A stretch of 64,000 bases of DNA from the IMG/VR virus record IMGVR_UViG_3300017963_000190, positions 186,001 through 250,000 of that record; one strand, written 5' to 3'. Position numbers and translations under genes: made by a program. Under the pieces are notes generated by a model that saw nothing but the letters and a program-made list of their open reading frames with translations, was not told the DNA's origin and searched no databases. Of the stretch, positions 1 through 64,000 are shown in pieces; the first letter of the stretch is position 1; the number at the start of each line of letters is the position of its first letter.

Positions 1-264
1 GATTCATTAGAAGAAGAGGAAGAATTTGCAGCACGGCAGGACTTTGTGGAGTCTGTGTTAGACCACCTGGAGCCGGACCAGCGCAATCTAGTGTGTCTTC
101 GCTACGGAGTTATTGACAGCGTAAAGGTTGAGTTAAGTCCTCGTCAGGTTCTGCGTGAGACATTCCGTCAAGCAGCGTGTAGAGCAATTTTGCAGAGGTC
201 TATGGCGGTCACCGCGGATGAGCGTCTGTCTCTGCTTCGTCCAGAAGAGCTTCCTCCCGAATAA
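1..264 (+). CDS. C-terminal part of a sigma70 region-4-like protein (truncated by window)
   Basis: Frame open from base 1; VLDHLEPDQRNLVCLRYG resembles the L..L..RER.V..LRYG pattern of region 4. Confidence 0.4.
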   Translation, partial: DSLEEEEEFAARQDFVESVLDHLEPDQRNLVCLRYGVIDSVKVELSPRQVLRETFRQAACRAILQRSMAVTADERLSLLRPEELPPE

Positions 265-293
265 ACTTCCTGCGTGTAGGATTTCGCTTCTGT

Positions 294-304
294 CTTGTAA
301 AATA
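294..304 (+). promoter_or_regulatory. CTTGTAAAATA motif (putative phage promoter); further copies at 24476, 29274, 31366, 38845, 44618, 47955, 53054, 59718(-), variants at 9437 and 37653
   Basis: Recurrent 11-mer located shortly upstream of gene or tRNA starts. Confidence 0.65.
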
Positions 305-371
305 CGAGAGTGCGGCAAGCAATAGATTCACAGAACCAGAAAACTGCTGATTCACGAAAGGAGTGACGAGC

Positions 372-1691
372 ATGGCTAAGAGATCGCGTCGGATGCGTGG
401 AAGGCATTCGATTTCAGATGCACCAGGAGGCAGCTATGGGCCTAAGTGGCACGAGATGCTTACGTACATCACGAAGCCAAAAAAGGGGAAGCTGCGAGAG
501 GTTCGTATTGCTGGAGGGTTTTTTGTAATCTTCCAGCACTACGTGAAATTCCGTAACCGAAAGAATGCGATTTCTGGTTACTATGAGCTGTGCCCAAACT
601 GGAATTGGGAGACCGGTGAGTTCAGGCAGGGACCTGATGCCACCTGTCCCATCTGCGCAGATTTCAACGATCGAGACCTTCCCGAGCACTTGAGGATGTT
701 CGGTAGCTTCCGCTACTACTTTGACGCCTTCGACGTCACGATGGCTAAAGGTAACGGTGGCGAGACGATCTTCGGTGTCGCCTTCGTCAACAAGTACGGT
801 AAAAACGATTTGGCGTCCCTCGCGGATATTCTGGGCAATGAGGTGGATGATGAGGAGAATGGCATCTCGGTCCACTGGTTCCTCGATGAGAATGCAAAAG
901 ACGCAAAAGATCGTATGCGCTTCCACCAGGGACAAAAGATCCCGATTCGCTACGATGAGGACCGCGGCCTTTATTTGATGAAGGGTGGCAAGAAAAAGAT
1001 CTTTAAGGGTGAGCCGACCGACTTCGCGGAGATCATCACTCCCAAGTCTGGTGATGAGATCAAAAACGATCTCCAACGCAACGGCTGCTACCGTGAGCTG
1101 GAGAGCTACTTGGAGTCTCAAGGGGACGACGATATCTCTGCAGATGTTCCTGGGTGGGGTGACGACGGTGAGGAGGCAGAGGAAGAGAAGCCGAAGCGCA
1201 AGCCGCGTTCCTCTCAGAAGAAGTCGGGCAAGGGTGGCGGCAACGCTAAAGGAAAAGGCAAAAGCAAGCCTAAGTCCAAGCCCAAGCCGAAAGGAAAGGG
1301 CAAAGGTAAAGAGAAGTCCAAGAAAGCCGAGGAGGTGGAGACGCCTCCAGATGATGACGAGTGGGGATCTTCCGACGAGGGTTCACCTGGCGACTGGGAT
1401 GACGATCTAGGAGATTCTGGTTCCGACGCCGCAGATGAGGACTGGGGCTCGTCCTCTGACAGTGATGAGAGCTCAGGCGAAGGTTGGGATGATGAAGGCT
1501 CGGACGACTCTGGCTCCGAAGAAGCCTCCGATGACTCTGATGATGGTGATGTGGATGGTTGGGGCGAGGCTTCTCACGACGACTCCTACTTCGGAGACGA
1601 TGATGGAGACGATGATTGGGGGAGCTCCTCCGATGAAGCCGGCGACTCGTCTGACGATGATGGGGATGCGGACGACCCTGAGGACTGGTAG
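372..1691 (+). CDS. Putative ssDNA-binding protein (gp32-like) with Lys-rich linker and very long acidic tail
   Basis: AAGGAG RBS; H..CP..CPIC Zn-type motif; acidic C-terminus; lies upstream of recA. Confidence 0.55.
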   Translation: MAKRSRRMRGRHSISDAPGGSYGPKWHEMLTYITKPKKGKLREVRIAGGFFVIFQHYVKFRNRKNAISGYYELCPNWNWETGEFRQGPDATCPICADFNDRDLPEHLRMFGSFRYYFDAFDVTMAKGNGGETIFGVAFVNKYGKNDLASLADILGNEVDDEENGISVHWFLDENAKDAKDRMRFHQGQKIPIRYDEDRGLYLMKGGKKKIFKGEPTDFAEIITPKSGDEIKNDLQRNGCYRELESYLESQGDDDISADVPGWGDDGEEAEEEKPKRKPRSSQKKSGKGGGNAKGKGKSKPKSKPKPKGKGKGKEKSKKAEEVETPPDDDEWGSSDEGSPGDWDDDLGDSGSDAADEDWGSSSDSDESSGEGWDDEGSDDSGSEEASDDSDDGDVDGWGEASHDDSYFGDDDGDDDWGSSSDEAGDSSDDDGDADDPEDW

Positions 1692-1710
1692 TTAGTAGAG
1701 GCAGCTGCCT

Positions 1711-2064
1711 GTGATGAATCTGGTGCAGTTAAGCGCGCGAAAATATCACGGAGAGGTAGTGCGTGTTTCTTGGGACGTAGCTATAGCCCTCAATAACCTC
1801 GGCGCGGAGCACTTGCTGCTCATCTCGCAGGAAGCCGATGAGGCTGAAATGCTACAAAGCGTCGTCACCGGGTTTTTGGCTCACCGGCAGCTGCCTCTAT
1901 ATGCCGCCCATGTTCTAGTGAGCTTGGGTAATGATGCCGCCACACAACTCGCCGTCGCAGTGGTTCCTCAAGTAAGGTACTACCGCGATGCTGCTGAGGT
2001 GGGGCGTCGATGGGGCACCGTAAATTACGAGGCTTTAGCCTCCCTTTTAGGGCTTTCTAGGTGA
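1711..2064 (+). CDS. Hypothetical protein, possible thioredoxin-like fold without CxxC
   Basis: AVVPQVRYYRD resembles the cis-Pro strand of thioredoxins. Confidence 0.3.
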   Translation: MMNLVQLSARKYHGEVVRVSWDVAIALNNLGAEHLLLISQEADEAEMLQSVVTGFLAHRQLPLYAAHVLVSLGNDAATQLAVAVVPQVRYYRDAAEVGRRWGTVNYEALASLLGLSR

Positions 2065-2071
2065 GCGCACG

Positions 2072-3373
2072 ATGGCTAAAAAAGAGAAGGATGACGCGAA
2101 AATAATGTCTGCAGTGGACGCGGTTTCTGTCGCGTTCGAGGAGCTGGACGACCTTGACTGCATTAACCTGCAGCAGGGGAAGCGCGTGCGTGATGCCATG
2201 TCCACCGGAAGCCTTTCGCTTGACCTCATTAAGGGTGGTGGAAACAAACCGGGCCTCATGGAAACCATTTTCGGCCCAGAAGGTTCCGGTAAATCAACCC
2301 TCATTAATTCGTACATCGTCAGCGCACAATCATTGAACATACCTGCTATCTTGTACGATCCAGAATCTGGCTCAGATCCGGTGTACATGCGCACGCAAGG
2401 CGTTGACCTGCGTTATCAGATCTCTGTTAAAGAGGGGAAGAAGACTGTCAAAAAACCCGGATTCTTCTACACACAACCAGAATGCGGAGAAGACGTCTAC
2501 CGTCATATCTTACGGACGCTGCGCCGACTTCCCATCGTAGATGATGGACCAGCTCAAATTCTTTTCTTGATTGATAGCTTTGAGGGGATGGCTAGCGAAG
2601 AGGTCGATGAGAAAGGTGAGGGTGGGCGTATTGCGGATGAAGCGCGCATGCATTCTTACTACCTAAAGAGAGTTGTTCCACGGTTGCGCCGTCGGGGAGC
2701 CATCTTGGTAGGCACCAACCAAATGCGTACCGCAATAGGCACGTATGGGAATCCCCAACAGGAATCTGGTGGGCGTGCACTACGTTACTGGCCAGGATAC
2801 AAAGTTCGGGTTTCTGTTAAACGTGTGGAGGCAGACAAGATTAAGGTGCAAACGCTTCCCGTCATTTGGCGTACGACGAAAAACAAGGCGTTCCCTCCAC
2901 ATCGTAGTACGGACATGCGTATCATGATGGGACGCGGTCTCGATCCAGCCTATGACGCGCTGTACTTCTTGAAGCAGCTGGGGTACATCGAGGTACGTGG
3001 AGGAAAGACAAAAATCCTGCTACCCGGACACGGTAAGGTGTTAAGTTGGAAAGACTTCCGGCGTACTGTAGAAAATCCTGAGTTCCGTGCCAAGTGCTTT
3101 GCAATGTTGCGTAGTAATGATACCTATCGGCGCTACTTTGAGCATAGCAAGGAGTCAACCTACTTCTACGATGCCGACTACACATTCGAAGATGAGGCGG
3201 AAGATGAGGCGGAAGATGAGGAGAAACTGGCACAGCAGGTAGAAGACGATGCTGCTGAGTACGACGAGATGCGGCGCAAGCGACGCAAACGGGGAAAGCG
3301 CCCGCACGGGAAGTCGAAAAAACAGGATCACGAGGATCTCGCCTTTGACGAGGAAATGATGTTCGATGAGTAG
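2072..3373 (+). CDS. recA: RecA/UvsX-like recombinase
   Basis: STGSLSLD, Walker A GPEGSGKS, Walker B LIDS, NQMR, ESGGRALRY, KNK motifs. Confidence 0.9.
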   Translation: MAKKEKDDAKIMSAVDAVSVAFEELDDLDCINLQQGKRVRDAMSTGSLSLDLIKGGGNKPGLMETIFGPEGSGKSTLINSYIVSAQSLNIPAILYDPESGSDPVYMRTQGVDLRYQISVKEGKKTVKKPGFFYTQPECGEDVYRHILRTLRRLPIVDDGPAQILFLIDSFEGMASEEVDEKGEGGRIADEARMHSYYLKRVVPRLRRRGAILVGTNQMRTAIGTYGNPQQESGGRALRYWPGYKVRVSVKRVEADKIKVQTLPVIWRTTKNKAFPPHRSTDMRIMMGRGLDPAYDALYFLKQLGYIEVRGGKTKILLPGHGKVLSWKDFRRTVENPEFRAKCFAMLRSNDTYRRYFEHSKESTYFYDADYTFEDEAEDEAEDEEKLAQQVEDDAAEYDEMRRKRRKRGKRPHGKSKKQDHEDLAFDEEMMFDE

Positions 3374-4409
3374 GTTGGATCCACAGTCGACTTCGGACTT
3401 GCTGCGCACCATATTAATGGTCGCGCGTAAGCTAGGCGACGATGACTACGGGTGCTTTTTGTTTTCCGCAGCACCTGCGTTTCAGGAGGATGTGTGTGGG
3501 TTGGTTGTACGTAGGCCAGGAATGGTCAAGTTCCGCGGGTCAACCGTCGAAGCCAAAGAGCTAGTGCACCGTTTCCATTTGTTGGGCTATTACGTACTAC
3601 TCTACAAATACGATGAATTATCCTCTTGGTACTCTTCTCTAGACGCGTTACCCGCGTACCGGGAGCCGTTGCAGGAACAGCCCTTACTTGAAATAGCGGA
3701 ACACCTTCCTCCACACCAAACTTACGTAGAGCTCTTTGGTAGCGGATCGCCGATGTTTGCTGCAAAAGCGCCCGCAAATGTGGAGGTTTATAATGATGTG
3801 TATAGTCATGTAGTCAATCTGTTCCGCATCCTGCGATACCCAGAAACACTGGGCAAGTTCTTTTTGCTGAGTCGTTTGTTCCCTCCGACACAGCCGATGG
3901 AGGAGTCTCAACTGCGGAGCCATGTACGATATGCAGAAGAGAGCGATCTTGTACTACTGGCTTATAGTTGGTTCATGCACACCTACCCAGTACTCTCTGC
4001 TTTTGTGGGGGCGCAGAGTCAGCAGACCGCATTGCTGTTTGATGGGAACACATCCGAAGTAGCTGATGCATTGATCGCGATAGATTCCAATTTCCTACTC
4101 TTTCGCGACCGCCTGATGCGCATGCAGTTCGAGTATAATGACTGGCGTCGTGTGCTTACTACTTACGACACAGATAAGACATTATTTTGGGTTGACGTGC
4201 CCACTTCTGGGCAGCATGCTCTTACTCCAGAAGAATGTGGGTTACTTGTCAACCATCTAACTTCCTGCGGAGGATCGGCAATTGTTTACATCAACGCTGA
4301 AGACCGCCATGAAATACTGGATGAGCTTTTAGCAAGCGAGGCGTCTAAGAGGCGCTCACGGTGGAAACTCATTGAGTTTAGTAGTTGCTGGATTTACAGA
4401 AAAGCCTGA
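3366..4409 (+). CDS. Dam/D12-class adenine methyltransferase-like protein, probably inactive
   Basis: PPHQTYVELFGSGS and EVYND motifs; DPPY replaced by DVPT. Confidence 0.65.
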   Translation: MSRLDPQSTSDLLRTILMVARKLGDDDYGCFLFSAAPAFQEDVCGLVVRRPGMVKFRGSTVEAKELVHRFHLLGYYVLLYKYDELSSWYSSLDALPAYREPLQEQPLLEIAEHLPPHQTYVELFGSGSPMFAAKAPANVEVYNDVYSHVVNLFRILRYPETLGKFFLLSRLFPPTQPMEESQLRSHVRYAEESDLVLLAYSWFMHTYPVLSAFVGAQSQQTALLFDGNTSEVADALIAIDSNFLLFRDRLMRMQFEYNDWRRVLTTYDTDKTLFWVDVPTSGQHALTPEECGLLVNHLTSCGGSAIVYINAEDRHEILDELLASEASKRRSRWKLIEFSSCWIYRKA

Positions 4410-4457
4410 AACCAGTACACATCATCAAACGCGCGTTGGCGCACAGGAGAGATTGAG

Positions 4458-4733
4458 ATGCCTAGGAAAGCAAAAGATTCTGGAACCAAGTCCCCCAAAA
4501 GCAAGCGGCTCGCTCCGGAGAAGATGGCCCGAGCTGCGCAAATGTTTTACAAGGAGGTAGGTCCCAAGGTGGTCACCGCCTCGAAGATCAAACAATTCTA
4601 CGCAAGCATGGGCCTGCGCGTTGATAGTCAGTTGGTGGAAGCACTGGCCAAGGACTTCACCAAGACGATGCTGGGCGCTGCCAAGCGCTGCGTCGGGAAC
4701 AAACGCGGCACCGTGAGGCCTATGGACCTGTAG
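4458..4733 (+). CDS. Bacterial-type histone-fold protein with basic N-terminal tail
   Basis: VVTASKIK...AAKRCVGNKRGTVRPMDL matches the R-x-T-V-x-x-x-D-L histone-fold signature. Confidence 0.7.
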   Translation: MPRKAKDSGTKSPKSKRLAPEKMARAAQMFYKEVGPKVVTASKIKQFYASMGLRVDSQLVEALAKDFTKTMLGAAKRCVGNKRGTVRPMDL

Positions 4734-4748
4734 TTTTGGGGGACCGCG

Positions 4749-5825
4749 TTGCCTCGTTTTCTCCATACAGCGGACTTGCACCTGAATTCGCTGCGGCGGT
4801 TTAGCAAGTTCTACCTCGACCGGGCGCAGATGATGCTGCGGGAGATCCTGCGTATCGGCCACGAGCACTCGGTGGATTTTATCCTCGTGGCCGGCGATGT
4901 TTACGACCGTCGGGACATTACTCACCTGGAGCGCCAGCTGCTGTCGGAGTGGTTGGCTACATCGGATATACCTATCGTGGCCATCAGTGGCAATCACGAT
5001 AAGCGTTCCAACGAGGTGGGAGACACTTGTTTGAGCTACCTTTCCTGGCTCAGTGAGAAATTCCACGAGCATGTTGTGTACGACGGTGCACCACTCATTG
5101 TGGAGATACGCGGCTGCGCGCTTATCCTCGTACCATTTCAGGGATGGATGGATCAGGAGCTATACTTAATACTGGATGCACTGGTTCCTAGGGCAGTGGA
5201 GTCCGATTTGCCGGTGGTGGTTGCGATGCACGAAGCCGTTCAGGGCTGCGTCACTGACGTGGGAATGACGGTTACCAAATCCAACCAAATTCGCTTGGAC
5301 GACGCATTTCCAGACGTAACGTACTGGGCTCTTGGTGACATGCACGTGAATCAGCAAGTAGCAGATCGAGCATGGTATTCAGGGTCGCCGCATCAGACCA
5401 AGTTCGATGAAGTGCAAGAAAAGGGCGTTCTCATCGTAGACACCGATGATCCAAGTAATCCAGAGTTTGTTCCTGTTCCGTCCATCCCGCTTTTGATGTT
5501 GACCGAAGAGCCATTTAAGTGGCCAGACCCCACAGAAGCTTTGGTGCAGTTCCGCCCAGATGGTCCGTCACCCGAGTATGTGCTACCGCCGAACGTAGAA
5601 ATACATCCTAGTGTAATCGTAGGCGGCATCGAAAAAGAGACAAAAGAGCGACAGCTGGTAGGGATTTTCGACGGTCTTGATGACGCTTTACTGCGGGCTT
5701 CCCTTCCAGGTGAGATGCTTCCTTTAGCATGGCGAATCGCTTGTAAACTGGCACGCACGCTGCAAATAGATGTAGAGCTACCAGAAAGATACCAGACTTC
5801 CACGGAGCCCACAGAAGATGATTAA
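4749..5825 (+). CDS. sbcD: SbcD/Mre11-like nuclease
   Basis: HTADLH, AGDVYD, GNHD, ALGDMH, YSGSP motifs. Confidence 0.9.
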   Translation: MPRFLHTADLHLNSLRRFSKFYLDRAQMMLREILRIGHEHSVDFILVAGDVYDRRDITHLERQLLSEWLATSDIPIVAISGNHDKRSNEVGDTCLSYLSWLSEKFHEHVVYDGAPLIVEIRGCALILVPFQGWMDQELYLILDALVPRAVESDLPVVVAMHEAVQGCVTDVGMTVTKSNQIRLDDAFPDVTYWALGDMHVNQQVADRAWYSGSPHQTKFDEVQEKGVLIVDTDDPSNPEFVPVPSIPLLMLTEEPFKWPDPTEALVQFRPDGPSPEYVLPPNVEIHPSVIVGGIEKETKERQLVGIFDGLDDALLRASLPGEMLPLAWRIACKLARTLQIDVELPERYQTSTEPTEDD

Positions 5826-6996
5826 CGTTCAGCACTTAGCTGTGAAATACCGTCCACGCACTCTGCGAGAGGTGATAGGACAAAAGCAGGTGGTTGGGAG
5901 TATTATTGGAGCACTGCGGCGTAAGAGCATCCCGCCGGTGATCCTCCTGCATGGACCCCATAGCACAGGCAAGACCACTATTGCCCGTCTGCTGGCCAAG
6001 TATTTGAACTGCGAGAAGCCCGACAAGGATCACACTCCTTGCGAAAAGTGCTCCAGCTGCAAGGCGTCGAACGATGTACTCGCTGGGCGTTCCGTACACA
6101 CCGATGTTACTGAGCTCAACGCAGCGCTTCATGGGGGAGTAGACGCAATCCGGCGCTTGGAGAGTTTGGCTCCGCAAGCCCCTCGTTACAATGTGCGCAT
6201 TTTTATATTGGACGAGGCGCACGGTATCACAGCTACAGCTTTCAGAGGAGCTCTAAAGCTTTTCGAGGATCCTCCTCGTCGAGCCATGTTCTTCTTGTGC
6301 ACCACAGATTTCGAGAAACTGCCTAAGCAGATTATCGATCGCTGCCACATCTTTAAGCTGACCCCGATCGATACAGATCTTATAGCGAAGCGTGTTTACC
6401 AAGTTGCAATAAAAGAGGGATTCAAGCCAGGAAATCCCAAGATGCTGAAAAAGCTGTGCCAGCAGATTGGTGCAGCGTCCGACGGTCACATGCGCCAAGC
6501 ACTGGGGCTACTAGATAATATCAGGAATTATGCTGAAGGGCAGGAAGGTTCCATCAATTGGGATAAGATGCTGCCGGAGATAATCGAGAACACTCCGGAG
6601 CTTGCCCCATATGTGACGGCTCAGCGCTACGTGGCCGCAATTTTTAGCGGGAAGCATCCTCGCGCTTTTCTGGCCATCGACAACACGCAGAACCATGACT
6701 ATCTGGTGCGCCGTGTATTGGAGTGCTTTGATTTAATCGTCTCCTCTTGGATCGATGAAGAGCACCTGGTTGACCGCGGGAAGTATTGGATGCTCAGAGG
6801 AGTACATGTACCTTCCAAGGACGTTGGCAAGAAGGTGCTGCTCCAGTCTGATGGGATGGAGGAGATCATGACGATTTACCTTGATGCGCTTGATCGTATC
6901 AAGAACTATACTACTGATCCCAAGGTTACTGTGCAAGCGGCAACACTGCGGGTCATGAAAATCATCCGTAGTTGGAATAAACTGAGCAAGAGCTGA
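5818..6996 (+). CDS. dnaX: DNA polymerase III gamma/tau-like clamp loader subunit
   Basis: LAVKYRP, GPHSTGKTT, LNC...PCEKCSSC, ILDEAH motifs. Confidence 0.9.
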   Translation: MINVQHLAVKYRPRTLREVIGQKQVVGSIIGALRRKSIPPVILLHGPHSTGKTTIARLLAKYLNCEKPDKDHTPCEKCSSCKASNDVLAGRSVHTDVTELNAALHGGVDAIRRLESLAPQAPRYNVRIFILDEAHGITATAFRGALKLFEDPPRRAMFFLCTTDFEKLPKQIIDRCHIFKLTPIDTDLIAKRVYQVAIKEGFKPGNPKMLKKLCQQIGAASDGHMRQALGLLDNIRNYAEGQEGSINWDKMLPEIIENTPELAPYVTAQRYVAAIFSGKHPRAFLAIDNTQNHDYLVRRVLECFDLIVSSWIDEEHLVDRGKYWMLRGVHVPSKDVGKKVLLQSDGMEEIMTIYLDALDRIKNYTTDPKVTVQAATLRVMKIIRSWNKLSKS

Positions 6997-7006
6997 TAAC
7001 ATTATC

Positions 7007-9451
7007 ATGGTTCGCTTGGATTACGAATCTCTGGAATTCGAAAATGCCTACATCTACCGGCGCTGTTCTGTGCCGCTGGAGAATCAAGGGCTTGTGCTGA
7101 TCCGTGGCTTGAATATGGACGACGCTGGCTATCTGGGTGCTGGCAAGAGTTCTATATTCGAAGTCTTCTCCCAGATACAGATAGGAAAGGGTGGTAAGCC
7201 TGATCGGCGTAAAGGGGATCATCGATCTGAGATAGTCAACTCGTTTGTAGGTGGTGACCTGGCTGCACGGTTAAAGCTGCGTGTGGATGGCCATCCTTAC
7301 GAGATCCGTCAATATCGAAGCCACTACCGCCATGGCAACAAAGTCTTCATTATTGACAGGCAGACCGGCAAAAATATTCTTCCTAGGAGTGCGACCAGAG
7401 CACCTCATAAGTACGTGCGCGAGGAGCTGCTGCGTTTGGACGAGACTACGTTTTTCAATCTCATTTACTTAGTGCAAGAGCTCAACAATGTGATGATTCA
7501 CGGGTCTGAGTATGACCGCCGTAAGCGGCTCACTGTGATGTTCGACCTACACGTATATGACGAGCTTCGTGCCGCGGCAAACCGTAGTTTGGGTTTGCAG
7601 GAAACCGCCATGGCGGACATCGAGTCAGTTCGATCGGAGCTGTTCGAGGTAGAAGAACGCTTGGATGACGCACCAGATTTAGATGAGCTGGAGCAGGACC
7701 TTGAGGAGACACAGCAACAACTGCAGCAGTATCAGGAGGAGCACAGCAGCGATACCAAGAAATACACTACCTTGTCCGATCGTGTCGCCAAGCTGCAGCG
7801 CCGCGAGGAGTGCCGAACTCAAATAGTGAAACGGTTCCATGCAAAACCTTACGCATTATCAAAGAAATTCCCCAAACCAACGGATATAACTGCTGTTGAT
7901 GTCACTGCCTGGAAAAAGAAGCGGGATAATTTGAACGCCGAGCTCGCCAGCGTGACTAATGATTTATCGAAGCTGCGCAAGCGTTCTGTTTTGGAGGGCC
8001 AGCTCCGTAAATTGAGCGGGCGTGACCTAGAAGAAATCCAGCAGGAGCTGGCGGAGGTTAAAGCGCAGCTGACCTACTTGACGAAAGTGGAGCTCCCTCA
8101 ATCAGAGGAGCGTGCGGAGCTGCTGGGGAAGCTGACCAACCTGCAGGAGCCTGATGCTGATGTTTCCGTCTTGGAGGAAGAGCAGCAGGATACCACGTCA
8201 CGTGAGCGCTCGCTTACGAGCTCAATAGAAAGCCTGAGTCTGCAGTTACAGGGTGCGGTTTGTCCTACTTGCCATCGTCCTTTTGCTATGACGGCAGAGG
8301 AGATAACTGCCAAACAGGTTGAGCTCAAAGACCTTCGATCTGAGCTGGAAGAGGTGACAGCTTACTCGAATGAGCTCAAGAAACGTATTCGAGGGGCACG
8401 CATTTTTTCACAAGTGCGTTTGCGCATGAAGGCGATAGAAACAGAGCGATCTCCTGATGAGGTCATGAGCGATGTTAGGGAGAACACTAAGCTTGAGCGG
8501 CAGCTTACAGCCGAGCATGAGACGTCTCAGCGCCGCCTGCAGATAGAAGCCGAGTTGGCAGCAATGCCAAGCGAAAGTAAGGTAGAGCTGGAGGATAAGT
8601 CCAAGAAGATTGAGCGCCAGCTTACCAAGGCGGCCACGTGGTTCGACGATGCCAAGTACATCCGCGAGCGCCTAGCGGAGATGGAGAAACTTCCGCGAGG
8701 CAAGGTCCGAGAGGCGGAAAAGGATGCTCGTGAGCTACGCATCCGGATGCGTAGAGCCTCCAAATTGATTTCTGAGACAAGCTCAGAGGTAGCGCACTTA
8801 GAGAGCAGTGTTGATGAGATACGCCGTCTGCGTAGGCGTGCGACTACTCTGCGCCGCACAATACTTAAACGGGACTCAGTCATAAAGGAAATTCAGTGCT
8901 TAAAGGCGCTCCACAAAGCGTTTGGTTCTGGTGGATTGAAGCATGACCGGTTTCAGTCGATATTGACCGATGCAGCTGAGCGTACTGTTCCATCTTACGC
9001 CAACATTTTGTGGCCAAGCAGGAACGTCGAGCTCCAGCTGGATGATCAGGATGGCTCTTTGCAGCTCCAGATGGTCAGAACCGACACCAACACCATCACC
9101 AACAGCAGTCTGCTTTCTGGTGGAGAACGCCACAAGTCTGGGTTGGCCTTCCTCTTCGGGATGCGCGATCTGAAGGAGATGTACACAGGAAGCTCCGCGA
9201 ACATCTTGGTAGTGGACGAGCCTTTTGGGAACATGGACCCTTTAGGGACCGAGGGTCTTTTGTCGATCTTCTCTATGCTACGTCAGAAGTTTTGCTCGGT
9301 CTTCGTGATCAGCCATCGGCCTGAGGTGCTGTCCCACCCAATCTGGGACCAAACTTGGTGGGCAGTCCGCGAGAATAACGATGCTCAGCTTTATTTCAAT
9401 GAGCTGCCAGCGCGGTATCAGCAAATCGCGAATGAACTTGTAAAACAATAA
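7007..9451 (+). CDS. sbcC: SbcC/Rad50-like SMC ATPase
   Basis: GAGKSS, coiled coil, CPTC zinc hook, LSGGE, VVDEPF, ISH. Confidence 0.9.
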   Translation: MVRLDYESLEFENAYIYRRCSVPLENQGLVLIRGLNMDDAGYLGAGKSSIFEVFSQIQIGKGGKPDRRKGDHRSEIVNSFVGGDLAARLKLRVDGHPYEIRQYRSHYRHGNKVFIIDRQTGKNILPRSATRAPHKYVREELLRLDETTFFNLIYLVQELNNVMIHGSEYDRRKRLTVMFDLHVYDELRAAANRSLGLQETAMADIESVRSELFEVEERLDDAPDLDELEQDLEETQQQLQQYQEEHSSDTKKYTTLSDRVAKLQRREECRTQIVKRFHAKPYALSKKFPKPTDITAVDVTAWKKKRDNLNAELASVTNDLSKLRKRSVLEGQLRKLSGRDLEEIQQELAEVKAQLTYLTKVELPQSEERAELLGKLTNLQEPDADVSVLEEEQQDTTSRERSLTSSIESLSLQLQGAVCPTCHRPFAMTAEEITAKQVELKDLRSELEEVTAYSNELKKRIRGARIFSQVRLRMKAIETERSPDEVMSDVRENTKLERQLTAEHETSQRRLQIEAELAAMPSESKVELEDKSKKIERQLTKAATWFDDAKYIRERLAEMEKLPRGKVREAEKDARELRIRMRRASKLISETSSEVAHLESSVDEIRRLRRRATTLRRTILKRDSVIKEIQCLKALHKAFGSGGLKHDRFQSILTDAAERTVPSYANILWPSRNVELQLDDQDGSLQLQMVRTDTNTITNSSLLSGGERHKSGLAFLFGMRDLKEMYTGSSANILVVDEPFGNMDPLGTEGLLSIFSMLRQKFCSVFVISHRPEVLSHPIWDQTWWAVRENNDAQLYFNELPARYQQIANELVKQ

Positions 9452-9459
9452 GGTACTCA

Positions 9460-9972
9460 ATGCTCGCTAGGATTTTTTCGCATTTGATCACCACACGCAG
9501 CGACGTAGCCATCAGCTGGCTGTGTGCTGAGTTGAAAGCAGACAGTGTGGCAGCATTTGGGATGAGCGAGCAGCGTGCGCATCTTACGGCAATGCGTAAT
9601 GATGCCTCGAAAGAGTTCTTCTGGGATGACCAGAATTTGCTGCGGCGCCTAGAGGGTTCCAAGCACTCAGCGGCTGCTTTCGCATTGCTCTGGGAACTAT
9701 GTCGCATAGCCGATCGCTGCGGCGATCTACATGTAATGGTCCGGTCGTACGTCAAAAAGAAAACAGGCGTGCTCGTAGAATCGGTGCCGTTTCTTCTTAC
9801 CCCTGAGGGACTGAATTTGGTTTGTGATAGAAAAAGTTGTAGTGGATCATCAAAAAAGTCCGATCAGGTGCTGATGAGTGTTGACAAAAACCGTCTGAGT
9901 GTGCTAGTTCCCATAGGTAATAGTGAAATGCATGGGCTGCTCTTCGGACGTCTTCGGAGGATTTCACCATGA
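9460..9972 (+). CDS. Hypothetical protein
   Basis: ORF in operon arrangement. Confidence 0.55.
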   Translation: MLARIFSHLITTRSDVAISWLCAELKADSVAAFGMSEQRAHLTAMRNDASKEFFWDDQNLLRRLEGSKHSAAAFALLWELCRIADRCGDLHVMVRSYVKKKTGVLVESVPFLLTPEGLNLVCDRKSCSGSSKKSDQVLMSVDKNRLSVLVPIGNSEMHGLLFGRLRRISP

Positions 9973-10802
9973 GCGATGCTGTTTCAGTGAAGGCGGTCGG
10001 GTTCGCCTTTTCCAGCCCGGAAGTCATTTTGCTATCGGCAAACCCACACCAGCACTTCCATGTGTATCCCCCGAAGCGTTCCGGGCAGACTGTGAAGATG
10101 TCCTCCGACGGGCGCCGCAACGTAATGCTGCTGCTTAGCATCGATAAGCTAGGCGCTCTAGAGAAGTGGGCCAAGAAGCTGCATCGTGTGCTGGTGTTTG
10201 CCCGATTAGAAGATCTCGCAGATGTGGGCATCCCGGCACTCGACGCTGATACCGATGAAGATGGCAGGGCAGTGCCAATGCGACGCCAGACCGTAGAGGA
10301 GCTAAATGGGCGCATCGAAGCCGAGGCCGTGCTTGTATCTGTGAAGCAATCAGTGCCTACTGTGAAGCGTCGAGCTCGCAAAGCAAGGGACTCCGTTGCC
10401 TACGAGGGCCCAACCTTTCGGGAGCTCCTGCGAGGGATGCGGAAGCTCGTCACTGAATCAGACGAGTTCTCTTTCCAGGAGGATGTGGGAATCCCTGCTA
10501 TCTATCGTCTTATGCACGATACTTCCCAGGAAGATTTCAAGCTCGCGTGCAAAAGGATGATCTCTGTTGGAGAGGCGCCTACGGAGAATGTGAAGGCGTT
10601 CTACCGTTGGATAGAGGGTATCGATGGTCAGGGACCAGAGCTATCGAAGGCTGTTGACGCGCACGCTTATCCGGAAGATGAAGAGGAAGAGCTTTCTATA
10701 GAGGAAGCTGCAGAGAGATTTGGTGTGGATGCCAAAGATGTAGCAGCCGTTGCCAAAGTTTACTCTCGCTTACAGGAAATAGGCAACGAAGAAGACGAGT
10801 AA
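9969..10802 (+). CDS. Hypothetical protein, possible C-terminal HTH
   Basis: ATGA overlap; LSIEEAAERFGVD. Confidence 0.6.
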   Translation: MSDAVSVKAVGFAFSSPEVILLSANPHQHFHVYPPKRSGQTVKMSSDGRRNVMLLLSIDKLGALEKWAKKLHRVLVFARLEDLADVGIPALDADTDEDGRAVPMRRQTVEELNGRIEAEAVLVSVKQSVPTVKRRARKARDSVAYEGPTFRELLRGMRKLVTESDEFSFQEDVGIPAIYRLMHDTSQEDFKLACKRMISVGEAPTENVKAFYRWIEGIDGQGPELSKAVDAHAYPEDEEEELSIEEAAERFGVDAKDVAAVAKVYSRLQEIGNEEDE

Positions 10803-10835
10803 TTTCCAGCAATCCGACACACAGAAGGAGTTGTC

Positions 10836-11747
10836 ATGTCCAGCGATGACACTAAACCGACAGACGGTAACAATGATCTCTTCGAGAGTGCTTTAGGGCT
10901 CGACGACGAAGACGATAACCCAGAAGAGGAGGCATCCCAAGAGGAAGAAGAATCCACCGAAACCTCGCCAGAAGATACTGCCGATCCCAGCACTCCCACG
11001 GAGGAAGAGGCCTCTTCAGAGGATGAGGAAGAGGATGAGGGCTCAGAGGTCACTTACACCGTGCAAAAGGGATTCTCGGTGGAAGGGCGCACCTTCAAAA
11101 AGGGCGATGTCATCCCTGTGAAGTGCAAGTACTGTGCTCTGTGGAAAGCTGAATGGTTGGGGCGTGTTCGTTGTACTCCAACCAAGGTGATGAAGGACAC
11201 CGGCCGCGCGATGAGCTCCAATCGGTTCTCCTGCCAGAGCTTTTTCATTTGCATGGAGATGAAGCCAGAGCTGGATGCCTTTTTGCGGATGAGCCTTCCT
11301 GAGGTGCAGACCGTGCGAAAGATGCTCCCTGGCATCAAAAAACTGCTTGTCGTTGATGAGTGGTTGTCTGGGTGGATCGAGAAGCATGATTACAAAGAGA
11401 ACAGTGCCGAAGTTCTCGCTTCCGCCAAGAATTTCGTTACGGCGTTTAGCTCATCTGAGCAGCTGAGCTATATGGATCAGTACATCCGCTTCTACAGCAC
11501 CGCCTTGGCCAGGCGGGAAAAGGAGAAGCGGCCCCGCAAACCCAAGTTCGAGGCAGGGGACTGGGTGGACTGGACGGATCTAGAGACCGGGCAATCGTTC
11601 TCTGGTATCATTTTGTCGATGGGTAGAGGCATCATCAACCTTGCTGGTGTGAACGCGCAGATTGGACGTAAGTTTACGTTCAAGCTTGCCGAGTGGAAAA
11701 AGACGCGCAAGCCGAAAATCACGCGCAAGATCGCTGCCGCTGAGTAA
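10836..11747 (+). CDS. Hypothetical protein, acidic N-terminus, Cys cluster, SH3/KOW-like C-terminus
   Basis: AAGGAG RBS; CKYC; FEAGDWV. Confidence 0.6.
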   Translation: MSSDDTKPTDGNNDLFESALGLDDEDDNPEEEASQEEEESTETSPEDTADPSTPTEEEASSEDEEEDEGSEVTYTVQKGFSVEGRTFKKGDVIPVKCKYCALWKAEWLGRVRCTPTKVMKDTGRAMSSNRFSCQSFFICMEMKPELDAFLRMSLPEVQTVRKMLPGIKKLLVVDEWLSGWIEKHDYKENSAEVLASAKNFVTAFSSSEQLSYMDQYIRFYSTALARREKEKRPRKPKFEAGDWVDWTDLETGQSFSGIILSMGRGIINLAGVNAQIGRKFTFKLAEWKKTRKPKITRKIAAAE

Positions 11748-11792
11748 TGGGCACCGAATCAGTTCGTTCATGCTGTAAGATAGGAAAAAGCG

Positions 11793-13433
11793 ATGCCTCG
11801 TGAAGGAAACCATCTTGAAGATCTAGATACCGGCACGCTCAAATCTGCTATCCTTGTCCTGGAGGATATAGAAGCGGCTGACGGCAAAAACGCGCGAGAA
11901 GAGCTGCTCCGCGTCAATAAGGACAACCAAGCTCTGCAGGAGATCCTATACTGCTCCTTGGGAACAGAGAAGTACCATATTCGTCTTCCGGACAAGATCG
12001 ATTCCGCGGATAAGCTGCTCAATCCGCTTCTGTCCTTCAAAAAGTTCTTGGTCGTGCTGCAGGTCCTGAATGCTCGAAAGATTAAAAGCACGAAGGAGGC
12101 GAAGGCCAAGGTAACGGGGTTTTTGCGCAAATGCCATCCCCGTTTGCGCAAGTGGTTTCAGCGTACCATTAATCACAATCTCCGTATTGGGGTGAGCGGC
12201 ACCACCGTCGAGAAGGTTTACGGGACAGGGTTCTGGACTGGAGCAAAGGAAGGAGAATTCCATTACCATGGCTGCTCCTTAGCCAAGAAGATGGAAGACG
12301 CTTATCCTGGAGACAAAGAGCCGGAATTCCCTGTTGCTGTCGAGTTCAAGCTGGATGGCGAGCGCTCGATGCCGTTTGTTTTCTTTGACGACGGCGACAA
12401 CTACCATGTGGAGATCTACACCCGCGGCAAGCTCCGTAAGGAGCAGGTGGAGTCTGTCGAGCCATTGATGCTGCAGTTTCTGGGTGTTGCCGAGAAGCTG
12501 GCAGAAATTAGCGGCATCGAGGATTCCGGGGGCATGTTCCTCGATGGGGAGTTCTTGGCCACGGATTGGAACGAGACATCCAGCGCCGTAGGGAAGACCG
12601 TCAACTTTGACGAAGCCGCTTTCTTGGAGCAGATCAAAGTCATTTTGTTCGACTGGGCGCCCATCAGTGCGTATATGGCGAAGCAATTTGACATGCCATG
12701 GAAGAAGCGCAAGCAGCTGCTTATGCAGGCTGCCGGCGCCAAGCGTCCTTTCGAAAAAGTTATGCGTATCGAGGACAACGTCTACGTGCTTGGGCATAAG
12801 ATAGTCCATAACATGGACGAGCTGGAGGCGTTCCACGCTAGGTCACTTGACGGTGGTTTCGAGGGAAGCATGATCAAGGTGCTCAACGCGCCTCATGTAT
12901 TCCACCGTAAGCATAAATGTATCCTTAAGCTCAAGCCGGAAGACGAGGAAACCGGTACCATTACCAGATTGGTCTCTGGTGAGGGGATGCACTCTGCCGC
13001 TTCCAACGCAGACCGTCAGCGCGTACTGTCGCTCATGCACGATTGGCAGGGAGATGGAACCTGCGATGGCATCGAGAATGATGGATCCTATTTTCATGCT
13101 ATGGGGATAGAGCATCCGGACGAAGCCGTGAAGGAGCTGCGTTCCATAATCAAGGATTCCGTTGACAGGCGTGTGTCCGTGCACCTGGATGATGACACTG
13201 TTTCGTATCGCTACGGAGAGCGGCTAGGGTTTTTCGAGGTTGACTGGAACGGTGAAACCATTCATGTTGGAGGTGGCCTACGATTCAAAGCCGGGCAGGA
13301 TGATCGGATGCGATTCTGGCAAGCTCGCGAAGATCTCGTCGGCACGAAAATAGATTTCAAGGTCCAGAAAGATCAAACAGACGTAGCGAAAGCAAGGTTC
13401 AACAAGTTCGTCAGGTTGAGAGAAGATCTCTAG
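11793..13433 (+). CDS. ATP-dependent DNA ligase
   Basis: KLDGER, FLDGE, FD, EGSMIK, KLK, RFNKFVRLRED motifs. Confidence 0.9.
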   Translation: MPREGNHLEDLDTGTLKSAILVLEDIEAADGKNAREELLRVNKDNQALQEILYCSLGTEKYHIRLPDKIDSADKLLNPLLSFKKFLVVLQVLNARKIKSTKEAKAKVTGFLRKCHPRLRKWFQRTINHNLRIGVSGTTVEKVYGTGFWTGAKEGEFHYHGCSLAKKMEDAYPGDKEPEFPVAVEFKLDGERSMPFVFFDDGDNYHVEIYTRGKLRKEQVESVEPLMLQFLGVAEKLAEISGIEDSGGMFLDGEFLATDWNETSSAVGKTVNFDEAAFLEQIKVILFDWAPISAYMAKQFDMPWKKRKQLLMQAAGAKRPFEKVMRIEDNVYVLGHKIVHNMDELEAFHARSLDGGFEGSMIKVLNAPHVFHRKHKCILKLKPEDEETGTITRLVSGEGMHSAASNADRQRVLSLMHDWQGDGTCDGIENDGSYFHAMGIEHPDEAVKELRSIIKDSVDRRVSVHLDDDTVSYRYGERLGFFEVDWNGETIHVGGGLRFKAGQDDRMRFWQAREDLVGTKIDFKVQKDQTDVAKARFNKFVRLREDL

Positions 13434-13463
13434 ACGACACAGATCCAGTAAAAGGAGGCAAGT

Positions 13464-14045
13464 ATGCCAAGGAAAGCAGCAAAAGAAGTGGTGATGATTC
13501 CGGTACGTGGTGCCAAGCTGGAAGTGACTGAGGGCACTCTTACGGGCGACTCCGGGGACATGTACGTGCTGGAGGCCATCACGAAGAGTGGTCGGGGGCG
13601 CGGGGTGAAGTATCACAAATCCACCTACTACATCCCGAAGCATCTCATTTCCTACTACAAGACGAAGCCAGAGGAGCTCGACTCCGACGACGTTCCAGAG
13701 GATGTCAAGGCTTCAACTACCACCGCAAAAAAGGCCACCAAAACCACCCCCACCGCCAAGCGCAAGCCTGGTCGTCCGAAGAAGACTGAAGAGGCGGAGG
13801 CAGCCCCAAAGAAGCGTGGTCGCCCACCGAAGAAGGATAAGGCGGAGGCCGCTCCCAAGAAGAAGCGCGGTCGCCCACCGAAGAAAGACAAGGCAGAAGC
13901 AGCTCCCAAGAAGCGGGGCCGTCCTCCTAAGAAGAAGACCGAAGCAGCTCCCAAGAAGAAGCGCGGTCGCCCACCGAAGAAAAAAGCGGCAGCTTCTAAG
14001 CCTAGATCGGGCCGCGCTGAAGCGCTCTTCGAGGACGATTTCTAG
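13464..14045 (+). CDS. AT-hook (HMGA-like) DNA-binding protein
   Basis: Six GRP motifs (PGRPK plus five KRGRPPKK). Confidence 0.8.
   Translation: MPRKAAKEVVMIPVRGAKLEVTEGTLTGDSGDMYVLEAITKSGRGRGVKYHKSTYYIPKHLISYYKTKPEELDSDDVPEDVKASTTTAKKATKTTPTAKRKPGRPKKTEEAEAAPKKRGRPPKKDKAEAAPKKKRGRPPKKDKAEAAPKKRGRPPKKKTEAAPKKKRGRPPKKKAAASKPRSGRAEALFEDDF
13790..13985 (+). repeat. Tandem coding repeat EAAPKK(K)RGRPPKK
   Basis: Near-identical aagaagcg(c/t)ggtcgcccaccgaagaa units. Confidence 0.85.
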
Positions 14046-14148
14046 GCCGCGTTATAGTAACATTACCCATTAATTACCCCCATATTACCTTCCTTTCTCA
14101 CGTACCGGGTTTTTGTTAACCTTGGTTGTATGCCTGTGGGGGATTCGG

Positions 14149-14997
14149 ATGGCCCGACGAAGGATCCATCGAAAATGTGTGTCCTACCCAGTTTGTAAGG
14201 ACTTGCGTGCGCTCCTCAAAAAATTCGGTGTTCCAAGAGACACGGTACAAACCAACTGTGCTCCAGAGGAGGAATGGCCTTGTCATTTCTTGGTAGACAA
14301 CGCACGGTTGCTTTATGAATCCATTTTGCCAGAAAACTCAGAGGAAGCCTTGGAATTTATTTCCAAGCTGTTCCTTAAGCAAGAGCACCTGATCGATGAG
14401 AACTTCAAGCGCACTGCGTCGGAGCCGCCTTTCTATTGCCCCGAGCTTGAGCTTGATGTTTACCAGCCATGCAAAGTGTCTTCATGTTCTTTTCATACAC
14501 ATAACCCTTGGACCCTGAACTGCATTCTTTTTTATCGCTTGCGCCAGGGGCGCGATGCGTTGAATCTGAATGAGCTGTCTTTTTTGCTGAGCCAGGATGT
14601 GAGCGTTTTGCGCTCGCAGCTAAACAAGTCATTTCGGCAGTTGAGTCAGGGAGCTTTAAAGGAGACTATCGATCGTGAAACACGTGAGGAGCGTATTACC
14701 CGGTTGAACCCTCAGCATGTTTGCGTGGTGTGTGAGCGTCGCATAGAGAACAAGCGGAAGCTGGTCAAGAAATCTGGATTCCATTATTGCAGCCAAGAGT
14801 GCGCAAACCTTAAGCCCCCTCCGATAATAAAGCTTGAGCAGGAGTTCAAGCTACCCATCGACAAAATTCTTCACTTGTGTGTAGAGAAGTTCTCCAACGT
14901 TAAGTATATGTGTAGTGCGTTGGGGGTTAGCGCTTCAGCCTTTGAGGCTTGGTGCCAGAAACACCAAGTGAAAATTCCCTCCGCCAAACAACGATAA
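14149..14997 (+). CDS. Cys-rich Zn-binding/HTH protein, possible transcription factor
   Basis: CVVC...YCSQEC; two HTH-like segments. Confidence 0.5.
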   Translation: MARRRIHRKCVSYPVCKDLRALLKKFGVPRDTVQTNCAPEEEWPCHFLVDNARLLYESILPENSEEALEFISKLFLKQEHLIDENFKRTASEPPFYCPELELDVYQPCKVSSCSFHTHNPWTLNCILFYRLRQGRDALNLNELSFLLSQDVSVLRSQLNKSFRQLSQGALKETIDRETREERITRLNPQHVCVVCERRIENKRKLVKKSGFHYCSQECANLKPPPIIKLEQEFKLPIDKILHLCVEKFSNVKYMCSALGVSASAFEAWCQKHQVKIPSAKQR

Positions 14998-15144
14998 CCT
15001 CGTCGTCACATTCTGGCGAAATCAAGTTATCTCTAGGTGTAGTTGCGGCTCCGCCCAAGCTGGCTTCGCATGTGCTTTTTTCGCCAGCTGCAGGAACCCA
15101 AAACATCTTAGACGACCAACCATCTGAATTTGTAGGAGAAGGAA

Positions 15145-15960
15145 ATGTCCGGTTCTATCACAGGACGAATTGCTGCACGGTTCAGCGACAAAGTCAACCG
15201 TAGGGTCGCTAGCACTCGTAGCGGACGCTGGGATCTGAAGCTGGCCGACTACAAAGTGATCAGCGAAAAAGAGGCCCGTATTATGGTGGCCTACGCCCCT
15301 GAGATGGGCGCACCCAAGCGTAGCCAGGTGGATTCCTGGACCACGACTTCGCTCAATGGACATCTGCGGCTGTCTTTGGAGACGTTGCGTCATTACCCCG
15401 ACCTGTGTGTCGTGACTGCGGTGGTGGCCCGAAACGAGCGCCTGCGCCCCTTTAACGCGAGCCCACAGAATCCCAGCGTTCCCAAGGGAATGATCGCCGT
15501 GGCTAGCACACGCTTCATGGATGAGGAAAAAGTCATTTGGGAAGTGATGAGCAACAAGAACGGCGAGCGTTACCTCAGCCGGGCCACCAAAGATGATCTG
15601 GATGAGATTCTGCGTGAGCGCCAGACCCGCGAGCGCACTGCTTCCATCCACCATCGTCTACGCCTGGCCGATCTGGTCACCGCCGGCATCCATAACCTGG
15701 AGCCAGGGGACAAGGTGCGCTTTTCCTACGAAGGCATCTTGCAGCAAGGCGAGGTTTCCAAGGTCGGCAAGGACAACGTTACCATCAAAGCCAACGGTAC
15801 CTCCGTGACAGTGGATCGTCTGGCTGTTGTGGACGTGTACGAGAAATCTCCCAAATCGCAAGCCGAGCAGGACAAGTTCCTGAAGGATTTCTTTGAGCGC
15901 GCTTACGGTGACAAGGAGTTCGCCGACAAGCTCGTCGATACCGGCTCCGGCAAGAAATAG
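15145..15960 (+). CDS. Putative virion protein with KOW/SH3-like C-terminal domain
   Basis: AGGAGAAGG RBS; LEPGDKVRF; RVAS and RTAS sites. Confidence 0.5.
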   Translation: MSGSITGRIAARFSDKVNRRVASTRSGRWDLKLADYKVISEKEARIMVAYAPEMGAPKRSQVDSWTTTSLNGHLRLSLETLRHYPDLCVVTAVVARNERLRPFNASPQNPSVPKGMIAVASTRFMDEEKVIWEVMSNKNGERYLSRATKDDLDEILRERQTRERTASIHHRLRLADLVTAGIHNLEPGDKVRFSYEGILQQGEVSKVGKDNVTIKANGTSVTVDRLAVVDVYEKSPKSQAEQDKFLKDFFERAYGDKEFADKLVDTGSGKK

Positions 15961-15986
15961 CCTACCTTTAGCAAGGGGATCTAGCA

Positions 15987-16568
15987 ATGAAAAACCCGAA
16001 GTTTATTCGAGTGCATGGCACCCTATACCGTCGGCGTTCTGCTGAAGTTCCCACGGTCATTCGGGTGGGTGGTTACTTCTACAAGCTGTCGCAGCATAGT
16101 GAGGAGCGTGCCAAGGCTTTAGACATGATTGAGGACTTTCAGCAGGCTCTGCAGACCGCCGTCGAATCGGTTCCAGAAGGGGATCAACAGGCGGATAAGG
16201 TACGTGAGCTCTTCAAGAAGATCAACGTTTCTATGGGCAACGTGGCCGCGCGTGTAGCCAATCACGACGATGAGCAAGCCAAAGAGTTCTGGCGCCGCAC
16301 CGGAAACGTCCTGCTGCAGGCGATGCCGCTTATGAAGAGGACATTCACCGACGTTGCCGCGCGGTGGTTTGGGAACCTGGCGATCCGCCTGGACGAGACG
16401 TTGGAAGAGCTTTTCCAAGCTGTCGAGTCTGCCGAGCTAGCCAAAGAAGAGGACGCTGAGCCGGAACCGAAGAAGCAGATGCACGCCAACTTCGAGCGGC
16501 CGAAGCAACGGAAGCACCCGCCGTTCATTCAGGTTAGCGGCAACCTCTACCGACTCAAAGCTGAGTAG
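15987..16568 (+). CDS. Protein with three copies of the PxxIRxxGxxY motif
   Basis: PKFIRVHGTLY, PTVIRVGGYFY, PPFIQVSGNLY. Confidence 0.7.
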   Translation: MKNPKFIRVHGTLYRRRSAEVPTVIRVGGYFYKLSQHSEERAKALDMIEDFQQALQTAVESVPEGDQQADKVRELFKKINVSMGNVAARVANHDDEQAKEFWRRTGNVLLQAMPLMKRTFTDVAARWFGNLAIRLDETLEELFQAVESAELAKEEDAEPEPKKQMHANFERPKQRKHPPFIQVSGNLYRLKAE

Positions 16569-16571
16569 GTC

Positions 16572-17882
16572 ATGCCTGAGAAGCCGGCTGCATACCACGT
16601 GACGCTCACTGCGGTGCGTCACTATAAGCCTGGATCCGGGCCGCCAGAGAAGCCAGACATTTGGAACTTCTCTCAGATGGTTTGGTCGACCAAAGGCTAC
16701 TCTGGTGCCCTCGTGGAAATGCTCAACAAGTTCTTCGAGTGGTACCCGGATAATGGTGTTATCTTGCCCAACGGCAAGCGTGATAACGTCGTGCTCACTC
16801 CCGAAAACCGCGGACGTGCTTCTGGCTACTTAAAAGGTAAGCCGCAGCACGAGAGCGGAAACTACCGGCTGGAAAATGATGATGCGATCCTGCATGTCAA
16901 CAAAATGCGTGCATTGTCAGGAGAAACTCCGCAACGGTTGACTCCAAAGAGCGATAAGGAGTACTCCGACGCTCTGCAGAAAAACATCCAGTCCATAGAT
17001 CCCTACTACGAATCGGTGGTGCAGATGCCTTCTCCAATACGCGGAAGCAGCGAAGTCCCCAAATACATCAAGTTGAACGGGTGTCTTTACCGGCAGGCAG
17101 CCGAGCTTTTCGAGGATGCAACTCTCGAAGACAGCATTGGGGTATTCAATGAGCAAATGGAGGAGGTGACCAAGGAATTGGTCCAAATCTCCGAGATGCT
17201 TATGGATGCTGGTGAGAAGCTGCGTGAGGGCGATACAACATTTCCAGAGGTGATCCAAGAGGCAGCTGTCCGCGTGTACAAGATTCTCATGGAAGAGGTG
17301 CTTGTTGCACGAGATATGGCTCGCTCTATTAGAGCCAAAATGCCGAAGAAGCAAATGGTGGCCAAGACACTTCAGTACAAGGGCGCCACCTATGAGCTCG
17401 TTGCTCAACCTCACAAAGGAAAGCCTGATGTGAGAGAGGAGCAACAAGAAGAGTTGAGCACAGGTGAGCAGGTAGCCGATTCCCACCTTCGTGCGGTTAT
17501 CTCAGATGCGCGTGCAGTGCAAAAAAGAGCACATGAGCTTATGCACTCACTGCACAACATGGGGAAGCAGGCGCGGATTTGTATGGAGCGTGATGGGGAA
17601 ATTTCCCCTGAGCATGTTGACGTCATGCAGTCCGACAAGCGGATCGAAGAGCTGTACGCTCCGATGCGTTCCATGGAGAAATCCAACCGGCAGCTCAATT
17701 ACACCGTAGACGCCGCGATCTCTTCTATGAAGGGCGTTGTTCACCAGCTGGACGCCATGGTAGATGAGTGGCATGCTGCGCGTGATACCATGAATGCTCC
17801 AAACACTTCCCGAGAGCTCACGGAGCCGATGCTCCTTTCCGACAACCCGTCCGCGGTGTTTGATGAGCTTGGTGGTCTGTAG
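16572..17882 (+). CDS. Helical protein with two PxxIRxxGxxY-type motifs
   Basis: PKYIKLNGCLY, AKTLQYKGATY. Confidence 0.7.
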   Translation: MPEKPAAYHVTLTAVRHYKPGSGPPEKPDIWNFSQMVWSTKGYSGALVEMLNKFFEWYPDNGVILPNGKRDNVVLTPENRGRASGYLKGKPQHESGNYRLENDDAILHVNKMRALSGETPQRLTPKSDKEYSDALQKNIQSIDPYYESVVQMPSPIRGSSEVPKYIKLNGCLYRQAAELFEDATLEDSIGVFNEQMEEVTKELVQISEMLMDAGEKLREGDTTFPEVIQEAAVRVYKILMEEVLVARDMARSIRAKMPKKQMVAKTLQYKGATYELVAQPHKGKPDVREEQQEELSTGEQVADSHLRAVISDARAVQKRAHELMHSLHNMGKQARICMERDGEISPEHVDVMQSDKRIEELYAPMRSMEKSNRQLNYTVDAAISSMKGVVHQLDAMVDEWHAARDTMNAPNTSRELTEPMLLSDNPSAVFDELGGL

Positions 17883-17892
17883 GGTTACTGTG

Positions 17893-18075
17893 ATGCACAA
17901 ACAATTCACCAATCCATTTAATAGGCGTATCGAGGGTGCGATGCGTCGACGCATGGCGAAGGGTACTGAGCGGACCACCAAAGAAGATGCCATCGCAAAG
18001 CGCATCCTTGGGGACGAAATCCGCCGAAGGATTGCTGAGTATAAGGAACGGTTTGGCGAGGACCCGGATCTATAG
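17893..18075 (+). CDS. Small hypothetical protein
   Basis: Fills the gap between co-oriented genes. Confidence 0.5.
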   Translation: MHKQFTNPFNRRIEGAMRRRMAKGTERTTKEDAIAKRILGDEIRRRIAEYKERFGEDPDL

Positions 18076-18083
18076 GAGGTTCC

Positions 18084-18296
18084 ATGCGCCGTGTCAGACT
18101 GAGTAGTCGTGGGGCAATACGTCACGTGAACTATGGTCCAGGGACCGCGGGTACCGGACTAGCCCCTTCTCCGGGTCGCGTAGTGCGCATCATTCCTGGT
18201 ATTCCAGCAAACAATCGAGGCGTACGGCGCCCTTCGCATCCGGTTAACTATTTACCCTTCCATCCTTTCCGTACACATACCCCGGGCTATTACTAG
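18084..18296 (+). CDS. Small basic hypothetical protein
   Basis: AGGAGG RBS. Confidence 0.55.
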   Translation: MRRVRLSSRGAIRHVNYGPGTAGTGLAPSPGRVVRIIPGIPANNRGVRRPSHPVNYLPFHPFRTHTPGYY

Positions 18297-18298
18297 TC

Positions 18299-20521
18299 AT
18301 GCCCAAATATCTGTTCCATACGACCTCATTACCAGGGTTGCTCTCTATTATGGGCAGCCACTCTGTGCAATCAGAGGCGCCATTTGTATCTTTTTCTGAG
18401 ATACCTCATGTGGGCGACATCAGCCACAATGATGTCGTCATTGTCTTCAAGCACTCCAAACTAGCTCCGCAGCTCCTGCAGGTGGACTACACAGAAGACT
18501 GGTACAACAAGCATCCCGAACAGGCAGCCTACGTTGCTGGTGAGGGGTGGTTGGAGCAGTTCATCTATCCAGAAGAGTGCATCGACAAAGATGGGTTTGA
18601 GGACGAAGAGTGCATGGAGGAGGCGTACAAGGAGGGGGAGATTTCTTCCTTCCTATTTAAAAGCGATGAGCGTGAGTGGGTGTCTAAGGAAGAAGACCAT
18701 CCAGTAACCTTCGACCCAGAGGCGGTGGACCGGATCTTGGTGGTGGATGAACGTCAGGTGGACGCGGTGAAGGGCGCTCTGGAGGATGCCAACTTTGATC
18801 TTCCTGTGGATGTTCGGCAGGCGGGGGTACGCGTAGCATCGCCATCCCTTCCTTCTGGGGCAGGATTCCTCTTCACCGATGGTATTCGGATCCTACTCCT
18901 CAAACGCAGCATCGACAACGATGAAGCAGGCACGTGGGGTATTCCTGGCGGTGGTGTTTATAATGGCGAAACCCCACAGGATGGGGCCCTGCGTGAATGC
19001 ATGGAGGAGATTGGTTCCGTACCACCGCACAGGATTCTGGATTGGTTTGTCTTCCAGTGCGATGATCCGCACTTCGGTACCTTCGAGTACACCACTTTTC
19101 TTGCGCAGGTAGAGCCAGCTTTTGTGGAGGGGTTCCTACCTGTGCTGGATCATGAGAGCACAGGGTGGGGTTGGTACGATGAAGAGGGGGTCAAAGCGCT
19201 CACTCTGCACCCCGGCCTTGACACGTTATTTGAGCACACCACCCCATTTTTCCAGCATATTGACAACCGCACCGCGCAGACAGAAGAAGAGCTGCAGAAG
19301 CTGCCCATCGACGTGCTGGACCGCATGGCTTTTGGGGTAGTGGAGGGCGTCCAAGAACTTCCTGTAGGCGATATCAAGATCAAGTACGCTGACGACTACA
19401 ACAACGCTGTGGCAGAGATTGAAGAGGGCTTGTGGGAAGGGAACGAGTCAGCGCTGGAGGAGCCGGTAGAGGTTTCTTTGGAGCGGGGCATCTATTGGCT
19501 GGAAGACGGTCACCATCGCTATGTAATGGCTAGAGGGTTGGGACGCGATACCATTTTGGCTGATCTGTCCATCAAGGACAATCCCGTGAGAGCGCTCATG
19601 CGACGGAATGCTATCGAGGAATCTGTGCAGTTACCACGTACCATTCGTTACCAGGGAGCAACGTATCAGGCTGTCACCGCAGGCCTTAGCACCGTATTAT
19701 TGAACAGGGCTGTATCGGATGCTCAGAAGAAGCAGGAGCTGCGTCCGTACGTCGACCTGTTCATGAAGCAGTTAGGCCGAAAGGAATCCTACAAAAAGAA
19801 TGCGGATAAAATCCTGTCTGCAGTAGAGGCCCTTTTAATGGCACCCTTCGCTCCGGCTGCAGAGTCTTCGGTGCATAGCGTGAAGGAATCAGTCAAGGCT
19901 TATGATCATCTGCAAAACCAAGTGAATGCCCTAGAGGCGTCCATGGGGGACGATCCCCAAGAGGCGATCAGTAAGATACAGAAGCTATTCGACGACTTCT
20001 ACGCTGAGACGCTCCCCAAAGTCCCAGCTTGGCATAAGGCATTTGGCGAGACCGCCAAGGATTTACTTATCGAACCAGGACTGCTCCCAGCCTCCGCTCG
20101 GATGTTGTACTACCTGAAAAAGGCTTTAAAGGAAGCAGAGCGGCTCAAGCTCCTGAGTGATGAGGGAGAAGAGGTCGACAAAGATGAAGTCCGCGAAGCC
20201 TTGGATGAGATTCTGCGTGAGCCTGTTTGGGTGAAGGAAAAGCAGAAAGAAGAAGCTCGGCGTAAAAAAGAGCAAGCTCCAGCGAAAGTGCAGCAGGAGC
20301 TGGAGGGGTTGTTCCCAACAAAGGAGAAGGGAAAAGAGGCCCCGGTACCGCTAACGAAGCGGAAAGAGGAAGCACCCGTCCCGCTTGTTCGCCGTAAGAA
20401 AACTCCTCCTGAGCCAGTTCCTGCTAAACAGGAGCGCGTGCCCGAACCACAACCGGTAGCAGAGGGTGGTGGTTTCCTTAAGCTCGACCCAGCAATTGTT
20501 AGGAGGCTGGTTAATGTCTAG
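18299..20521 (+). CDS. Multidomain protein: NUDIX hydrolase + ParB/Srx-N-like domain + PxxIRxxGxxY motif
   Basis: WGIPGGG...GETPQDGALRECMEEIG Nudix box; LEDGHHR; PRTIRYQGATY. Confidence 0.8.
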   Translation: MPKYLFHTTSLPGLLSIMGSHSVQSEAPFVSFSEIPHVGDISHNDVVIVFKHSKLAPQLLQVDYTEDWYNKHPEQAAYVAGEGWLEQFIYPEECIDKDGFEDEECMEEAYKEGEISSFLFKSDEREWVSKEEDHPVTFDPEAVDRILVVDERQVDAVKGALEDANFDLPVDVRQAGVRVASPSLPSGAGFLFTDGIRILLLKRSIDNDEAGTWGIPGGGVYNGETPQDGALRECMEEIGSVPPHRILDWFVFQCDDPHFGTFEYTTFLAQVEPAFVEGFLPVLDHESTGWGWYDEEGVKALTLHPGLDTLFEHTTPFFQHIDNRTAQTEEELQKLPIDVLDRMAFGVVEGVQELPVGDIKIKYADDYNNAVAEIEEGLWEGNESALEEPVEVSLERGIYWLEDGHHRYVMARGLGRDTILADLSIKDNPVRALMRRNAIEESVQLPRTIRYQGATYQAVTAGLSTVLLNRAVSDAQKKQELRPYVDLFMKQLGRKESYKKNADKILSAVEALLMAPFAPAAESSVHSVKESVKAYDHLQNQVNALEASMGDDPQEAISKIQKLFDDFYAETLPKVPAWHKAFGETAKDLLIEPGLLPASARMLYYLKKALKEAERLKLLSDEGEEVDKDEVREALDEILREPVWVKEKQKEEARRKKEQAPAKVQQELEGLFPTKEKGKEAPVPLTKRKEEAPVPLVRRKKTPPEPVPAKQERVPEPQPVAEGGGFLKLDPAIVRRLVNV

Positions 20522-20972
20522 CCCCAAGAAAATACGATTCCGCGGCGCCATTTATGAGGCAGTTGAACTTCCCCTCGATCTCCTTCATGCTGAACTTGTT
20601 GAGGCAGCTGGTGCCGCTCCGAGAAGCAAAGAGGAATGGCAGGAATTTGCCAGCGACGTCTTCGATTTCTACAAGAATCAGCTAAGCGAAATGGGCGCCC
20701 TACGCGAGCTGGAAGATGGTATGGGTTCCTTGCGCGAGCTTCTTGCTTCTGCAAAGAAAGATTTCCGAAAAGCAAAGCACAGCAAGAACGTTCTGGACAT
20801 CTTGCAGGCGCTTGTATCCGCGCGCTACCTAGCTGGAACAACTTCACAGTCATCGAGTTTGGTTAAAGGACTAAAGTCCATAAAGAAATGGGCCAAGCAG
20901 CACGAGAAGCTCAAGAAGAAGATGGAGAAGATGCGTCAGCCCAAGCAGAAAATCAAGAAGTGGTTCAAGTAG
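20514..20972 (+). CDS. Protein with N-terminal PxxIRxxGxxY motif
   Basis: AGGAGG RBS; PKKIRFRGAIY. Confidence 0.7.
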   Translation: MSSPKKIRFRGAIYEAVELPLDLLHAELVEAAGAAPRSKEEWQEFASDVFDFYKNQLSEMGALRELEDGMGSLRELLASAKKDFRKAKHSKNVLDILQALVSARYLAGTTSQSSSLVKGLKSIKKWAKQHEKLKKKMEKMRQPKQKIKKWFK

Positions 20973-20980
20973 GTGCCGCG

Positions 20981-21610
20981 ATGTCGATGAAGAACCCCAC
21001 GAAACTGCGCTATATGGGTGCTACCTACGTGCGAGCGGATGCTTTGGACGTAGGGGAGCTGAGCTCGAAAATAGAAGAGACCAAGGATTATGGTGTGGGG
21101 GAGTCAACAATTTATCCTCCACCCGCTGCAGGTAAGAAAGAGCAGGACCGCATAGCAGCCGCGCTGGATAAGTACCCAGACATCACCAAGATGACAAACC
21201 CGGTGGTGCAGCGTATGCGCCAAGAGCTCTCGGACATGCAGCGCCTGGCTGCTGAGTCCGCGTCAATTTTGACGAAGCTGTCACGGTTTATAGCTACAGC
21301 AGAGGCCGAAGATGTGGACATGCCAAAGAATCCAGAGGAGTCCCCTTTTCGGACATTTGCTGCCTTCCCAGGGGTCATCGATGCTGTCACCTTGGGTGGG
21401 GAGCTCCCCGAATACCTGAGCGAGCTTGGGTTTGACATCAACACCCTAGCGTCCAAATCCAAGGCGCTACGTGAGCTCGGGCAGAAGGTGGCCGTAGACG
21501 CCCAGAACGCGATCACCGGCGCACTGAAGGAAACAAAGGAACCCAAAGACAAAGAGGAGACGGGTGGCCCAGAGCGCACACTTGAGATGCCGGAACCAGC
21601 AGCTGCTTGA
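20981..21610 (+). CDS. Protein with N-terminal PxxIRxxGxxY motif
   Basis: PTKLRYMGATY. Confidence 0.7.
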   Translation: MSMKNPTKLRYMGATYVRADALDVGELSSKIEETKDYGVGESTIYPPPAAGKKEQDRIAAALDKYPDITKMTNPVVQRMRQELSDMQRLAAESASILTKLSRFIATAEAEDVDMPKNPEESPFRTFAAFPGVIDAVTLGGELPEYLSELGFDINTLASKSKALRELGQKVAVDAQNAITGALKETKEPKDKEETGGPERTLEMPEPAAA

Positions 21611-21639
21611 CATTTGGCTGCTGTGATGTACAAATACTC

Positions 21640-21863
21640 CCCGAGGTTAGAAACCATGCACGAGACACGCGAACATAAGTGGATGCCGTTGGAGGCCCAA
21701 GGAGCCTCAACGCCCTCGTGTCTCCCAGGGATTGAGGTCTCCATGACCGCGAATCTGTTCAGTGGTTATGCACTCGATCCCAAAGAGCCTGGCGGCTAAC
21801 CTTGTAACCCGAGAGGATCACACGAGAAAGGCCGCCCGGCAACGAAGCTAGGCGGCCTTTTTT
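21640..21863 (+). ncRNA. Candidate structured small RNA
   Basis: TTGACA at 21607; closing stem 21642-21650/21796-21804; internal hairpins; terminator at the end. Confidence 0.45.
21827..21863 (+). terminator. Rho-independent terminator
   Basis: aaaggccgcc/ggcggccttt stem followed by a T tract. Confidence 0.85.
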
Positions 21864-22020
21864 ATTGCGCGAGCTCCCATAGACCGTAGGGACACAGGTT
21901 GGAGTTGGAGTAGCAGGTCCTACGGTTTGGGGTGAGACTAGACCCAGTTTCGGATCTCATCTGATTCTGCGGCTTTTCAATAGCAAGCTCCCGCATGCCA
22001 TCGTGGGGCCGCTCCTTTCA

Positions 22021-22040
22021 GTCTTTGACAACTGAATAGC
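22021..22040 (+). promoter_or_regulatory. rrn-type boxA-like element
   Basis: GTCTTTGACAACTGAATAGC resembles the TCTTTGAAAACTGAA leader boxA. Confidence 0.5.
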
Positions 22041-22059
22041 AAACGATGAAAACGCCTCC

Positions 22060-22116
22060 CAGGTGGGGGAGGGCAGACGTAGTCCGCGTCAATTATTACA
22101 CGTCCTCCCCCACCTG
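22060..22116. repeat. 13-bp perfect inverted repeat
   Basis: caggtgggggagg / cctcccccacctg. Confidence 0.8.
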
Positions 22117-22122
22117 ATATTT

Positions 22123-22443
22123 TTACTTGTAGAGTCCTTGCCTGCGGAGATCGTTGGCGAAGTAAGTGACAAGAGTTTGGAAGTGTCTGTAGTTGGCTTC
22201 AAGCTCGGAATTGTTTTCTTTTGAGCTCAAAGCTTCGCGGGCCACATCCGCCGCGATCTGAAAGAGATCGAAGAGCCTGATAAGCGGGGACTGGTCTATT
22301 TCTTCCTGCGGCACGTACTCAAGCAGGTCTTCTACTGCATCCTGCATGCGTTCCACACCAGCGGCCATCTGGTCTCTATCAGACGCACACCTGTACAGGT
22401 GGCCTTGCACCCTGATGAACTTAGGTGGTTGTTTCTTCTTCAT
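22123..22443 (-). CDS. Protein with N-terminal PxxIRxxGxxY motif
   Basis: PPKFIRVQGHLY. Confidence 0.7.
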   Translation of the reverse strand: MKKKQPPKFIRVQGHLYRCASDRDQMAAGVERMQDAVEDLLEYVPQEEIDQSPLIRLFDLFQIAADVAREALSSKENNSELEANYRHFQTLVTYFANDLRRQGLYK

Positions 22444-22457
22444 CACGCGCACCTTTT

Positions 22458-22799
22458 CTATTCTGGGCCGCCGGGCTGCGGAATGTATTCATGGAGAGGG
22501 TATAGACGGTCGAGGAGAGCTATCCAGCCAGTACGCTCGGTACCATATTGGACGCCATAGTAAATCTTGTCGAGCATCTCTACAAAATCCCTGAAGCGCT
22601 TTTTGTCTTCAGGTTTCTCGTAACCATACTCTTCGAGCAGCTTCACTATTTCCTGTAGAGCAGTGTGGGCTTCTGTGAGATGCTTCTCGAAGCGCTCGCG
22701 CGGCTCATAAACCGCTTTTTGGAACGCTTTTGTTTTCTCATCGTACTGAGCTTGTACGTATATGCGACCGCTGAAGCGGATCTTTTTTGGTGCGCCCAT
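22458..22799 (-). CDS. Protein with N-terminal PxxIRxxGxxY motif
   Basis: PKKIRFSGRIY. Confidence 0.7.
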   Translation of the reverse strand: MGAPKKIRFSGRIYVQAQYDEKTKAFQKAVYEPRERFEKHLTEAHTALQEIVKLLEEYGYEKPEDKKRFRDFVEMLDKIYYGVQYGTERTGWIALLDRLYPLHEYIPQPGGPE

Positions 22800-22820
22800 G
22801 TTATATACTCCGGTTTCTTA

Positions 22821-22905
22821 GGTAGCGTACCCAAGCGGCTTACGGGGCCCGCCTGCTAAGCGGGTGCACGGAAACGTGCCGTGGGTTCGAATCCCACCGC
22901 TACCT
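22821..22905 (+). tRNA. tRNA-Ser(GCT)
   Basis: Cloverleaf with variable arm; cccgc-ct-GCT-aa-gcggg. Confidence 0.9.
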
Positions 22906-23397
22906 CTACTTTGCAGCTTTAAGCATGCGATCTGCCATACCGTCAAAAGCCTTCGCCACACCCATAGCGTTCGCGTAGTCCTTCTCCAATCCAAGTCGCT
23001 TTAGGAATGGAGCAAGGGCTCTGATGTCCATAGCGATGTCTGCAGCAGCCTGCATCGCCTGCTCAGCATTCATCTGTGCTTTTTTGTACACCTTTCCGGC
23101 GATACGTACTTCATCAGAATCGTCCAGGCGCTTGTACAGAACGCCTCCCACCTTGATCTGCTTCGGAGGAGCTTCTGGCTGCACGAGCTTGTACAAGTGA
23201 CCACCCATCTTGATCTTCTTCGGAGGAGGCGTGGATGCCTTAGTTTCTTTTCCCTTGGTGGATAGAGCATCCATAGTCTTCTCGACGGTGCCCTCTGGAT
23301 CTTTGGCGGTTTCAGGATCGTCCTTCTTTTGCTTGGCTTCCCACTCTTTGACTTCTTTGCCCACTTCAGATTTCTTGTTGTCTTTTTCCTTTGCCAT
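22906..23397 (-). CDS. Protein with three tandem PxxIRxxGxxY-type motifs
   Basis: PKKIKMGGHLY, PKQIKVGGVLY, EVRIAGKVY. Confidence 0.7.
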   Translation of the reverse strand: MAKEKDNKKSEVGKEVKEWEAKQKKDDPETAKDPEGTVEKTMDALSTKGKETKASTPPPKKIKMGGHLYKLVQPEAPPKQIKVGGVLYKRLDDSDEVRIAGKVYKKAQMNAEQAMQAAADIAMDIRALAPFLKRLGLEKDYANAMGVAKAFDGMADRMLKAAK

Positions 23398-23429
23398 GAG
23401 GTGCCTCGAATATTAGTTGTGGGTGAGAA

Positions 23430-23906
23430 CTACTCACCAGGGGTTTCTTCGGTCTCGCAGAGGGATTTCAAGCTGTCCGCGAGTGTGCAGATTTGGTCGA
23501 CTGTGATTCCAGCGCCGCCCAAAACCATTTTGATTACTTCAGCAGCGTCGGGAGGTATATCGGTGGCAGCGAACTTTTCTTTCCACAGCTGCGGGTAGTC
23601 CACGCCAAACCGTGCGGCAAGCTCCTCCGCTTTTGCCCGCGTGTCTTTTAGAGGATCGCCGATAATCCCAGGCATTGGGGTTGTCTTGCTAGGCAGCGCG
23701 GACTTAGCCCTGTACACCCATTGAAGGTTTGCGTAGTCCTCTTTCTCCAGCTGCCCGTCGTCTCTTTTTCTTTCCATCGCACGGGCCAGGTTGTGCAATA
23801 GGACACCAAGCACACGCTTTTCGAGGTCGAATCTGCTAGGTTCTTGTGGATCCGCCTGTACATACAGCTGGCCTTTGTAGCGAATACGAGAAGGTGGTTT
23901 GGTCAT
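23430..23906 (-). CDS. Protein with N-terminal PxxIRxxGxxY motif
   Basis: PSRIRYKGQLY; start reassigned to ATG at 23906. Confidence 0.7.
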   Translation of the reverse strand: MTKPPSRIRYKGQLYVQADPQEPSRFDLEKRVLGVLLHNLARAMERKRDDGQLEKEDYANLQWVYRAKSALPSKTTPMPGIIGDPLKDTRAKAEELAARFGVDYPQLWKEKFAATDIPPDAAEVIKMVLGGAGITVDQICTLADSLKSLCETEETPGE

Positions 23907-23968
23907 ACTGATCCCTCTTACACAGCTTTTGGGGGTTGCATAGGATTCAGTAATAGATAACTTGTTTC

Positions 23969-24054
23969 GGTGAGTTGGCCGAGATGGTTTAAGGCGGTGC
24001 ACTCGAACTGCACTGTACCGAAAGGTACCAAGGGTTCGAATCCCTTACTCACCT
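23969..24054 (+). tRNA. tRNA-Ser(CGA)
   Basis: Cloverleaf; gtgca-ct-CGA-ac-tgcac. Confidence 0.9.
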
Positions 24055-24134
24055 TACCGGATAAGCGACGGCCGGTAGGCTTGGCCAGCCAAATCACCTA
24101 ACTGGGTCACAGAGATCTTTTGGTGGTACGTCGC
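24055..24134 (+). ncRNA. tRNA-abutting pseudoknot motif, copy 1
   Basis: taccgg/ccggta and gcgacg/cgtcgc pairings; duplicated at 24231. Confidence 0.55.
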
Positions 24135-24142
24135 GCAAATCT

Positions 24143-24230
24143 GGCGGGGTGTCCGAGTGGTTGAAGGAGCCGGGCTGTAAACTCGGTGCCGCAGTGCTAA
24201 ACATCGTAGGTTCGAATCCTACCCCCGTCA
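24143..24230 (+). tRNA. tRNA-Tyr(GTA)
   Basis: Cloverleaf with variable arm; ct-GTA-aa loop. Confidence 0.9.
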
Positions 24231-24299
24231 TACCGGACAGCGACGGCCGGGAGGCCCTTTACGCCAAACCACCTACCTAGGCTATGGGTGGTACGTCGT
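24231..24299 (+). ncRNA. tRNA-abutting pseudoknot motif, copy 2
   Basis: Same conserved blocks as copy 1 with different loops. Confidence 0.55.
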
Positions 24300-24389
24300 G
24301 CGCCATGGTAGCGTCGCTCCATAGACGTGACGGCGCGTGGTCGGCAGAGAGTAGAGGATCGCAACCTCGATTTCTGTCCGATCACGAAC

Positions 24390-24462
24390 GGAGCGATAGT
24401 ACAAATGGCAAGTGCACCGGGTCGTAACCCCGCAAATCTAGGTTCGAATCCTAGTCGCTCCA
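24390..24462 (+). tRNA. Atypical tRNA (anticodon ambiguous: Thr-CGT or GTA)
   Basis: Good acceptor, D and T arms; anticodon loop tcgtaac off-register. Confidence 0.6.
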
Positions 24463-24492
24463 TTTCCTACGCAGTCTTGTAAAATACAGGGG

Positions 24493-25539
24493 ATGCCTAT
24501 TTACGCTGGAATAGGGAGCAGGAATCCGTCTAGCAGTGTTTCTGCTTTGGCCCGAAAAGTAGCCCGATACCTCGCTGTTAGCGGGCATACCCTACGAACA
24601 GGCGCCGCAAAAGGAATCGACCAGATCATGGCCGAGGCAGCCTTGGAGGTAGGCGGCCCCGTAGATCTCTGCCTTCCATGGGATACTTTTTCGAGAGATT
24701 GGGTGCGGCGCATACGTGATCGGTTTGGATCGCTGGTCCAGCTGGAACCGTTGCTTAGTAGCGATGAAGAAGCATTCCACTCGGTACAAGCATTCCACCC
24801 AAATCCCGACGCACTGAAACGCAACGGTCTTCGGTTGCACGCCAGGAATTACCGAATTCTACATCCAATCGGAGGAGGGCTTGTACGTTGCGTGGTAGCC
24901 GCACCTCGGAATAATAGTGGCGGTACCATGCAAGGCGTACGGATCGCCGAGACATTGCAGGTACCTGTTGTGCGGTTGGACCTAGTCCCAGCTATGGACG
25001 TCAAACGTTGGTTGGACAAACGCCTTGGAATGAAGAAGCCAAAAGGTGCAACTCTGCTACAGGCACAGCGCCATGTGCAAGAAGCACTAAAACCTGGCGC
25101 CGGGGCAATTGATTGTCCCTGCTGTAAACAGCGGGTCCAGCTCTACAGGCGGCGCTTAAACAGCGAGATGGCGCGCTGGCTGATCCTTCTATCCAGGGTG
25201 TTCCTGTCTAATGGGCGTAGGTGGGTAAGCGTTAAGGATTCACCTCTTAAAGAGACCCGCGGAGGGGACTACGCCAAGCTGCAGCACTGGGGTTTAATCG
25301 AGCAGCGCCCAAACACTGATGAGAAGAAACGTACCTCAGGGTATTGGCGCCCAACTACAAAAGGGGTCAATTTCGCGAAGAACCGTACCAGGGTTCCTTC
25401 TCATATCTACATCTTCAACAACACAGTTTACGGGCAATCAGAAGAAACCGTTTCCATAGTAGACGCGCTAGGCGTGAAGTTCGACTACCGGGATGTAGTG
25501 CGCACAGCATTGAAGAGTAATACAAAGGAAAAGAAATGA
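24493..25539 (+). CDS. SLOG/DprA-SMF-like domain fused to a Zn-ribbon/winged-helix-like domain
   Basis: YAGIGSR, LRTGAAKGID, HARN, SGGT; CPCC. Confidence 0.7.
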   Translation: MPIYAGIGSRNPSSSVSALARKVARYLAVSGHTLRTGAAKGIDQIMAEAALEVGGPVDLCLPWDTFSRDWVRRIRDRFGSLVQLEPLLSSDEEAFHSVQAFHPNPDALKRNGLRLHARNYRILHPIGGGLVRCVVAAPRNNSGGTMQGVRIAETLQVPVVRLDLVPAMDVKRWLDKRLGMKKPKGATLLQAQRHVQEALKPGAGAIDCPCCKQRVQLYRRRLNSEMARWLILLSRVFLSNGRRWVSVKDSPLKETRGGDYAKLQHWGLIEQRPNTDEKKRTSGYWRPTTKGVNFAKNRTRVPSHIYIFNNTVYGQSEETVSIVDALGVKFDYRDVVRTALKSNTKEKK

Positions 25540-25742
25540 ACATTCAGGAGCGGGTTTGGCCTCCACAGGAATTGGAAATCGGTCCGATCGAGACTAGTTG
25601 GTGGACCTCTTTTACTTCCTACGAGAAGGAAGACGCTGTACCTACTACAGGTATAACGTTATCCTTTCCTAAAGGGTGGAAACCTGCTTTGCAGCTCTAT
25701 TTCTGGAGATGGTCCGTTCAGTTAGGCTGGTTTATTGAGTGA
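25536..25742 (+). CDS. Small Trp-rich hypothetical protein
   Basis: ATGA overlap with the upstream gene. Confidence 0.5.
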   Translation: MNIQERVWPPQELEIGPIETSWWTSFTSYEKEDAVPTTGITLSFPKGWKPALQLYFWRWSVQLGWFIE

Positions 25743-25780
25743 GGCAGGTTGTCCGAGAGGTTTAAGGTGGTGGCCTTGAA
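25743..25780 (+). pseudogene. 5' half of interrupted tRNA-Ser(TGA)
   Basis: Acceptor strand ggcaggt, D arm, gtggc-cttgaa; pairs with the half at 26693-26742. Confidence 0.85.
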
Positions 25781-25833
25781 CAACTGGTTTGTAGTTATGT
25801 TCTAATAACAAAATTATATACCAGGAGTTCAGC

Positions 25834-26616
25834 ATGGACGCAAAAAGCAAGGCTGAGTGGCTACGGAAGCACAGATACTGGTCATACAAAGAAATCTCTG
25901 TCCACCTTGGAGTTCCTAAGTCTACTGTTTGTTACTGGCTACGCGACATTCAGCTTACGGCGGTGGAGCAGGCAGAGATTGGCGCTAGAACTAAGGAGCT
26001 AGTTAAGCATGCTGCGATTGCATCAAACAAGCGCAGAAAGGGAGAGAAAAGGCGTTACGCGCGCAGACGTTCTAGTGCTACTCGTGGGCCCAGCCACGCA
26101 GAGCGTGCTAGGGAGAACAGGCAGCATTTATTGACCAAAAGTAGGGAGCGTGTAAAGTTGCATGGATTACAGATGACCCAAGATTCCTTGGCTTTAGTAG
26201 GAGCTGCTATTTACTGGGCTGAGGGGGAGAAAATCGGCAGTATGGCTTTATCCAACTCCGACCCTGCGCTCCTACAGTTGTATGTTCGTTGGTTGACTAC
26301 TATTTTACGTGTTGATCCAAGAAGGTTATCTTTTAGGGTGTCCGCTCACTTAGATTGCTCCTTTTCTCACAGTGAGCTGGAAGAATACTGGCGTACTGTA
26401 CTGTCTATGCCTAAGGCTGTATTTGAGAAGCCGTATTCGATTCCTATTAAAAATAAGAAGAGGAGAAAAAAGTTGAAGCATGGAATGCTTCGTGTGCGCG
26501 TTTCGCGCCCATTGCGTAGTCTTGCTAAGTATTACTCGGTAGCTGAGATCCTTGGTGTGGACGCCGAGTCCTTGTTTGTAAACCGTGTATCACCATTACA
26601 CGTTTTGGAGGAGTGA
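25834..26616 (+). CDS. HTH + LAGLIDADG-like homing endonuclease
   Basis: SYKEISVHLGVPKSTVCYW HTH; AAIYWAEG and LSNSDP motifs. Confidence 0.7.
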   Translation: MDAKSKAEWLRKHRYWSYKEISVHLGVPKSTVCYWLRDIQLTAVEQAEIGARTKELVKHAAIASNKRRKGEKRRYARRRSSATRGPSHAERARENRQHLLTKSRERVKLHGLQMTQDSLALVGAAIYWAEGEKIGSMALSNSDPALLQLYVRWLTTILRVDPRRLSFRVSAHLDCSFSHSELEEYWRTVLSMPKAVFEKPYSIPIKNKKRRKKLKHGMLRVRVSRPLRSLAKYYSVAEILGVDAESLFVNRVSPLHVLEE

Positions 26617-26691
26617 CCGAATTGGCGAAAGTGCTTGGCTTGAAACCAAGTGTACCGAAAGGTACTGGGGGTTCGAATCCCTCCTCCTCCG
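26607..26691 (+). tRNA. tRNA-Ser(TGA), intact, nested in the cassette
   Basis: Cloverleaf; cttgg-ct-TGA-aa-ccaag. Confidence 0.9.
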
Positions 26692-26692
26692 T

Positions 26693-26742
26693 TTGAAAGC
26701 CATTGGGCGAAAGCCCCGGGGGTTCGAATCCCTCACCTGCCG
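26693..26742 (+). pseudogene. 3' half of interrupted tRNA-Ser(TGA)
   Basis: ttgaaagccat, variable arm, T arm, acctgcc-g. Confidence 0.85.
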
Positions 26743-26756
26743 TTAAGGAGGCGAAG

Positions 26757-27194
26757 ATGAAAAAGGTATGGATCGCAATCATTGTGCTGTTTGCTCTCGT
26801 CATGGCTTGTGAGAGCGACTGGTGTCAGGGTACGAAGGTACACAAGCCGAAATCGTACACAGAGACCAAAGGTAAAACGGAGCCCTACTACGAGATGGGC
26901 AAAAAACCCTTCTATATCCCCATGGGCTGCAGCTCCTACGAGTGTAGCTTCAATGCTCAGGTTTACGTGAACCTGTTCAATCCTACGAAGCGTGAGGTGA
27001 AGGCCGACGTTGAGTGTGGATTCAAGCAGGGCGACTACTTGGCGGGAACCAGCAAAAAGGATAATATCACTATCCCCGCTGCGACCGACTTGAAAGGTAC
27101 TATGCGTCGGGTCGACATGACGCAGCAGTTGAGCGTGCAGAAAGGATCCGACCCAGAACACCTGGAGATATCCTGCCATGCGACGTTCCATTAG
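26757..27194 (+). CDS. Putative lipoprotein
   Basis: AAGGAGG RBS; MKK-hydrophobic-VMAC lipobox. Confidence 0.7.
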   Translation: MKKVWIAIIVLFALVMACESDWCQGTKVHKPKSYTETKGKTEPYYEMGKKPFYIPMGCSSYECSFNAQVYVNLFNPTKREVKADVECGFKQGDYLAGTSKKDNITIPAATDLKGTMRRVDMTQQLSVQKGSDPEHLEISCHATFH

Positions 27195-27741
27195 CCTCCT
27201 CGCAATCTTTGCGTTGCTTTTGGTTGGGTGCCCACGGAAGGGGTACCGCAGCTGGTTCTCCAACGTCACCAACTATAAGTACGACGTAAAGAAGGCCAAA
27301 AAGACACCTGCTGGCGTGCGTTACTTTGCGCCGGCTAAGGACGACACACAAGCCTTTCGCGATAAGCTGGACGTGCTTACACACGAGCTCGCTGCTTGCC
27401 TCCCAAAGATCGACCCGAAGTGGCAGGTACGTCGAGACTGGTTCGTGGTTTTCGTTCCTCCCGACTGGTACGTGTCTACTTGTAGCAAGCAGCAGCTTGT
27501 TCCGTCTACTCCTCCTTGCAGGGGTTGCCGCAAGAAAGGGTTGGACATTCCAGACAAGTGCTGTGGTCTTAGGAAACCCACAGCTGAGTGTCCATGCGTC
27601 TGCAACATGAGAGCGGTGGTGCAGGACAACTACGTAATAGTCACTTCACCAAACCTGCTCCTTTACAAAGCAGAGCTCGCACGGTTGATTACGAATAACA
27701 ATAACGTGTGGGGGCACGAGCAGATTCGAAAATGCCTGTAG
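27178..27741 (+). CDS. Cys-rich putative lipoprotein
   Basis: LVGC lipobox. Confidence 0.7.
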   Translation: MRRSISLLAIFALLLVGCPRKGYRSWFSNVTNYKYDVKKAKKTPAGVRYFAPAKDDTQAFRDKLDVLTHELAACLPKIDPKWQVRRDWFVVFVPPDWYVSTCSKQQLVPSTPPCRGCRKKGLDIPDKCCGLRKPTAECPCVCNMRAVVQDNYVIVTSPNLLLYKAELARLITNNNNVWGHEQIRKCL

Positions 27742-27777
27742 CTCTATTTATTTCACCGGTGCCAAGGAGGTGCAACT

Positions 27778-27933
27778 ATGCTCGACTTCCTGGTGATTAT
27801 TATCCTCATGGGGATTCTACTTTGGATGACCCGTCCGTCTAAACAGGGAACGTACTACCTGAATAAAAGCATAGATACCCTACTGTTGCGCCAAAAGAAG
27901 AAACGTCGTGGAGAGGACAAAGATGAGCAATGA
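27778..27933 (+). CDS. Small membrane protein (51 aa)
   Basis: AAGGAGGT RBS; MLDFLVIIILMGILLW; below the ORF-track cutoff. Confidence 0.55.
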   Translation: MLDFLVIIILMGILLWMTRPSKQGTYYLNKSIDTLLLRQKKKRRGEDKDEQ

Positions 27934-28174
27934 ACCGTTCAATCCAGGTTGCCCGAAGTGCTTTGACCAGCATCCTGTGGTGGTGAAGTCGGCAGATGGG
28001 AAAAAGACTTACGCTCGCTGTCGCTGCGGCAAGTCTGAGGTAGCCACCGATCATCCTCTAGCGTCCATTAGAAAGGCGTGGAATGAGGAGCTCACGCGGG
28101 ACGACAAAGAGAAGGAGTTCCTCCGGCGCAGTTGCAAGAAAACGCGAAGGAGTCGGTTCCTTTCTGGAGACTAG
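27923..28174 (+). CDS. Zn-ribbon protein (Lar-like)
   Basis: CPKC...CRCG...AWN. Confidence 0.5.
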   Translation: MSNEPFNPGCPKCFDQHPVVVKSADGKKTYARCRCGKSEVATDHPLASIRKAWNEELTRDDKEKEFLRRSCKKTRRSRFLSGD

Positions 28175-28183
28175 GGGTGCAGA

Positions 28184-28477
28184 ATGATTTTCACCATCGG
28201 GCATACCATTTCTTACGCGACTGCATTCCGAGAGGAGCCAGAGCTTTTGAAGCTCGGTCGTACCGATGAGCACCCCGGAGGCGGCGTTTGGGAAACTCGG
28301 CAAGCTGCGCAGGACTTTTTGGACAGCATGCCAAATGAATACTGCCCAAACTGGCAAGCCAAGGACTTCTCTGTTTATGGTGTAGACGCCGATTGGGAGG
28401 AGGACACCTACGAGGATTTCTTCACTCCTTGGCGACTGCTCAAAAGAGATGCCCAGTTAATAAAATTATCAGATTAG
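28184..28477 (+). CDS. Hypothetical phage protein
   Basis: Co-oriented ORF. Confidence 0.6.
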   Translation: MIFTIGHTISYATAFREEPELLKLGRTDEHPGGGVWETRQAAQDFLDSMPNEYCPNWQAKDFSVYGVDADWEEDTYEDFFTPWRLLKRDAQLIKLSD

Positions 28478-28495
28478 GCAGCAGGAGGTTTACTT

Positions 28496-28759
28496 ATGCC
28501 TGTGACACGACGTGGATTTTTAGGCATTGGGGCAGCCATTCTTGGGAGTGCGTTGCTTCCCTCAGTGGAATCAGACTACGATCCGGAGCACGAGGTGCTC
28601 CTCACTCATCTGGAGAAGGAGGGCTTACGTGATGGTCCTCCGCAGTTCGAGAAGCTTGGGAAGTTGATCGCTGAAGAGATTATGGCGACTATGGAACGTC
28701 CAAGTTTTACCGACCGAATTTTTGGGAAGCTTGACATCCCTGCCGAGATTCCCTGCTAG
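28496..28759 (+). CDS. Small protein with twin-arginine-like N-terminus
   Basis: AGGAGGT RBS; TRRGFL plus hydrophobic stretch. Confidence 0.6.
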   Translation: MPVTRRGFLGIGAAILGSALLPSVESDYDPEHEVLLTHLEKEGLRDGPPQFEKLGKLIAEEIMATMERPSFTDRIFGKLDIPAEIPC

Positions 28760-28775
28760 TAAATTATCAGATTGA

Positions 28776-28864
28776 GGTGGGTTGTCCGAGTCTGGCTTAA
28801 GGTGCTGTCTTGGAACGGCAGTGCACCCTAACTGGTGCCGGGGGTTCGAATCCCTCACCCACCG
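28776..28864 (+). tRNA. tRNA-Ser(GGA)
   Basis: Cloverleaf; ctgtc-tt-GGA-ac-ggcag. Confidence 0.9.
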
Positions 28865-28894
28865 TACAAGCCCAATTATGCTACGAGGCTTTTT

Positions 28895-29122
28895 ATGAAC
28901 ACTTTATACTTGGTCATGCAAAAAGAAGTGTACCACATTATTGTTTTGAATTCTGGGGAGCATGGTGACCGTACCGCATGTGGAATTGAGACCTACACAA
29001 AAGACGGTAACACCAGCTATGGAACGCGCCCCTCCTACGTTTCGGAAGAGCTCCCCACCGAAAGTCGCTTTTGCAAAGCTTGCGCTAAAGCTTTGGTGAA
29101 GCACACCCCCGCGCCCCTGTAG
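28895..29122 (+). CDS. Small Zn-binding protein
   Basis: H...TACG...CKAC. Confidence 0.55.
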   Translation: MNTLYLVMQKEVYHIIVLNSGEHGDRTACGIETYTKDGNTSYGTRPSYVSEELPTESRFCKACAKALVKHTPAPL

Positions 29123-29185
29123 CTCAGTCGGCAGAGCATCTCCTTGGTAGGGAGGAGGTCGCTGGTTCAATTCCAGTCGGGGGCT
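29113..29185 (+). tRNA. tRNA-Thr(GGT)
   Basis: Cloverleaf. Confidence 0.9.
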
Positions 29186-29188
29186 TCT

Positions 29189-29260
29189 GGTCCCGTAGTC
29201 TAGCGGTCAGGACACCGGCCTCTCACGTCGGAAGCCCGGGTTCAATTCCCGGCGGGATCA
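29189..29260 (+). tRNA. tRNA-Glu(CTC)
   Basis: Cloverleaf. Confidence 0.9.
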
Positions 29261-29291
29261 TTTCCAATCACATATTGTAAAATAAGGCTAT

Positions 29292-29364
29292 GCGGGAGTA
29301 ACTCAATTGGTAGAGTGTCAGCCTTCCAAGCTGAACGTTGCGGGTTCAAGTCCCGTTTCCCGCT
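29292..29364 (+). tRNA. tRNA-Gly(TCC)
   Basis: Cloverleaf. Confidence 0.9.
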
Positions 29365-29380
29365 CTACGTTGGATGGGCC

Positions 29381-29635
29381 ATGTCAGAGGTATTCTCCAA
29401 AGAGGAATCCGATCGTTTCTTCTCGCTGAGAAAGAAGGGATGGCGGGAGTGTACCTACCGAGAACTAAGTTGGGCGCGTAAGCTGCTTTTACGTATAGTA
29501 GAGGCTAAAGCTGTCCATCGATTCTATGGCAGCGAGGAGGCACTGACGTGGGCTTTTCCTCTCGATTTCGCGTCCCTTGATAATCTTGTGCGCGACGCAA
29601 GGGAAACCTTCCAGCGGAAGGTGAAGCTTGTTTAA
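29381..29635 (+). CDS. Hypothetical protein
   Basis: ORF following a tRNA. Confidence 0.5.
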   Translation: MSEVFSKEESDRFFSLRKKGWRECTYRELSWARKLLLRIVEAKAVHRFYGSEEALTWAFPLDFASLDNLVRDARETFQRKVKLV

Positions 29636-29655
29636 TTACGGAGGCAGCATTATCC

Positions 29656-29943
29656 ATGGCAACTGTCAAAATGATCACAGCTCCTGAGAACAAAATCTCC
29701 GTCAACGGCTACTACGACAAAGTTGTTGATGGTGGGTGGGTTACTTTTGAGCCAGAGGCAGCGATAGAGATCCGCCGGGATCCACATCTTCCGAAAGAAG
29801 TACCTACTGTGATCATACATGAGGGAAACGAAAAAATCGATTTGGTGCGACGTCTTAAACTCTACGAACACGCGTTTATCGGGCTAGCGTTGTGGTGCAC
29901 TGCACTCACAGCCGTGGCGGTAATTCTATTTTTGCGGGGGTAG
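29656..29943 (+). CDS. Protein with C-terminal membrane anchor
   Basis: GGAGG RBS; hydrophobic C-terminus. Confidence 0.55.
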   Translation: MATVKMITAPENKISVNGYYDKVVDGGWVTFEPEAAIEIRRDPHLPKEVPTVIIHEGNEKIDLVRRLKLYEHAFIGLALWCTALTAVAVILFLRG

Positions 29944-30006
29944 CTCAGTTGGCAGAGCGACGGCTTGCCAAGCCGTAGGTCGCGGGTCCGAATCCCGTTC
30001 CCCGCT
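29934..30006 (+). tRNA. tRNA-Gly(GCC)
   Basis: Cloverleaf; T loop variant TCCGAAT. Confidence 0.85.
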
Positions 30007-30106
30007 CAACTTTTCCGGCAAAGCTGCGAAGTAACTTACTTTCTAAATAATAGGCTAAATCGTATGTTTGTGTTTAGTCACCTTTTATTCAGTTAGGGGA
30101 CTCACG

Positions 30107-30514
30107 ATGAAAGCCGGGAATGGCGGTAATAATGGAACCCAATCAAAGGCAGTGACCGTGGACTTTGAGAGCAACCTCAAAGTCTTGCATAGACCGAGAA
30201 ATTGTCCGTCGTCGCGTCCGTGCCGACGCCTGGAGTGTCGTTATCACTTGGCAATTGATGCGGTATCTAGGCGTAGGCGCCCAACGTTTCGACATAATTT
30301 TCCGGGGGTACCTCTTGAGGATCTCCAAGAAACCTGCGCATTAGAAGCAGCGGAGCGAAACGGTGGCTTAACTCACGCAGAGATTGCTGTTCTCATGAAC
30401 ACGTCCACGGAACAGATTAAACAGATAGAGCAAGTAGCGCTCAAAAAAGTGAGTATCAAACTCCGGGAGCTTAGGAGTACTGGTGATCTTTATCCCTCAC
30501 TTTTGTTAGTGTAG
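30107..30514 (+). CDS. Cys-rich protein with sigma70 region-4-type HTH
   Basis: RPC...CRYHL...TCALE; LTHAEIAVLMNTSTEQIKQIEQVALKK. Confidence 0.7.
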   Translation: MKAGNGGNNGTQSKAVTVDFESNLKVLHRPRNCPSSRPCRRLECRYHLAIDAVSRRRRPTFRHNFPGVPLEDLQETCALEAAERNGGLTHAEIAVLMNTSTEQIKQIEQVALKKVSIKLRELRSTGDLYPSLLLV

Positions 30515-30540
30515 CTCAGCAGGTAGAGCACCTCCTCGTG
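30505..30540 (+). pseudogene. 5' fragment of a tRNA (Thr-like)
   Basis: gttagtg-tagctcagcaggtagagca-cctcctcgt; no 3' half found. Confidence 0.5.
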
Positions 30541-30555
30541 GTTATTGGTCTTGAT

Positions 30556-30640
30556 GCCCGGGTCGCCTAGTTGGTCGATGGCACCGGATTTGTAATCCGG
30601 AAGCTTTAAGCTCACGCAGGTTCGAATCCTGTCCCGGGCT
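30556..30640 (+). tRNA. tRNA-Thr(TGT) with long variable arm
   Basis: ccgga-tt-TGT-aa-tccgg; agc/gct extra stem. Confidence 0.85.
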
Positions 30641-30657
30641 TTTCCTTGGAGGACGCT

Positions 30658-30933
30658 ATGGGATCAAAAACAGCAGAAGGTTACGTTTGCATAAAGAACG
30701 TGACAGACTTGCTGAAGATTGCAGAGGACCACCCAGGAATAAACACCGTGCGTTACTACGATAGTCTGGCTTTTGGGGATCTCATTCAAGTGTATCTGTG
30801 GGATTCAGGGAACCATCGAGGGCACGGTGGGTTGTGCTTAACGAAAGACCAGTTTGAGCTGTTTAAGAAAAAAGCACCTAATTTGCATTTTGTTAATTAT
30901 GCCCATACGGGGGGTATTAAATGCAACCTTTAA
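30658..30933 (+). CDS. Hypothetical protein, paralog of the next ORF
   Basis: GGAGG RBS; aligns by eye with 30921-31139. Confidence 0.6.
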   Translation: MGSKTAEGYVCIKNVTDLLKIAEDHPGINTVRYYDSLAFGDLIQVYLWDSGNHRGHGGLCLTKDQFELFKKKAPNLHFVNYAHTGGIKCNL

Positions 30934-31139
30934 CGTCCGATGATATAGTGAAGCTTATAGAAGCGAACCCTGAGATCGAAGTCGTCCAATACGAGTCCCT
31001 GCATTTGAATGGTCAAATTCACGTGGAGCTTCTGGACAGCAATCGTCAATATATTATCGGCGGTGCCGTGCTTACTAGCCAGGATTTCTCTTCGATACAA
31101 ACGCAACTTGGAGGACGGGTGAGATTTTTGCCAGCGTAG
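30921..31139 (+). CDS. Hypothetical protein, paralog of the previous ORF
   Basis: Shared P.I..V.Y..SL....I.V.L.DS....GG..LT...F pattern. Confidence 0.6.
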   Translation: MQPLTSDDIVKLIEANPEIEVVQYESLHLNGQIHVELLDSNRQYIIGGAVLTSQDFSSIQTQLGGRVRFLPA

Positions 31140-31201
31140 CTCAGGCGGCAGAGCAGTGGTTTCGTACTCCACAGGTGCCGGTTCGACTCCGGTCGCTGGC
31201 T
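31130..31201 (+). tRNA. tRNA-Thr(CGT)
   Basis: Cloverleaf. Confidence 0.85.
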
Positions 31202-31204
31202 CTT

Positions 31205-31276
31205 GTCGGGGTAGTTCAGCAGGCCGAACAGCTGGCTCATATCCAGTAGACGCGGGTTCGAATCCCGCCCTCGACA
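31205..31276 (+). tRNA. tRNA-Met or Ile2 (CAT)
   Basis: Cloverleaf; ct-CAT-at loop. Confidence 0.85.
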
Positions 31277-31280
31277 TTTT

Positions 31281-31352
31281 GAGCGGGTAGTCAAGTGGTT
31301 TGGCGCGGCTCTGCAAAAGCCGTTTACGTGGGTTCAAATCCCATCCCGCTCT
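31281..31352 (+). tRNA. tRNA-Cys(GCA)
   Basis: Cloverleaf; U73. Confidence 0.9.
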
Positions 31353-31405
31353 TTTTGCCACGCGTCTTGTAAAATACGGGAGAGTTGTCAGCACAGGAGA
31401 TTTCT

Positions 31406-31729
31406 ATGCCAGGCGCAGACGTAGTGGTGGACACATTCACATACCAGGATTTTCATGAAGTAAAGGATCGTGGTTTGGTGGTGACGGGAACGCTCGATAA
31501 TGATGCCAGGCTTATTGAGGCAGGTATGCACCTGAAGACGCGCTTCCGTGAGTTTGAGATCACGGGTGTTGAACGTCGAGCTACCATGCGACGCACTACG
31601 GTGGTCGGCTTCCTTCTCAAGGGCCTACGTGAGGAGCATCTAGCCCGTTTTCGCAAGGGGGACAGGTACTCGGTCCTGTCTGATATGGATCACATGTCCA
31701 CCGCGCATTTCTATGGCACATCGTTGTAG
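31406..31729 (+). CDS. Stand-alone EF-Tu domain II-like beta-barrel protein
   Basis: F.EV.DRGLVVTG, ITGVE, VGFLLKGL, RKGD correspond to EF-Tu GRGTVVTG, CTGVE, VGVLLRG, ERGQ. Confidence 0.55.
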   Translation: MPGADVVVDTFTYQDFHEVKDRGLVVTGTLDNDARLIEAGMHLKTRFREFEITGVERRATMRRTTVVGFLLKGLREEHLARFRKGDRYSVLSDMDHMSTAHFYGTSL

Positions 31730-31749
31730 GGATTTAGGGTACCACCGTA

Positions 31750-32205
31750 ATGGGCAAGCTGCTTTTCAAAGTGACGCGTAAGGACCTGAAGGTCGAATTT
31801 TTTCGTGCCGGCGGTAAAGGCGGTCAGCATCAAAACAAGACCTCGTCTGCGTGCCGCATCCGGCATCCTCCCTCTGGGGCTGTAGGGGAGTCCAGAGAGG
31901 AGCGTAGCCAGCATCAAAATAGACGCATCGCCTTTAAGCGGATGGCGCAGTCCAAAAAGTTCCAGAATTGGGCCAGAGCTCAAGCTGCTGCTATTGAGCA
32001 GGGCTACCGAGACACGGAACAAAAAGTGTCTCAGATGATGGCGTCTGATAATGTAAAGATCGACTACGTCACCACTTGGGAATGTGATGGTTGTGGGAAG
32101 ACCGAGACCATCACAGCTTCCGATCCCAACAAGAAGCCCGAGTGGTTAGCTATAGGAGAGCTCCAAGAAGAGGAGCACTTGTGCACTAGATGCGCAGGCA
32201 AGTAA
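31750..32205 (+). CDS. GGQ peptidyl-tRNA hydrolase domain (ArfB/release-factor-like) with C-terminal Zn ribbon
   Basis: [31 protein letters not shown]; CDGC...CTRC. Confidence 0.85.
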
Positions 32206-32209
32206 TTAA

Positions 32210-32283
32210 CGGGGATGTGGTGTAACCCGGTAACACGCGTGCTTTGGGAGCACGAGTTCGAAGTTCAAATCTTCCATCCCCGA
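32210..32283 (+). tRNA. tRNA-Pro(TGG), 8/4 acceptor/T-stem fold
   Basis: cggggatg/catccccg, gaag/cttc; cgtgc-tt-TGG-ga-gcacg. Confidence 0.8.
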
Positions 32284-32304
32284 TCGCACAGGAGGCATTA
32301 GACT

Positions 32305-32808
32305 ATGGCCCAGCAAGTGAAGAAATCAGACATCAGGATCACTCGTTTCCGTCTTCCAGATGAGGACCTCCGTACGCAAGGGTCCGGCTGCTTGATCTAC
32401 CACATCCCAACGAAGCAGAGCTTTGTAAAGGAGACAGAGCAACCATTCCCCTCTAACAAGAAAGACGCGATGAGCCAGTTGTGCTCCGCTCTTGGTACCA
32501 CTGTGGAGGCCCTTGAGCAGCAAGAGGACCGCACAGTATTTCCTGAGTGGACTACCACGGAGCTGTACACCCGGGACTACGGTTTGTTCATTATCACGGT
32601 CTTCTTCCTTAAGGGAGAGGAAGACCCCGAGCTCGAAGGGTGGACGTGGGGGCTAGAGAGTTCCAGGAACTGGGTGCACGATCCTGGCATCTACGAGACG
32701 TCAGAGGGAGCTATCCGCGCAGCGGAGAAGTGGGCGTCCGAAATGTTGGAAGAAGAAAACTCCGACGACAAAAAGGATGAGAGCAAAGCAAAAAAGCCGA
32801 ATGGGTGA
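32305..32808 (+). CDS. Hypothetical protein, N-terminus weakly release-factor-domain-like (no GGQ)
   Basis: AGGAGG RBS; SDIRITRFR...IYHIPT...NKKDAM..L. Confidence 0.5.
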   Translation: MAQQVKKSDIRITRFRLPDEDLRTQGSGCLIYHIPTKQSFVKETEQPFPSNKKDAMSQLCSALGTTVEALEQQEDRTVFPEWTTTELYTRDYGLFIITVFFLKGEEDPELEGWTWGLESSRNWVHDPGIYETSEGAIRAAEKWASEMLEEENSDDKKDESKAKKPNG

Positions 32809-32954
32809 TCCCAGAGATCACCCCGGAGATAGCTAAGCAGCTGGCACAGGAATGCCGCGAAATTCGTGCTGAGCATCATAAGATACTCAAGAGGATGTGG
32901 CACATCCCCCTTCATGAACGGCTTGCGGTGTCTAGGTAAAGGGAGGCAGAGATT

Positions 32955-33194
32955 ATGATGGACGATAAACTCATCGAGCGTTTGCAGGATCGCTTGGATG
33001 CTTACCACGATTTGTCCAAGTTCCGGGAAGCGGTAAATCAATCTCCTCAACTAGCTGCGCAAGTCGGAGGATTCCAACACGCAGACGCCGTCATGGATTT
33101 TATGAATAAGTGCCAAACGCATCTAGCAAAGCTCGTTTTTCTGCAGCTTCGTGAGCTAGATCGGGAGCTCTCCCCTAATGTCGATAGCGCGTGA
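32955..33194 (+). CDS. Hypothetical protein
   Basis: GGAGG RBS. Confidence 0.5.
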   Translation: MMDDKLIERLQDRLDAYHDLSKFREAVNQSPQLAAQVGGFQHADAVMDFMNKCQTHLAKLVFLQLRELDRELSPNVDSA

Positions 33195-33516
33195 AGAAGC
33201 AGAGCGCCTCGGCCTGCAGATAGAGCGACTGCTCACCTGGGATTTCGGAAAAGGTATGGCACGCCGTTTGGCAGAGGGTGAGCTCCCCGACCGTATTCTT
33301 TACGGCCTTGATGAGCTTGAGATCTCCAACAAACTCGTGGCGCGTGGGGACCAAGAATTCCCTGAAGACATTGTTACTTGTGAGCAAACAGGGCTTCCTC
33401 TGCGTCCCCTTTATATTCACCTTCCCAGTGGGAGGATAAAACGCGCTGTACCTATTAGTTGGGGCGAGGGCGTCGATTACTATGATTACCGAGACCTCGC
33501 AGGAGCAAGCAAGTGA
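33178..33516 (+). CDS. Hypothetical protein
   Basis: Overlapping co-oriented ORF. Confidence 0.5.
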   Translation: MSIAREEAERLGLQIERLLTWDFGKGMARRLAEGELPDRILYGLDELEISNKLVARGDQEFPEDIVTCEQTGLPLRPLYIHLPSGRIKRAVPISWGEGVDYYDYRDLAGASK

Positions 33517-33917
33517 TCAAGCATGTAGATTTCTTTCCGGAAGACGTTCTTGTGAACATGCCAGGGGACGAGTACACCGGTGTTATTTCCATCTGCGATA
33601 TCGATCACAACGTTGATAGGCTTTTTGACCACCGGTGGGCACAAGTGCTTCGGTTGAAATTCGACGACATCGATCACCCGCGTCCACACTATCACCTTTT
33701 TACGGAGACCCAAGCAAGGCATATTCTACAGTGGCTAGAAAAACATGCTGGCTCGTTGTTGGCCATTTACGTGCATTGCTGGGCAGGAGTTTCACGCTCC
33801 GCTGCTGTGGCACGATTCATTGCGCGTAAGTATGGATTACCATTTGACGAGGCGAAAGGAAAGTCGTACAATCGCTACGTTTACTCGATGCTAGAGAGCG
33901 TAGACGCGCAGAGATAA
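33513..33917 (+). CDS. Cys-dependent (dual-specificity/tyrosine) phosphatase-like protein
   Basis: FDD and VHCWAGVSRS CX5R motif. Confidence 0.85.
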   Translation: MIKHVDFFPEDVLVNMPGDEYTGVISICDIDHNVDRLFDHRWAQVLRLKFDDIDHPRPHYHLFTETQARHILQWLEKHAGSLLAIYVHCWAGVSRSAAVARFIARKYGLPFDEAKGKSYNRYVYSMLESVDAQR

Positions 33918-33998
33918 AATATACGGCGGCAGTTGGGAAAGGCCAGCCTTTCCCCCTCCCCAGTCCCCCTTTGGTCTATTACCTCCTTGCCGCCATTT

Positions 33999-34072
33999 GG
34001 GGCCATAGCTCAGCTCGGGAGAGCGCTTGACTGGCAGTCAAGAGGTCGTGGGTTCGATCCCCACTGGCTCCA
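33999..34072 (+). tRNA. tRNA-Ala(GGC)
   Basis: Cloverleaf; G3-U70. Confidence 0.9.
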
Positions 34073-34092
34073 TCACACAGAGGAATTACACG

Positions 34093-34308
34093 ATGACTAA
34101 TGAGCAAATCGATAAGCTCACCGACATTATCTGCACGATGATGCTAGACTTTCAAAGCCGTACACCCGACAATCCCATCACCCGCGAGGATATTCGAGGC
34201 TACGTCGTGAAGGTGAACGAGGTCGAAGAGCCAGAGAAAGAAGAGCTCCCCGACCGCGAGCCCACGTACATCACCTTTCCTGTTGGGCACACCGCCAGCA
34301 CTTGGTGA
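34093..34308 (+). CDS. Hypothetical protein
   Basis: GAGGA RBS. Confidence 0.5.
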   Translation: MTNEQIDKLTDIICTMMLDFQSRTPDNPITREDIRGYVVKVNEVEEPEKEELPDREPTYITFPVGHTASTW

Positions 34309-34316
34309 AATTTTAA

Positions 34317-34390
34317 GGGGCCATAGCTCAGTTTGGGAGAGCACCGCCCTTGCAAGGCGGGTGTCGCCGGTTCGAGCCCGGCTGGCTCCA
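34317..34390 (+). tRNA. tRNA-Ala(TGC)
   Basis: Cloverleaf; G3-U70. Confidence 0.9.
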
Positions 34391-34439
34391 TTATTCACCT
34401 CCTCTGCGCAGCATTGGAGCTGCGAAGGAGGATATAGCC

Positions 34440-34685
34440 ATGAGGCTAAGCATTGGAAGTCACGTTGTGTTTATCGACACCCATTACCAGGAGCACGAAG
34501 CGCTGATCACCGCCATTCACGGTGACCCCGCATCCAAGCCGTGTGTGAACCTGCTCTACGTTTCTAAGCAGACGGGGAAGCAGGACCAATACGGCCAGCA
34601 GATCGAGCGCCCCTCTTCGGTGGTCCACATCAAGGACAACACCGCGGGTGGGTACTGCTGGAAGTTCCCTGGAGAGGAGAAGTAG
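34440..34685 (+). CDS. Hypothetical phage protein (SH3-like)
   Basis: AAGGAGG RBS; IGSHVVF...ALITAIHG. Confidence 0.6.
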   Translation: MRLSIGSHVVFIDTHYQEHEALITAIHGDPASKPCVNLLYVSKQTGKQDQYGQQIERPSSVVHIKDNTAGGYCWKFPGEEK

Positions 34686-34880
34686 CGTGACAGCCGTGGC
34701 TGGGGCCGAGCAGGCGCCTGCCCCCACGGGTTCTAGTGCTGCGTAGAGGAGGCGTAATTGCCCTTATCCATGAAACTTACCTTGGCACTATTCAGCGCGC
34801 TCGTATTCACCTACGGTTGCGTGCGCTTGCTTCTGCATTTGCTACTGACCCCGTTCTGTGGGCGATAAGGAATCGGAGCA

Positions 34881-35087
34881 ATGACACAAGTTCGCACAAC
34901 TACCCTGTTTGCTGTGGTGGATGAAACAGGAGCAACTGCGCCTCTTTACCTGGGTGGTGACAATGATGGCCTCAGCGTCTTTTTGACGCGGGAGCGCGCA
35001 GAGTACTTCAAGAATGAGTACCAACAGCTTTTTCCCGAAAAAGAGTTTGTGATACAGGAATTCGGAGTCCTTCCAGACGAAGAATAG
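34881..35087 (+). CDS. Hypothetical protein
   Basis: GGAG RBS. Confidence 0.5.
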   Translation: MTQVRTTTLFAVVDETGATAPLYLGGDNDGLSVFLTRERAEYFKNEYQQLFPEKEFVIQEFGVLPDEE

Positions 35088-35110
35088 CTCAGCAAAGGAG
35101 GCGAGCAAAA

Positions 35111-35770
35111 ATGAGGAACGTACAGAGAGCTGCAGTAGCAATTGTGGCGTTAGCCCTTGTGGCCGGATGCCCACCACCTGATCCAAACAACCCAGCTAGC
35201 AAGTATCAGCCAGGCTACACGACTGTGACCATTGCTAAAGCGGTGCTCAACGCCGGTTACGCAACTTTCATGGGTGTGGAAGCCAATGTGCGCGAGGGAT
35301 GCACCAAGAAGATCTGCGTTAAGCTGCATCCTGATCAAGGCAGCCAAGCATTCAAGGATTGCATGGGGAAGGATCACTCCGCTGCCCCAGAGTTCAAAAC
35401 GTGTTATGGAAAGATGGCTCAAGCTAAGGCTATCATCGATAAGGTTCATCCTCTAGCAATATCGGTGATCGACGAGGTGAAGGCAGCTTTAGATTTTGTA
35501 GTGCAATATGAAATTGCGAAACTGGCCAAGGAAAATGCGAAAGATCCAGCGAAACTCAAGGAATTCTGCGACAAGGTGTTCCCTGCAAAATCGGGCGAAG
35601 AGTATCAGAAGTGCATCGCTGGTCAGCCATTAAAAAAGGGAGATTGGGACGGCCTCTTGAAAAAGGGATCCTGCTTGGTGTACAATGGTCTGGCCTTTTT
35701 CCCAGATCAGTACGCCAAGTACGTGATGCCTGTGCGTATCTGGTTCAAGGGTTACGGCGGATGTAAGTAG
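35111..35770 (+). CDS. Putative lipoprotein
   Basis: AAGGAGG RBS; VAGC lipobox. Confidence 0.75.
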   Translation: MRNVQRAAVAIVALALVAGCPPPDPNNPASKYQPGYTTVTIAKAVLNAGYATFMGVEANVREGCTKKICVKLHPDQGSQAFKDCMGKDHSAAPEFKTCYGKMAQAKAIIDKVHPLAISVIDEVKAALDFVVQYEIAKLAKENAKDPAKLKEFCDKVFPAKSGEEYQKCIAGQPLKKGDWDGLLKKGSCLVYNGLAFFPDQYAKYVMPVRIWFKGYGGCK

Positions 35771-35819
35771 CCACAACGCCTTCCCTCCGCGATCCAGCCT
35801 TTATGGAAAGAGCGCAACG

Positions 35820-36317
35820 ATGAGCAGTGGGAAAAACACGAGTTGGCACTTTGTGGATGGGGAGCCTCATAAGGGGACTCCAGAAGATTGCGCCAAGTGT
35901 GCTCGTATAAAAAAGCGCGGTGGCTTGACCAAGAGGCAGCTTTCCAAACGTAATGGGCGTCGTGGAGGGAAGGCAAACAATCGAAACGCTACTCGGCATT
36001 GTGCCTGTGGTGCTGTCATTAAAAGCACGAACAAGACAGGAAAATGTCGTAAATGCTGGAACCATTGGCGAAGCAAGCAGAGCCAGTCACAGGTATCCAA
36101 AAAATCTTCTGGCGAAAAATTCTGTGTGGAGTGCGGTAAAGGAGTGTCCGACCAAAATGTGAGCGGTTACTGTGTGAAGTGCTGGAGGAAATCGGCTGCT
36201 TGGAAGAAGACTCGCGATGAACACAGTCGGTGGTTAATTACTATGCGCCATCAGAAAGAGGAGGTAAGAGAAACCGAGATACTGGCTCCTCTTGACAAGA
36301 GTAGGCTGTTGGATTAG
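35820..36317 (+). CDS. Basic multi-Zn-finger protein
   Basis: Repeated C..CG......N.SG.C.KCW. Confidence 0.6.
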   Translation: MSSGKNTSWHFVDGEPHKGTPEDCAKCARIKKRGGLTKRQLSKRNGRRGGKANNRNATRHCACGAVIKSTNKTGKCRKCWNHWRSKQSQSQVSKKSSGEKFCVECGKGVSDQNVSGYCVKCWRKSAAWKKTRDEHSRWLITMRHQKEEVRETEILAPLDKSRLLD

Positions 36318-36320
36318 ACT
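36292..36320 (+). promoter_or_regulatory. sigma70-type promoter (similar ones at 43571, 45871, 49547, 51550, 52567, 63239)
   Basis: TTGACA-17 nt-TAGACT. Confidence 0.65.
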
Positions 36321-36333
36321 CCTTAACGTTTGT

Positions 36334-36409
36334 TGCGGAGTAGGGAAGTCAGGCCGTTCCCGCCGGGCCCATAACCCGGAGATCGCAAGTTCAAATCTTG
36401 CCTCCGCTA
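36334..36409 (+). tRNA. Initiator-type tRNA-fMet(CAT)
   Basis: 1:72 mismatch; three G-C pairs in the anticodon stem. Confidence 0.85.
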
Positions 36410-36543
36410 TTTTTCCCGAGGAGAGTTTCTCGTGGATCCCAACTATAAAGCCGTCGCTAACGCCGGATTTAATGCATGGTTAGAGTCGCTGCCAGCGGAT
36501 GATTGGGGAGACTCCTTCGATAATTGGGTACCTGTATATTGGG

Positions 36544-36828
36544 ATGAAGAGAAAAGTGAGTGGGTGGAGGGAGAAAGGCCAGAAAGTGAAGAGTAGAGCT
36601 TACAGGCGAGCTCAGCGGCAGCGTTTATGGAAGAAGCGCCAAACGTACTACGGCGGCTGGGTGGCTAGGCATGCCTACGGTAAGATGTTCATCGATACGC
36701 CTAAGAGATGCTCCTGCTCAGGTTGTAGTCAGAACTGGGAGCGTAAGCACATGGGACGAGTAACACGGCAGGAAGAGATCTCAGAGCTACGCATGCAGGA
36801 GCAGCTCCTTGAAGAGGGGATCGGATGA
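36544..36828 (+). CDS. Basic hypothetical protein
   Basis: TPKRCSCSGC...TRQE; start uncertain. Confidence 0.5.
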   Translation: MKRKVSGWREKGQKVKSRAYRRAQRQRLWKKRQTYYGGWVARHAYGKMFIDTPKRCSCSGCSQNWERKHMGRVTRQEEISELRMQEQLLEEGIG

Positions 36829-37391
36829 ACGTCTACTTGGTGATAGGTCACTTTGCCTGCTTCGGGGATGACTGCTTATGGAATGTGGCAGTTTTTACGG
36901 ACAAGGAACGGGCAGAGAGCTGGTGCGCTGAGGCCAAGAAGTTTGCTGATCGGATATATGCGTTGTGCGAGAAGAGTTGGGAGGGTCACGCGCATGCTAC
37001 GTCTGTTCCGCAAGAGTTCGGTGATCTCTACCACAAAATGGACATGGATTGCATAGGGGATGAGAGTAGCACCGAAGAGGATCTCAAGGCCTCGATGACC
37101 GAGTGGGGTCGGTTGCAGGATATGTTCAGGTACAACCTGAACCCATTTGATCACAAGGATTCTGCTATGCAATGGATACGCGAGCGCTGTCCCATCGAGT
37201 ACCGTGTCCACGATTTTGAGCTCGATCCTCCTTTACCGCAAACCCTCCACCAAGAAATCACTCCAGAAAACACGCCGCTTCTGGCTAGACAAGTCGCCGA
37301 GGCCGACTATAAAAAGCTCCAGGAGTTGTGGGATCTTTCTCCGGAGCAACGCTTCGAGACGTACGACCCGGAAAAAGACGACGACTTCTAG
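36825..37391 (+). CDS. Hypothetical protein
   Basis: ATGA overlap. Confidence 0.6.
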   Translation: MNVYLVIGHFACFGDDCLWNVAVFTDKERAESWCAEAKKFADRIYALCEKSWEGHAHATSVPQEFGDLYHKMDMDCIGDESSTEEDLKASMTEWGRLQDMFRYNLNPFDHKDSAMQWIRERCPIEYRVHDFELDPPLPQTLHQEITPENTPLLARQVAEADYKKLQELWDLSPEQRFETYDPEKDDDF

Positions 37392-37393
37392 TT

Positions 37394-37468
37394 GGGGGTG
37401 TGGTGAAGCCTGGAGTTCACGCGGCGTTGTCAGCGCCGAGGCCGCGGGTTCGAATCCCGTCACCCCCG
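37394..37468 (+). tRNA. tRNA-Asp(GTC)
   Basis: Cloverleaf; G73. Confidence 0.9.
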
Positions 37469-37554
37469 TAGGGAAGCTTTCCGCCAATTCACAAGTAGTT
37501 ACTTTAAACAAAGGCAACTACGTTAGCCTCAGCCACTTGTGAATTGGAGGCACC

Positions 37555-37659
37555 ATGTTTATTGTTGGTCTCACGATTGTTGGTCTGTGTTTGCTGCTCA
37601 CCATCGGAATGCTCTTCTACGCTATCAGAGACAGAAGAAATCCACCTCATATGTTGTAA
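37555..37659 (+). CDS. 34-aa single-TM peptide
   Basis: GGAGG RBS; MFIVGLTIVGLCLLLTIGMLFYAIRDRR. Confidence 0.55.
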   Translation: MFIVGLTIVGLCLLLTIGMLFYAIRDRRNPPHML

Positions 37660-37670
37660 AGTAAGATTGT

Positions 37671-37744
37671 GGCGCGGTAGGCAAGCGGTTTAAGCCACCG
37701 GCCTTTCACGCCGGTCATCGCGGGTTCAAATCCCGTCCGCGTCT
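37671..37744 (+). tRNA. tRNA-Glu(TTC)
   Basis: Cloverleaf. Confidence 0.9.
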
Positions 37745-37760
37745 TCAGGAGGCGAAAGCA

Positions 37761-37967
37761 ATGTCTGATGAATATGTAGAGGTTTACGTTGATGAGGTGG
37801 TGGCAGAGACCGACGAAGCCATCTTGATCAAACCTTTTATCGACGAGCCCTTTGAGGCATGGATCCCTAAAAGCTGTATCAGCAAGGATTCGGGGGTGCG
37901 CCATAAAGGCGAAGGCGGCGTCTTGGAGATCAAGGAATACATGGCTGAAAAGAAAGAGCTCATCTAG
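37761..37967 (+). CDS. Small acidic phage protein
   Basis: AGGAGG RBS; ETDEAIL...WIPKS. Confidence 0.65.
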   Translation: MSDEYVEVYVDEVVAETDEAILIKPFIDEPFEAWIPKSCISKDSGVRHKGEGGVLEIKEYMAEKKELI

Positions 37968-37975
37968 GAGCGATC

Positions 37976-38326
37976 ATGTATTATTTGATCCATCCGGTCG
38001 CTCCTGAGGGCATCGAGACACCAGATTCCAATGTGGAATCGGCCCTCACCTACTTGGACTACTTGGTGCGCGAGCTCAGCCTTCCAGTAGCCGCTCCATG
38101 GGTACCTTACGTAATGCTCTACGGGAATAGTCCAGAGCACCGAGAGGCATGCTTAGAGAACTCCATCAAGATGCTTAAGCGCTTTGACGGAGTGATTATG
38201 GTGGGGCCACGGTTCTCAGCGGGCATGCGCGCAGAAGCGAGGGCAGCTATGGAAGCCGGCAAAGAAGTAATCGACGCCATCGGCACATGGGATCACTTCG
38301 TCGCGGTGTTTCGCGAATGGCTTTAG
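37976..38326 (+). CDS. Nucleoside 2-deoxyribosyltransferase-like fold protein
   Basis: MLKRFDGVIMVG...SAGMRAE...A...GKEV. Confidence 0.6.
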   Translation: MYYLIHPVAPEGIETPDSNVESALTYLDYLVRELSLPVAAPWVPYVMLYGNSPEHREACLENSIKMLKRFDGVIMVGPRFSAGMRAEARAAMEAGKEVIDAIGTWDHFVAVFREWL

Positions 38327-38329
38327 TCG

Positions 38330-38515
38330 ATGGCCGTCCTCGCCTGCGTTACAAACTGGAGATGTCCTTCATGTGGGGAGGAGTCTCTGGACAATGATCC
38401 ATGGGAAGGACCTGTGTACTGGGCAATGCCGGTCGATTTGCCTGTGTGGTGCTTCCTTTGCGGCTGGATGGGTACCGTCGGTGATCTTTCTGGAAACACG
38501 GAATTCAAATTTTAA
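38330..38515 (+). CDS. Small Zn-ribbon protein
   Basis: CPSCG...CFLCG. Confidence 0.5.
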   Translation: MAVLACVTNWRCPSCGEESLDNDPWEGPVYWAMPVDLPVWCFLCGWMGTVGDLSGNTEFKF

Positions 38516-38588
38516 GGGGCTGTAGCTCAGCTGGGAGAGCGCTAGAATCGCACTCTAGAGGTCAGGGGTTCGATCCCCCTCAGCTCCA
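38516..38588 (+). tRNA. tRNA-Ala(CGC)
   Basis: Cloverleaf; G3-U70. Confidence 0.9.
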
Positions 38589-38604
38589 AATCGGATTACG
38601 CTAT

Positions 38605-38856
38605 ATGGTATTGTCAAGTAAGATGTATGAATCTTTGGCAGGTCGTACTGTTCGCCTTTTGCGCGCGTATACCGTCGAAGAAGATTGCCTACCTTCAGCT
38701 CCATTTAAATTCAGCATTTGTCTTCCCAAAGGATTACGGGGCACCGTGATCAAAGTGGTCATGATTCCAGAATCTAAGGTATTCGTGGACTTCTCTATCG
38801 GCGAGACAAAAATTCAATGCTGGATCCCCAAATTACTCACCGAACTTGTAAAATAG
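38605..38856 (+). CDS. Hypothetical SH3-like protein
   Basis: LPKGLRGTV...VFVDF. Confidence 0.45.
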   Translation: MVLSSKMYESLAGRTVRLLRAYTVEEDCLPSAPFKFSICLPKGLRGTVIKVVMIPESKVFVDFSIGETKIQCWIPKLLTELVK

Positions 38857-38890
38857 CTGGTAGTAGTTCTAGCTCACAGGAGAACCAGCT

Positions 38891-39202
38891 ATGCCAGAGG
38901 ACAGAAAATCAGACTTAGTAGAAATCGGGGCACTGTGGATTGGGGAAACGAAGACGGGGGAGATGTATCTCAACGGGAAAATGGGTAGAGCCAAACTGCT
39001 CGTGTTCCGCAACAAGTTCAAGGACACAGATAGGCATCCAGACTACAAGGTCTACGTCACCAATCCTGAGCGTCAAGATCAAGATCGAGCGCAGCCGCCA
39101 GCAGACAAGTTCCAGCAGTCTATGACATCCCCGCAGCAAGATAAGAAGTCCGATAGCCACGTTCCACCAGACGAGGATCCCTACGACGAGATTCCATTCT
39201 GA
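38891..39202 (+). CDS. Small protein with SSB-like acidic C-terminal tip
   Basis: IGALW...YLNG...N..K....HPDY; ends in DEIPF. Confidence 0.65.
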   Translation: MPEDRKSDLVEIGALWIGETKTGEMYLNGKMGRAKLLVFRNKFKDTDRHPDYKVYVTNPERQDQDRAQPPADKFQQSMTSPQQDKKSDSHVPPDEDPYDEIPF

Positions 39203-39214
39203 GGTGCAATCATC

Positions 39215-40129
39215 ATGCTCGATCGTATTAGAAAAGCCTTTCGCGAGAACGTCTACACGCATCTTATCAACGACGATCGTCTACCCAACAAAAAGAAGGG
39301 GTCGGTGTGGCGCCACGGACGTTTGTACATTCGCCCTCGCAAAGAAAAGAGGCTGAAGCTCACGAACAGATCTCCAGAGGCACATGTCAGCTGGGCGCTT
39401 CTTGGGGCTGCTCATCATTTGTGCTTCCACATTCGCCTGGAGTCTCCAGGTGGAGAAGATGACATCAGCATTTCCGGTGGCATCCCGTACCTCTTCTACT
39501 TAGGAGGAAGTGTAGAGGGGCTAGTACCGCAGGAGGTCAAGCAGTGGATCGGTCTCTACAATCCAGGCGCCAAGACAGGGGACGTCTATATTGACAGGTC
39601 CATTGGCTGGTCGATTCACGACGGCACTGCTTGGATTTCCATCTGGGAAAACGATAACGGGTGGAGCAGTAGAGACCCGAAGTGGTGGAAGTTCAACTTT
39701 TCCATCAACCCTCTAGATCTTCTGGGCCGCAAGAAGTACACTAGCGAGGTCGTCGAGGAGAAGACGGTGGCCATCCCGATGCCTGAGGGAAGCTACCCAG
39801 CGAAGATTAAGTTGTGTGCAGATACATGGGCACGTCCGCGCTGGCCTCGTTGGCCGTTCTCGGAAACCATTTTGCGCATGCACGCTGATATGGTCAAACC
39901 CATCCCCACTCCCGGTAAAGGCGAAAATTCTTGGGATTGTGGTGACGATGCGGTGTGCGGTTTAACAGCTCCCGCGCGCACAATGGAAGAGGCGGTAGGT
40001 AAGCTAGTAGCTACTGCTTTGCAGGACAGGCAGCGTTACGGTGGAAGCCACGAGTTCACACCGCGGGATCCACCTCCTGATGAAGCCACAGAAAATGCGC
40101 CGGTAGAGATGAAGAACGCCGATGCCTAA
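39215..40129 (+). CDS. Hypothetical phage protein
   Basis: 304-aa ORF with GAGGT RBS. Confidence 0.7.
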   Translation: MLDRIRKAFRENVYTHLINDDRLPNKKKGSVWRHGRLYIRPRKEKRLKLTNRSPEAHVSWALLGAAHHLCFHIRLESPGGEDDISISGGIPYLFYLGGSVEGLVPQEVKQWIGLYNPGAKTGDVYIDRSIGWSIHDGTAWISIWENDNGWSSRDPKWWKFNFSINPLDLLGRKKYTSEVVEEKTVAIPMPEGSYPAKIKLCADTWARPRWPRWPFSETILRMHADMVKPIPTPGKGENSWDCGDDAVCGLTAPARTMEEAVGKLVATALQDRQRYGGSHEFTPRDPPPDEATENAPVEMKNADA

Positions 40130-40212
40130 GACGATGCGCGATTTATTACTGGGCTTCACTGTAGGCGCGGTGATCTTCTCTGTTCTAGCGTTGACTCTAG
40201 GATACTGTTACC

Positions 40213-40395
40213 ATGGCTGAAGAAAACGGACATGATTGGATCACCAACGGGCTCGAACAGGCAGTCCCATTCACAGGCCCACAGCCAGATGATGAACCAC
40301 GGGTAGAGCATGTTCCAGAGGACCTGGCTAGCGTAGCGCGTGATGCGGGTATGCTCATTAATCCAGCAATTGCTAGGCACGGGAAGCTAGCTTGA
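40213..40395 (+). CDS. Hypothetical protein
   Basis: Co-oriented small ORF. Confidence 0.4.
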   Translation: MAEENGHDWITNGLEQAVPFTGPQPDDEPRVEHVPEDLASVARDAGMLINPAIARHGKLA

Positions 40396-40832
40396 CCGTG
40401 GGGATAGGGTCTAAACGAAAACGCCTTAGGCGCTTAAAGGCAAAGTACGGTGGTCCAGGGCTGCTACCAGCAGGAGAAACGAAAATGAAATTGAAGTATG
40501 GTGGTTCAGGTGTACCTCCTACAGGACCGCATCCCAATCCTCCTCGTCCGAAACCGCGCCCGGATTCTCACAAAGAAGACGCTTGCAAGTGCTCCAACGA
40601 CTGCGGTGCTACAATAGCTGCCCTGAAGATGCTTGCGCAGTCCCTGGAACGAGAAAATGAATTTCTGCGCGACGAGCTCAAGCGGCTGCGCGAAGGAGCC
40701 CCAGAAAATTGGGTCCACCTAGGCCAAGGTGGGGAGTACGTCCGCAATTTGGGGGATCCTTTGTGGGAGCGCGGCGAGTTCGTGTGTGAGTATAAAGAAC
40801 CAAAAGAACCAGGAGAATCCGATGACAAGTGA
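40392..40832 (+). CDS. Hypothetical protein with coiled coil
   Basis: ORF; start uncertain (ATG at 40485 has an RBS). Confidence 0.5.
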   Translation: MTVGIGSKRKRLRRLKAKYGGPGLLPAGETKMKLKYGGSGVPPTGPHPNPPRPKPRPDSHKEDACKCSNDCGATIAALKMLAQSLERENEFLRDELKRLREGAPENWVHLGQGGEYVRNLGDPLWERGEFVCEYKEPKEPGESDDK

Positions 40833-41928
40833 TAACGGGGGCCTGAATTTCAACGAGATAAAGCTCACAGCAGAAATAGTTTTCAGAAAGAAAAGCGGAG
40901 CCATCATCGACCTCAGCGATCCGGATTTTTCGGGCTCCAATTTTTTCAAGGCGTGGCATGAAGGGGTTGTTTGGCGTGATATCGAGTTAGAGTTAACAGG
41001 CGCAACGTGGGAAGATCTTACTTCTTACGTTCGTAGTGTTTCCCTCTCGTCCAACCCCATAACGCTCTTTGAGCTGCTGGAGAATTTCTGCACCCCCATC
41101 CAGGAGTGCGTGCTCTCGCTCAACGAGCAGCTCAATCTCGTTCATCGCTTTCTAGACAATCAAAGTCTTCCGCCAGAAGGTATTCCTGTAATTAATCTTG
41201 AGGGCAAGGAACAGGTTGTGTGGACTACCAACGGCTTGTCCGATGGAACGGTGGTTGAAGGAACCCTTCCAGCCAATAAGCTGTATCCCTACGTATACCC
41301 TGTGGACAGCACCTTCATTATGGATCAGATGGAGCTCTTCAAAGAGGATATTTCTGTGAAGGAGCTCTTCCACAAGGTTGTTCTCTGCATGTTGAAGGTG
41401 GCTACCAAAGACAACGCTACCTTATGCTTCATGCTGGACCAGGCAGCAGAAGCGCAGGGGCATCGTTATGCAGCCGAGCAGCTATCGCCAGCATCAGTGC
41501 AGTATCTTCGGCATGAGATTGAAAAGTGGCAGCTACCGGCCCCGCAGATGCTGGTCACCCCCAGAGCCGTGTCTGAGCTCCTGGGGGATCCAGACCATAT
41601 CCGGTTCATGGATTTGGTAACAAAAATGGAGCTCTTCTCGCGAGGTATTGTTGGGCGATGGGGCGGCATAGAGCTCATCTGCGTGGGGTCCAACTACGAT
41701 AGTTTTGTGGAGTATGGCAGCCACTCAGAGGCGATGTTGTGCACTGCGCCCTCCTCTTTGGGGATTAGGCAGGTGCGTGTTCCGTTGCTGGTGCACCCAG
41801 TCATCTTGCCGCCACCTACCACGCAGAAGACACCACCCGAAAAAGTTGGGTGGTATGTGTATCAAAAGGTCACCACCAGCATCCTTCAGTCTCGTGGTGT
41901 GGCCACCTGTACGCGTTTGAAGAAGTAG
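40822..41928 (+). CDS. Protein with C-terminal major-capsid-like (HK97 P/A-domain) region
   Basis: EIEKWQL...MLVTP...ELFSRGIVGRWGGIEL...P..LG...VR...VGW pattern recalled from jumbo-phage capsid proteins. Confidence 0.5.
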   Translation: MTSDNGGLNFNEIKLTAEIVFRKKSGAIIDLSDPDFSGSNFFKAWHEGVVWRDIELELTGATWEDLTSYVRSVSLSSNPITLFELLENFCTPIQECVLSLNEQLNLVHRFLDNQSLPPEGIPVINLEGKEQVVWTTNGLSDGTVVEGTLPANKLYPYVYPVDSTFIMDQMELFKEDISVKELFHKVVLCMLKVATKDNATLCFMLDQAAEAQGHRYAAEQLSPASVQYLRHEIEKWQLPAPQMLVTPRAVSELLGDPDHIRFMDLVTKMELFSRGIVGRWGGIELICVGSNYDSFVEYGSHSEAMLCTAPSSLGIRQVRVPLLVHPVILPPPTTQKTPPEKVGWYVYQKVTTSILQSRGVATCTRLKK

Positions 41929-41940
41929 GGCGGCACACAC

Positions 41941-42186
41941 ATGGAACACAAATACTACTGTGCAGTTATCGTCAACGAGCATGACAGGAAGCCACGCAAC
42001 TGCCTTTTCAAGAGCGTGTTCCCTCCTTTGTGGGTTGTTGGTTCTTATTCCAGTGGTATGTGGGCCACGCAGCGCTTTATTCTTTTGAATTTCTGGGAAA
42101 TTTCTGAAGAGCATTATCTCCAGTTTCCCTCAGAAATGAGAGATTTTGCGGAGAGCACGTGGCAGCGCAGGAACGAAGCTCTATAG
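41941..42186 (+). CDS. Hypothetical protein
   Basis: Co-oriented ORF. Confidence 0.5.
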   Translation: MEHKYYCAVIVNEHDRKPRNCLFKSVFPPLWVVGSYSSGMWATQRFILLNFWEISEEHYLQFPSEMRDFAESTWQRRNEAL

Positions 42187-42195
42187 GTCGTTACG

Positions 42196-42402
42196 ATGCC
42201 CCTTTACGAGTACCTTTGCAACAGCTGTGGTGAGCTCACCGAGCATGAGTGCAAGATGGCTGACCGTCCCAAGCAGGTGCGCTGCGAGCACTGCAGCTCG
42301 ACGAACACGCAGCAGCTCATTTCCGGTACCAGCTTCATGCTAAAAGGCGGTGGCTGGGGTTCCTCTGGGTATTCATCCGGAGGAAAGAAAAAGAGGAAGT
42401 AG
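42196..42402 (+). CDS. FmdB-family zinc-ribbon protein
   Basis: MPLYEYLCNSCG...CEHC...LIS..SF.LKGGGW...Y. Confidence 0.85.
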   Translation: MPLYEYLCNSCGELTEHECKMADRPKQVRCEHCSSTNTQQLISGTSFMLKGGGWGSSGYSSGGKKKRK

Positions 42403-42645
42403 ATGTCCTACGATGTCAACGGTAAAGTGGGGTATGAAGTTAAGTACTGCTCCAATTGCCTGGCAGCTGGTATATTAAGTGAGGTGCGTGGTGAGATTAC
42501 TCCGTCAGCCTTGCACAAGTGCGAAGCGTGTGGTTTCACGCATGGTGGGTTTAAGGCTGCCAGAGCTAAAGAGTTTCTGCAGAGGAAGATAGACATCCTC
42601 CAAAGCGCTATGGCCCAGCTAAATAAGAATGACCTCGGATCATAA
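42403..42645 (+). CDS. Zn-ribbon protein
   Basis: CSNC...CEACG. Confidence 0.5.
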   Translation: MSYDVNGKVGYEVKYCSNCLAAGILSEVRGEITPSALHKCEACGFTHGGFKAARAKEFLQRKIDILQSAMAQLNKNDLGS

Positions 42646-42829
42646 GAAAGCACCCGGACCTAATGGCCGCATTATGCTGCGCCTTCCTAAGTCTCTACAC
42701 AAGAAGTGCGTGGAGCTTGCCAAGCGGGAAAATACGAGCCTCAATCAGTTTATCTTAGGTGCCGTTGCTGAGAGGGTGGGCGCTACTCAGATGTACCACG
42801 AGCTCGCAGATCGGTTAGAGCAGAAGTAA
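42629..42829 (+). CDS. HicB-like ribbon-helix-helix protein
   Basis: GRIMLRLPKSLH...AKRENTSLNQFI. Confidence 0.8.
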   Translation: MTSDHKKAPGPNGRIMLRLPKSLHKKCVELAKRENTSLNQFILGAVAERVGATQMYHELADRLEQK

Positions 42830-42888
42830 GTCTTCTTGACATCTCGCCTTTTTCTGCCATTAGTCGTGAAGGTTTATACAAAATACGA

Positions 42889-42959
42889 GGGTTCATAGTT
42901 CAATGGCAGAACGAGTGGCTGTTAACCACTAAGTCCCAGTTCGACTCTGGGTGAGCCCG
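42889..42959 (+). tRNA. tRNA-Asn(GTT)
   Basis: Cloverleaf; G73. Confidence 0.9.
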
Positions 42960-42962
42960 CTA

Positions 42963-43031
42963 GGCCCTTCTTGTAGCTCAGCTGGTAGAGCATGGGACTC
43001 CGAGGTCGTGGGTTCGAGTCCCACCTGGCCC
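42963..43031 (+). pseudogene. tRNA remnant lacking an anticodon arm
   Basis: Canonical D arm and T arm joined by tgggactccg. Confidence 0.6.
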
Positions 43032-43067
43032 GCTACTTATGTCGAGGCGACGCGCGAGGAGCCGTTG

Positions 43068-43322
43068 ATGAGTAGATCACGCAAACGAAGTCGGGTAGTA
43101 GTAATCGTTCGAGGCAGTCTTGGCAGGCTTTTCCGACGTAGGGCGAACAAGGCTATGCGTCGGCGCACGAAGCTAGCGCTTGTTCGAGGTCGATATGAGC
43201 ACGCTCCCAGGCGGCTTGAGGAGGTAAGCGATATCTACGATTACAAGGACTGGAGTCGTTACGTAACCAGTGAGGACTCTGAGAGCTTGCACCGTGCGCT
43301 CAAGAAGCAGATGCGGAAGTAA
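43068..43322 (+). CDS. Small basic protein
   Basis: GAGGAG RBS; MSRSRK. Confidence 0.6.
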   Translation: MSRSRKRSRVVVIVRGSLGRLFRRRANKAMRRRTKLALVRGRYEHAPRRLEEVSDIYDYKDWSRYVTSEDSESLHRALKKQMRK

Positions 43323-43396
43323 CGGGCGGAGGGCTTGAAGGTAAGCCGCCTGACTGGGGGTCAGGAGTTGTGCGGGTTCGACTCCCGCTCGCCCGA
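43323..43396 (+). tRNA. tRNA-Pro(GGG)
   Basis: cctga-ct-GGG-gg-tcagg; atypical D arm. Confidence 0.8.
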
Positions 43397-43406
43397 TAGG
43401 TACTTT

Positions 43407-43479
43407 GGTGCCGTAGCTCAGCAGGTAGAGCAGTGGACTGAAAATCCACGTGTCGGTGATTCGACTTCACCCGGTACCA
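43407..43479 (+). tRNA. tRNA-Phe(GAA)
   Basis: Cloverleaf. Confidence 0.9.
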
Positions 43480-43484
43480 CTTCG

Positions 43485-43558
43485 CGGGGAGTAGCTCAGA
43501 CTGGAAGAGTGCTCGGTTCGGATCCGAGAGGTCGCAGGTTCAAGTCCTGTCTCCCCGA
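43485..43558 (+). tRNA. tRNA-Pro(CGG)
   Basis: Cloverleaf. Confidence 0.9.
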
Positions 43559-43851
43559 TTTCTTCCTACCTTGACATCGTCATCCATTCAGCTTATGCTC
43601 TTACCGATTCTGAAGAGGCAGGCGCAACAGCTCTTCGGAAGTTGGCAGCTGGGGGCGCCACTCCGCTGCCGCCCTCTTGTTTATGGGGTGCGTTATGTGG
43701 GACACCTTTGAGGATGGTTACCGCGACGCTTCGGGGGGTTGGCCTCCGAGGGGGTACAAAGAGGATTACAAGCGCGGGCGCGCAGCGTGGCACAAGGAAG
43801 CCAGGAGACGGCTTCTTGCTTCTTTAGATCCTACTAAACCAAAGCACATAT

Positions 43852-44541
43852 CTATTTTGATCCGGCTTCCAGAAGAGTCACCAGAATAGTCGCCCCGCCA
43901 CCTCCCATCGTAGGTCCTTGGTACTGGCACGGCACGTCTGGCTTGTACTGAGTGCCTCCCTTGCATCCATCCTTCCCCGGTTTCTGTCCACACGGTGGGC
44001 TCTTGCGTGCCACGCAGACATCACATCCTAGCGGGAATACGCCGTAGAGCTTCTCATTTCCCTTGGAGCTCATGACAGGTCCGAAGGTGAACGTTCCCTT
44101 GGCATTCTTGACCGACATCACGAGGGGCAAGTTGAAGCCGTCTACCAGGCTGATGTCCAGGATGTCGTACCATTTGGGGTTGTTGATGTTGAGCTCAGCT
44201 TTGGTGCTGCCGCAGCCCACAGGAGCTCCGAAGGCGATCGTCGCGTTCAGGTACTTCCCGCCGAGAGGGAGATTCTGAGATTTCTTTTTGGGCAGAGTGA
44301 AACCGCATTTCAAGGCTGCTGATGGTGTGCAGAATGTTTTCCAGTCGGCCGCCACTATTTTTGAGTCCGACCCAAACGACACGTACACTTTGGTATCGGC
44401 GCCTGTGCTGTTCAGCAGTGTTGCTGTAGTAGGCGTTCCAGATTTTACGGGGGCTTCCTTTTTCTGAGGCTTTTCCTTGCACGCTACCGCTAACGGTAGT
44501 AGCATAGCAAAGAGAAACGCGAGAAAGCGGTATTGCTTCAT
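43852..44541 (-). CDS. Thaumatin-like lipoprotein
   Basis: AVAC lipobox; TKAE and DISLVDGFNLP thaumatin motifs. Confidence 0.75.
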   Translation of the reverse strand: MKQYRFLAFLFAMLLPLAVACKEKPQKKEAPVKSGTPTTATLLNSTGADTKVYVSFGSDSKIVAADWKTFCTPSAALKCGFTLPKKKSQNLPLGGKYLNATIAFGAPVGCGSTKAELNINNPKWYDILDISLVDGFNLPLVMSVKNAKGTFTFGPVMSSKGNEKLYGVFPLGCDVCVARKSPPCGQKPGKDGCKGGTQYKPDVPCQYQGPTMGGGGATILVTLLEAGSK

Positions 44542-44633
44542 TGTACTGTCCTTTTGTGGTGGATGTTTCAGTTGAGTAGATTTAATCAAGATCGGCGGCT
44601 GGAAAAGCGCCGCGCGTCTTGTAAAATTCACAG

Positions 44634-45197
44634 ATGGACAACGATTCGTGGTGGGAGCAGTGGTGGAAGACTGATGGAGGCAAAATGCTGACGCAACGAG
44701 AACTGCAGGACAAAATTCTTACTATGCTTCCTACCTACCGTAGGGAGCTACAGAAGATGGAGAATCGTTTAATTACTTGTGGAGCGGTCGACCGTCACTT
44801 TGTGAGCGAGAGCTTCACAAGGGTTGGCATCCACATTTTTGGAGAGGCTTCAGAAGGCCATAACGCTCCCATCGATTATCTTCCCCATGACCACCAGCTG
44901 TACATTATCCGAGCGGAGGTTTCTCCTGTATCAGATGGAGACGCTTTCATGATTAAGGGTAAAGGCAACGAGAGCTGTCCGCTTTGTGGCAAACCTATTC
45001 CGGTGCAGCTCAAGGAAGCTCTGGTACCACAGGATCTAGTGCTTGTGGGATGTCCTGTGCTTAAGGAGGGGGAAATAGTTATCGACGTGTTACCTATTTT
45101 CTCTCCTACCTTGGTCAAGGACGCTATCAGCGTGTGTCTTAACCTTCCTCATCAGCGCAGTAAAAATCCGATGACGCGAGTGTCTCGGCTGCTCTAG
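44634..45197 (+). CDS. Hypothetical protein
   Basis: ATG 5 nt after the CTTGTAAAAT motif. Confidence 0.6.
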   Translation: MDNDSWWEQWWKTDGGKMLTQRELQDKILTMLPTYRRELQKMENRLITCGAVDRHFVSESFTRVGIHIFGEASEGHNAPIDYLPHDHQLYIIRAEVSPVSDGDAFMIKGKGNESCPLCGKPIPVQLKEALVPQDLVLVGCPVLKEGEIVIDVLPIFSPTLVKDAISVCLNLPHQRSKNPMTRVSRLL

Positions 45198-45200
45198 GAG

Positions 45201-45485
45201 ATGCGCATGGATTACCCTGAACGAAATATAACAGAAAAAGACTTAATCCGTTCTGCGGTGCTGGCCTGCAAAAGCTATTACAGCGGTGGCCCGGATCCAA
45301 CCACCGGCACCTACCTTTTCACATCGGCCACTTTTTCCAACGCCTTCAACAAGGTGACCGGCATCAAGGGTCCTATAGACGGCCTCATCGTACAAGCGAT
45401 GCTCTGCGGGCGCGATTGGGTAATAGAGCTGCCCAAGAATTACTGGCAGCTCACAGAAGCAATTCTCATGGAGCACATTCTATGA
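45201..45485 (+). CDS. Hypothetical protein
   Basis: Co-oriented ORF. Confidence 0.5.
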   Translation: MRMDYPERNITEKDLIRSAVLACKSYYSGGPDPTTGTYLFTSATFSNAFNKVTGIKGPIDGLIVQAMLCGRDWVIELPKNYWQLTEAILMEHIL

Positions 45486-45874
45486 CGATATCCAAGAAGA
45501 TGCCAAAGCATAAAAAAGGCTGCGCGTTTCTGGAAGACCCTGATCAGCTGTGCACCTGCAACGCCAAGTATCTGGGAAAACCCTTTGCGCATTGGCAAAC
45601 GCGGGCGCAGGAGCTCGTAATGGACACGCTTTTGCGTGGTGTGTACCAGTATCAAGATCCGGACGAGCTGTTCTGCCTGCCTCGGCATCTTGCTTCCCGG
45701 AAACTGTTCCAGCTGGCTTACTCCGTAGATCCCGCCATTCTGCGCAAAACTGCTGATGAACATACTCGTTGTGCGGCCGGGTTCGTGTCCATCATGGCGG
45801 AAATAACCGAGGGCAAGTGGCTTCCATACTTTGATCCTGCGACTTGTGGGCTGCCAGATAAGCGCAAAGCTTGA
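45482..45874 (+). CDS. Hypothetical protein
   Basis: ATGA overlap; H...C...CTC. Confidence 0.55.
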   Translation: MTISKKMPKHKKGCAFLEDPDQLCTCNAKYLGKPFAHWQTRAQELVMDTLLRGVYQYQDPDELFCLPRHLASRKLFQLAYSVDPAILRKTADEHTRCAAGFVSIMAEITEGKWLPYFDPATCGLPDKRKA

Positions 45875-46015
45875 CAACGTCTTGCAGCTTGCTTAAACTG
45901 TTCGTGCTGTGGGTCTGAGACTAAAAATCTTCCTCGTGGTGAGGAGGTGAGTGGAGTCAAGGCGCAAGCGGGCAGCTTTAAGTAAGCCCCGGCCCACACA
46001 ATTTTGAGCACAAAA

Positions 46016-46132
46016 ATGCTGACCTGGCCATGTCCCAAATGTTATCTGCGTGACCTCGTTGAGCTCAGGGACGGTTATTGGTGCCGCCATTGCGGACACT
46101 ATATTCCTTATGATTTCGAGGAAGAGAAATGA
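46016..46132 (+). CDS. 38-aa Zn-ribbon microprotein
   Basis: CPKC...WCRHCG; ATGA overlap with the next gene. Confidence 0.55.
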   Translation: MLTWPCPKCYLRDLVELRDGYWCRHCGHYIPYDFEEEK

Positions 46133-46707
46133 CTGTTTGGTTCACGAGCGATTGGCACCTCTTCCACGATAATATCCTGAAGCTTGTCCCACGTCCGTTC
46201 AAGAACGTGCAGCAGATGCATAGTGTCATCTTGGCGAACTACCGGTCGTGTGTGCGCGAGGGCGATGTGGTGCATTTTCTTGGGGACCTGACTCTGCGCG
46301 GCCCCTCTGGCATCGAGGCAGTTCGCAGGCTCGTGGGGGGTTTACCTGGCACCAAGCATTTCGTCCTGGGTAATCACGATCGCTTAAAAGTGCAGAGCCT
46401 TTTGAAAATGGGCTTTGCCAGCGTGCACTCCTCATTGGTGTTACGCCATGGATCGTGTCAATATTTACACGTGCACGATCCGGATGAGGATCTGAACACA
46501 GGTTGGTCGTACGCACCGCGTATCATCTGTGGGCATGTACACGAGAAATGGAGGTACCGTGCTGAGCCTCGACCAGCAGTGAACGTAGGTGTGGACGCCT
46601 GGGGCTTTCAGCCAGTGCGCAGGCATACCGTGATGACTCTATTCGACAACCCACCTGACAGCTTTCGCAGGATGCTTGTGGGCAACGCAGCTGACTTTGC
46701 GGCGTGA
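46129..46707 (+). CDS. Calcineurin-like metallophosphoesterase
   Basis: SDWH, LGD, GNHD, GHVH, NVGVD. Confidence 0.9.
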   Translation: MTVWFTSDWHLFHDNILKLVPRPFKNVQQMHSVILANYRSCVREGDVVHFLGDLTLRGPSGIEAVRRLVGGLPGTKHFVLGNHDRLKVQSLLKMGFASVHSSLVLRHGSCQYLHVHDPDEDLNTGWSYAPRIICGHVHEKWRYRAEPRPAVNVGVDAWGFQPVRRHTVMTLFDNPPDSFRRMLVGNAADFAA

Positions 46708-46711
46708 TCTC

Positions 46712-47179
46712 ATGACCGACGATTGGAAAGAAAGGGCAGCTTCTATTTTGCTTCCTGGAGAAGTGATCCAGGAGCCTGAGAAGCCTAAACCAAAGAAAAT
46801 CAAGCGTAGTAAGAAGAAGCAAAGTTCTAAGCGGGTGCCTACAAAGGGTGTTTTTTCTTACGAGTATAATGAGAGCGATGATGGTCTTCTTATTAAGGGC
46901 CTTCAGCGAGCGCTAGACGTACCAGCGGATGGTATAATCGGGCCTCGTACACTAACTGCCTGGAAGAATGCCTATGATGCAGATGGCGTTTTTATGGTGA
47001 AGAACAACACAAATGCCGCAGTTATTTTGCCTGGCGTAGAGATTACGTTGGATCCTTTTGAGGAACGTATAATTGTAGTACCCAGTTCTGTGTGGCAGAA
47101 CGATAATTTACTTGCAATGGTACGGAGAGCTTACATCAGCATTGCTCCAGTTCCTGTACCAGAAAAATGGTGGCTATAG
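46712..47179 (+). CDS. Peptidoglycan-binding-domain protein
   Basis: LQRAL...DGIIGPRT. Confidence 0.65.
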   Translation: MTDDWKERAASILLPGEVIQEPEKPKPKKIKRSKKKQSSKRVPTKGVFSYEYNESDDGLLIKGLQRALDVPADGIIGPRTLTAWKNAYDADGVFMVKNNTNAAVILPGVEITLDPFEERIIVVPSSVWQNDNLLAMVRRAYISIAPVPVPEKWWL

Positions 47180-47218
47180 CTCAGTTGGTTAGAGCGCTGG
47201 TTTGTGGCATCAGAGGTC
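47169..47218 (+). pseudogene. 5' two-thirds of interrupted tRNA-His(GTG)
   Basis: G-1, gtggcta, D arm, tt-GTG-gc loop, aggtc; T arm absent; 3' piece at 47935-47950. Confidence 0.8.
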
Positions 47219-47248
47219 ATTAAAACTCTTGACGGCCACCCTTATTAT

Positions 47249-47321
47249 GGTACCATTGGTGTAGCGGTCTGCACGCTAGATTGTGGTCCTAGAAGCATCA
47301 GTTCGACTCTGATATGGTACC
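47249..47321 (+). tRNA. tRNA-His(GTG), intact
   Basis: G-1:C73; cloverleaf. Confidence 0.85.
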
Positions 47322-47326
47322 TTTAC

Positions 47327-47932
47327 CTGCCTTCAAAGAAAAACATCCCACGCGTTTGTGAGTTTTGTGGATCGGATTTTTTGGCGCGAATAACGGAAAT
47401 TCGTCGAGGTAAAGCTCGTTTTTGTAGCCGATCTTGTGCGGCACGAAGCAAGCCACCTGTTTTGGCAGGAGCCACTGGTCCGGCAAACCCAAATTGGCGG
47501 GGTGGTGTAATATGCTCCAGTGCTGGGTACCACTATGTTCGTATGCATGAGCACCCACGGGCCACCAATAATGGCTATGTAAAGCGGGCTGACTTGGTCA
47601 TGGAAGAGGTTTTAGGGAGGGAGCTTCTTCCAGATGAAATTGTGCATCATAAAAATGAAGACAAAGGCGACGATTCGCCAGAAAATCTGGAGGTAATAAC
47701 TTACTCCGCGCATTCTTCCCTGCACGGGAAAGCCCGTGGTAAAAAACCTGTTGAGCAAAAATCAGATCACCCAACTAATCGCCGTTATGAATGGCCTGCG
47801 GATGAGATACTTTTGCAATGGCGACGTAACGCGTCTTTACGTGAAATAGCGGCGGAGATGGGATGTAGCCATAAGAGTGTAGATAGACGCATAAAGAAAA
47901 TACAAAAACGGGGCAAAAGGCAGCTTTGGTAG
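47327..47932 (+). CDS. HNH homing endonuclease (probable CTG start)
   Basis: CEFC...FCSRSC, NPNWRGG, VHHKNEDKGDDSPENL, C-terminal HTH. Confidence 0.8.
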   Translation: MPSKKNIPRVCEFCGSDFLARITEIRRGKARFCSRSCAARSKPPVLAGATGPANPNWRGGVICSSAGYHYVRMHEHPRATNNGYVKRADLVMEEVLGRELLPDEIVHHKNEDKGDDSPENLEVITYSAHSSLHGKARGKKPVEQKSDHPTNRRYEWPADEILLQWRRNASLREIAAEMGCSHKSVDRRIKKIQKRGKRQLW

Positions 47933-47979
47933 CTAATCCGACTAGCCACCCTACCTTGTAAAATATTGAAGAGGAATTA

Positions 47980-48363
47980 ATGATGGAGAAACATATCCTG
48001 CGAAAATTTAAGCTCGATGCTAAGACGGCGGCGCACACTCCCGATGCGCGTGTGGGGGAATGGGTAGTGTGCATCCCAGACGAAGACTGGATATGCCCTG
48101 GGTGCGGTTGCGGTAATGAGGGCGGTGATGGTTTGTATTCTGATGACGATAGGGAATCCGTCGGGGATATTGATAGTCTCATCTTCTACTACGATGAGCT
48201 TTTACTGTGTAGTAAGTGTGAGTGGGAAGGTGCCGCTGGAACTTTGTACAACTTAGCAATGAAAGCCAAGGACATGGTTCAGTGCCCGTGCTGCAAAGGT
48301 GATGGAAGTGTGCGCAGTAAAAAAGCAGCAGAGTACAAGAAGCTAAAGAAGAGGAAGTCATGA
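47980..48363 (+). CDS. Cys-rich Zn-binding protein
   Basis: CPGC, CSKC, CPCCKGDG. Confidence 0.6.
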   Translation: MMEKHILRKFKLDAKTAAHTPDARVGEWVVCIPDEDWICPGCGCGNEGGDGLYSDDDRESVGDIDSLIFYYDELLLCSKCEWEGAAGTLYNLAMKAKDMVQCPCCKGDGSVRSKKAAEYKKLKKRKS

Positions 48364-48866
48364 GCAACGATGGAGACTTCGAGGGGAGGATCGTTCCTTT
48401 CCAAGCTTTGATGAAGGGGCGTGGTCCTGATACCGTTGTCCGTTTTCTCACCAAGGAGCTCTACACAGAAATCCAGTGCAGGGTGATGGAAGACAAGTAC
48501 TGGCGTCAGGTGGAGCATGCTAGGGAAAAAGGCCACCAGCCTAGTCAGTTGCTGATACAGAAACTAGAAGCCCTCAACCGCTGCGAGACGCTGGACGAGT
48601 TTGCCTACTGGCTTCAGGACCAAAGCGGCCGGGCGATGCTGGTGTGCAACGCGTGTGGGAGGGTGGATGTGGAGGAGGTGCTGGAGATCAAAGAAAACGG
48701 AGAGCGCCGCCGCCTTTGTACATCCTGCTGCCACAGCCTGGGGCTCCTGGAGATCTACTCTGGGGCAAAGGCTTTGATGCCAGTTGATCGCGTGGTTCGA
48801 CAAAAGGACCCCAATATCATCGATGTTGAAGCAACGGTTATTGATGTTGAGGTAGACGAGGACTAG
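48360..48866 (+). CDS. Hypothetical Zn-binding protein
   Basis: CNACG...LCTSC. Confidence 0.6.
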   Translation: MSNDGDFEGRIVPFQALMKGRGPDTVVRFLTKELYTEIQCRVMEDKYWRQVEHAREKGHQPSQLLIQKLEALNRCETLDEFAYWLQDQSGRAMLVCNACGRVDVEEVLEIKENGERRRLCTSCCHSLGLLEIYSGAKALMPVDRVVRQKDPNIIDVEATVIDVEVDED

Positions 48867-48867
48867 T

Positions 48868-49227
48868 ATGCCTGAAGCTAAGAAAGAGGTCATCTGGGTT
48901 ATGTGTCCCAGCTGTGGGGCAGTTGCATTATCTGACGATGGGCATATCCCAAACAACTGGCCAGCGCCGGAAATAGAATATACTTCCACAGGTAGGTTTA
49001 GGCGATTATTACGCAAGGGGCGTTATATTGCCGAGCAGCATTTCATGGCGTGTAATATCTGCATGGAGTTCGTTTGCCCCACATGCTTAACCGATCATGA
49101 AGGCAATCTGATGGAATGGTGCATTGCCTGCGAGACAAAAGAAAAAGGGTTGCGTGTAGACCACCCGGATCCACGGTTGCGCATCGACGCCGTTTCTTTG
49201 ACCCTTTTACGGGAGAAGTATAAATGA
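48868..49227 (+). CDS. Hypothetical Zn-binding protein
   Basis: Four CxxC pairs. Confidence 0.6.
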   Translation: MPEAKKEVIWVMCPSCGAVALSDDGHIPNNWPAPEIEYTSTGRFRRLLRKGRYIAEQHFMACNICMEFVCPTCLTDHEGNLMEWCIACETKEKGLRVDHPDPRLRIDAVSLTLLREKYK

Positions 49228-49641
49228 TGACAGCTGAAGAATTCGCAGCCTTATATATTCTTACGGTTGCTTCAAGCCTGCAGAAATATACCCAGCAGAC
49301 TACTCCTGGCATGAAAGCGCAAAGTGTGGAGGAGACGTTCGACCGCATGCGCATAGAGGGCTACGTGGTTGTGCGCCAGGAAGACGCTGGTTCTCCCTGC
49401 TGAGGGATGCGTGCCTGTGCTCATACGGTTATTGAGAAAGAGTTGGGATTGCCGCCACCGGATGAGGTGTACCCACTAAAAGATATGGACCTCTCTGGCG
49501 TGTGGGAGCGTGTGCGCAAGCGAATAGCAGACGGCACCATCTAGACTTGACAACGACACCAATCTGGCTATAGTACCATTGTTATGTTGATGAACTTCCA
49601 CAGAGTGCGCTTGAAACCCATGGCCCAGAACTCAATTTTCT

Positions 49642-49713
49642 GGGTCGGTGGTGTAAAGGTTGCACAACGGACTTTTAATCCGTCCGGAGCAGGTTCGATT
49701 CCTGTCCGGCCCA
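49642..49713 (+). tRNA. tRNA-Lys(TTT)
   Basis: acgga-ct-TTT-aa-tccgt. Confidence 0.85.
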
Positions 49714-49729
49714 TTTCTTGAGGTGACGT

Positions 49730-50341
49730 TTGTCCTCATTCAAGCCACACGATCTTGAACGTACGCCACTCAAGGTGAGCAGTCAAGGGTTCGTGTTGGC
49801 TGAATGCCCCAAGCACCCGTATGCGTGGAAGCGAGATGGTTGCGTGCATTTTCACCGGTTGGTGATGGAGAACCATCTTGGACGGTACCTTCGCGAAGAT
49901 GAGTTCGTATTCCACAAAGACGAGGACAGAAAAAATAACGATATAGAGAATCTGAGAATCGTTATCCGGTCTCCGGCAACACGGGTGTACAAACCAAGGA
50001 GCGCACCACCGAAGAGGATTTGTGGTGTGTGCAAGGAGGGGTTTCGTCCGGAGTGGCTGGAGTGCAAAGCGAACTACAGCGATTCTAAGTACTGCTCGGA
50101 TTTTTGCCGAGCAGAAGCCAAAAGGAGCGCTAAGAAAAAGGCGCACGCGGTAGGAAGGGACTTCAAGAAAATCGAACCACCCAGTCGCGAAGAGCTGGCG
50201 GCTTTGATTTGGGAGTATCCATCAACCAAGCTTGCTGAAAAGTTTGGTGTGTCCGACCGCACCGTCGGCAACTGGTGCAAGAGGTATGGGATAGATAAAC
50301 CACCACGAGGATACTGGGCCTCGATAAGGTCTAGGCAGTGA
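49730..50341 (+). CDS. HNH homing endonuclease-like protein with Zn finger and HTH
   Basis: HRLVMENHLGRYL...VFHKDEDRKNNDIENL; PPRGYW. Confidence 0.8.
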   Translation: MSSFKPHDLERTPLKVSSQGFVLAECPKHPYAWKRDGCVHFHRLVMENHLGRYLREDEFVFHKDEDRKNNDIENLRIVIRSPATRVYKPRSAPPKRICGVCKEGFRPEWLECKANYSDSKYCSDFCRAEAKRSAKKKAHAVGRDFKKIEPPSREELAALIWEYPSTKLAEKFGVSDRTVGNWCKRYGIDKPPRGYWASIRSRQ

Positions 50342-50350
50342 AAATTATCT

Positions 50351-50417
50351 GGGTCGCGATCTGGGATCAGAGAGGGCTCCAACCCCTCCCAGCCGGGTTC
50401 AATTCCTGGGCGACCTG
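50351..50417 (+). tRNA. tRNA-Trp(CCA) with short D arm
   Basis: gaggg-ct-CCA-ac-ccctc; G73. Confidence 0.75.
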
Positions 50418-50419
50418 TC

Positions 50420-50690
50420 TCGGTGCTTAAGGTAAACGCGTGACCTATCTATCGCAGCGGGCGCCAAAGCTGCTGTAGGAGCATCGTGAAATCGGTCCTT
50501 CGATAAGGGGAAAGAAGGATCGAGGGTGTGGGATACCGAGTCGGTGGGCCCCCTCGGTTAGTATCTGTTGCCGCTCTTGTGTGGCAGGTACTAGCCCATT
50601 GCAGCCGTTGGTACCCTGAAGATGGGCTACAGGGTCCGGTCCACTGCCCCGAGTATCTAAAACGATGCGTGGAGCCCTCTCCCACACCCA
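50420..50690 (+). ncRNA. Candidate highly structured RNA
   Basis: No credible ORF; 10-bp closing stem, nested hairpins, pseudoknot. Confidence 0.45.
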
Positions 50691-50694
50691 CCTT

Positions 50695-50768
50695 GGGCGA
50701 TTAGCTCAGCCTGGAAGAGCGCTGTCTTGACTCGGCAGATGTCACAGGTTCAAGTCCTGTATCGCCCA
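50695..50768 (+). tRNA. tRNA-Val(GAC)
   Basis: Cloverleaf. Confidence 0.9.
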
Positions 50769-50770
50769 GA

Positions 50771-50944
50771 GGGGCTAAGAGCCCCTACTCAGGACCTGGT
50801 CCAGTCTGAGGCTACCCAGGTGCCAGTGAGCCACGAGGCGGGTGCGCTGCGAGCTCGTGGATGACGCCTGGGATGTTGCAAGCGCACAGGCCGGTGCTCC
50901 GGTTGTCCGCCCGATATTTCTGGAGCACTCGACCACGGACCATT
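50771..50944 (+). ncRNA. Candidate structured RNA
   Basis: Several stems plus a gtgcgct/agcgcac pseudoknot. Confidence 0.4.
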
Positions 50945-50945
50945 A

Positions 50946-51018
50946 GGGCTTGTAGCTTAGTGGCTAAAGCGCACGCCTGATAAGCGTGAGATCGACGGTT
51001 CGAGTCCGTCCAGGCCCA
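50946..51018 (+). tRNA. tRNA-Ile(GAT)
   Basis: Cloverleaf. Confidence 0.9.
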
Positions 51019-51024
51019 CTTTGC

Positions 51025-51099
51025 GCGCCCGTAGCTCAGTTGGATCAGAGCATCGGTCTACGGAACCGAGGGCCGCAGGTTCGAGTCCTGCCGGGCGTA
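51025..51099 (+). tRNA. tRNA-Arg(ACG)
   Basis: Cloverleaf. Confidence 0.9.
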
Positions 51100-51114
51100 A
51101 AAGGAGGCTTACCA

Positions 51115-51279
51115 ATGGCCGATGAAGATCCGTATGAGGATACCCTTCCAGAAGTCAAGGACATGACAACGTTGGGGTTGCTTGACGAGCTCGCCACGTT
51201 CTATCCTGGGCTGGAAGATCAAGAAGCCTTTATTGAGCTCACACGCCGCATCAAATCCTCAGGGGCTGCCAATGCGTAA
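51115..51279 (+). CDS. Small acidic protein
   Basis: AAGGAGG RBS. Confidence 0.55.
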   Translation: MADEDPYEDTLPEVKDMTTLGLLDELATFYPGLEDQEAFIELTRRIKSSGAANA

Positions 51280-51508
51280 ACTATTACGACGTCTTTGGTG
51301 CCGCCTCCGCTTCCACGATCTGCAAATCGTTAAACACATTCACGGGGACATCAAGCACGGTACCCGTCTGCTGAAGTGCCGGAGGTGCGAGCGCCGCTTT
51401 GTGATGTCCGATCCCCACCGAGCCTTTTTCTGCTACTCCGACAATCCCATGTTCGCGCGAGACCTCATGAAGTTGTATGGGCTGCCAGCGGATGACTTGT
51501 ATGGATAA
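51272..51508 (+). CDS. Small Zn-binding phage protein
   Basis: LWC...H...CRRC. Confidence 0.55.
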   Translation: MRKLLRRLWCRLRFHDLQIVKHIHGDIKHGTRLLKCRRCERRFVMSDPHRAFFCYSDNPMFARDLMKLYGLPADDLYG

Positions 51509-51597
51509 TGCGGACCCGTTTCCACCTATCACTTTTCCTAAGTGTATTCTTGACACCAAGCCCCTCACTGGTTATATACTAGTAAAGGAGGTGCAGC

Positions 51598-52404
51598 ATG
51601 CCCTTCCAACCCTTCCTGATTAGCAAACAGAAACAGTTCACCAACGGGATCGTCTATGGCCTACGCACCGCGGATGGCTACCCTATCGAGGTCACCGATA
51701 CCTTCCTCCCCTGCTACACCAAAGATGCTGTTGGGCGCCGGCAGAACAAGCTGACGGGGGTTGGCGTAGGAGATCGTTACGAGCGTTGGATGGTAGGCGT
51801 ATCTGTGATGAGTGGCTGCCCCGTACGCTGCAAATTCTGCGCAACAGGTCAGCTTAAGAAGTGGCGTTCTCTCACCGCGCAGGAGATAGCTGCCCAGGTC
51901 CAGTTCATCCTGGAGCGCAACTTGCGCTACGATCCTGCTAAATCTTACGAGTTCAAAGTGAACTACACCCGTATGGGGGAGCCATTTCTCAACATTGAGG
52001 AAGTGATTCAAGCCATCCATTTGATCGACGAGCTTCTGCCAAACGTTGACGTACACCACTACATCTCCACTATTGGAATCGTCGGCTCAGACTTCGACTG
52101 GATCGCAGACAACGTCACTCTGCAACTCTCCCTTCACTCTCTCGACCCTGAACGCCGCAATTGGTTGATCCCCTACAAGAAGAAGCTCACCATCCCAGAG
52201 CTCGGCGACGTCAGAACGTACAGCGATCTGAAAACTACCCTCAACCTCACTCTGGTGGAAGAAGCCGACTTCGACATCGTGCGGCTGCAGAAATTCTTCC
52301 CTCCAGAGCACTTCTTCGTCAAGCTCAGTCCCATCAATCCAAACGAAACCTCAGAGAGACACGGCTTAGGTACCGGTGTTATCGACGAGGTTAATTTGCA
52401 TTAG
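51598..52404 (+). CDS. RlmN/Cfr-like radical SAM protein, C-terminally truncated
   Basis: GCPVRCKFCATG, LTAQEI, MGEP, STIG, LSLHS. Confidence 0.85.
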   Translation: MPFQPFLISKQKQFTNGIVYGLRTADGYPIEVTDTFLPCYTKDAVGRRQNKLTGVGVGDRYERWMVGVSVMSGCPVRCKFCATGQLKKWRSLTAQEIAAQVQFILERNLRYDPAKSYEFKVNYTRMGEPFLNIEEVIQAIHLIDELLPNVDVHHYISTIGIVGSDFDWIADNVTLQLSLHSLDPERRNWLIPYKKKLTIPELGDVRTYSDLKTTLNLTLVEEADFDIVRLQKFFPPEHFFVKLSPINPNETSERHGLGTGVIDEVNLH

Positions 52405-52418
52405 CGAGGAGGCACGCT

Positions 52419-52562
52419 ATGGATACCGACAAGATCAAAGAAGAACTGGAAGCTGCTGGGTATGACCACGCAGTAGCGATTGCGACCCAAGCTGAGGTGG
52501 AAGCGGGCGCTGCCTGTGGGCAGCTCAGCGTCATCACAGAGAGTGAGGAAGACCAGCAATAA
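52419..52562 (+). CDS. 47-aa peptide carrying the RlmN C-terminal AACGQL motif
   Basis: Own AGGAGG RBS; MDTDKIKEELEAAGYDHAVAIATQAEVEAGAACGQLSVITESEEDQQ. Confidence 0.85.
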   Translation: MDTDKIKEELEAAGYDHAVAIATQAEVEAGAACGQLSVITESEEDQQ

Positions 52563-52602
52563 GTGCTTGACAACGTCAAAGGGGCGTGCTTAACTTGCTG
52601 GC

Positions 52603-64000: not shown

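What the first reader, a model, noticed from the sequence alone, without database searches (positions are those of the whole stretch)
4458..4733. Phage-encoded bacterial-type histone with a basic tail inside the replication operon
Seen: C-terminal KRGTVRPMDL and a Lys/Ser-rich N-tail (PRKAKDSGTKSPKSKR). Known: Bdellovibrio/Leptospira-type histones carry this signature. Inference: it coats or protects phage DNA; the tail may be modifiable.
Basis: partly seen in the sequence, partly recalled or inferred. Interest (0 to 1): 0.6.

Follow-up and report, generated by a model that had tools for sequence, protein, structure and literature searches.

The report
Jumbo-phage face-to-face histone with basic tail
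A 91-residue gene in the recombination/replication operon of a ~260-kb marine tailed phage encodes a bacterial-type, Leptospira HLp-like "face-to-face" histone with a lysine-rich tail. The class was described from metagenomes in 2025, so this is a well-supported new member, not a new kind of thing.

Summary
It has no Pfam, PHROG or NCBIfam hit. A profile of its 26 relatives matches the solved alpha3-truncated histones: HLp E 5e-18, HTkC 1e-11, HBb/Bd0055 5e-8. The AlphaFold model (pLDDT 82) superposes on HLp at 0.8-1.0 A.

It keeps the RxTxxxxD clamp (R83, T85, D90) and the R/N/R triad (R77, N81, R83) that builds the HLp tetramer. A four-copy model uses exactly those residues. It is therefore the face-to-face (FtF) type, not the Bd0055 "dimer" type.

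The record is a contractile-tailed jumbo phage with tail sheath, baseplate and 33 tRNAs in the window. In 11 lineages, at 33-55% identity, the gene sits between a RecA-like gene and an Mre11-like gene, followed by clamp loader and Rad50-like genes (seen in the eight loci long enough), in a collinear module running to the DNA ligase in the longest loci.

Phage FtF histone-fold proteins with 5-40-residue lysine-rich tails ("VFFHFP") were already reported by Liu et al. 2025. New here are the fixed synteny, an extra N-terminal helix and the residue mapping onto HLp.

DNA coating or protection and tail modification remain untested. No acetyl-, methyl- or phospho-transferase was found in the record.

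The parts
4445..4449 (+). Shine-Dalgarno AGGAG, 8 nt upstream of the ATG
   Evidence: read directly from the sequence
4458..4733 (+). histone gene, 91 aa plus stop (P0001)
   Evidence: relatives; synteny
4458..4514 (+). residues 1-19: disordered Lys/Ser/Pro-rich basic tail (7 K/R, pI 11.2; contains KSPKSKR)
   Evidence: AF2 pLDDT about 60 with no secondary structure; composition; tails of variable length in relatives
4515..4571 (+). residues 20-38: extra N-terminal helix (alphaN) before the fold. It is conserved in the phage clade (F30, G35, K37 invariant among the close relatives) and absent from HLp and HBb
   Evidence: helix 20-38 in the model; alignments A1 and A2; residues 23-40 lie in the predicted dimer interface
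4572..4730 (+). residues 39-91: alpha3-truncated histone fold (alpha1 41-50, L1, alpha2 57-80, L2, alpha3 88-90)
4686..4727 (+). residues 77-90: tetramer triad R77/N81/R83 and the RxTxxxxD clamp (R83, T85, D90)
   Evidence: mapping onto HLp R49/N53/R55/D62; conservation; predicted dimer-dimer contacts at 76-77, 80-81, 83, 89-90
363..1691 (+). 442-aa protein, possibly a gp32-like ssDNA-binding protein (lead only), with a Lys/Gly tract and a long acidic tail; first gene of the conserved module
   Evidence: Atlas feature score 0.91 to a gp32-bearing cluster; syntenic
2072..3373 (+). RecA/UvsX-like recombinase
   Evidence: Pfam RecA 1.4e-25
3366..4409 (+). D12 methyltransferase-like protein with a degenerate catalytic motif, immediately upstream
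   Evidence: Pfam 4.9e-4, PHROG_56 5.8e-13; motif alignment
4749..5825 (+). Mre11/SbcD-like metallophosphoesterase, starting 16 nt downstream of the histone stop (15-nt intergenic gap)
   Evidence: Pfam Metallophos 5.8e-13
5818..6996 (+). clamp-loader ATPase
   Evidence: Pfam DNA_pol3_delta2 1.4e-22
7007..9451 (+). Rad50/SbcC-like ATPase
   Evidence: weak SMC_N, SbcC_Walker_B and AAA_21 hits; 42-59% identical orthologues in the same position
11793..13433 (+). ATP-dependent DNA ligase, last gene of the collinear module
   Evidence: Pfam DNA_ligase_A_M 7.6e-11

Best explanation
The gene encodes a phage version of the face-to-face (FtF) alpha3-truncated histone typified by Leptospira HLp. Two chains form the usual histone 'handshake' dimer, here enlarged by an extra N-terminal helix (residues 20-38). 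Two dimers join through the C-terminal end of alpha2, loop L2 and the stub alpha3 (R77, N81, R83, D90) into a tetramer. By analogy with HLp, the tetramer binds DNA without sequence preference through alpha1 (S42, K43, K45), the L1 arginine R54 and L2 (T85, R87), and wraps or bends some tens of base pairs. The disordered Lys/Ser-rich tail adds charge for DNA contacts. The gene is co-transcribed with the recombinase, the Mre11/Rad50 nuclease, the clamp loader and the ligase. It is therefore most likely an intracellular architectural protein that compacts or organises replicating and recombining phage DNA, not a virion component. Shown here: gene reality, fold, family, conserved interface and DNA-contact residues, and synteny. 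Inferred: tetramer formation, DNA binding, timing of expression and biological role.
For: Sequence. A single-sequence search matches HLp 9qt0 at E 6e-4 over residues 37-90. The family profile matches HLp at 5e-18, HTkC at 1.4e-11 and HBb at 5e-8.

Fold. The AF2 model has pLDDT 82, about 90 over the fold. Foldseek ranks HLp first (target-normalised TM 0.89, rmsd 0.8 A, 53 columns, 36% identity), then HBb and HTkC. VIA-align gives Z 7.8, 7.3 and 7.2 for HLp, HTkC and HBb, against 5.8 or less for nucleosomal and TAF folds. ESM Atlas neighbours are 55-77-aa bacterial histone-like clusters.

Residues. HLp tetramer residues R49, N53 and R55 and clamp residue D62 map to R77, N81, R83 and D90. These are 96-100% conserved in 27 sequences. 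DNA-contact positions S42, K43, K45, T85 and R87 are conserved.

Assembly. A four-copy model scores ipSAE 0.74 against a best control of 0.19. The mark was reached by 20 of 30 proteins solved as pairs of one chain and by 1 of 23 solved as single chains; these counts hold only roughly, because my own alignment and four copies (not two) were used. Partner pLDDT is at least 83 and the runs agree in 100% of contacts. Contacts to a second dimer fall exactly at 76-77, 80-81, 83 and 89-90.

Context. The same position, between a RecA-like and an Mre11-like gene, is seen in 11 lineages at 33-55% identity. There is a single histone gene in the record, so the assembly is a homo-oligomer. The phage nature is supported by tail sheath at 5e-102, a baseplate wedge, 33 tRNAs and an IMG/VR virus record.
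Against: There is no experimental datum on this protein or on any phage FtF histone. The complex score may reflect memory of the solved HLp tetramer. Three HLp contact positions differ (K21->A49, S52->G80, T61->M89). No RNA or protein evidence of expression could be obtained, because only DNA contigs hold the sequence. Synteny with recombination genes would also fit a protein-protein role. The host is unknown, so a host-directed role cannot be excluded.
Confidence: 0.8

Rival explanations
1. It is an accessory subunit of the recombination machinery. The histone fold would serve mainly as a protein-protein module, as in TAFs, NF-Y or MHF. It would load or restrain RecA-like or Mre11/Rad50-like proteins on DNA ends and would not act as a general chromatin protein.
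For: The position between the recombinase and Mre11-like genes is invariant in 11 lineages. It persists even where the methyltransferase-like gene is lost and even though tail length varies freely. A clade-specific alphaN helix could be a docking element.
Against: The residues that contact DNA in HLp are conserved, and so is the homotetramer interface. No interaction with any neighbour was tested.
Confidence: 0.25
2. It is a host-takeover or anti-defence factor. The histone would coat phage DNA to shield it from restriction or CRISPR nucleases, or it would condense and silence the host nucleoid.
For: HLp reorganises the E. coli nucleoid when expressed there, and it binds DNA non-specifically (PMC12701072). 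The protein is very basic, with pI 10.45. Cellular relatives occur in bacteria, for example P0029/P0039 next to QueC and an ABC permease, so mimicry of or competition with a host histone is conceivable.
Against: The gene is not in an early or host-takeover-looking block. It sits inside the replication/recombination operon. Nothing distinguishes phage from host DNA for a non-specific binder. The host is unknown.
Confidence: 0.2
3. It is a virion-packaged DNA-condensing protein, comparable to adenovirus protein VII, the histones of giant viruses or T4 internal proteins.
For: The basic tail and the histone fold fit such a role. Giant-virus histones are packaged; this rests on general knowledge and was not tested here.
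Against: Structural genes (tail sheath, baseplate) lie on the opposite-strand block at 0-180 kb. This gene lies in the + strand replication block. Headful-packaged tailed-phage DNA is normally protein-poor (general knowledge).
Confidence: 0.07
4. It is not a functional gene, only a chance ORF or a decaying host-derived fragment.
For: There is no Pfam, PHROG or NCBIfam hit. The word-index search found nothing.
Against: There are 36 relatives with fold-critical residues invariant. The gene has a good RBS and conserved synteny. The model is confident.
Confidence: 0.01

Closest known systems
[quoted passage not shown]
   Same: These are phage-encoded, have an FtF-like alpha3 histone fold, are predicted to form homotetramers, and carry an N-terminal lysine-rich tail of 5-40 residues. 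They were mined from IMG/VR, the collection this record belongs to.
   Different: That paper gives no genomic context, no residue-level comparison with a solved FtF tetramer, and no mention of an extra N-terminal helix. Its supplementary tables are not held here, so I could not check whether this very protein is in its list.
HLp of Leptospira perolatii (PDB 9QT0-2; Hu et al. 2025, PMC12701072), a bacterial FtF histone
   Same: It is the best sequence and structure match. The RD clamp, the R49/N53/R55 tetramer triad and most DNA-contact residues are kept. The protein ends right after the D-hydrophobic pair.
   Different: HLp is cellular, 63 aa, and has neither tail nor alphaN helix. Only 34-36% identity over 53-57 residues. 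K21, S52 and T61 are replaced. An L1 arginine (R54), where HLp has M26, is 93% conserved (25 of 27) in this family.
HBb/Bd0055 of Bdellovibrio bacteriovorus (PDB 8CMP, 8FVX, 9EZZ), a 'bacterial dimer' histone
   Same: It has the same alpha3-truncated fold and the RKTxxxxD motif.
   Different: [quoted passage not shown] The phage protein has that pair. Structure-based identity is only 19-23%.
'Phage histones' of Schwab et al. 2024 (A0A2E7QIQ9), equal to VTTHFP of Liu et al.
   Same: They are phage-encoded alpha3 histone folds.
   Different: They have a C-terminal tetramerisation helix and lack the RxTxxxD motif. Here the protein ends at alpha3, has the motif, and its extension is N-terminal.
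Eukaryotic and Asgard histones with N-terminal tails (H3, H4)
   Same: Both have a disordered basic N-terminal tail. The alphaN + alpha1 + alpha2 + alpha3 order loosely resembles H3 (72 residues aligned, rmsd 4.8 A, Z 4.9-5.0).
   Different: Alpha3 is truncated, alpha2 is shorter and the tetramer geometry differs. No modifying enzymes were found in the record.

Membership tests
alpha3-truncated histones (Schwab et al. 2024) | Histone fold: alpha1-L1-alpha2-L2-alpha3 | tested here: met
   The AF2 model has helices at 41-50, 57-80 and 88-90. Target-normalised TM is 0.89 and rmsd 0.8 A to HLp. All top matches are histone folds.
alpha3-truncated histones (Schwab et al. 2024) | Alpha3 of only 3-4 residues, with the protein ending there, and a shortened alpha2 | tested here: met
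   Alpha3 spans 88-90 and the chain ends at L91. Alpha2 is 24 residues. 26 of 27 aligned relatives end at the same column, and one has a single extra residue.
alpha3-truncated histones (Schwab et al. 2024) | RxTxxxxD motif (RD clamp) | tested here: met
   The motif is R83-G-T85-V-R-P-M-D90. T and D are invariant and R is present in 26 of 27 sequences.
alpha3-truncated histones (Schwab et al. 2024) | Significant sequence similarity to characterised members | tested here: met
   Profile against PDB: HLp 5.1e-18, HTkC 1.4e-11, HBb 4.8e-8.
Face-to-face (FtF) subfamily | Conserved R49, N53 and R55 (HLp numbering) at the dimer-dimer interface | tested here: met
   These map to R77, N81 and R83, each present in 26 of 27 sequences.
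Face-to-face (FtF) subfamily | Stable homotetramer through the alpha2 C-terminus, L2 and alpha3 | tested here: inconclusive
   The four-copy model scores ipSAE 0.74 against a best control of 0.19, a mark reached by 20 of 30 proteins solved as pairs of one chain and 1 of 23 solved as single chains (counts only rough: own alignment, four copies). Partner pLDDT is at least 83 and contact agreement is 100%. Inter-dimer contacts fall at 76-77, 80-81, 83 and 89-90. This is in silico only, may draw on the solved HLp tetramer, and needs SEC-MALS.
Face-to-face (FtF) subfamily | Non-specific DNA binding and wrapping | not testable with these tools
   Only conservation of contact positions S42, K43, K45, T85 and R87 could be shown.
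VFFHFP (Liu et al. 2025) | Encoded by a Caudoviricetes genome | tested here: met
   It is an IMG/VR virus record of 260 kb with tail sheath, baseplate and 33 tRNAs.
VFFHFP (Liu et al. 2025) | N-terminal tail of 5-40 residues enriched in lysine | tested here: met
   The tail is 19 residues with 5 K and 2 R (36 residues lie before the fold). Relatives have tails of 6-52 residues.
Bacterial dimer histones (HBb/Bd0055 type) | Absence of the FtF R/N dimer-dimer residues; dimer only | tested here: not met
   R77 and N81 are present and conserved, and a tetramer is predicted. It is therefore not filed under this type.
'Phage histones' (Schwab 2024) / VTTHFP | C-terminal tetramerisation helix after the fold; no RxTxxxD | tested here: not met
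   The chain ends at alpha3 and the motif is present.
DUF1931 pseudodimeric histones | Two fused histone folds lacking DNA-binding residues; Pfam PF09123 | tested here: not met
   There is a single fold and no PF09123 hit. The PDB label 'DUF1931 domain-containing protein' on 9QT0 is only the depositor's name for HLp.

The most novel reading that the evidence does not exclude
The histone could be an obligatory, clade-defining component of a jumbo-phage recombination-dependent replication system. A tailed, alphaN-bearing FtF tetramer would 'chromatinise' replicating phage DNA and gate access of the RecA-like and Mre11/Rad50-like proteins. That would be a minimal phage chromatin with an H3-like helix order that arose independently of eukaryotes.
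Probability: 0.2. Interest if true: 0.75.

Novelty: new member of a known kind. Interest (0 to 1): 0.45.

Why it matters
Bacterial histones have been characterised only since 2023-2025, and no phage histone has been studied at the bench. This clade offers a clean test case. It has one small gene, a solved close homologue (HLp) with mapped tetramer and DNA-contact residues, and natural variation in tail length from 6 to 52 residues. It also has a fixed genomic partnership with recombinase, Mre11/Rad50, clamp loader and ligase genes. Showing what the protein does to DNA, and to those enzymes, would say whether phages use histone-based DNA organisation during replication. It would also show what a basic tail adds to a prokaryote-type histone.

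Tried and rejected
- **Family libraries.** Pfam, PHROGs and NCBIfam gave no family for the protein.
- **Close-relative searches.** The word-index protein search found only the protein itself. tblastn against 50,697 deposited phage genomes found nothing at E<=1, so no isolated phage in that set has a close copy. A single-protein scan of IMG/VR found none. An alignment-based scan then found four contigs.
- **Big HMMER search.** I used it once, because the above left the protein open.
- **Searches that could not run.** The nearest cellular lineage and the host therefore remain unknown.
- **Paralogues.** No second histone-fold gene was found in the record, by phmmer or by profile.
- **Expression.** No RNA run holds the sequence. 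The two DNA runs (sediment and seawater metagenomes) carry identical contigs and may be one data set, so they add nothing independent (5,001 letters laid, within the operators' limit).
- **Transcription signals.** Promoter and terminator scans were not above shuffled expectation.
- **Tail writers.** Acetyltransf_1, SET and Pkinase were all absent. An SNF2-like match was below cut-off. The record is estimated to be only 74% complete.
- **Spurious hits.** P0021 and P0030 in the big search are repeat proteins and were discarded.
- **Prior-art check.** The supplement of Liu et al. is not held.

Full report
**1. The observation**

The window holds an ATG-initiated ORF at 4458-4733 on the + strand.
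- An AGGAG ribosome-binding site lies 8 nt upstream.
- The upstream gene ends 48 nt before the ATG. The next gene starts 16 nt after the stop codon (15-nt intergenic gap). Promoter and terminator scans show nothing above shuffled expectation. The layout is therefore that of an operon.
- The first 19 residues carry 7 K/R against 1 D/E (pI 11.2). That is the 7th most positive N-terminus among 361 ORFs of the genome, with binomial P = 0.003.

**2. The replicon**

The window is bases 186,001-250,000 of a 260,067-bp IMG/VR virus record, linear and estimated 74% complete.
- The window carries 33 tRNA genes.
- The record carries a tail sheath (PHROG E 5e-102), a baseplate wedge, topoisomerase II and DnaB-like and other helicases.
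- It has a strand-separated layout: a minus-strand block at 0-180 kb that includes the structural genes, and a plus-strand block after that.

It is a contractile-tailed jumbo phage. Near-identical DNA occurs in sediment and seawater metagenome runs. The host is unknown.

**3. What the protein is**

- **Curated libraries.** Pfam, PHROGs and NCBIfam do not recognise it. The word-index search and tblastn against deposited phage genomes find nothing.
- **First lead.** A direct phmmer search of PDB sequences gives one meaningful hit, chain 9qt0_A (E 6e-4, residues 37-90). This is the histone HLp of Leptospira perolatii.
- **Exhaustive search.** Because the cheap searches left the protein open, I ran the one exhaustive HMMER search. 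It returned 36 relatives at E<=1e-3, the best at 49% identity and E 1e-16. Two of these hits, P0021 and P0030, are unrelated repeat proteins and were discarded.
- **Alignment.** In an alignment of 27 of them, T85 and D90 are invariant, and R54, R77, N81 and R83 are at least 90% conserved. 26 of the 27 chains stop at the same column right after the D-hydrophobic pair, and one has a single extra residue.
- **Profile.** A profile of that alignment hits HLp at 5e-18, the archaeal FtF histone HTkC at 1.4e-11 and HBb/Bd0055 at 5e-8.
- **Model.** The AlphaFold2 model has mean pLDDT 82, about 90 over the fold. It shows a disordered tail (1-19), an extra helix (20-38), alpha1 (41-50), alpha2 (57-80) and a three-residue alpha3 (88-90).
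- **Structure comparison.** Foldseek ranks HLp first (target-normalised TM 0.89, rmsd 0.8 A, 36% identity), then HBb and HTkC, then eukaryotic H4. VIA-align gives Z 7.8, 7.3 and 7.2 for HLp, HTkC and HBb, against 5.8 or less for nucleosomal histones and TAFs. ESM Atlas neighbours agree.

**4. Which kind of bacterial histone**

Schwab et al. (PMC11390915) split alpha3-truncated histones into five types: face-to-face (FtF), bacterial dimer (HBb), ZZ, Rab-GTPase and "phage" types. The dimer type lacks an R/N pair that makes the dimer-dimer contact.

The HLp paper (PMC12701072) names these residues:
- R49, S52 and N53 against R55, T61 and F63 as the tetramer interface.
- R55-D62 as the RD clamp.
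- S14, K15, K17, K21, T27, G29, T56, T57 and R59 as DNA contacts.

With the offset (query = HLp + 28), they map as follows:

| HLp role | Query residues |
|---|---|
| Tetramer interface | R77, G80, N81, R83, M89, L91 |
| RD clamp | R83-D90 |
| DNA contacts | S42, K43, K45, A49, V55, S57, G84, T85, R87 |

The triad and the clamp are kept here and in 26-27 of 27 relatives. S42, K43, K45, T85 and R87 are also conserved.

A four-copy model of residues 20-91 scored ipSAE 0.74 against a best control of 0.19.
- The mark was reached by 20 of 30 proteins solved as pairs of one chain and by 1 of 23 solved as single chains. These counts hold only roughly, because my own alignment and four copies were used.
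- Partner pLDDT is at least 83, and the runs agree in 100% of contacts.
- The scored chain touches one partner along the whole handshake interface, including residues 23-40 of the extra helix. It touches a second partner exactly at 76-77, 80-81, 83 and 89-90.

That is the FtF interface. Since HLp is solved, the pass shows likeness and does not prove assembly. The protein is thus HLp-like, not Bd0055-like. It is also not the "phage histone" of Schwab et al., which has a C-terminal helix and lacks the motif.

**5. Context and conservation**

The gene sits in a run of co-oriented genes:
1. A 442-aa protein (Atlas lead to gp32 SSB).
2. A 117-aa protein.
3. A RecA-like protein.
4. A D12 methyltransferase-like protein.
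5. The histone.
6. An Mre11/SbcD-like protein.
7. A clamp loader.
8. A Rad50/SbcC-like protein.
9. Three unknown proteins.
10. An ATP-dependent DNA ligase.

The contigs of relatives show the same order. The histone lies between the RecA-like gene (usually with the methyltransferase-like gene between them) and the Mre11-like gene in P0002, P0003, P0005, P0007, P0009, P0011, P0015, P0019, P0023 and the IMG/VR contigs L023-L025.

tblastn shows the module collinear in L019, L021 and L023-L025: all 12 genes match in L021 and L023-L025, and 11 of 12 in L019, where p170 has no match at E<=1e-4.
- Histone identity is 43-55%.
- The clamp loader is 35-50% identical in those loci (57% in the short locus L013).
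- The methyltransferase-like protein is only 27-35% identical there (41% in L016).

In L029 the methyltransferase-like gene is absent, yet the histone remains, overlapping the end of the recombinase gene. There is only one histone-fold gene in the record.

**6. The tail and the extra helix**

Tails before the alphaN helix range from 6 to 52 residues and are often extremely lysine-rich (P0004, P0011, P0015, P0036).

The helix at 20-38 is conserved in the phage clade, with F30, G35 and K37 invariant among the close relatives. It has no counterpart in HLp or HBb.

I found no acetyltransferase, SET or protein-kinase domain in the record. "The tail may be modifiable" therefore has no support beyond composition.

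**7. Prior knowledge**

Liu et al. [quoted passage not shown] These are predicted tetramers with an N-terminal lysine-rich tail of 5-40 residues. The core of the finding is therefore published as a bioinformatic class.
- That paper does not mention Mre11. It gives neither genomic neighbourhood nor experiments for this class.
- Its supplement is not held, so I cannot say whether this very protein is listed.
- A full-text search found no experimental work on phage FtF histones.
- That paper says basic tails are absent from cellular FtF proteins. However, P0029/P0039 has one and lies beside QueC and an ABC permease on apparently cellular contigs.

**8. Mechanism and rivals**

The best-supported reading is a non-specific DNA-wrapping or DNA-bending homotetramer, made together with the recombination-dependent replication genes, that organises replicating phage DNA.
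- I put 0.8 on the molecular identity and mode, meaning an FtF histone that binds DNA as an oligomer.
- I put much less on any particular biological role.

Rivals:

| Rival | Confidence |
|---|---|
| Recombination accessory factor | 0.25 |
| Host-takeover or anti-nuclease coat | 0.2 |
| Virion DNA condenser (gene is not in the structural block) | 0.07 |
| Non-gene | 0.01 |

**9. Verdict**

Novelty: a new member of a known kind. The useful additions are the fixed synteny, the alphaN helix and the residue-level mapping onto HLp. Interest is moderate.

Noticed in passing
window 3366-4409 (+); orthologues in L014, L016, L019, L021, L023: The D12 N6-adenine methyltransferase-like gene upstream of the histone keeps a SAM-binding FGSGS-type motif. 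Its catalytic motif IV reads DVPT here, DFPT, DVPP and DPVE in orthologues, and canonical DPPF only in L023. The gene is missing altogether in L029. It is probably a mostly inactivated methyltransferase fold with another role.
   Followed up: partly
window 363-1691 (+): This 442-aa protein is the first gene of the conserved module. Its N-terminal 265 residues have a CxxC...CxxC pattern and an Atlas lead (0.91) to a gp32 ssDNA-binding cluster. They are followed by a Lys/Gly/Pro-rich tract and then about 130 residues of Asp/Ser/Gly/Trp acidic repeats. It could be an SSB with an oversized acidic tail, or a chaperone-like partner for the basic histone.
   Followed up: partly
window 22821-63352: There are 33 tRNA genes, 31 of them on the + strand, spread among small ORFs and covering most amino acids. 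This is an unusually large phage tRNA set.
   Followed up: no
protein P0038 (305 aa; 112-kb JGI/Logan contig), a relative of the L021 locus: An HNH-endonuclease ORF is fused in frame to the long-tailed histone P0015. It may be a homing endonuclease inserted just upstream and read through, or it may be a gene-call artefact.
   Followed up: no
proteins P0014, P0024, P0025, P0027, P0032, P0037 (hits): These relatives are tandem doublets of the same alpha3 fold. Several have an N-terminal signal-peptide-like hydrophobic segment, and P0027 appears to carry an RRM-like domain. Apparently exported histone-fold doublets are odd and were not explained.
   Followed up: no
L027 1760-1999 and L028 967-1206 (P0039): A 79-aa FtF-like histone with a Lys/Arg-rich N-terminal tail lies beside QueC and an ABC-transporter permease, which is a cellular-looking context. 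Basic tails on FtF histones are therefore not confined to phages, contrary to a statement in Liu et al. 2025.
   Followed up: partly
G000:C1 1-180000 versus 180001-260067: The genome is split into a minus-strand block (structural genes, helicases, topoisomerase II) and a plus-strand block (recombination and replication module, tRNAs). Cumulative GC skew rises steadily across the window.
   Followed up: no

What the first reader, a model, noticed from the sequence alone, without database searches (positions are those of the whole stretch)
15987..23906. A shared short motif tags nine otherwise unrelated proteins: candidate capsid-packaging or sorting signal
Seen: 14 copies of P-x-x-[IL]-[RKQ]-[VFYLMI]-x-G-x-x-Y in nine ORFs on both strands (PKFIRVHGTLY, PTVIRVGGYFY, PPFIQVSGNLY, PKYIKLNGCLY, AKTLQYKGATY, PRTIRYQGATY, PKKIRFRGAIY, PTKLRYMGATY, PKFIRVQGHLY, PKKIRFSGRIY, PKKIKMGGHLY, PKQIKVGGVLY, EVRIAGKVY, PSRIRYKGQLY). 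It is usually N-terminal or at domain junctions and often followed within 3-5 residues by Ala (YVQA-Q, YVRA-D, YKKA-Q, YRQA-A, YRCA-S). The DNA is divergent, so conservation is at protein level. Known: T4 internal proteins use a cleavable capsid-targeting peptide. Inference: a beta-hairpin docking tag plus prohead-protease site that loads cargo into the head.
Basis: partly seen in the sequence, partly recalled or inferred. Interest (0 to 1): 0.85.

Follow-up and report, generated by a model that had tools for sequence, protein, structure and literature searches.

The report
Portable hairpin tag on huge-phage proteins
A 14-residue beta-hairpin motif is attached to the ends of many otherwise unrelated proteins in a clade of uncultured huge phages. 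It most likely acts as an address label that brings scaffold-like proteins and enzymes into the assembling phage head, as the T4 capsid-targeting sequence does.

Summary
A core pattern gives 15 six-frame hits in the window against 0.96 expected, and 13 of them lie in this 8 kb. Conservation is at protein level only. With the tags masked, the nine proteins share nothing detectable.

The motif is not private to this genome. I found 191 copies in 106 non-redundant proteins from related huge-phage contigs and from a search of 1.84 billion proteins. Consensus: P-x-x-I-[RK]-[VYF]-x-G-x-[LV]-Y-R-x-[AV]. It is enriched at N-termini, also occurs at C-termini and internally, and is often tandem. AlphaFold2 predicts a beta-hairpin.

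The same NUDIX cargo carries it N-terminally in two relatives and internally here, so it is portable. Carriers include NUDIX, ART-PolyVal, DUF5662, HAD and sigma-factor domains.

In at least eight distinct related loci, tagged genes fill the slot between the prohead protease and the major capsid protein. Cultured relatives lack the tag.

Best reading (about 0.5): a docking tag for prohead incorporation of scaffold-like and injected proteins. Nothing is proven without virion proteomics. I class it as a new variant of a known kind.

The parts
15987..16568 (+). g1, 193 aa: two tandem N-terminal tags, a helical middle and a C-terminal tag (scaffold-like, multivalent)
   Evidence: Its homolog P0002 (55% identity) keeps all three tags. 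The g1-like families P0065 and P0066 have the same layout.
15996..16037 (+). tag g1a, PKFIRVHGTLYRRR
   Evidence: 19.3 bits
16050..16091 (+). tag g1b, PTVIRVGGYFYKLS
   Evidence: 14.4 bits
16518..16559 (+). tag g1c, PPFIQVSGNLYRLK, two residues from the stop codon
   Evidence: 14.8 bits
16572..17882 (+). g2, 436 aa, with two internal tags. Its N-terminal domain has a 47%-identical homolog in L033.
17058..17099 (+). tag g2a, PKYIKLNGCLYRQA
   Evidence: 15.1 bits
17361..17402 (+). tag g2b, AKTLQYKGATYELV (degenerate, lacks the Pro)
   Evidence: 8.6 bits
18299..20521 (+). g3, 740 aa: unknown N-terminal domain, NUDIX (aa 189-310), ParB-like (aa about 328-435), tag at aa 446, then a charged helical C-terminal region
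   Evidence: Pfam NUDIX E 7.4e-16. The ParB-like part is 64% identical to L003. NUDIX orthologs in L006 and L007 carry the tag at the N-terminus instead.
19634..19675 (+). tag g3, PRTIRYQGATYQAV
   Evidence: 14.3 bits
20514..20972 (+). g4, 152 aa, N-terminal tag. Its start overlaps the g3 stop, with AGGAGG 8 nt upstream.
20523..20564 (+). tag g4, PKKIRFRGAIYEAV
   Evidence: 17.8 bits
20981..21610 (+). g5, about 209 aa, N-terminal tag
20996..21037 (+). tag g5, PTKLRYMGATYVRA
   Evidence: 13.5 bits
22123..22443 (-). g6, 106 aa: N-terminal tag followed by predicted helices
   Evidence: AlphaFold2: E9-12, E15-18, then helices H22-43, H46-51, H53-73 and H79-101; mean pLDDT 81.5, about 90 over the tag
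22384..22425 (-). tag g6, PKFIRVQGHLYRCA
   Evidence: 22.8 bits, the best in the window
22458..22799 (-). g7, 113 aa, N-terminal tag
22749..22790 (-). tag g7, PKKIRFSGRIYVQA
   Evidence: 16.3 bits
22906..23397 (-). g8, 163 aa: three tandem tags spaced 16-19 residues apart, then a helical C-terminal part
   Evidence: P0112 has the same layout.
23182..23223 (-). tag g8a, PKKIKMGGHLYKLV
   Evidence: 20.1 bits
23125..23166 (-). tag g8b, PKQIKVGGVLYKRL
   Evidence: 14.9 bits
23077..23118 (-). tag g8c, SDEVRIAGKVYKKA (degenerate)
   Evidence: 9.4 bits
23430..23906 (-). g9, 158 aa, N-terminal tag
23853..23894 (-). tag g9, PSRIRYKGQLYVQA
   Evidence: 15.2 bits
40820..41928 (+). Major-capsid-protein-like gene. 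It is context only, as one candidate partner of the tag.
   Evidence: phrog_2522 major head protein, E 5.6e-9. It is homologous to the gene that follows protease, tagged genes and phrog_16710 in relatives: L017 21036-22196, E 4e-22.

Best explanation
The motif is a portable docking tag of about 14 residues that folds as a beta-hairpin. Consensus: P-x-x-I-[RK]-[VYF]-x-G-x-[LV]-Y-R-x-[AV]. A clade of uncultured huge phages attaches it to many unrelated proteins so that they all bind one common phage-encoded partner.

The most likely partner is a component of the assembling prohead: the inner face of the capsid protein, the scaffold or core, or the portal's extra C-terminal domain. On this reading, tagged proteins are incorporated as scaffold-like or core proteins and as internal cargo that is later ejected with the DNA. 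Proteins with tags at both ends or in tandem (g1, g8) would act as multivalent scaffolds or adaptors. Single-tag enzymes (NUDIX-ParB g3 here; ART, HD-like, HAD and sigma factor in relatives) would be passengers.

Shown: the tag exists, it is under protein-level selection, it is position-independent, it is clade-wide, it is predicted to be a hairpin, and in relatives its carriers sit in the head-gene block.

Inferred: that it binds a partner, that the partner is in the prohead, and that the carriers end up in virions.
For: 1. Non-random and selected at protein level: 15 hits against 0.96 expected, with 37% third-position identity.
2. The carriers are otherwise unrelated.
3. Clade-wide: 56 tags in 50 non-redundant proteins from the window and related loci, nearly all on the portal strand. 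A profile search of 1.84 billion proteins gave 65 hits at E<=0.001, all with 2-8 copies, of which about 56 are phage-type.
4. Portable: the NUDIX cargo has the tag N-terminal in L006 and L007 but at residue 446 in g3.
5. Terminal bias across 191 tags: 76 N-terminal against 27.6 expected, and 26 C-terminal against 17.0.
6. Hairpin: AlphaFold2 predicts it in two independent proteins.
7. Head-module synteny: in L009 the order is TerL, portal, prohead protease (phrog_18299, E 5e-51), tagged genes, virion structural protein (phrog_16710), capsid protein. The same order holds in L015, L017, L018, L019, L020, L024, L026 and L029 (L016 repeats the L009 contig).
8. In L003 the tagged enzymes start about 0.7 kb downstream of TerL and portal.
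9. Specificity in the window: none of the identified replication or repair proteins (RecA, clamp loader, SbcCD-like, ligase, DprA-like) carries a tag.
10. Clade-specific: cultured relatives PaBG and GR7B have none within 20 kb either side of the portal. This fits co-evolution with a phage-encoded partner.
11. Cargo types (ART-PolyVal, ParB-like, NUDIX, a protein with an HExxH zincin-like motif seen by eye) overlap the domains of phage polyvalent proteins argued to be injected (PMC5512222).
12. Precedent: the T4 capsid-targeting sequence is the only conserved feature of diverse internal proteins (PMC3012670).
Against: - There is no virion proteomics, no cultured member and no co-fold, so the partner is unidentified.
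- In the window phage itself the tagged cluster lies next to recombination genes and a tRNA array, about 17 kb upstream of the capsid gene. No portal or protease was found in the window.
- L033 shows the same tag-plus-tRNA-Ser island without head genes on its 11.5 kb.
- Many cargo domains act on nucleic acids, and one carrier is a sigma factor. A non-capsid hub could explain these equally well.
- No general protease site follows the tag.
- The relatives were collected around portal genes, which biases the sample toward head genes.
Confidence: 0.5

Rival explanations
1. The tag recruits its carriers to a hub outside the capsid. Candidates are host RNA polymerase, the ribosome, tRNA or other nucleic acid, or a phage transcription or RNA-repair factory. 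On this reading the carriers act in the infected cell and are not packaged.
For: - The identifiable cargo acts on nucleic acids or transcription: NUDIX, ParB-like, DUF5662, HAD_SAK_1 RNA-repair, ART, and a sigma-70 region-2 protein with five tags.
- In the window and in L033 the tag island is interleaved with tRNA-Ser genes and sits next to a SLOG/DprA-like gene; L033 also encodes Thg1.
- The tag is basic and aromatic.
Against: - In at least eight distinct loci, tagged genes occupy the protease-to-capsid slot, and a small tagged family follows the portal.
- Replication and repair proteins in the window are untagged.
- The tag is absent from cultured relatives, which argues against a conserved host target.
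- The alternating hydrophobic pattern gives an amphipathic hairpin, more typical of protein docking than of nucleic-acid binding (inference).
Confidence: 0.2
2. The tags bind each other rather than a separate receptor. Hairpins from different proteins would pair by beta-sheet extension, so that all carriers co-assemble into one hetero-oligomeric body. That body could be a prohead core or an intracellular condensate.
For: - Tandem tags are common: 35 of 85 successive pairs lie 15-25 residues apart, a spacing that could build a four-stranded sheet.
- Multi-tag proteins are numerous: about 56 phage-type cluster representatives in the library search.
- No receptor has been identified.
Against: - No structural evidence for pairing exists, because AlphaFold2 was run on monomers only.
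- Many carriers have a single tag.
- This idea partly overlaps the main explanation rather than excluding it.
Confidence: 0.12
3. The motif has no shared partner. It would be a favoured structural cap, or a remnant of common ancestry in an expanded gene family, spread by duplication and recombination.
For: - The nine genes are clustered.
- Many carriers are small helical proteins of similar size.
- BLAST alignments sometimes run past the tag, for example g3/g4 with E 4e-4 before masking.
Against: - The tag stays conserved while everything else has diverged beyond detection.
- It occurs at N-termini, C-termini and internally, and on unrelated enzyme folds.
- The same cargo carries it at different positions.
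- Its distribution extends to portals only 44-48% identical.
Confidence: 0.06
4. The tag is a recognition element for proteolysis: a degron, or a substrate-recognition element for the phage prohead protease or a host protease. It would time the removal or activation of the carriers.
For: - The tags are terminal.
- A-x-E is modestly enriched after the tag, 16% against 5.6%. This resembles the A-X-E site of the SPN3US prohead protease (PMC10052503).
- A tagged gene lies immediately downstream of the protease gene in many loci.
Against: - Most tags lack any such site.
- Tandem and internal tags are hard to explain as degrons.
- A folded hairpin is atypical for a degron (inference).
Confidence: 0.05

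Closest known systems
Phage T4 capsid-targeting sequence (CTS) of internal proteins IPI-III and Alt
   Same: A short conserved peptide is the only feature shared by otherwise diverse proteins, and it directs them into the prohead core (PMC3012670). The T4 cargo includes an ADP-ribosyltransferase that is injected with the DNA (PMC5512222). A tagged ART-PolyVal protein occurs in relative L003.
   Different: The T4 CTS is strictly N-terminal and ends in a prohead-protease site. Here the tag is also C-terminal, internal and tandem, is predicted to be a basic beta-hairpin, and has no consistent cleavage site. No sequence relationship is evident (my own knowledge of the T4 sequence; not tested). Packaging is unproven here.
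Propeptides and A-X-E processing of head and ejection proteins in giant phiKZ-like phages (SPN3US gp245)
   Same: These are giant phages with many internal head proteins, and N-terminal propeptides are proposed to target proteins into the prohead (PMC10052503). A-x-E is mildly enriched after the tag.
   Different: Those propeptides are mostly long (111-254 residues) and are not one shared short motif. The present clade is related to PaBG and phiRSL1-type jumbo phages by its portal (28-31% identity), not shown to be phiKZ-like. Cleavage is untested.
Encapsulin cargo-loading peptides
   Same: In concept both are short terminal peptides on unrelated enzymes that dock to the inside of an HK97-fold shell (my own knowledge).
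   Different: Those peptides are usually C-terminal and have a different consensus and an extended conformation. No sequence similarity is evident. The partner here is unknown.
Polyvalent proteins of phages and conjugative elements (Iyer, Burroughs, Anand, de Souza, Aravind 2017)
   Same: The effector repertoire overlaps: ART-PolyVal, ParB-like and an HExxH zincin-like motif (the last seen by eye only). Those proteins are encoded next to portal and terminase and are argued to be delivered with the DNA (PMC5512222).
   Different: There, many domains are fused into one polypeptide, often anchored by MuF. Here the domains are mostly separate proteins, each carrying the short tag. No MuF domain was seen.
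MucBP domain (PF06458) of Gram-positive surface proteins
   Same: It contains a look-alike hairpin, P-x-E-I-T-Y-x-G-x-x-Y-R-L-V. The tag profile picked this up in repeated copies (P0063, P0076, P0081, P0089).
   Different: In MucBP the hairpin is one part of a larger domain. None of the 49 phage-type proteins scanned in that call matches the MucBP model. I take this as a convergent hairpin signature, not homology.

Membership tests
T4-type capsid-targeting sequence | A short conserved peptide shared by otherwise unrelated proteins of one phage | tested here: met
   14 copies in nine proteins that share nothing else. 191 copies in 106 non-redundant proteins across the clade.
T4-type capsid-targeting sequence | Strictly N-terminal and followed by a prohead-protease cleavage site | tested here: not met
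   Only 76 of 191 tags are N-terminal; 26 are C-terminal and 89 internal or tandem. [SAG]-x-E follows 24% of tags against 14% background.
T4-type capsid-targeting sequence | Carriers are found in proheads or virions, and the tag is sufficient to load a foreign protein | not testable with these tools
   No cultured member was found, so no proteomics exists. Only synteny with head genes is available.
Phage scaffolding / prohead core proteins | Encoded between the prohead protease and the major capsid protein | tested here: met
   True for tagged genes in L009, L015, L017, L018, L019, L020, L024, L026 and L029, with L016 repeating the L009 contig. Not shown for the window phage itself, where no protease was found.
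Phage scaffolding / prohead core proteins | Largely helical, with a terminal shell-binding element and multivalency | tested here: inconclusive
   g6 is predicted as a hairpin followed by helices. g1-like proteins have tags at both ends. Binding to the capsid protein is untested.
Polyvalent proteins (Iyer et al. 2017) | Two to fifteen effector domains fused in one polypeptide | tested here: not met
   Most carriers have one recognisable domain or none. g3 (NUDIX plus ParB-like) is the main multi-domain case.
Polyvalent proteins (Iyer et al. 2017) | Effector repertoire (ART-PolyVal, ParB-like, zincin) and linkage to portal and terminase genes | tested here: met
   ART-PolyVal E 5e-8 in L003. 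ParB-like domains. An HExxH motif in the L003 889-aa protein, seen by eye only, with no Pfam or PHROG match. TerL and portal lie immediately upstream.
MucBP domain (PF06458) | Match to the Pfam MucBP model | tested here: not met
   Only the four Gram-positive surface proteins match. None of the 49 phage-type multi-tag proteins scanned in that call does.
Any curated protein family covering the tag | A Pfam or PHROG model aligned over the motif | tested here: not met
   No Pfam or PHROG hit covers the tag in any of the nine proteins, nor in 38 tagged relatives.

The most novel reading that the evidence does not exclude
These huge phages run a programmable cargo-loading system. One hairpin peptide is recognised by the inside of the prohead. 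Multi-tag helical proteins such as g1 and g8 use it as scaffolds. Any enzyme that acquires the 14 residues, at either end, becomes a packaged and injected effector; examples are NUDIX, ADP-ribosyltransferase, HD and HAD hydrolases, and even a sigma factor. That would make it an encapsulin-like addressing scheme in a tailed phage. It would also give a sequence-only way to read out the injected arsenal of uncultured phages.
Probability: 0.3. Interest if true: 0.85.

Novelty: new variant of a known kind. Interest (0 to 1): 0.7.

Why it matters
If the tag is a head-loading signal, three things follow.
- The internal and ejected protein complement of an entire uncultured huge-phage clade could be predicted from sequence alone. 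Those proteins are otherwise invisible without virion proteomics.
- It would show that a T4-style targeting logic arose with a different structural solution: a position-independent hairpin usable in tandem.
- It would offer a 14-residue handle for loading foreign proteins into large capsids.

It would also suggest that these phages inject a sigma factor and nucleotide- or RNA-directed enzymes, which bears on how they take over hosts and evade defence.

Even if the partner is not the capsid, the tag stands as an unusually clear example of a viral short docking motif with many clients: 191 copies in 106 non-redundant proteins.

Tried and rejected
- **DNA-level repeat or regulatory element.** Rejected: synonymous positions are not conserved.
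- **Known family for the tag.** Pfam and PHROGs gave nothing on the nine proteins. The ESM Atlas gave only unnamed viral clusters at scores of 0.68 or less.
- **Cultured relatives.** Megablast of the region against phage records found nothing, and tblastn of g8 found nothing. The nearest cultured portals (GR7B, NCTB, PaBG, phiRSL1; 28-31% identity) have no tags within 20 kb either side of the portal in GR7B and PaBG.
- **Motif alignment as a locus query.** A ParB-like alignment recovered only the same three contigs.
- **g0 as the prohead protease.** The 271-aa gene upstream of g1 (15145-15960) shows no similarity to the L009 protease and has no PDB relative. The L009 protease itself has no PDB sequence relative.
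- **Fold search.** Foldseek of the hairpin-plus-two-helix model against the PDB gave no match at E<=0.001.
- **Host.** The genome-contig scan found one contig, binned as a Patescibacteria MAG. It has the same length and portal coordinates as an IMG/VR phage contig, so I take it as uninformative.
- **MIX motif of type VI effectors (hRxGhhYhh).** Considered from memory and set aside: the Arg-to-Gly spacing differs by one residue, and MIX is part of a larger domain. Not tested.
- **AP2 'YRG' element, RRM RNP-1, GIY-YIG and SPKK motifs.** Considered from memory and set aside: each is part of a larger domain or fits only a few copies.
- **Stop-codon read-through joining g1 and g2.** They are in the same frame, one codon apart. 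Set aside because their homologs on the P0002 contig are in different frames.

Full report
**What the window is.** The window is part of IMG/VR contig IMGVR_UViG_3300017963_000190 (260 kb). It carries 33 tRNA genes. Upstream of the finding lie RecA-like, clamp-loader, SbcCD-like and ATP-dependent ligase genes. A major-capsid-protein-like gene sits at 40.8-41.9 kb. This is an uncultured huge phage. Megablast and tblastn against 50,697 phage records found no close relative.

**Checking the observation.** All lie in 15996-23894 and all are in long ORFs. The eight-residue core gives 15 matches, 13 of them in the region. Residue shuffles give 0.96 +/- 0.93, with a maximum of 4. Adding the two degenerate copies makes 14 tags in nine genes:
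- g1 15987-16568 (+)
- g2 16572-17882 (+)
- g3 18299-20521 (+)
- g4 20514-20972 (+)
- g5 20981-21610 (+)
- g6 22123-22443 (-)
- g7 22458-22799 (-)
- g8 22906-23397 (-)
- g9 23430-23906 (-)

Codon third positions at identical residues match only 37% of the time, so selection acts on the peptide and not on the DNA. With the tags masked, no pair of the nine proteins is detectably similar; the best E-value is 0.21. Six genes carry the tag within their first ten residues, and Shine-Dalgarno-like sequences upstream of several of those ATGs support the starts. No Pfam or PHROG model covers the motif. The only domain found by a family search in the nine is NUDIX in g3. g3 also has a ParB-like segment, recognised by its 62-64% identity to the ParB-like gene of L003, with only a weak PHROG hit.

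**The tag is not private to this genome.**
- A related contig (L003; ParB-like domain 64% identical) carries it on five proteins: a DUF5662 protein, an 889-aa protein with an HExxH motif (seen by eye), an ART-PolyVal ADP-ribosyltransferase (MFRYRGYLYRA at the N-terminus), a HAD_SAK_1 protein (C-terminal copy) and one further ORF. All lie downstream of terminase and portal, the first about 0.7 kb from the portal.
- The single database homolog of g1 (P0002, 55% identity) keeps all three of g1's tags.
- Using the L003 portal to collect relatives, I built a profile of the tag and scanned all frames of 26 sequences, the window plus 25 loci, some of them overlapping copies of one contig. This gave 56 tags in 50 non-redundant proteins, nearly all on the portal strand. 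There is a visible score gap between these hits and noise.
- The portals of these phages are as little as 44-48% identical to that of L003.
- Cultured jumbo phages with 28-31% identical portals (Vibrio GR7B, Pseudomonas PaBG) have no tag within 20 kb either side of the portal. Their best score is 4.7 bits; the copies I accepted score from about 6 to 23 bits, most of them above 8.

**Exhaustive search.** A 20-column profile of the tag was searched against 1.84 billion cluster representatives. It returned 65 proteins at E<=0.001, every one with two to eight copies. Single copies cannot reach significance at that database size.
- About 56 are phage-type proteins with the same consensus. They include g1-like proteins, three DUF5661 proteins, an AAA_33 protein and a sigma-70 region-2 protein carrying five tags.
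- Seven are Gram-positive surface-type proteins; four were scanned and match MucBP. The repeated MucBP domain contains a look-alike hairpin (P-x-E-I-T-Y-x-G-x-x-Y-R-L-V). None of the 49 phage-type proteins scanned in that call matches the MucBP model. I take this as a convergent hairpin signature.

**Anatomy of the tag.** Pooling everything gives 191 tags in 106 non-redundant proteins. Residue frequencies are:
- Pro 83% at -10
- Ile 77% at -7
- Arg/Lys 81% at -6
- Val/Tyr/Phe 89% at -5
- Gly 100% at -3 (partly by construction)
- Leu/Val 70% at -1
- Tyr 93% at 0
- Arg 48% at +1
- Ala/Val 72% at +3
- then a mildly acidic stretch

Tags are enriched at N-termini (76 against 27.6 expected) and somewhat at C-termini (26 against 17.0). 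In 35 of 85 successive pairs they are tandem, 15-25 residues apart.

AlphaFold2 predicts a two-stranded hairpin on the tag in two cases:
- a conserved 75-80-aa family encoded just after the portal (strands 12-15 and 18-21; mean pLDDT 72.6)
- g6 of the window (strands 9-12 and 15-18; pLDDT about 90 over the tag), followed by helices

One caveat applies to the g6 model. Its alignment consisted of tag segments from non-homologous proteins, so only the tag region benefits from it.

**Portability.** The NUDIX domain of g3 is 41-46% identical to NUDIX proteins of L006 and L007. Those two carry the tag at the extreme N-terminus (MINFRGHQYRQL, MSLIYRGHQYCAAE). g3 carries it at residue 446, after the NUDIX and ParB-like domains. 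A motif that moves relative to the same cargo, and that appears at either end of unrelated folds, behaves as an autonomous module and not as part of a domain.

**Where tagged genes sit.** In L009 the gene order is:
1. terminase
2. portal
3. four untagged genes
4. head maturation protease (phrog_18299, E 5e-51)
5. a block of five genes, several of them tagged
6. virion structural protein (phrog_16710)
7. capsid protein

The same order recurs in L015, L017, L018, L019, L020, L024, L026 and L029, and L016 repeats the L009 contig. One tagged gene starts 15-40 nt after the protease gene, and a small tagged family lies about 1.2 kb after the portal. That is the canonical position of scaffold and core genes.

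In the L003, L006 and L007 sub-clade, tagged enzymes follow the portal. The window belongs to a third arrangement: the tag cluster is a two-strand island next to recombination genes and interleaved with tRNA-Ser genes, 17 kb upstream of the capsid gene. No portal or protease was detectable in the 64 kb. An independent 11.5-kb contig (L033) shows the same island type. It has about 12 tags on about 10 genes, four tRNA-Ser genes and a homolog of the window's SLOG/DprA-like gene.

**Interpretation.** That this is a portable peptide module maintained by selection seems secure. I put the general 'docking tag' reading at about 0.85. For the partner, the head-module synteny in relatives points to the prohead. 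Four further observations fit that reading:
- the scaffold-like design of the multi-tag proteins
- the absence of tags from replication proteins
- the clade specificity
- the overlap of cargo domains with phage polyvalent proteins thought to be injected (PMC5512222)

The T4 precedent is direct: diverse internal proteins share only a capsid-targeting sequence (PMC3012670). I put this specific reading at about 0.5, for three reasons: the window's own cluster is not in a recognisable head module, the cargo is biased toward nucleic-acid enzymes (a transcription or RNA hub is a fair rival), and no particle data exist.

A-x-E, the SPN3US-type site (PMC10052503), follows 16% of tags against 5.6% background, and [SAG]-x-E follows 24% against 14%. 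Most tags have none, and Ala at +3 inflates the count.

**Comparison and novelty.** The nearest known things are the T4 capsid-targeting sequence, the propeptides of phiKZ-like giant phages, encapsulin cargo-loading peptides and polyvalent proteins. The tag is not a member of any of these by sequence. It fails the T4-type criteria of strict N-terminality and a following cleavage site, and it matches no curated family. It works like a targeting or cargo-loading peptide but with a different structural solution: a basic amphipathic hairpin, position-independent and often tandem. It also has an unusually large client list. I rate it a new variant of a known kind, with function still to be demonstrated.

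Noticed in passing
window 22821-51099, 59731-59904 and 63279-63352; L033: There are 33 tRNA genes in the 64 kb window. tRNA-Ser(gct) at 22821-22906 abuts the g8 stop, and tRNA-Ser(cga) at 23969-24054 lies just beyond g9. The independent contig L033 also interleaves four tRNA-Ser genes with about 10 tagged genes and encodes Thg1 and a SLOG/DprA-like homolog of window 24493-25539. So the 'tag island plus tRNA-Ser' arrangement is conserved.
   Followed up: partly
P0062 (locus L032 361-1986): A sigma-70 region-2 protein (Pfam E 3e-15) carries five tags. It looks like a sigma domain fused to a g1-like module of two tags, a helical region and a C-terminal tag. Its contig is only 2 kb, so there is no context.
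   Followed up: partly
P0012, P0043, P0046, P0048, P0060; L020 4376-9370; L027 5853-9404; L029 9631-13452: Several portal homologs carry intein or LAGLIDADG domains (PF14528, PF14890). The terminase large subunit (L020, L027) and the portal (L029) are interrupted by inserts of 1.4-3 kb.
   Followed up: no
L003 5215-7470 and alignment A3: Portals of the tag-bearing clade have a Gly-rich linker followed by a conserved C-terminal domain of about 150 aa. Cultured relatives without tags align only to residues about 62-508. This extra domain would face the capsid interior and is a candidate tag receptor.
   Followed up: no
P0063, P0076, P0081, P0089: MucBP domains of Gram-positive surface proteins contain a repeated hairpin (P-x-E-I-T-Y-x-G-x-x-Y-R-L-V) that the tag profile picks up. 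It is a convergent look-alike, and it counts as a false-positive class for any motif scan.
   Followed up: yes
window 16566-16574: The g1 stop (TAG) and the g2 start (ATG) are in the same reading frame, one codon apart. Read-through would fuse them. On the P0002 contig the two homologs are in different frames, so this is probably coincidence. No suppressor tRNA was found.
   Followed up: partly
window 24479-24502 (+): A tag-like peptide (LVKYRGCLF) lies in a short stop-bounded frame just upstream of the DprA/SLOG-like gene. It may be a decayed tag.
   Followed up: no
window 18299-18840 (g3 residues 1-180); L003 17692-18500: The N-terminal domain of g3 (YLFHTTS...) and the tagged L003 ORF starting MMIKYRGCQYREA (FYHGT...) have motifs reminiscent of ADP-ribosyltransferases, but no family search supports this.
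   Followed up: no
L006 20129-21356: A relative encodes a Tad6-like protein (PF25188) and a 177-aa release-factor-like protein (PCRF/RF-1 domains).
   Followed up: no
P0064, P0069, P0075, P0097: Several multi-tag proteins share a conserved Cys-containing module (PKGW...GG...C..K...D.GAFC..L.DK.EG) next to Lys-rich stretches. Three of the multi-tag proteins scanned also carry DUF5661; the output does not say which.
   Followed up: no

Follow-up and report, generated by a model that had tools for sequence, protein, structure and literature searches.

A probable homing endonuclease gene fused to its own tRNA-Ser(TGA) within the anticodon loop of the resident tRNA-Ser(TGA) gene of an uncultured jumbo phage

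A 917-base cassette inside a phage tRNA gene

The locus described here lies in a 64,000-nucleotide stretch of the IMG/VR virus record IMGVR_UViG_3300017963_000190 (positions 186,001 to 250,000 of that record), hereafter the window, in which a cassette consisting of a leader hairpin, an open reading frame (ORF) and an intact tRNA-Ser(TGA) is located in the anticodon loop of another tRNA-Ser(TGA) gene (Table 1). When the segments 25743-25780 and 26698-26742 are joined, ARAGORN calls a complete 83-nt tRNA-Ser(TGA), with a 7/7 acceptor stem, all arms and discriminator G. By contrast, none of 20,000 random joins from the window gave a tRNA, and combining one true half with a random partner gave 67 tRNAs among 39,512 joins, whereas a scan of the whole window for orphan T arms with a matching 5' acceptor strand recovered only this pair as a split tRNA. 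The inner and the rebuilt outer tRNAs are 64% identical, and the ORF is the only sizeable one in the insert. The GC content of the insert is 47%, compared with 52-53% in the flanks.

Table 1. Features of the split tRNA-Ser(TGA) locus (window coordinates)
Position	Strand	Feature	Basis
25743-25775	+	5' part (nt 1-32) of the resident (outer) tRNA-Ser(TGA); starts directly after the stop codon of the upstream 68-aa ORF	ARAGORN on the rebuilt gene; orthologous to the intact tRNA of contig L126
25776-25780	+	Left TTGAA; 5-nt microhomology with the anticodon loop and first bases of the cassette	Aligns with the TCGAAC that starts the paralogous cassettes in L034 and L035; pairs with GTTCA in the hairpin
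25777-25831	+	Leader hairpin sequestering the Shine-Dalgarno sequence AGGAG (25823-25827); contains a -10-like TTATATAC at 25814-25821	RNA fold -21.8 kcal/mol, z = -4.8; the TTATATAC motif also lies after a TTGACA box at 51572
25834-26616	+	260-aa ORF, probable homing endonuclease: N-terminal HTH, long helical linker, C-terminal LAGLIDADG-like domain (YWAEGEK...NSDP; E130, G131, K133, N141); stop TGA at 26614-26616	Pfam HTH_23, E = 4.5e-6; family invariants retained
26607-26691	+	Intact inner tRNA-Ser(TGA) of the cassette; its nt 8-10 (TGA) are the stop codon of the ORF; G73, long variable arm	ARAGORN; Rfam tRNA, 54.1 bits; all five anticodon-stem pairs differ from the outer tRNA
26693-26697	+	Right TTGAA; nt 33-37 (U33, anticodon UGA, A37) of the outer tRNA	Contiguous with the 3' half; completes the loop CTTGAAA
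26698-26742	+	3' part (nt 38-end) of the outer tRNA-Ser(TGA)	ARAGORN on the rebuilt gene; only leftover 3' half among 71 family loci (z = 12.3); aligns with the 3' end of the L126 tRNA

The split is a derived state. A distantly related phage contig (L126), which is collinear with positions 22.8-32.7 kb of the window by tblastx (DprA-like gene at about 45% amino acid identity; the same order Ser-GCT, Ser-CGA, Ser-TGA, Ser-GGA), carries at the same place an intact, uninterrupted 89-nt tRNA-Ser(TGA) (L126:2596-2684) with the same acceptor stem and D arm (70/83). This tRNA, too, starts right after an upstream small ORF, and the contig encodes no relative of the 260-aa ORF. L126 was recovered from metagenomes with an acceptor-stem pattern that found nothing in IMG/VR; no empty allele was found within this phage population. 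Exact searches of IMG/VR for an intact outer-type anticodon arm gave only chance hits in non-tRNA DNA, and a 25-mer across the rebuilt junction found nothing in JGI metagenomes. Megablast of the region against GenBank phages yielded no match, and single-protein searches with the flanking genes recovered only the same phage. Likewise, no donor of the inner tRNA was found, only the same phage and unrelated Ser tRNAs with 61-63/85 identity. The inner tRNA shares its variable arm with the phage's own Ser(CGA), so it may not be foreign.

A large protein family tied to tRNA genes

The ORF belongs to a large, undescribed family of about 7,700 protein clusters, mostly from Patescibacteria, which almost always lies directly in front of a tRNA gene. 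In 71 of 85 loci, a same-strand tRNA starts within -39 to +27 nt (one at +70) of the end of the ORF; in 28 loci, the two overlap, and in 15 of these, the stop codon is tRNA nt 8-10. The clades of the family follow the tRNA partner, and the three phage copies form one clade with 100/99 support. One of these, in locus L034, repeats the layout seen in the window, with the stop codon inside tRNA-Leu(CAG). Hairpins equivalent to the one in the window occur in the paralogous phage cassettes of L034 (z = -4.1) and L035 (z = -5.4), with different stem sequences. Split-and-replace, however, is not the usual mode of the family: only 1 of 85 loci shows a split tRNA, and a search for leftover tRNA halves around 71 other family loci yielded none beyond the window, except for a 15-nt 5' fragment in locus L111, which keeps a 14/15 copy of the first 15 nt of its tRNA upstream of the ORF.

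The assignment of the protein to the LAGLIDADG homing endonucleases rests on the motif only. The one significant domain is the HTH, and neither Pfam (for LAGLIDADG, in the protein from the window itself) nor PHROGs and NCBIfam gave a family. Among non-HTH PDB chains, the family profile hits only the second LAGLIDADG motif of I-DmoI, with E = 0.02-0.07, and sub-threshold Pfam LAGLIDADG_3 hits in 2 members fall on the same motif; these E-values are above conventional thresholds. The acidic and lysine residues that match the active-site motif of I-DmoI are invariant across 75 divergent members, and tandem-doubled members exist, as is typical of LAGLIDADG enzymes. The domain model (pLDDT 85) shows a helix, a hairpin, a helix, a strand, an extra helix, two strands and a helix. 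ESM Atlas gives a TM score of 0.68 to an archaeal LAGLIDADG_3 cluster, but Foldseek searches with this model and with the whole-protein AlphaFold model (pLDDT 72) found no significant match in the PDB or BFVD, and hhalign against one bona fide LAGLIDADG protein was negative.

Origin of the split: a favored scenario and its alternatives

Taken together, these observations support the core of the first-pass annotation, which read the locus as a cassette, bounded by a TTGAA duplication, that had split tRNA-Ser(TGA) at the anticodon by intronless homing and compensated for the gene it destroyed with a cleavage-resistant copy, but several refinements are required. The replacement tRNA is not a special compensation because the ORFs of this family nearly always sit fused onto a tRNA. 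The left TTGAA is part of the cassette's own hairpin, conserved as T[CT]GAAC in two paralogous phage cassettes, so that the repeat is better read as microhomology used in an illegitimate capture than as a target-site duplication, and the event was not classical homing between homologous flanks. The LAGLIDADG assignment is at the level of the motif only, and cleavage of the empty site and resistance of the inner tRNA are inferred.

The scenario that we favor, with moderate confidence and in the absence of biochemical evidence that the protein cuts DNA, is that of a free-standing homing endonuclease cassette whose unit is the hairpin, the HTH/LAGLIDADG-like ORF and a complete tRNA. Under this scenario, the resident tRNA gene, intact as it still is in L126, suffered a double-strand break in its anticodon loop, probably made by the cassette's own enzyme; the DNA of an anticodon arm is a natural pseudo-palindrome that would suit a single-motif, dimeric LAGLIDADG enzyme cutting with a 4-nt stagger in the loop. 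The break then would have been repaired by copying the cassette from a donor that shared no flanking homology, with the join using the 5-nt match between the first bases of the cassette (TTGAAC, the 5' strand of its hairpin) and the loop sequence CTTGAAA, so that both halves of the old gene were left flanking the insert. The cassette's own tRNA-Ser(TGA) now would supply the decoding function, and its changed anticodon stem could make it immune to the enzyme. Expression of the ORF is probably kept low in two ways: the hairpin would hide the ribosome-binding site on read-through transcripts, and, given the location of the stop codon, maturation of the tRNA by RNase P would remove the stop from the mRNA. 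RBS-sequestering hairpins have been described for T4 I-TevI/II/III, SegB and Aeh1 MobE (PMC2988022).

The principal alternative, which we consider unlikely but which survives best, is that the ORF encodes a tRNA-gene-associated DNA-binding protein, either a regulator or a domesticated, inactive LAGLIDADG relative, and that the split arose from ordinary illegitimate recombination between tRNA-array segments of co-infecting phages at a chance TTGAA microhomology. The lack of a significant structural match to LAGLIDADG enzymes is compatible with this view, as is the presence in the tRNA cluster of other broken tRNA pieces with no such ORF beside them, for example, at 30507-30540. Moreover, in Patescibacteria, the family sits very conservatively next to tRNA-Lys(CTT) across many phyla, which could reflect a conserved, domesticated role rather than selfish spread. 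The invariant residues, the tandem-doubled forms, the hairpins typical of phage homing endonuclease genes and the patchy distribution in the phage lineage, with the ORF present in the window and absent in L126, all speak against it.

Less likely still, the cassette could have moved as a discrete element, via a circular intermediate recombining at a TTGAA core or by transposition with a 5-bp target duplication. The perfect 5-bp direct repeats flanking the insert and the occurrence of HTH_23 in many transposases are in line with this possibility, and the right junction (tRNA 3' end, T, TTGAA) resembles the junction that precedes the cassettes in L034 and L035 (tRNA 3' end, 0-2 nt, TCGAAC), as would be given by a circularized or tandem unit. 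However, there is no integrase, DDE or serine/tyrosine recombinase domain, there are no terminal inverted repeats, and no other locus of the 85 shows flanking repeats of this kind.

That the insert is an intron, or that the two halves act as a split tRNA, is very unlikely, although both halves are undecayed, with all stems intact, and group I introns do occur in tRNA genes next to family members in loci L092 and L114 (84-88 bits). The same Rfam search that detects those introns found no group I or group II intron at E <= 1, either in the permissive mode or over the whole window; only 58 nt of non-coding, non-tRNA sequence is available; no allowed boundary has both the exon-terminal U and the intron-terminal G; and no bulge-helix-bulge forms for any of the six possible boundaries. 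The genome, furthermore, has bacterial-type signals and T4-like replication genes. An assembly artefact can be dismissed because the arrangement is base-for-base identical in an ENA assembly and a Logan assembly from other runs (100% identity over 1.5 kb), and occurs in 7 contigs and two IMG/VR contigs; all 7 contigs that carry the flanking ORFs also carry the ORF.

Relation to known endonuclease systems and implications

Free-standing homing endonucleases are known to sit in phage tRNA clusters and to drag tRNA genes along. The case in point is the GIY-YIG enzyme SegB of phage T4 (PMC2330249), whose target includes a conserved tRNA element, whose homing carries neighboring tRNA genes into the recipient and whose RBS is hidden in a hairpin; however, SegB belongs to a different nuclease family, lies between tRNA genes without splitting one, does not run into a tRNA and involves no isoacceptor replacement inside a broken gene. 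In Aeromonas phage Aeh1, MobE, an endonuclease gene with a hairpin-regulated RBS (PMC2988022), apparently splits nrdA without an intron or intein (the "genes in pieces" arrangement; Friedrich et al. 2007), but there the two protein pieces seem to reassemble and keep function, whereas a tRNA cannot work in two pieces, and function is supplied by a second complete gene inside the insert. A homing endonuclease that targets the anticodon-loop region of a tRNA gene is also known, but is carried by a self-splicing group I intron that keeps the tRNA functional, and no ribozyme is present here. Compared with I-DmoI and other LAGLIDADG enzymes, the family has the motif LYxAEGxK, followed by a hairpin and N-x-D/N, which aligns with the second motif of I-DmoI at E-values above conventional thresholds, and it has single-domain and tandem-doubled forms, but it also has an added N-terminal HTH and a long helical linker, there is no significant fold match, and the genes are not inside introns or inteins. 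Integrase-driven islands and prophages also insert into tRNA genes, often in the anticodon or T loop, and carry tRNA sequence so that a functional tRNA persists; those elements, however, carry only the displaced 3' segment and a tyrosine integrase, whereas here a whole divergent tRNA is carried, both old halves remain, the repeat is 5 nt of loop and no recombinase is present. Finally, the family members beside intron-containing tRNA genes in L092 and L114 show the layout expected if an intron protects the target, as in collaborative homing (reviewed in PMC3984707), but this was seen in only 2 of 85 loci and does not apply to the window. We found no described case in which such a gene, with no intron, breaks an RNA gene and carries a complete substitute.

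It is conceivable, although we regard this broader view as tentative and somewhat less likely than not, that the window captures in the act a previously unrecognized, very large class of mobile elements, tRNA-linked homing cassettes in which an HTH/LAGLIDADG-like nuclease gene is fused onto the 5' end of a tRNA gene that is at once the homology arm of the element, its cargo and an immune copy of its target. Under this view, separate lineages specialize on different tRNAs across Patescibacteria, Actinomycetota and jumbo phages, and the fused stop codon couples tRNA maturation to the shut-off of the nuclease.

Under the favored scenario, the junctions record how an endonuclease cassette can colonize a new site without flanking homology, a step that is usually invisible in the origin of mobile introns and free-standing endonuclease genes. 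The result at the level of the family may matter more. These protein clusters, with no annotation beyond an HTH, are tied to tRNA genes with near-complete regularity, their clades track the tRNA partner, and their stop codons are borrowed from the tRNA, which gives a directly testable source of tRNA-gene-specific nucleases and may also explain part of the turnover of tRNA arrays in jumbo phages and in small-genome bacteria.

An interrupted tRNA-Ser(TGA) gene in a jumbo phage

The sequence analyzed here belongs to an uncultured jumbo phage that is also represented on 260-kb contigs, ERZ27256783 k141_1965915 and IMGVR_UViG_3300017963_000190, and that encodes T4-like UvsX, clamp loader, gp46-like nuclease and ligase. 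Nothing similar is present in the GenBank phage collection. The window holds 33-35 tRNA genes. When the two halves of the interrupted (outer) gene are joined, ARAGORN accepts the product as a tRNA-Ser(TGA) with a 7/7 acceptor stem, all arms, a long variable arm and discriminator G. None of 20,000 random joins from the window produced a tRNA call, and a window-wide scan for orphan T arms with a complementary 5' acceptor strand returned only this pair as a split tRNA. Between the halves lie a TTGAA, a single ORF, an intact (inner) tRNA-Ser(TGA), one T and a second TTGAA. The inner and outer tRNAs are 64% identical, and all five anticodon-stem pairs differ. Independent assemblies are identical over the whole region, and every contig that carries the flanking ORFs also carries the insert. 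Thus, the split gene reported in the first-pass annotation is confirmed and is not an artefact.

Coordinates of the split tRNA locus and of other features noted in the window and in related loci
Sequence	Coordinates	Feature
Window	25743-25780 joined to 26698-26742	Rebuilt outer tRNA-Ser(TGA), 83 nt
Window	25776-26692	Insert as best written, 917 nt
Window	25776-25780	Left TTGAA
Window	25834-26616	ORF, 260 aa; its TGA stop is nt 8-10 of the inner tRNA
Window	26607-26691	Intact inner tRNA-Ser(TGA), Rfam 54.1 bits
Window	26693-26697	Right TTGAA
Window	24142-24231 and 24390-24462	Two tRNA-Tyr(GTA) genes, one 90 nt with a long variable arm and one 73 nt without
Window	about 24477-24488, 29275-29286 and 31366-31377	Recurring motif after tRNA genes
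Window	30507-30540	Orphan tRNA 5' fragment
Window	30556-30640	tRNA-Thr(TGT), 85 nt, with an extended variable region
Window	31750-32205	ORF with an RF-1 domain, inside the tRNA cluster
Window	42973-43025	tRNA-like element just after tRNA-Asn
Window	43413-43432	D arm of tRNA-Phe
Window	47204-47932 (with tRNA-His 47249-47322 and a weak tRNA-like hit at 47170-47240)	HNH_3 endonuclease ORF with a C-terminal HTH
Window	51572	TTGACA box followed by a -10-like motif
Window	57917-57933, 58372-58388 and 59915-59931 (minus strand)	Orphan T-arm-like stem-loops near the two minus-strand tRNA genes
L034 (contig from the same sample)	2366-2438 and 3212-3284	73-nt tRNA-Leu genes that lack the long variable arm
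L034	about 3286-3300	Recurring motif shared with the window
L035 (IMGVR_UViG_3300017963_000190, about 254.2 kb)	2498-3202	Second paralogue of the ORF in the same phage genome
L092 and L114 (Patescibacteria-type MAGs)	L092:3200-3509 and L114:2107-2395	tRNA genes interrupted by group I introns
L031 (Patescibacteria-type contig)	3983-5131 (minus strand)	Bona fide LAGLIDADG_3/LAGLIDADG_1 ORF and GIY-YIG ORF within 2 kb

The split is a derived insertion. A search of metagenomes with a pattern requiring the acceptor stem and the start of the D arm of the outer tRNA at normal tRNA spacing identified L126, a 28-kb JGI contig that is collinear with window 22.8-32.7 kb at the protein level, with a DprA-like gene that is about 45% identical and the same order Ser-GCT, Ser-CGA, Ser-TGA, Ser-GGA, Thr. 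At the corresponding place, L126 has an intact 89-nt tRNA-Ser(TGA) that shares 70 of 83 positions with the rebuilt outer gene, including the whole acceptor stem and D arm, and starts directly after the stop of a small upstream ORF, exactly as the outer gene does. L126 has no relative of the ORF. This is the empty site that the first-pass annotation called for, although in a distant relative. No empty allele exists in the sampled population of this phage, which comprises a single lineage whose copies are 100% identical, so that the insertion cannot be dated.

The insert does not appear to be an intron. The permissive Rfam search of 22-30 kb and the gathering-threshold search of the whole window found only tRNAs, although the same tool detects group I introns, at 87.9 and 83.8 bits, in the L092 and L114 tRNA genes, so the method works. 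No allowed boundary has both a 5'-exon U and an intron-final G, no bulge-helix-bulge forms for any of the six boundaries that the repeat allows, and only 58 nt of the insert is neither ORF nor tRNA.

Other apparently broken or unusual tRNAs are found in the window and in L034. The orphan 5' fragment consists of an acceptor strand plus a D arm 20/20 identical to that of tRNA-Phe and lies about 15 nt upstream of tRNA-Thr(TGT), itself unusually extended for a Thr tRNA; no 3' partner was found. The element next to tRNA-Asn matches the Rfam tRNA model only over positions 7-64 (32.4 bits) and is not called by ARAGORN, having D and T arms but an aberrant middle, and the minus-strand stem-loops might be further tRNA remnants or uncalled tRNAs. 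The tRNA-Tyr genes of the window and the tRNA-Leu genes of L034 are both unusual for bacterial-type class II tRNAs. Furthermore, the HNH_3 ORF lies directly after tRNA-His; its listed GTG start overlaps the tRNA, so the true start is probably downstream. This is a second, unrelated endonuclease gene abutting a tRNA in the cluster.

The encoded protein and its phage paralogues

In the protein encoded by the insert, Pfam detects only an N-terminal HTH_23. A profile built from the first homologues retrieved 7,728 cluster representatives at E <= 1e-3, typically of 220-235 aa, with some tandem-doubled forms of 420-576 aa. W35, E130, G131, N141 and W186 are invariant across 75 divergent members and lie in a motif LYWAEGxK ... 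NSDP. Among solved structures, the only non-HTH hits of the family profile are seven I-DmoI sequences, all aligned on the second LAGLIDADG motif of I-DmoI (LYVAEGDK ... WNKN) at E = 0.02-0.07. Two doubled members give sub-threshold Pfam LAGLIDADG_3 hits on the same motif, and the ESM Atlas structure search gives TM 0.68 to an archaeal cluster bearing LAGLIDADG_3. However, Foldseek with a confident domain model (pLDDT 85) found no LAGLIDADG enzyme in the PDB or BFVD, and hhalign against one genuine LAGLIDADG protein was negative. The fold assignment is weak, and we therefore refer to the domain as LAGLIDADG-like at the motif level, with membership unproven.

The same phage has a second copy of the ORF about 4 kb beyond the end of the window (L035, 33% identity), directly after tRNA-Val(TAC) but with no tRNA after it, and another contig from the same sample has a third copy (L034, 37% identity), located between tRNA-Leu(AAG) and tRNA-Leu(CAG), with its stop inside the latter. 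The three proteins form one clade with 100/99 support. A recurring motif, (C/A)TTGTAAAATA, that lies 10-25 nt after tRNA genes and before the next ORF in the window is shared by the L034 contig; it is probably a phage promoter and suggests that L034 comes from a related phage.

The 5' flanks of the three copies align from a shared T[CT]GAAC that begins 0-2 nt after the upstream tRNA in L034 and L035, and each flank folds into a stable hairpin whose 3' strand contains the Shine-Dalgarno sequence (z-scores of -4.8, -4.1 and -5.4), with stem sequences that differ between copies. In the window, the outer stem is UGAAC / GUUCA. The left TTGAA is therefore cassette sequence, whereas the outer tRNA's own U33-A37 is the right-hand copy, and the unambiguous break is between nt 32 and 38. 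Accordingly, what the first-pass annotation described as a duplication is a 5-nt microhomology between the first bases of the cassette and the loop CTTGAAA. Hairpins that hide the RBS, often with a promoter inside, are the documented control of T4 I-TevI/II/III, SegB and Aeh1 MobE (PMC2988022); a -10-like TTATATAC lies in the hairpin of the window, and the same motif follows a TTGACA box elsewhere in the window.

Inferred route of insertion

In the absence of activity data, the mechanism can only be inferred. Under this scenario, the enzyme breaks ORF-less tRNA-Ser(TGA) genes, and a break in the loop is what a dimeric single-motif enzyme would make on the pseudo-palindromic DNA of an anticodon arm. 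Normal homing between homologous flanks would simply replace the tRNA of the recipient; here, by inference, the donor and recipient did not share flanks, so the break was healed by copying the unit through the TTGAA microhomology, and both old halves were left in place. The right junction (tRNA 3' end, T, TTGAA) resembles the start of a further cassette or of a circularised unit, and a tandem or circular donor is therefore possible; we cannot separate these routes. The inner tRNA is inferred to keep decoding and may be immune because its stem differs at every pair.

Additional traces of mobility were detected. One family locus, L111, carries, about 78 nt upstream of its ORF, a 14/15 copy of the first 15 nt of its downstream tRNA-Lys, and the two intron-containing tRNA genes, in L092 and L114, each lie immediately next to a member of the family, which is the layout expected for collaborative homing. 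Separately from these traces, in L031, the contig that carries family member P0019 inside a tRNA array, the LAGLIDADG_3/LAGLIDADG_1 and GIY-YIG ORFs form a local cluster of endonuclease genes. The GC content of the insert is 47%, against 52-53% in the flanks. However, no other of 71 loci keeps a 3' half, so the window is the only split-and-replace case seen.

Association of the family with tRNA genes

We fetched 80 loci from species genomes and 3 further phage loci, and added L031 and the window. In 71 of these 85 loci, a same-strand tRNA gene starts within 100 nt of the stop of the ORF, and 70 of these start between -39 and +27 nt, whereas, by our rough estimate, a random gene in a genome with about 45 tRNAs per Mb would show this in well under 1% of cases. 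The partners are Lys-CTT (55), Met (5), Gly-GCC (4), Gln (3), Leu, Val, Pro and Ser. Many Lys-CTT loci are probably orthologous, so the number of independent associations is smaller than 71, but it still spans at least eight tRNA species. A maximum-likelihood tree shows that clades follow the tRNA partner, with 100/99 support for the Lys clade and 100/95 for the Met clade. In 28 loci, the ORF and the tRNA overlap, and in 15 of those 28, the stop codon is tRNA nt 8-10 (U8-R9-R10 reads TAG, TAA or TGA). In the window, RNase P cleavage at 26606/26607 would strip the stop codon from the mRNA, an inferred feature that is shared by the 28 overlapping loci.

The closest system is T4 SegB, a free-standing endonuclease in the tRNA cluster that recognises a tRNA element and spreads neighbouring tRNA genes (PMC2330249). 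Aeh1 MobE shows intron-less splitting of a gene, and I-SspI shows anticodon-region targeting, but from within an intron (PMC3984707). Literature searches for this arrangement or this family found nothing, and both the specific event, a tRNA gene split by a cassette carrying a whole isoacceptor, and the family-wide ORF-tRNA fusion appear undescribed.

The layout seen in the window, with the ORF stop inside a tRNA, is the standard module of the family. Whereas the first-pass annotation viewed the element as compensating for the gene that it destroys, the inner tRNA belongs to the cassette rather than being an ad hoc compensation.

What the first reader, a model, noticed from the sequence alone, without database searches (positions are those of the whole stretch)
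51598..52562. Split RlmN/Cfr-like radical SAM system: catalytic Cys on a separate peptide and no resolving Cys
Seen: the 268-aa ORF has CxxxCxxC and MGEP but stops before the C-terminal motif. A 47-aa ORF missed by the ORF track, in another frame with its own AGGAGG, supplies AACGQL. The position seven residues before the first cluster Cys is Gly (GVSVMSGC versus CVSSQVGC). Known: RlmN methylates Cys355 (AACGQL), forms a covalent Cys-CH2-adenosine adduct and needs Cys118 to release it; Cys118 mutants stay cross-linked to RNA. Inference: the small peptide may be a consumable co-substrate that is left covalently attached to tRNA, rRNA or another nucleotide target, i.e. a peptide-RNA conjugation system rather than a methylase.
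Basis: partly seen in the sequence, partly recalled or inferred. Interest (0 to 1): 0.9.

Follow-up and report, generated by a model that had tools for sequence, protein, structure and literature searches.

The report
Two-piece phage RlmN-like radical SAM enzyme
This giant phage, like thousands of others including human-gut crAss-like phages, makes an RlmN/Cfr-type radical SAM enzyme in two pieces, with the methyl-carrying cysteine on its own 47-residue peptide and the usual adduct-releasing cysteine missing, an arrangement I found described in no paper and whose chemistry may differ from ordinary RNA methylation.

Summary
ORF-L (51598-52404, 268 aa) is an RlmN/Cfr-fold radical SAM core. It ends before the C-terminal Cys loop and has Gly where RlmN has Cys118. 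ORF-S (52419-52562, 47 aa) has its own GAGGAGG and supplies the missing helix, strand and AACGQL loop.

It is not a frameshift or an assembly error. I examined 138 split-type loci from phages of Bacteroidota, Firmicutes and Proteobacteria. In 137 the peptide gene is intact, in one it is frameshifted, and in none is it fused to the large gene. It occurs in all three relative frames, sometimes with genes in between, and once upstream of the large gene. Its codons show purifying selection. The nearest single-chain relative (P0173) aligns to ORF-L, then a 12-residue linker, then the peptide.

Loss of Cys118 came before the split and is shared by many unsplit relatives. The N-terminal RNA-recognition domain is also absent, and the peptide is strongly acidic. 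About 30% of loci add a viperin/MoaA-like second radical SAM gene. Relatives in neighbouring clades are fused to NUDIX, HD-dNTPase, isochorismatase or TrxR-like domains.

The most likely reading is an obligate two-chain C-methylase with a Cys arm supplied in trans. A sacrificial peptide-nucleotide conjugate remains possible but is untested.

The parts
51550..51578 (+). Promoter-like TTGACA-N17-TATATA just upstream of ORF-L (weak evidence)
   Evidence: Read directly from the sequence. The consensus scan did not list it, because its second hexamer fails the scan's rule of T at position 6. It is a possibility only.
51585..51592 (+). Shine-Dalgarno AAGGAGGT of ORF-L, 5 nt before the ATG
   Evidence: Read directly from the sequence.
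51598..52404 (+). ORF-L, the large subunit. It is a 268-aa RlmN/Cfr-fold radical SAM core. It lacks the N-terminal RNA-recognition domain, the Cys118 equivalent and the C-terminal Cys loop.
   Evidence: - Pfam Radical_SAM, 36.4 bits.
- NCBIfam RlmN TIGR00048, 76.2 bits against a cutoff of 290, covering model positions 103-253 only.
- phmmer against the PDB finds RlmN and Cfr only.
- The AF2 model has pLDDT 86.4, and the ten best Foldseek PDB hits are all RlmN or Cfr.
- More than 2240 homologs; the best 120 are all 260-285 aa.
51796..51798 (+). Gly67 codon, at the position of RlmN Cys118
   Evidence: Aligned to position 118 in 4pl1 and 6fz6. Gly in 120 of 120 close representatives. Invariant in alignments A1, A5 and A6.
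51817..51840 (+). CxxxCxxC motif (C74, C78, C81) that binds the [4Fe-4S] cluster
   Evidence: These are the only invariant Cys residues of the large subunit.
52343..52401 (+). Conserved Gly-rich C-terminal tail of ORF-L (residues 249-268: NETSERHGLGTGVIDEVNLH), which ends at the fission point
   Evidence: - All homologs end at the same alignment column.
- N249 and N266 are invariant; S252 and G260 are near-invariant in A5 and invariant in the closer set A6.
- The tail aligns to residues up to 272 of the single-chain relative P0173.
- A minority of homologs have a Cys in this loop.
52406..52412 (+). Shine-Dalgarno GAGGAGG of ORF-S, 6 nt before the ATG
   Evidence: Read directly from the sequence.
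52419..52562 (+). ORF-S, the small subunit. This 47-aa acidic peptide corresponds to the detached C-terminal helix, beta-strand and Cys loop, with Cys33 in AACGQL.
   Evidence: - hhalign of the peptide profile A2 against the single-chain relative P0173 aligns residues 285-316, probability 94.9%, E = 4.4e-8.
- hhalign against unsplit phage RlmN-like proteins aligns columns 250-288 of 320, E = 0.0025.
- Invariant residues are L10, A20, A22, T23, E26, A32, C33, Q35 and L36.
- Codon-level purifying selection.
- No hit in Pfam, NCBIfam or PHROGs.
52515..52517 (+). Cys33 codon of ORF-S, the equivalent of RlmN Cys355 (the methyl-carrying Cys)
   Evidence: - Invariant in A2.
- The motif matches the xAACGQL motif of 30-odd cellular RlmN controls.
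- Virtual spacing from the first cluster Cys is 227 residues, against about 233 in the controls.

Best explanation
ORF-L and ORF-S are the two chains of one obligate heteromeric class-A (RlmN/Cfr-type) radical SAM enzyme. It arose by an ancient, clean fission of a single-chain phage enzyme at a surface linker.

Shown:
- ORF-L is the cluster- and SAM-binding barrel.
- ORF-S is the homolog of the last helix, last beta-strand and flexible loop that carries the Cys355-equivalent thiol.
- The pair is conserved as two genes across very distant phages.
- The Cys118-equivalent base was lost before the fission.

Inferred:
- The peptide docks its strand onto the barrel.
- Its Cys33 is S-methylated by a first SAM.
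- A 5'-deoxyadenosyl radical from a second SAM turns the methyl into a thiomethylene radical, which adds to an sp2 carbon of an adenine-type substrate.
- The adduct is resolved by a base other than Cys, regenerating the peptide. Candidates are the invariant Glu26 of the peptide, a residue or water that fills the space left by the invariant Gly67, or, in some lineages, an extra Cys.
- The net result is C-methylation with turnover.

The substrate is probably not rRNA or tRNA bound in the canonical RlmN mode. The RNA-recognition N-terminal domain is absent and the holoenzyme is acidic. A free or differently presented adenine nucleotide is at least as likely.
For: - Fold and sequence are specifically RlmN/Cfr.
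- The parts are colinear with the single-chain relative P0173. ORF-L aligns to residues 3-272 (E = 3e-35) and the peptide to 285-316 (E = 4.4e-8). The summed Cys-to-Cys spacing is 227, against about 233 in controls.
- The two genes stay separate in 138 of 138 loci. All three relative frames occur among adjacent pairs (54, 23 and 16). Genes intervene in many loci (adjacent in 93 of 133 counted). The order is permuted in L121. Sixteen adjacent pairs are in the same frame, where loss of a stop codon would fuse them, yet no fused form was found in this clade.
- The peptide is under purifying selection over its whole docking and loop length, as expected of an enzyme subunit.
- The clade lacking Cys118 is large and includes single-chain enzymes, some fused to isochorismatase or TrxR-like domains. 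Single-turnover suicide chemistry would be an odd fit for such enzymes, which argues for an alternative way to resolve the adduct.
- The second Cys of RlmN/Cfr acts as a proton-abstracting base, so in principle it can be replaced.
- The N-terminal domain is missing. The first cluster Cys is at residue 74, against 98-127 residues before it in cellular controls, and about 25 of those 74 are a clade-specific, low-confidence insertion. In Cfr the N-terminal domain recognises RNA tertiary structure.
Against: - No biochemical data exist.
- In RlmN and Cfr, replacing the second Cys with Ala traps the covalent adduct. A resolving base therefore cannot simply be assumed.
- No conserved candidate base could be placed in space.
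- The window's ORF-L has no non-cluster Cys except the unconserved C39, and its peptide has only one Cys.
- Persistent selection against re-fusion suggests that separateness has a function. A plain subunit model does not explain this.
- The substrate is unknown.
Confidence: 0.45

Rival explanations
1. One reading: the peptide is a consumable co-substrate. With no resolving Cys, the thiomethylene adduct is never broken. The 47-aa peptide stays attached through an S-CH2 bridge to C2 or C8 of an adenine in RNA, DNA or a nucleotide. Splitting off the Cys arm lets the catalytic core dissociate and be reused.
For: - The Cys118 equivalent is Gly in 120 of 120 close homologs. Seven of those 120 have no non-cluster Cys at all, and the window's own has only the unconserved C39.
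- C118A and C105A variants of RlmN and Cfr accumulate the crosslink.
- Loss of Cys118 preceded the fission. That order fits a story in which a suicide enzyme later gained turnover by detaching its arm.
- The genes never re-fuse, even where they are in frame.
- Vibrio phage D479 encodes two tandem copies of the peptide module in one ORF.
Against: - The clade lacking Cys118 includes many single-chain enzymes, some fused to other catalytic domains. All of these would then be single-use.
- The peptide gene is single-copy in 135 of 136 loci.
- The peptide is conserved along its whole length like a structural subunit.
- It is strongly acidic, which is unfavourable for riding on a polyanion.
- 63% of close homologs carry a Cys at -4, and some carry a Cys in the tail loop or a second Cys on the peptide.
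- The RlmN/Cfr N-terminal RNA-recognition domain is missing.
Confidence: 0.2
2. The peptide is a carrier or substrate shared with the neighbouring enzymes. Its Cys, or an S-methyl or S-methylene derivative of it, is the site on which a product is built or handed over between ORF-L and the viperin/MoaA-like second radical SAM enzyme, with or without the small SAM-methyltransferase-like protein. This would resemble a carrier-protein or RiPP-like pathway.
For: - A single family of viperin/MoaA-like radical SAM genes sits next to or between the two genes in about 30% of loci, across different subclades. It is fused to a split-type large subunit in P0142.
- In the L056-type operon the order is large, second radical SAM, methyltransferase-like, peptide, with overlapping gene ends.
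Against: - About 70% of loci, including this window, have no second radical SAM gene nearby. The window has only one CxxxCxxC protein in 64 kb.
- The peptide is a homolog of an enzyme segment, not a leader-core precursor.
- No RRE or SPASM domains were found.
Confidence: 0.1
3. An ordinary RlmN that happens to be in two pieces. A neutral fission, for example by insertion of a homing endonuclease gene, left a heterodimer that still makes m2A at A37 of phage or host tRNAs or at A2503 of 23S rRNA.
For: - The gene pair lies at the 3' edge of a 33-tRNA island, directly after tRNA-Val, tRNA-Ile and tRNA-Arg(ACG).
- tRNAs lie within about 3-4 kb in about 8 of 37 loci checked, and L023 is embedded in a tRNA array.
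- A NUMOD1 homing-endonuclease-like gene sits between the halves in L010.
- Phages are known to carry genes split by such elements (general knowledge).
Against: - The NCBIfam RlmN score is 76 bits against a cutoff of 290.
- The N-terminal RNA-recognition domain and Cys118 are both missing.
- Most loci have no tRNA nearby.
- Unsplit phage RlmN-like proteins with both Cys residues exist as a separate clade (ANB28, Arash, Ahp1). A canonical solution was therefore available to phages.
Confidence: 0.15
4. An artefact or decay: a frameshift from sequencing error, a pseudogene, or programmed recoding that makes one fused protein.
For: The two ORFs are 14 nt apart and in different frames.
Against: - The arrangement is identical in two independent assemblies.
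- The peptide gene is intact in 137 of 138 loci. It occurs in every relative frame, at distances from about 14 nt to about 1.3 kb, and once upstream of the large gene.
- It has its own Shine-Dalgarno sequence.
- Its codons show purifying selection.
Confidence: 0.01

Closest known systems
RlmN (E. coli YfgB), the dual-specificity 23S rRNA A2503 / tRNA A37 C2-methylase; PDB 3RFA, 4PL1, 5HR6
   Same: - Same fold, the top Foldseek hits.
- Same CxxxCxxC and MGEP motifs.
- The same xAACGQL Cys loop, at the same summed distance from the cluster.
- It works like RlmN at least through the steps that need the cluster, SAM and the mCys (inferred).
   Different: - The Cys loop is a separate gene product.
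- Cys118 is Gly.
- The N-terminal RNA-recognition domain is absent.
- There is a clade-specific insertion at residues 38-62.
- The C-terminal tail is acidic rather than basic.
- The HMM score is far below the family cutoff.
Cfr, the 23S rRNA A2503 C8-methylase; PDB 9P0P and the cryo-EM crosslink structure
   Same: Same class-A mechanism family and fold.
   Different: The differences are the same as for RlmN. The NCBIfam Cfr score is 52.8 bits against a cutoff of 530. There is no evidence that it acts on A2503.
RlmN C118A and Cfr C105A trapped protein-RNA crosslinks (laboratory variants)
   Same: They lack the second Cys, as this natural family does. They show what happens when no base resolves the adduct.
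   Different: They are engineered dead-end variants of single-chain enzymes. Here the loss is ancient, under selection and combined with a detachable Cys arm.
Single-chain phage and metagenome RlmN-like proteins that lack Cys118 (for example P0173, P0210 and the Bacteroides phage Versailles protein)
   Same: - They belong to the same clade (SH-aLRT 98).
- They have a non-Cys residue at -7.
- P0173, P0210 and most other members keep the C-terminal xxCGQ Cys; Versailles has no CGQ and carries TCGNA instead.
- Versailles has a similar N-terminal insertion.
- P0173 aligns to both window ORFs.
   Different: They are one polypeptide with a 12-residue linker where the window enzyme is cut. None has been characterised.
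Unsplit phage RlmN-like proteins that keep both Cys (Stenotrophomonas ANB28, Salmonella Arash, Aeromonas Ahp1, Vibrio 166E36-1)
   Same: They are phage-encoded, short at the N-terminus and of RlmN/Cfr type.
   Different: They keep Cys at -7 and GGGCGQLW in the same chain. They form a separate clade.
Phage genes split into two functional chains by mobile elements (for example split nrd or DNA polymerase genes in T4-like phages; recalled from general knowledge, not tested here)
   Same: An essential domain is delivered as a separate polypeptide. A homing-endonuclease-like gene sits between the halves in one locus (L010).
   Different: Here the split is ancient, spans phages of several bacterial phyla and was never seen reverted. 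It removes precisely the covalent-catalysis residue.

Membership tests
RlmN/Cfr class-A radical SAM methylases | Radical SAM CxxxCxxC cluster motif and core fold | tested here: met
   C74/C78/C81 are present. Pfam Radical_SAM scores 36.4 bits. The AF2 model's ten best PDB matches are all RlmN or Cfr, with TM 0.53-0.67.
RlmN/Cfr class-A radical SAM methylases | Whole-protein score above the curated family cutoff (TIGR00048 at 290 bits; Cfr NF000424 at 530 bits) | tested here: not met
   The scores are 76.2 and 52.8 bits. Only model positions 103-253 of 355 are matched.
RlmN/Cfr class-A radical SAM methylases | Methyl-carrying Cys (E. coli C355) in a C-terminal loop of the same polypeptide | tested here: not met
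   ORF-L ends before the loop. The homologous Cys is Cys33 of the separate ORF-S. None of the 138 loci is fused.
RlmN/Cfr class-A radical SAM methylases | Second conserved Cys (C118 in RlmN, C105 in Cfr) that resolves the crosslink | tested here: not met
   Gly67 occupies the position. It is Gly in 120 of 120 close representatives. All intact cellular RlmN controls have Cys there.
RlmN/Cfr class-A radical SAM methylases | N-terminal RNA-recognition domain | tested here: not met
   The first cluster Cys is at residue 74, against 98-127 residues preceding it in cellular controls. The model shows only the three-strand beta extension and a low-confidence insertion. The role of this domain in Cfr is described in the paper read.
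RlmN/Cfr class-A radical SAM methylases | Formation of m2A or m8A in rRNA or tRNA | not testable with these tools
   This needs biochemistry or nucleoside MS.
RiPP precursor plus radical SAM maturase | Leader-core precursor peptide recognised by an RRE (PqqD-like) domain, usually with SPASM or twitch auxiliary clusters | tested here: not met
   ORF-L has no RRE or SPASM hit in Pfam or NCBIfam. The peptide is homologous to the enzyme's own C-terminal segment.
Frameshifted pseudogene or recoded single gene | Fixed frame relation, or sporadic occurrence among intact single-chain orthologs | tested here: not met
   All three relative frames occur, spacing varies and the order is permuted once. No fused ortholog was found in the clade.
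Multi-enzyme cassette with a viperin/MoaA-like radical SAM partner | Second radical SAM gene adjacent to the pair | tested here: not met
   This feature is present in about 30% of related loci but absent from this window, which has only one CxxxCxxC ORF of at least 120 aa in 64 kb.

The most novel reading that the evidence does not exclude
The family performs enzymatic peptide-nucleotide (or peptide-nucleic-acid) conjugation. The 47-aa peptide is methylated on Cys33, converted to a thiomethylene radical, and left permanently joined through S-CH2 to C2 or C8 of an adenine, because no resolving base exists. The fission evolved so that the radical SAM core can turn over while the arm is spent. 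This would be a new kind of covalent tag made by phages.
Probability: 0.18. Interest if true: 0.92.

Novelty: new variant of a known kind. Interest (0 to 1): 0.78.

Why it matters
- Class-A radical SAM methylases are known only as the single-chain RNA enzymes RlmN and Cfr, and two cysteines define their mechanism. Here a very large viral clade breaks both rules at once. It has over 2,240 clusters at 90% identity and 448 hits in GTDB genomes. It occurs in crAss-like gut phages, FelixO1-like phages and jumbo phages.
- The family offers a natural experiment on how the thiomethylene adduct is resolved without the second Cys.
- It also gives a testable route to a new substrate class, or even to a new peptide-nucleotide linkage.
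- The wider clade lacking Cys118, with its fusions to NUDIX, HD-dNTPase, isochorismatase and TrxR-like domains, hints at unexplored nucleotide chemistry in phage-host conflict.
- On the practical side, annotation pipelines label these proteins as 23S rRNA (adenine2503-C2)-methyltransferase, which is probably wrong. They also often miss the 40-aa partner gene.

Tried and rejected
- A single-sequence search and an HMM search of the peptide against PDB sequences found no RlmN. Homology was only established by profile comparison with unsplit relatives.
- The peptide has no hit in Pfam, NCBIfam or PHROGs.
- tRNA linkage was tested. tRNAs lie within about 3-4 kb in only about 8 of 37 loci. This is suggestive for the window but is not a family trait.
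- A search for universally conserved neighbours found none other than the peptide.
- A viral-contig scan with the single D479 protein found nothing. The alignment query A7 worked.
- The more distant 'splitB' clade has the KIGVSLxSGC motif, ends after the strand and has no Cys loop. No locus for it was found in viral contigs, so whether it has a partner is unknown.
It was redone with A6.
- The two chains were not co-folded, because the tools do not take a read-through or a two-chain input.
- The promoter scan did not call the TTGACA-N17-TATATA element seen by eye.
- Four literature searches found no description of a split RlmN, or of a phage RlmN lacking Cys118.
- Frameshift, pseudogene and recoding were considered and rejected.
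Full report
**1. What is in the window**

ORF-L (51598-52404, + strand, 268 aa) starts 5 nt after AAGGAGGT. It carries the radical SAM motif at C74/C78/C81 and MGEP at residues 126-129, and it stops at TAG. Fourteen bases later, and 6 nt after GAGGAGG, ORF-S (52419-52562, 47 aa) starts in another frame. It contains AGAACGQL, with Cys33.

The surroundings are those of a phage. The window holds 33 tRNA genes, interspersed with HNH endonucleases and phosphoesterases, and the pair follows tRNA-Val, tRNA-Ile and tRNA-Arg(ACG) directly. The same sequence occurs in a 260-kb IMG/VR contig and, independently, in a 60-kb contig from another sample.

**2. Identity of ORF-L**

- Pfam reports only the generic Radical_SAM domain.
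- The best NCBIfam model is RlmN TIGR00048, at 76 bits against a cutoff of 290, covering model positions 103-253 only. The Cfr models score lower.
- phmmer against the PDB finds only RlmN and Cfr. It places Gly67 on the position that is Cys118 in RlmN, which is Ala in the C118A entry 4pl1.
- An AlphaFold2 model has pLDDT 86.4 and pTM 0.87. Its ten best structural matches are all RlmN or Cfr.
- The model begins with a three-strand sheet and a low-confidence insertion at residues 38-62. There is no counterpart of the N-terminal domain.
- In 30-odd cellular RlmN controls fetched in the same scan, the first cluster Cys sits 98-127 residues from the start. The residue at -7 is always Cys, and xAACGQL follows about 233 residues later.
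- In the window, C74 plus 194 further residues plus Cys33 gives 227. The two ORFs together therefore reconstitute the canonical length without loss.

**3. ORF-S is the detached C-terminus**

- The peptide alone, or as an HMM, finds nothing in the PDB, Pfam, NCBIfam or PHROGs.
- A profile of 26 peptides aligns to the expected place in unsplit phage RlmN-like proteins: columns 250-288 of 320, E = 0.0025.
- It aligns much more strongly to residues 285-316 of P0173, the nearest single-chain relative: probability 94.9%, E = 4.4e-8.
- ORF-L aligns to residues 3-272 of the same protein, E = 3e-35.
- The fission therefore sits in a 12-residue linker.

**4. The split is conserved and selected**

- tblastn against GenBank phages showed that homologs in six phages all end at the same alignment column. 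These are Kehishuvirus 'tikkala' (crAss-like, Bacteroides), Moorella phage MTATph1, Vibrio phage D479, Pectobacterium phages Arno18 and Wc4, and Yersinia phage P778.
- Each of these has a separate small ORF with the motif.
- I pooled 138 loci from IMG/VR, GenBank and GTDB genomes. In 137 the peptide gene is intact, in one (L095) it is frameshifted, and in none is it fused.
- Adjacent pairs use all three relative frames (54, 23 and 16).
- In many loci one to three genes lie between the halves (adjacent in 93 of 133 counted).
- In L121 the peptide gene lies upstream of the large gene.
- Rare motif variants are AACSQL and AACGM(M/L).
- Differences between peptide genes concentrate on third codon positions: 33897, against 11322 and 6186.
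- The family is large. There are more than 2240 clusters at 90% identity, and the best 120 are all 260-285 aa. There are 2981 representatives at E <= 1e-3 and 448 hits in GTDB genomes, including integrated copies in Bacteroides and Segatella isolates.
- Frameshift, pseudogene and recoding explanations are excluded.

**5. Evolutionary order**

I classified the 150 best representatives by the -7 residue and by presence of a C-terminal CGQ. This gave five groups:

- canonical forms with both Cys;
- phage forms with both Cys;
- single-chain forms with I, V, M, N or T at -7 that keep the C-terminal Cys;
- the split clade with Gly at -7;
- a further truncated clade ('splitB').

On an IQ-TREE tree rooted on cellular RlmN, all forms without the Cys118 equivalent make one clade of 68 rows (SH-aLRT 98). 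The split forms are nested in a 35-row subclade of it, together with the single-chain P0173 and P0210. The resolving Cys was therefore lost first, and the fission came later.

**6. Clues to function**

- (a) The N-terminal domain, which in Cfr recognises RNA tertiary structure, is missing.
- (b) ORF-L is near neutral (pI 6.2) and ORF-S is very acidic (net charge -10, pI 4.05). Peptide tails are acidic throughout the family, whereas most of the unsplit relatives sampled have neutral to basic tails.
- (c) In about 30% of loci, across subclades, one family of viperin/MoaA-like radical SAM genes lies beside or between the two genes. Its best PDB match is viperin 5vsl. It is often accompanied by a small SAM-methyltransferase-like protein. 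In P0142 it is fused to a split-type large subunit. The window has no such gene.
- (d) Relatives in neighbouring clades are fused to isochorismatase, TrxR-like flavoprotein, HD-dNTPase or NUDIX domains. One sits next to a nicotinamide phosphoribosyltransferase gene.
- (e) tRNA genes are near the pair in the window and in about 8 of 37 loci checked, but not generally.

Together these favour a nucleotide-type substrate bound differently from rRNA or tRNA in RlmN. They do not identify it.

**7. Mechanism**

In RlmN and Cfr, the first SAM methylates the C-terminal Cys. A 5'-deoxyadenosyl radical then makes the thiomethylene radical, which adds to C2 or C8 of the adenine. The second Cys removes the ring proton, which triggers radical fragmentation of the C-S bond. 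Without that Cys, the protein-RNA crosslink persists.

In the window enzyme, only the three cluster Cys residues of ORF-L and Cys33 of ORF-S are conserved. Among close homologs:

- 63% have a Cys at -4 (the window has Val);
- a few have a Cys in the C-terminal Gly loop (WECGQG, NGCGKG);
- some peptides have a second Cys (AIICE, CGQMC);
- D479 has two peptide modules in one ORF.

None of these features is general.

My best-supported reading (confidence 0.45) is an obligate two-chain C-methylase whose Cys arm acts in trans and is regenerated, with a non-Cys base resolving the adduct. The subunit architecture is shown. The chemistry after radical addition is inferred. The sacrificial-peptide model (0.18-0.2) is not excluded. 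It gains some plausibility from the order of events and from the absence of any re-fusion. It loses some from the many single-chain relatives lacking Cys118, from the single-copy and fully conserved peptide, and from the peptide's acidity.

**8. Novelty**

Four full-text searches found no description of a split RlmN/Cfr enzyme, or of a phage RlmN/Cfr enzyme lacking Cys118. Source annotations call these proteins 23S rRNA (adenine2503-C2)-methyltransferase or hypothetical. I rate it a new variant of a known kind. It would be categorically new if the conjugate is real.

Noticed in passing
window 22821-63352: There is a very large tRNA island of 33 tRNA genes. Thirty-one are on the + strand, interspersed with HNH endonuclease genes (47204-47932 and 49730-50341) and two metallophosphoesterase genes (46129-46707 and 60636-61439).
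   Followed up: partly
window 59731-59904 (- strand): tRNA-Leu(AAG) and tRNA-Ser(AGA) both have A at the wobble position 34. They are the only two tRNAs on the minus strand. In bacteria A34 is normally confined to tRNA-Arg(ACG), from general knowledge, and that tRNA is also present at 51025-51099.
   Followed up: no
L004 3285-3566 (Vibrio phage D479, OZ195776): The small-subunit ORF encodes two tandem, near-identical copies of the helix-strand-AACGQM module in one 93-aa product. It overlaps the end of the large gene.
   Followed up: partly
L056 4768-6059; L014 4781-6171; L098, L099, L121; P0142: A viperin/MoaA-like second radical SAM gene recurs between or beside the two halves, often with a 148-aa SAM-methyltransferase-like gene. 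In P0142 it is fused to the large subunit. This suggests a larger pathway in about 30% of phages.
   Followed up: partly
L010 4777-5592: A NUMOD1 (homing-endonuclease-type) ORF sits exactly between the large and small genes. This may be a trace of how the fission arose.
   Followed up: no
P0122 (601 aa): A split-type large subunit is interrupted by an intein with a LAGLIDADG domain, right after the cluster motif.
   Followed up: no
P0186, P0207, P0216; P0229, P0251; P0226; P0189: RlmN-like relatives are fused to other domains. Forms lacking Cys118 are fused to isochorismatase or to an N-terminal TrxR-like flavoprotein. Forms keeping Cys118 are fused to HD-dNTPase or NUDIX. All are uncharacterised.
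   Followed up: partly
P0174, P0195, P0200 and others (alignment A8): The 'splitB' clade has KIGVSLxSGCxxGCxYC, Gly at -7 and a Cys in FSCH. It ends right after the helix-strand element, with no Cys loop at all. No locus was found in viral contigs, so its partner, if any, is unknown.
   Followed up: partly
P0006, P0040, P0070; L120, L126, L131: Some large subunits carry a Cys in the conserved C-terminal Gly loop (WECGQG or NGCGKG), where the window has HGLGTG. This may be a thiol regained near the active site.
   Followed up: no
L017 4917-4997: ARAGORN calls a tRNA with a four-base anticodon (CATC) directly after the peptide gene in a related phage.
   Followed up: no
window 52830-53453: Two small CxxC...CxxC zinc-ribbon ORFs (72 and 126 aa) and a 930-aa ORF without any Pfam hit (53425-56217) follow the pair. 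They are not conserved next to it in other phages.
   Followed up: partly
window 58895-59629 (- strand): A full-length DUF7873 protein (E = 8e-97) lies between the tRNA genes.
   Followed up: no
L088 128-2825 (Vibrio phage 166E36-1): An unsplit RlmN-like gene that keeps both Cys lies directly downstream of a nicotinamide phosphoribosyltransferase gene.
   Followed up: no
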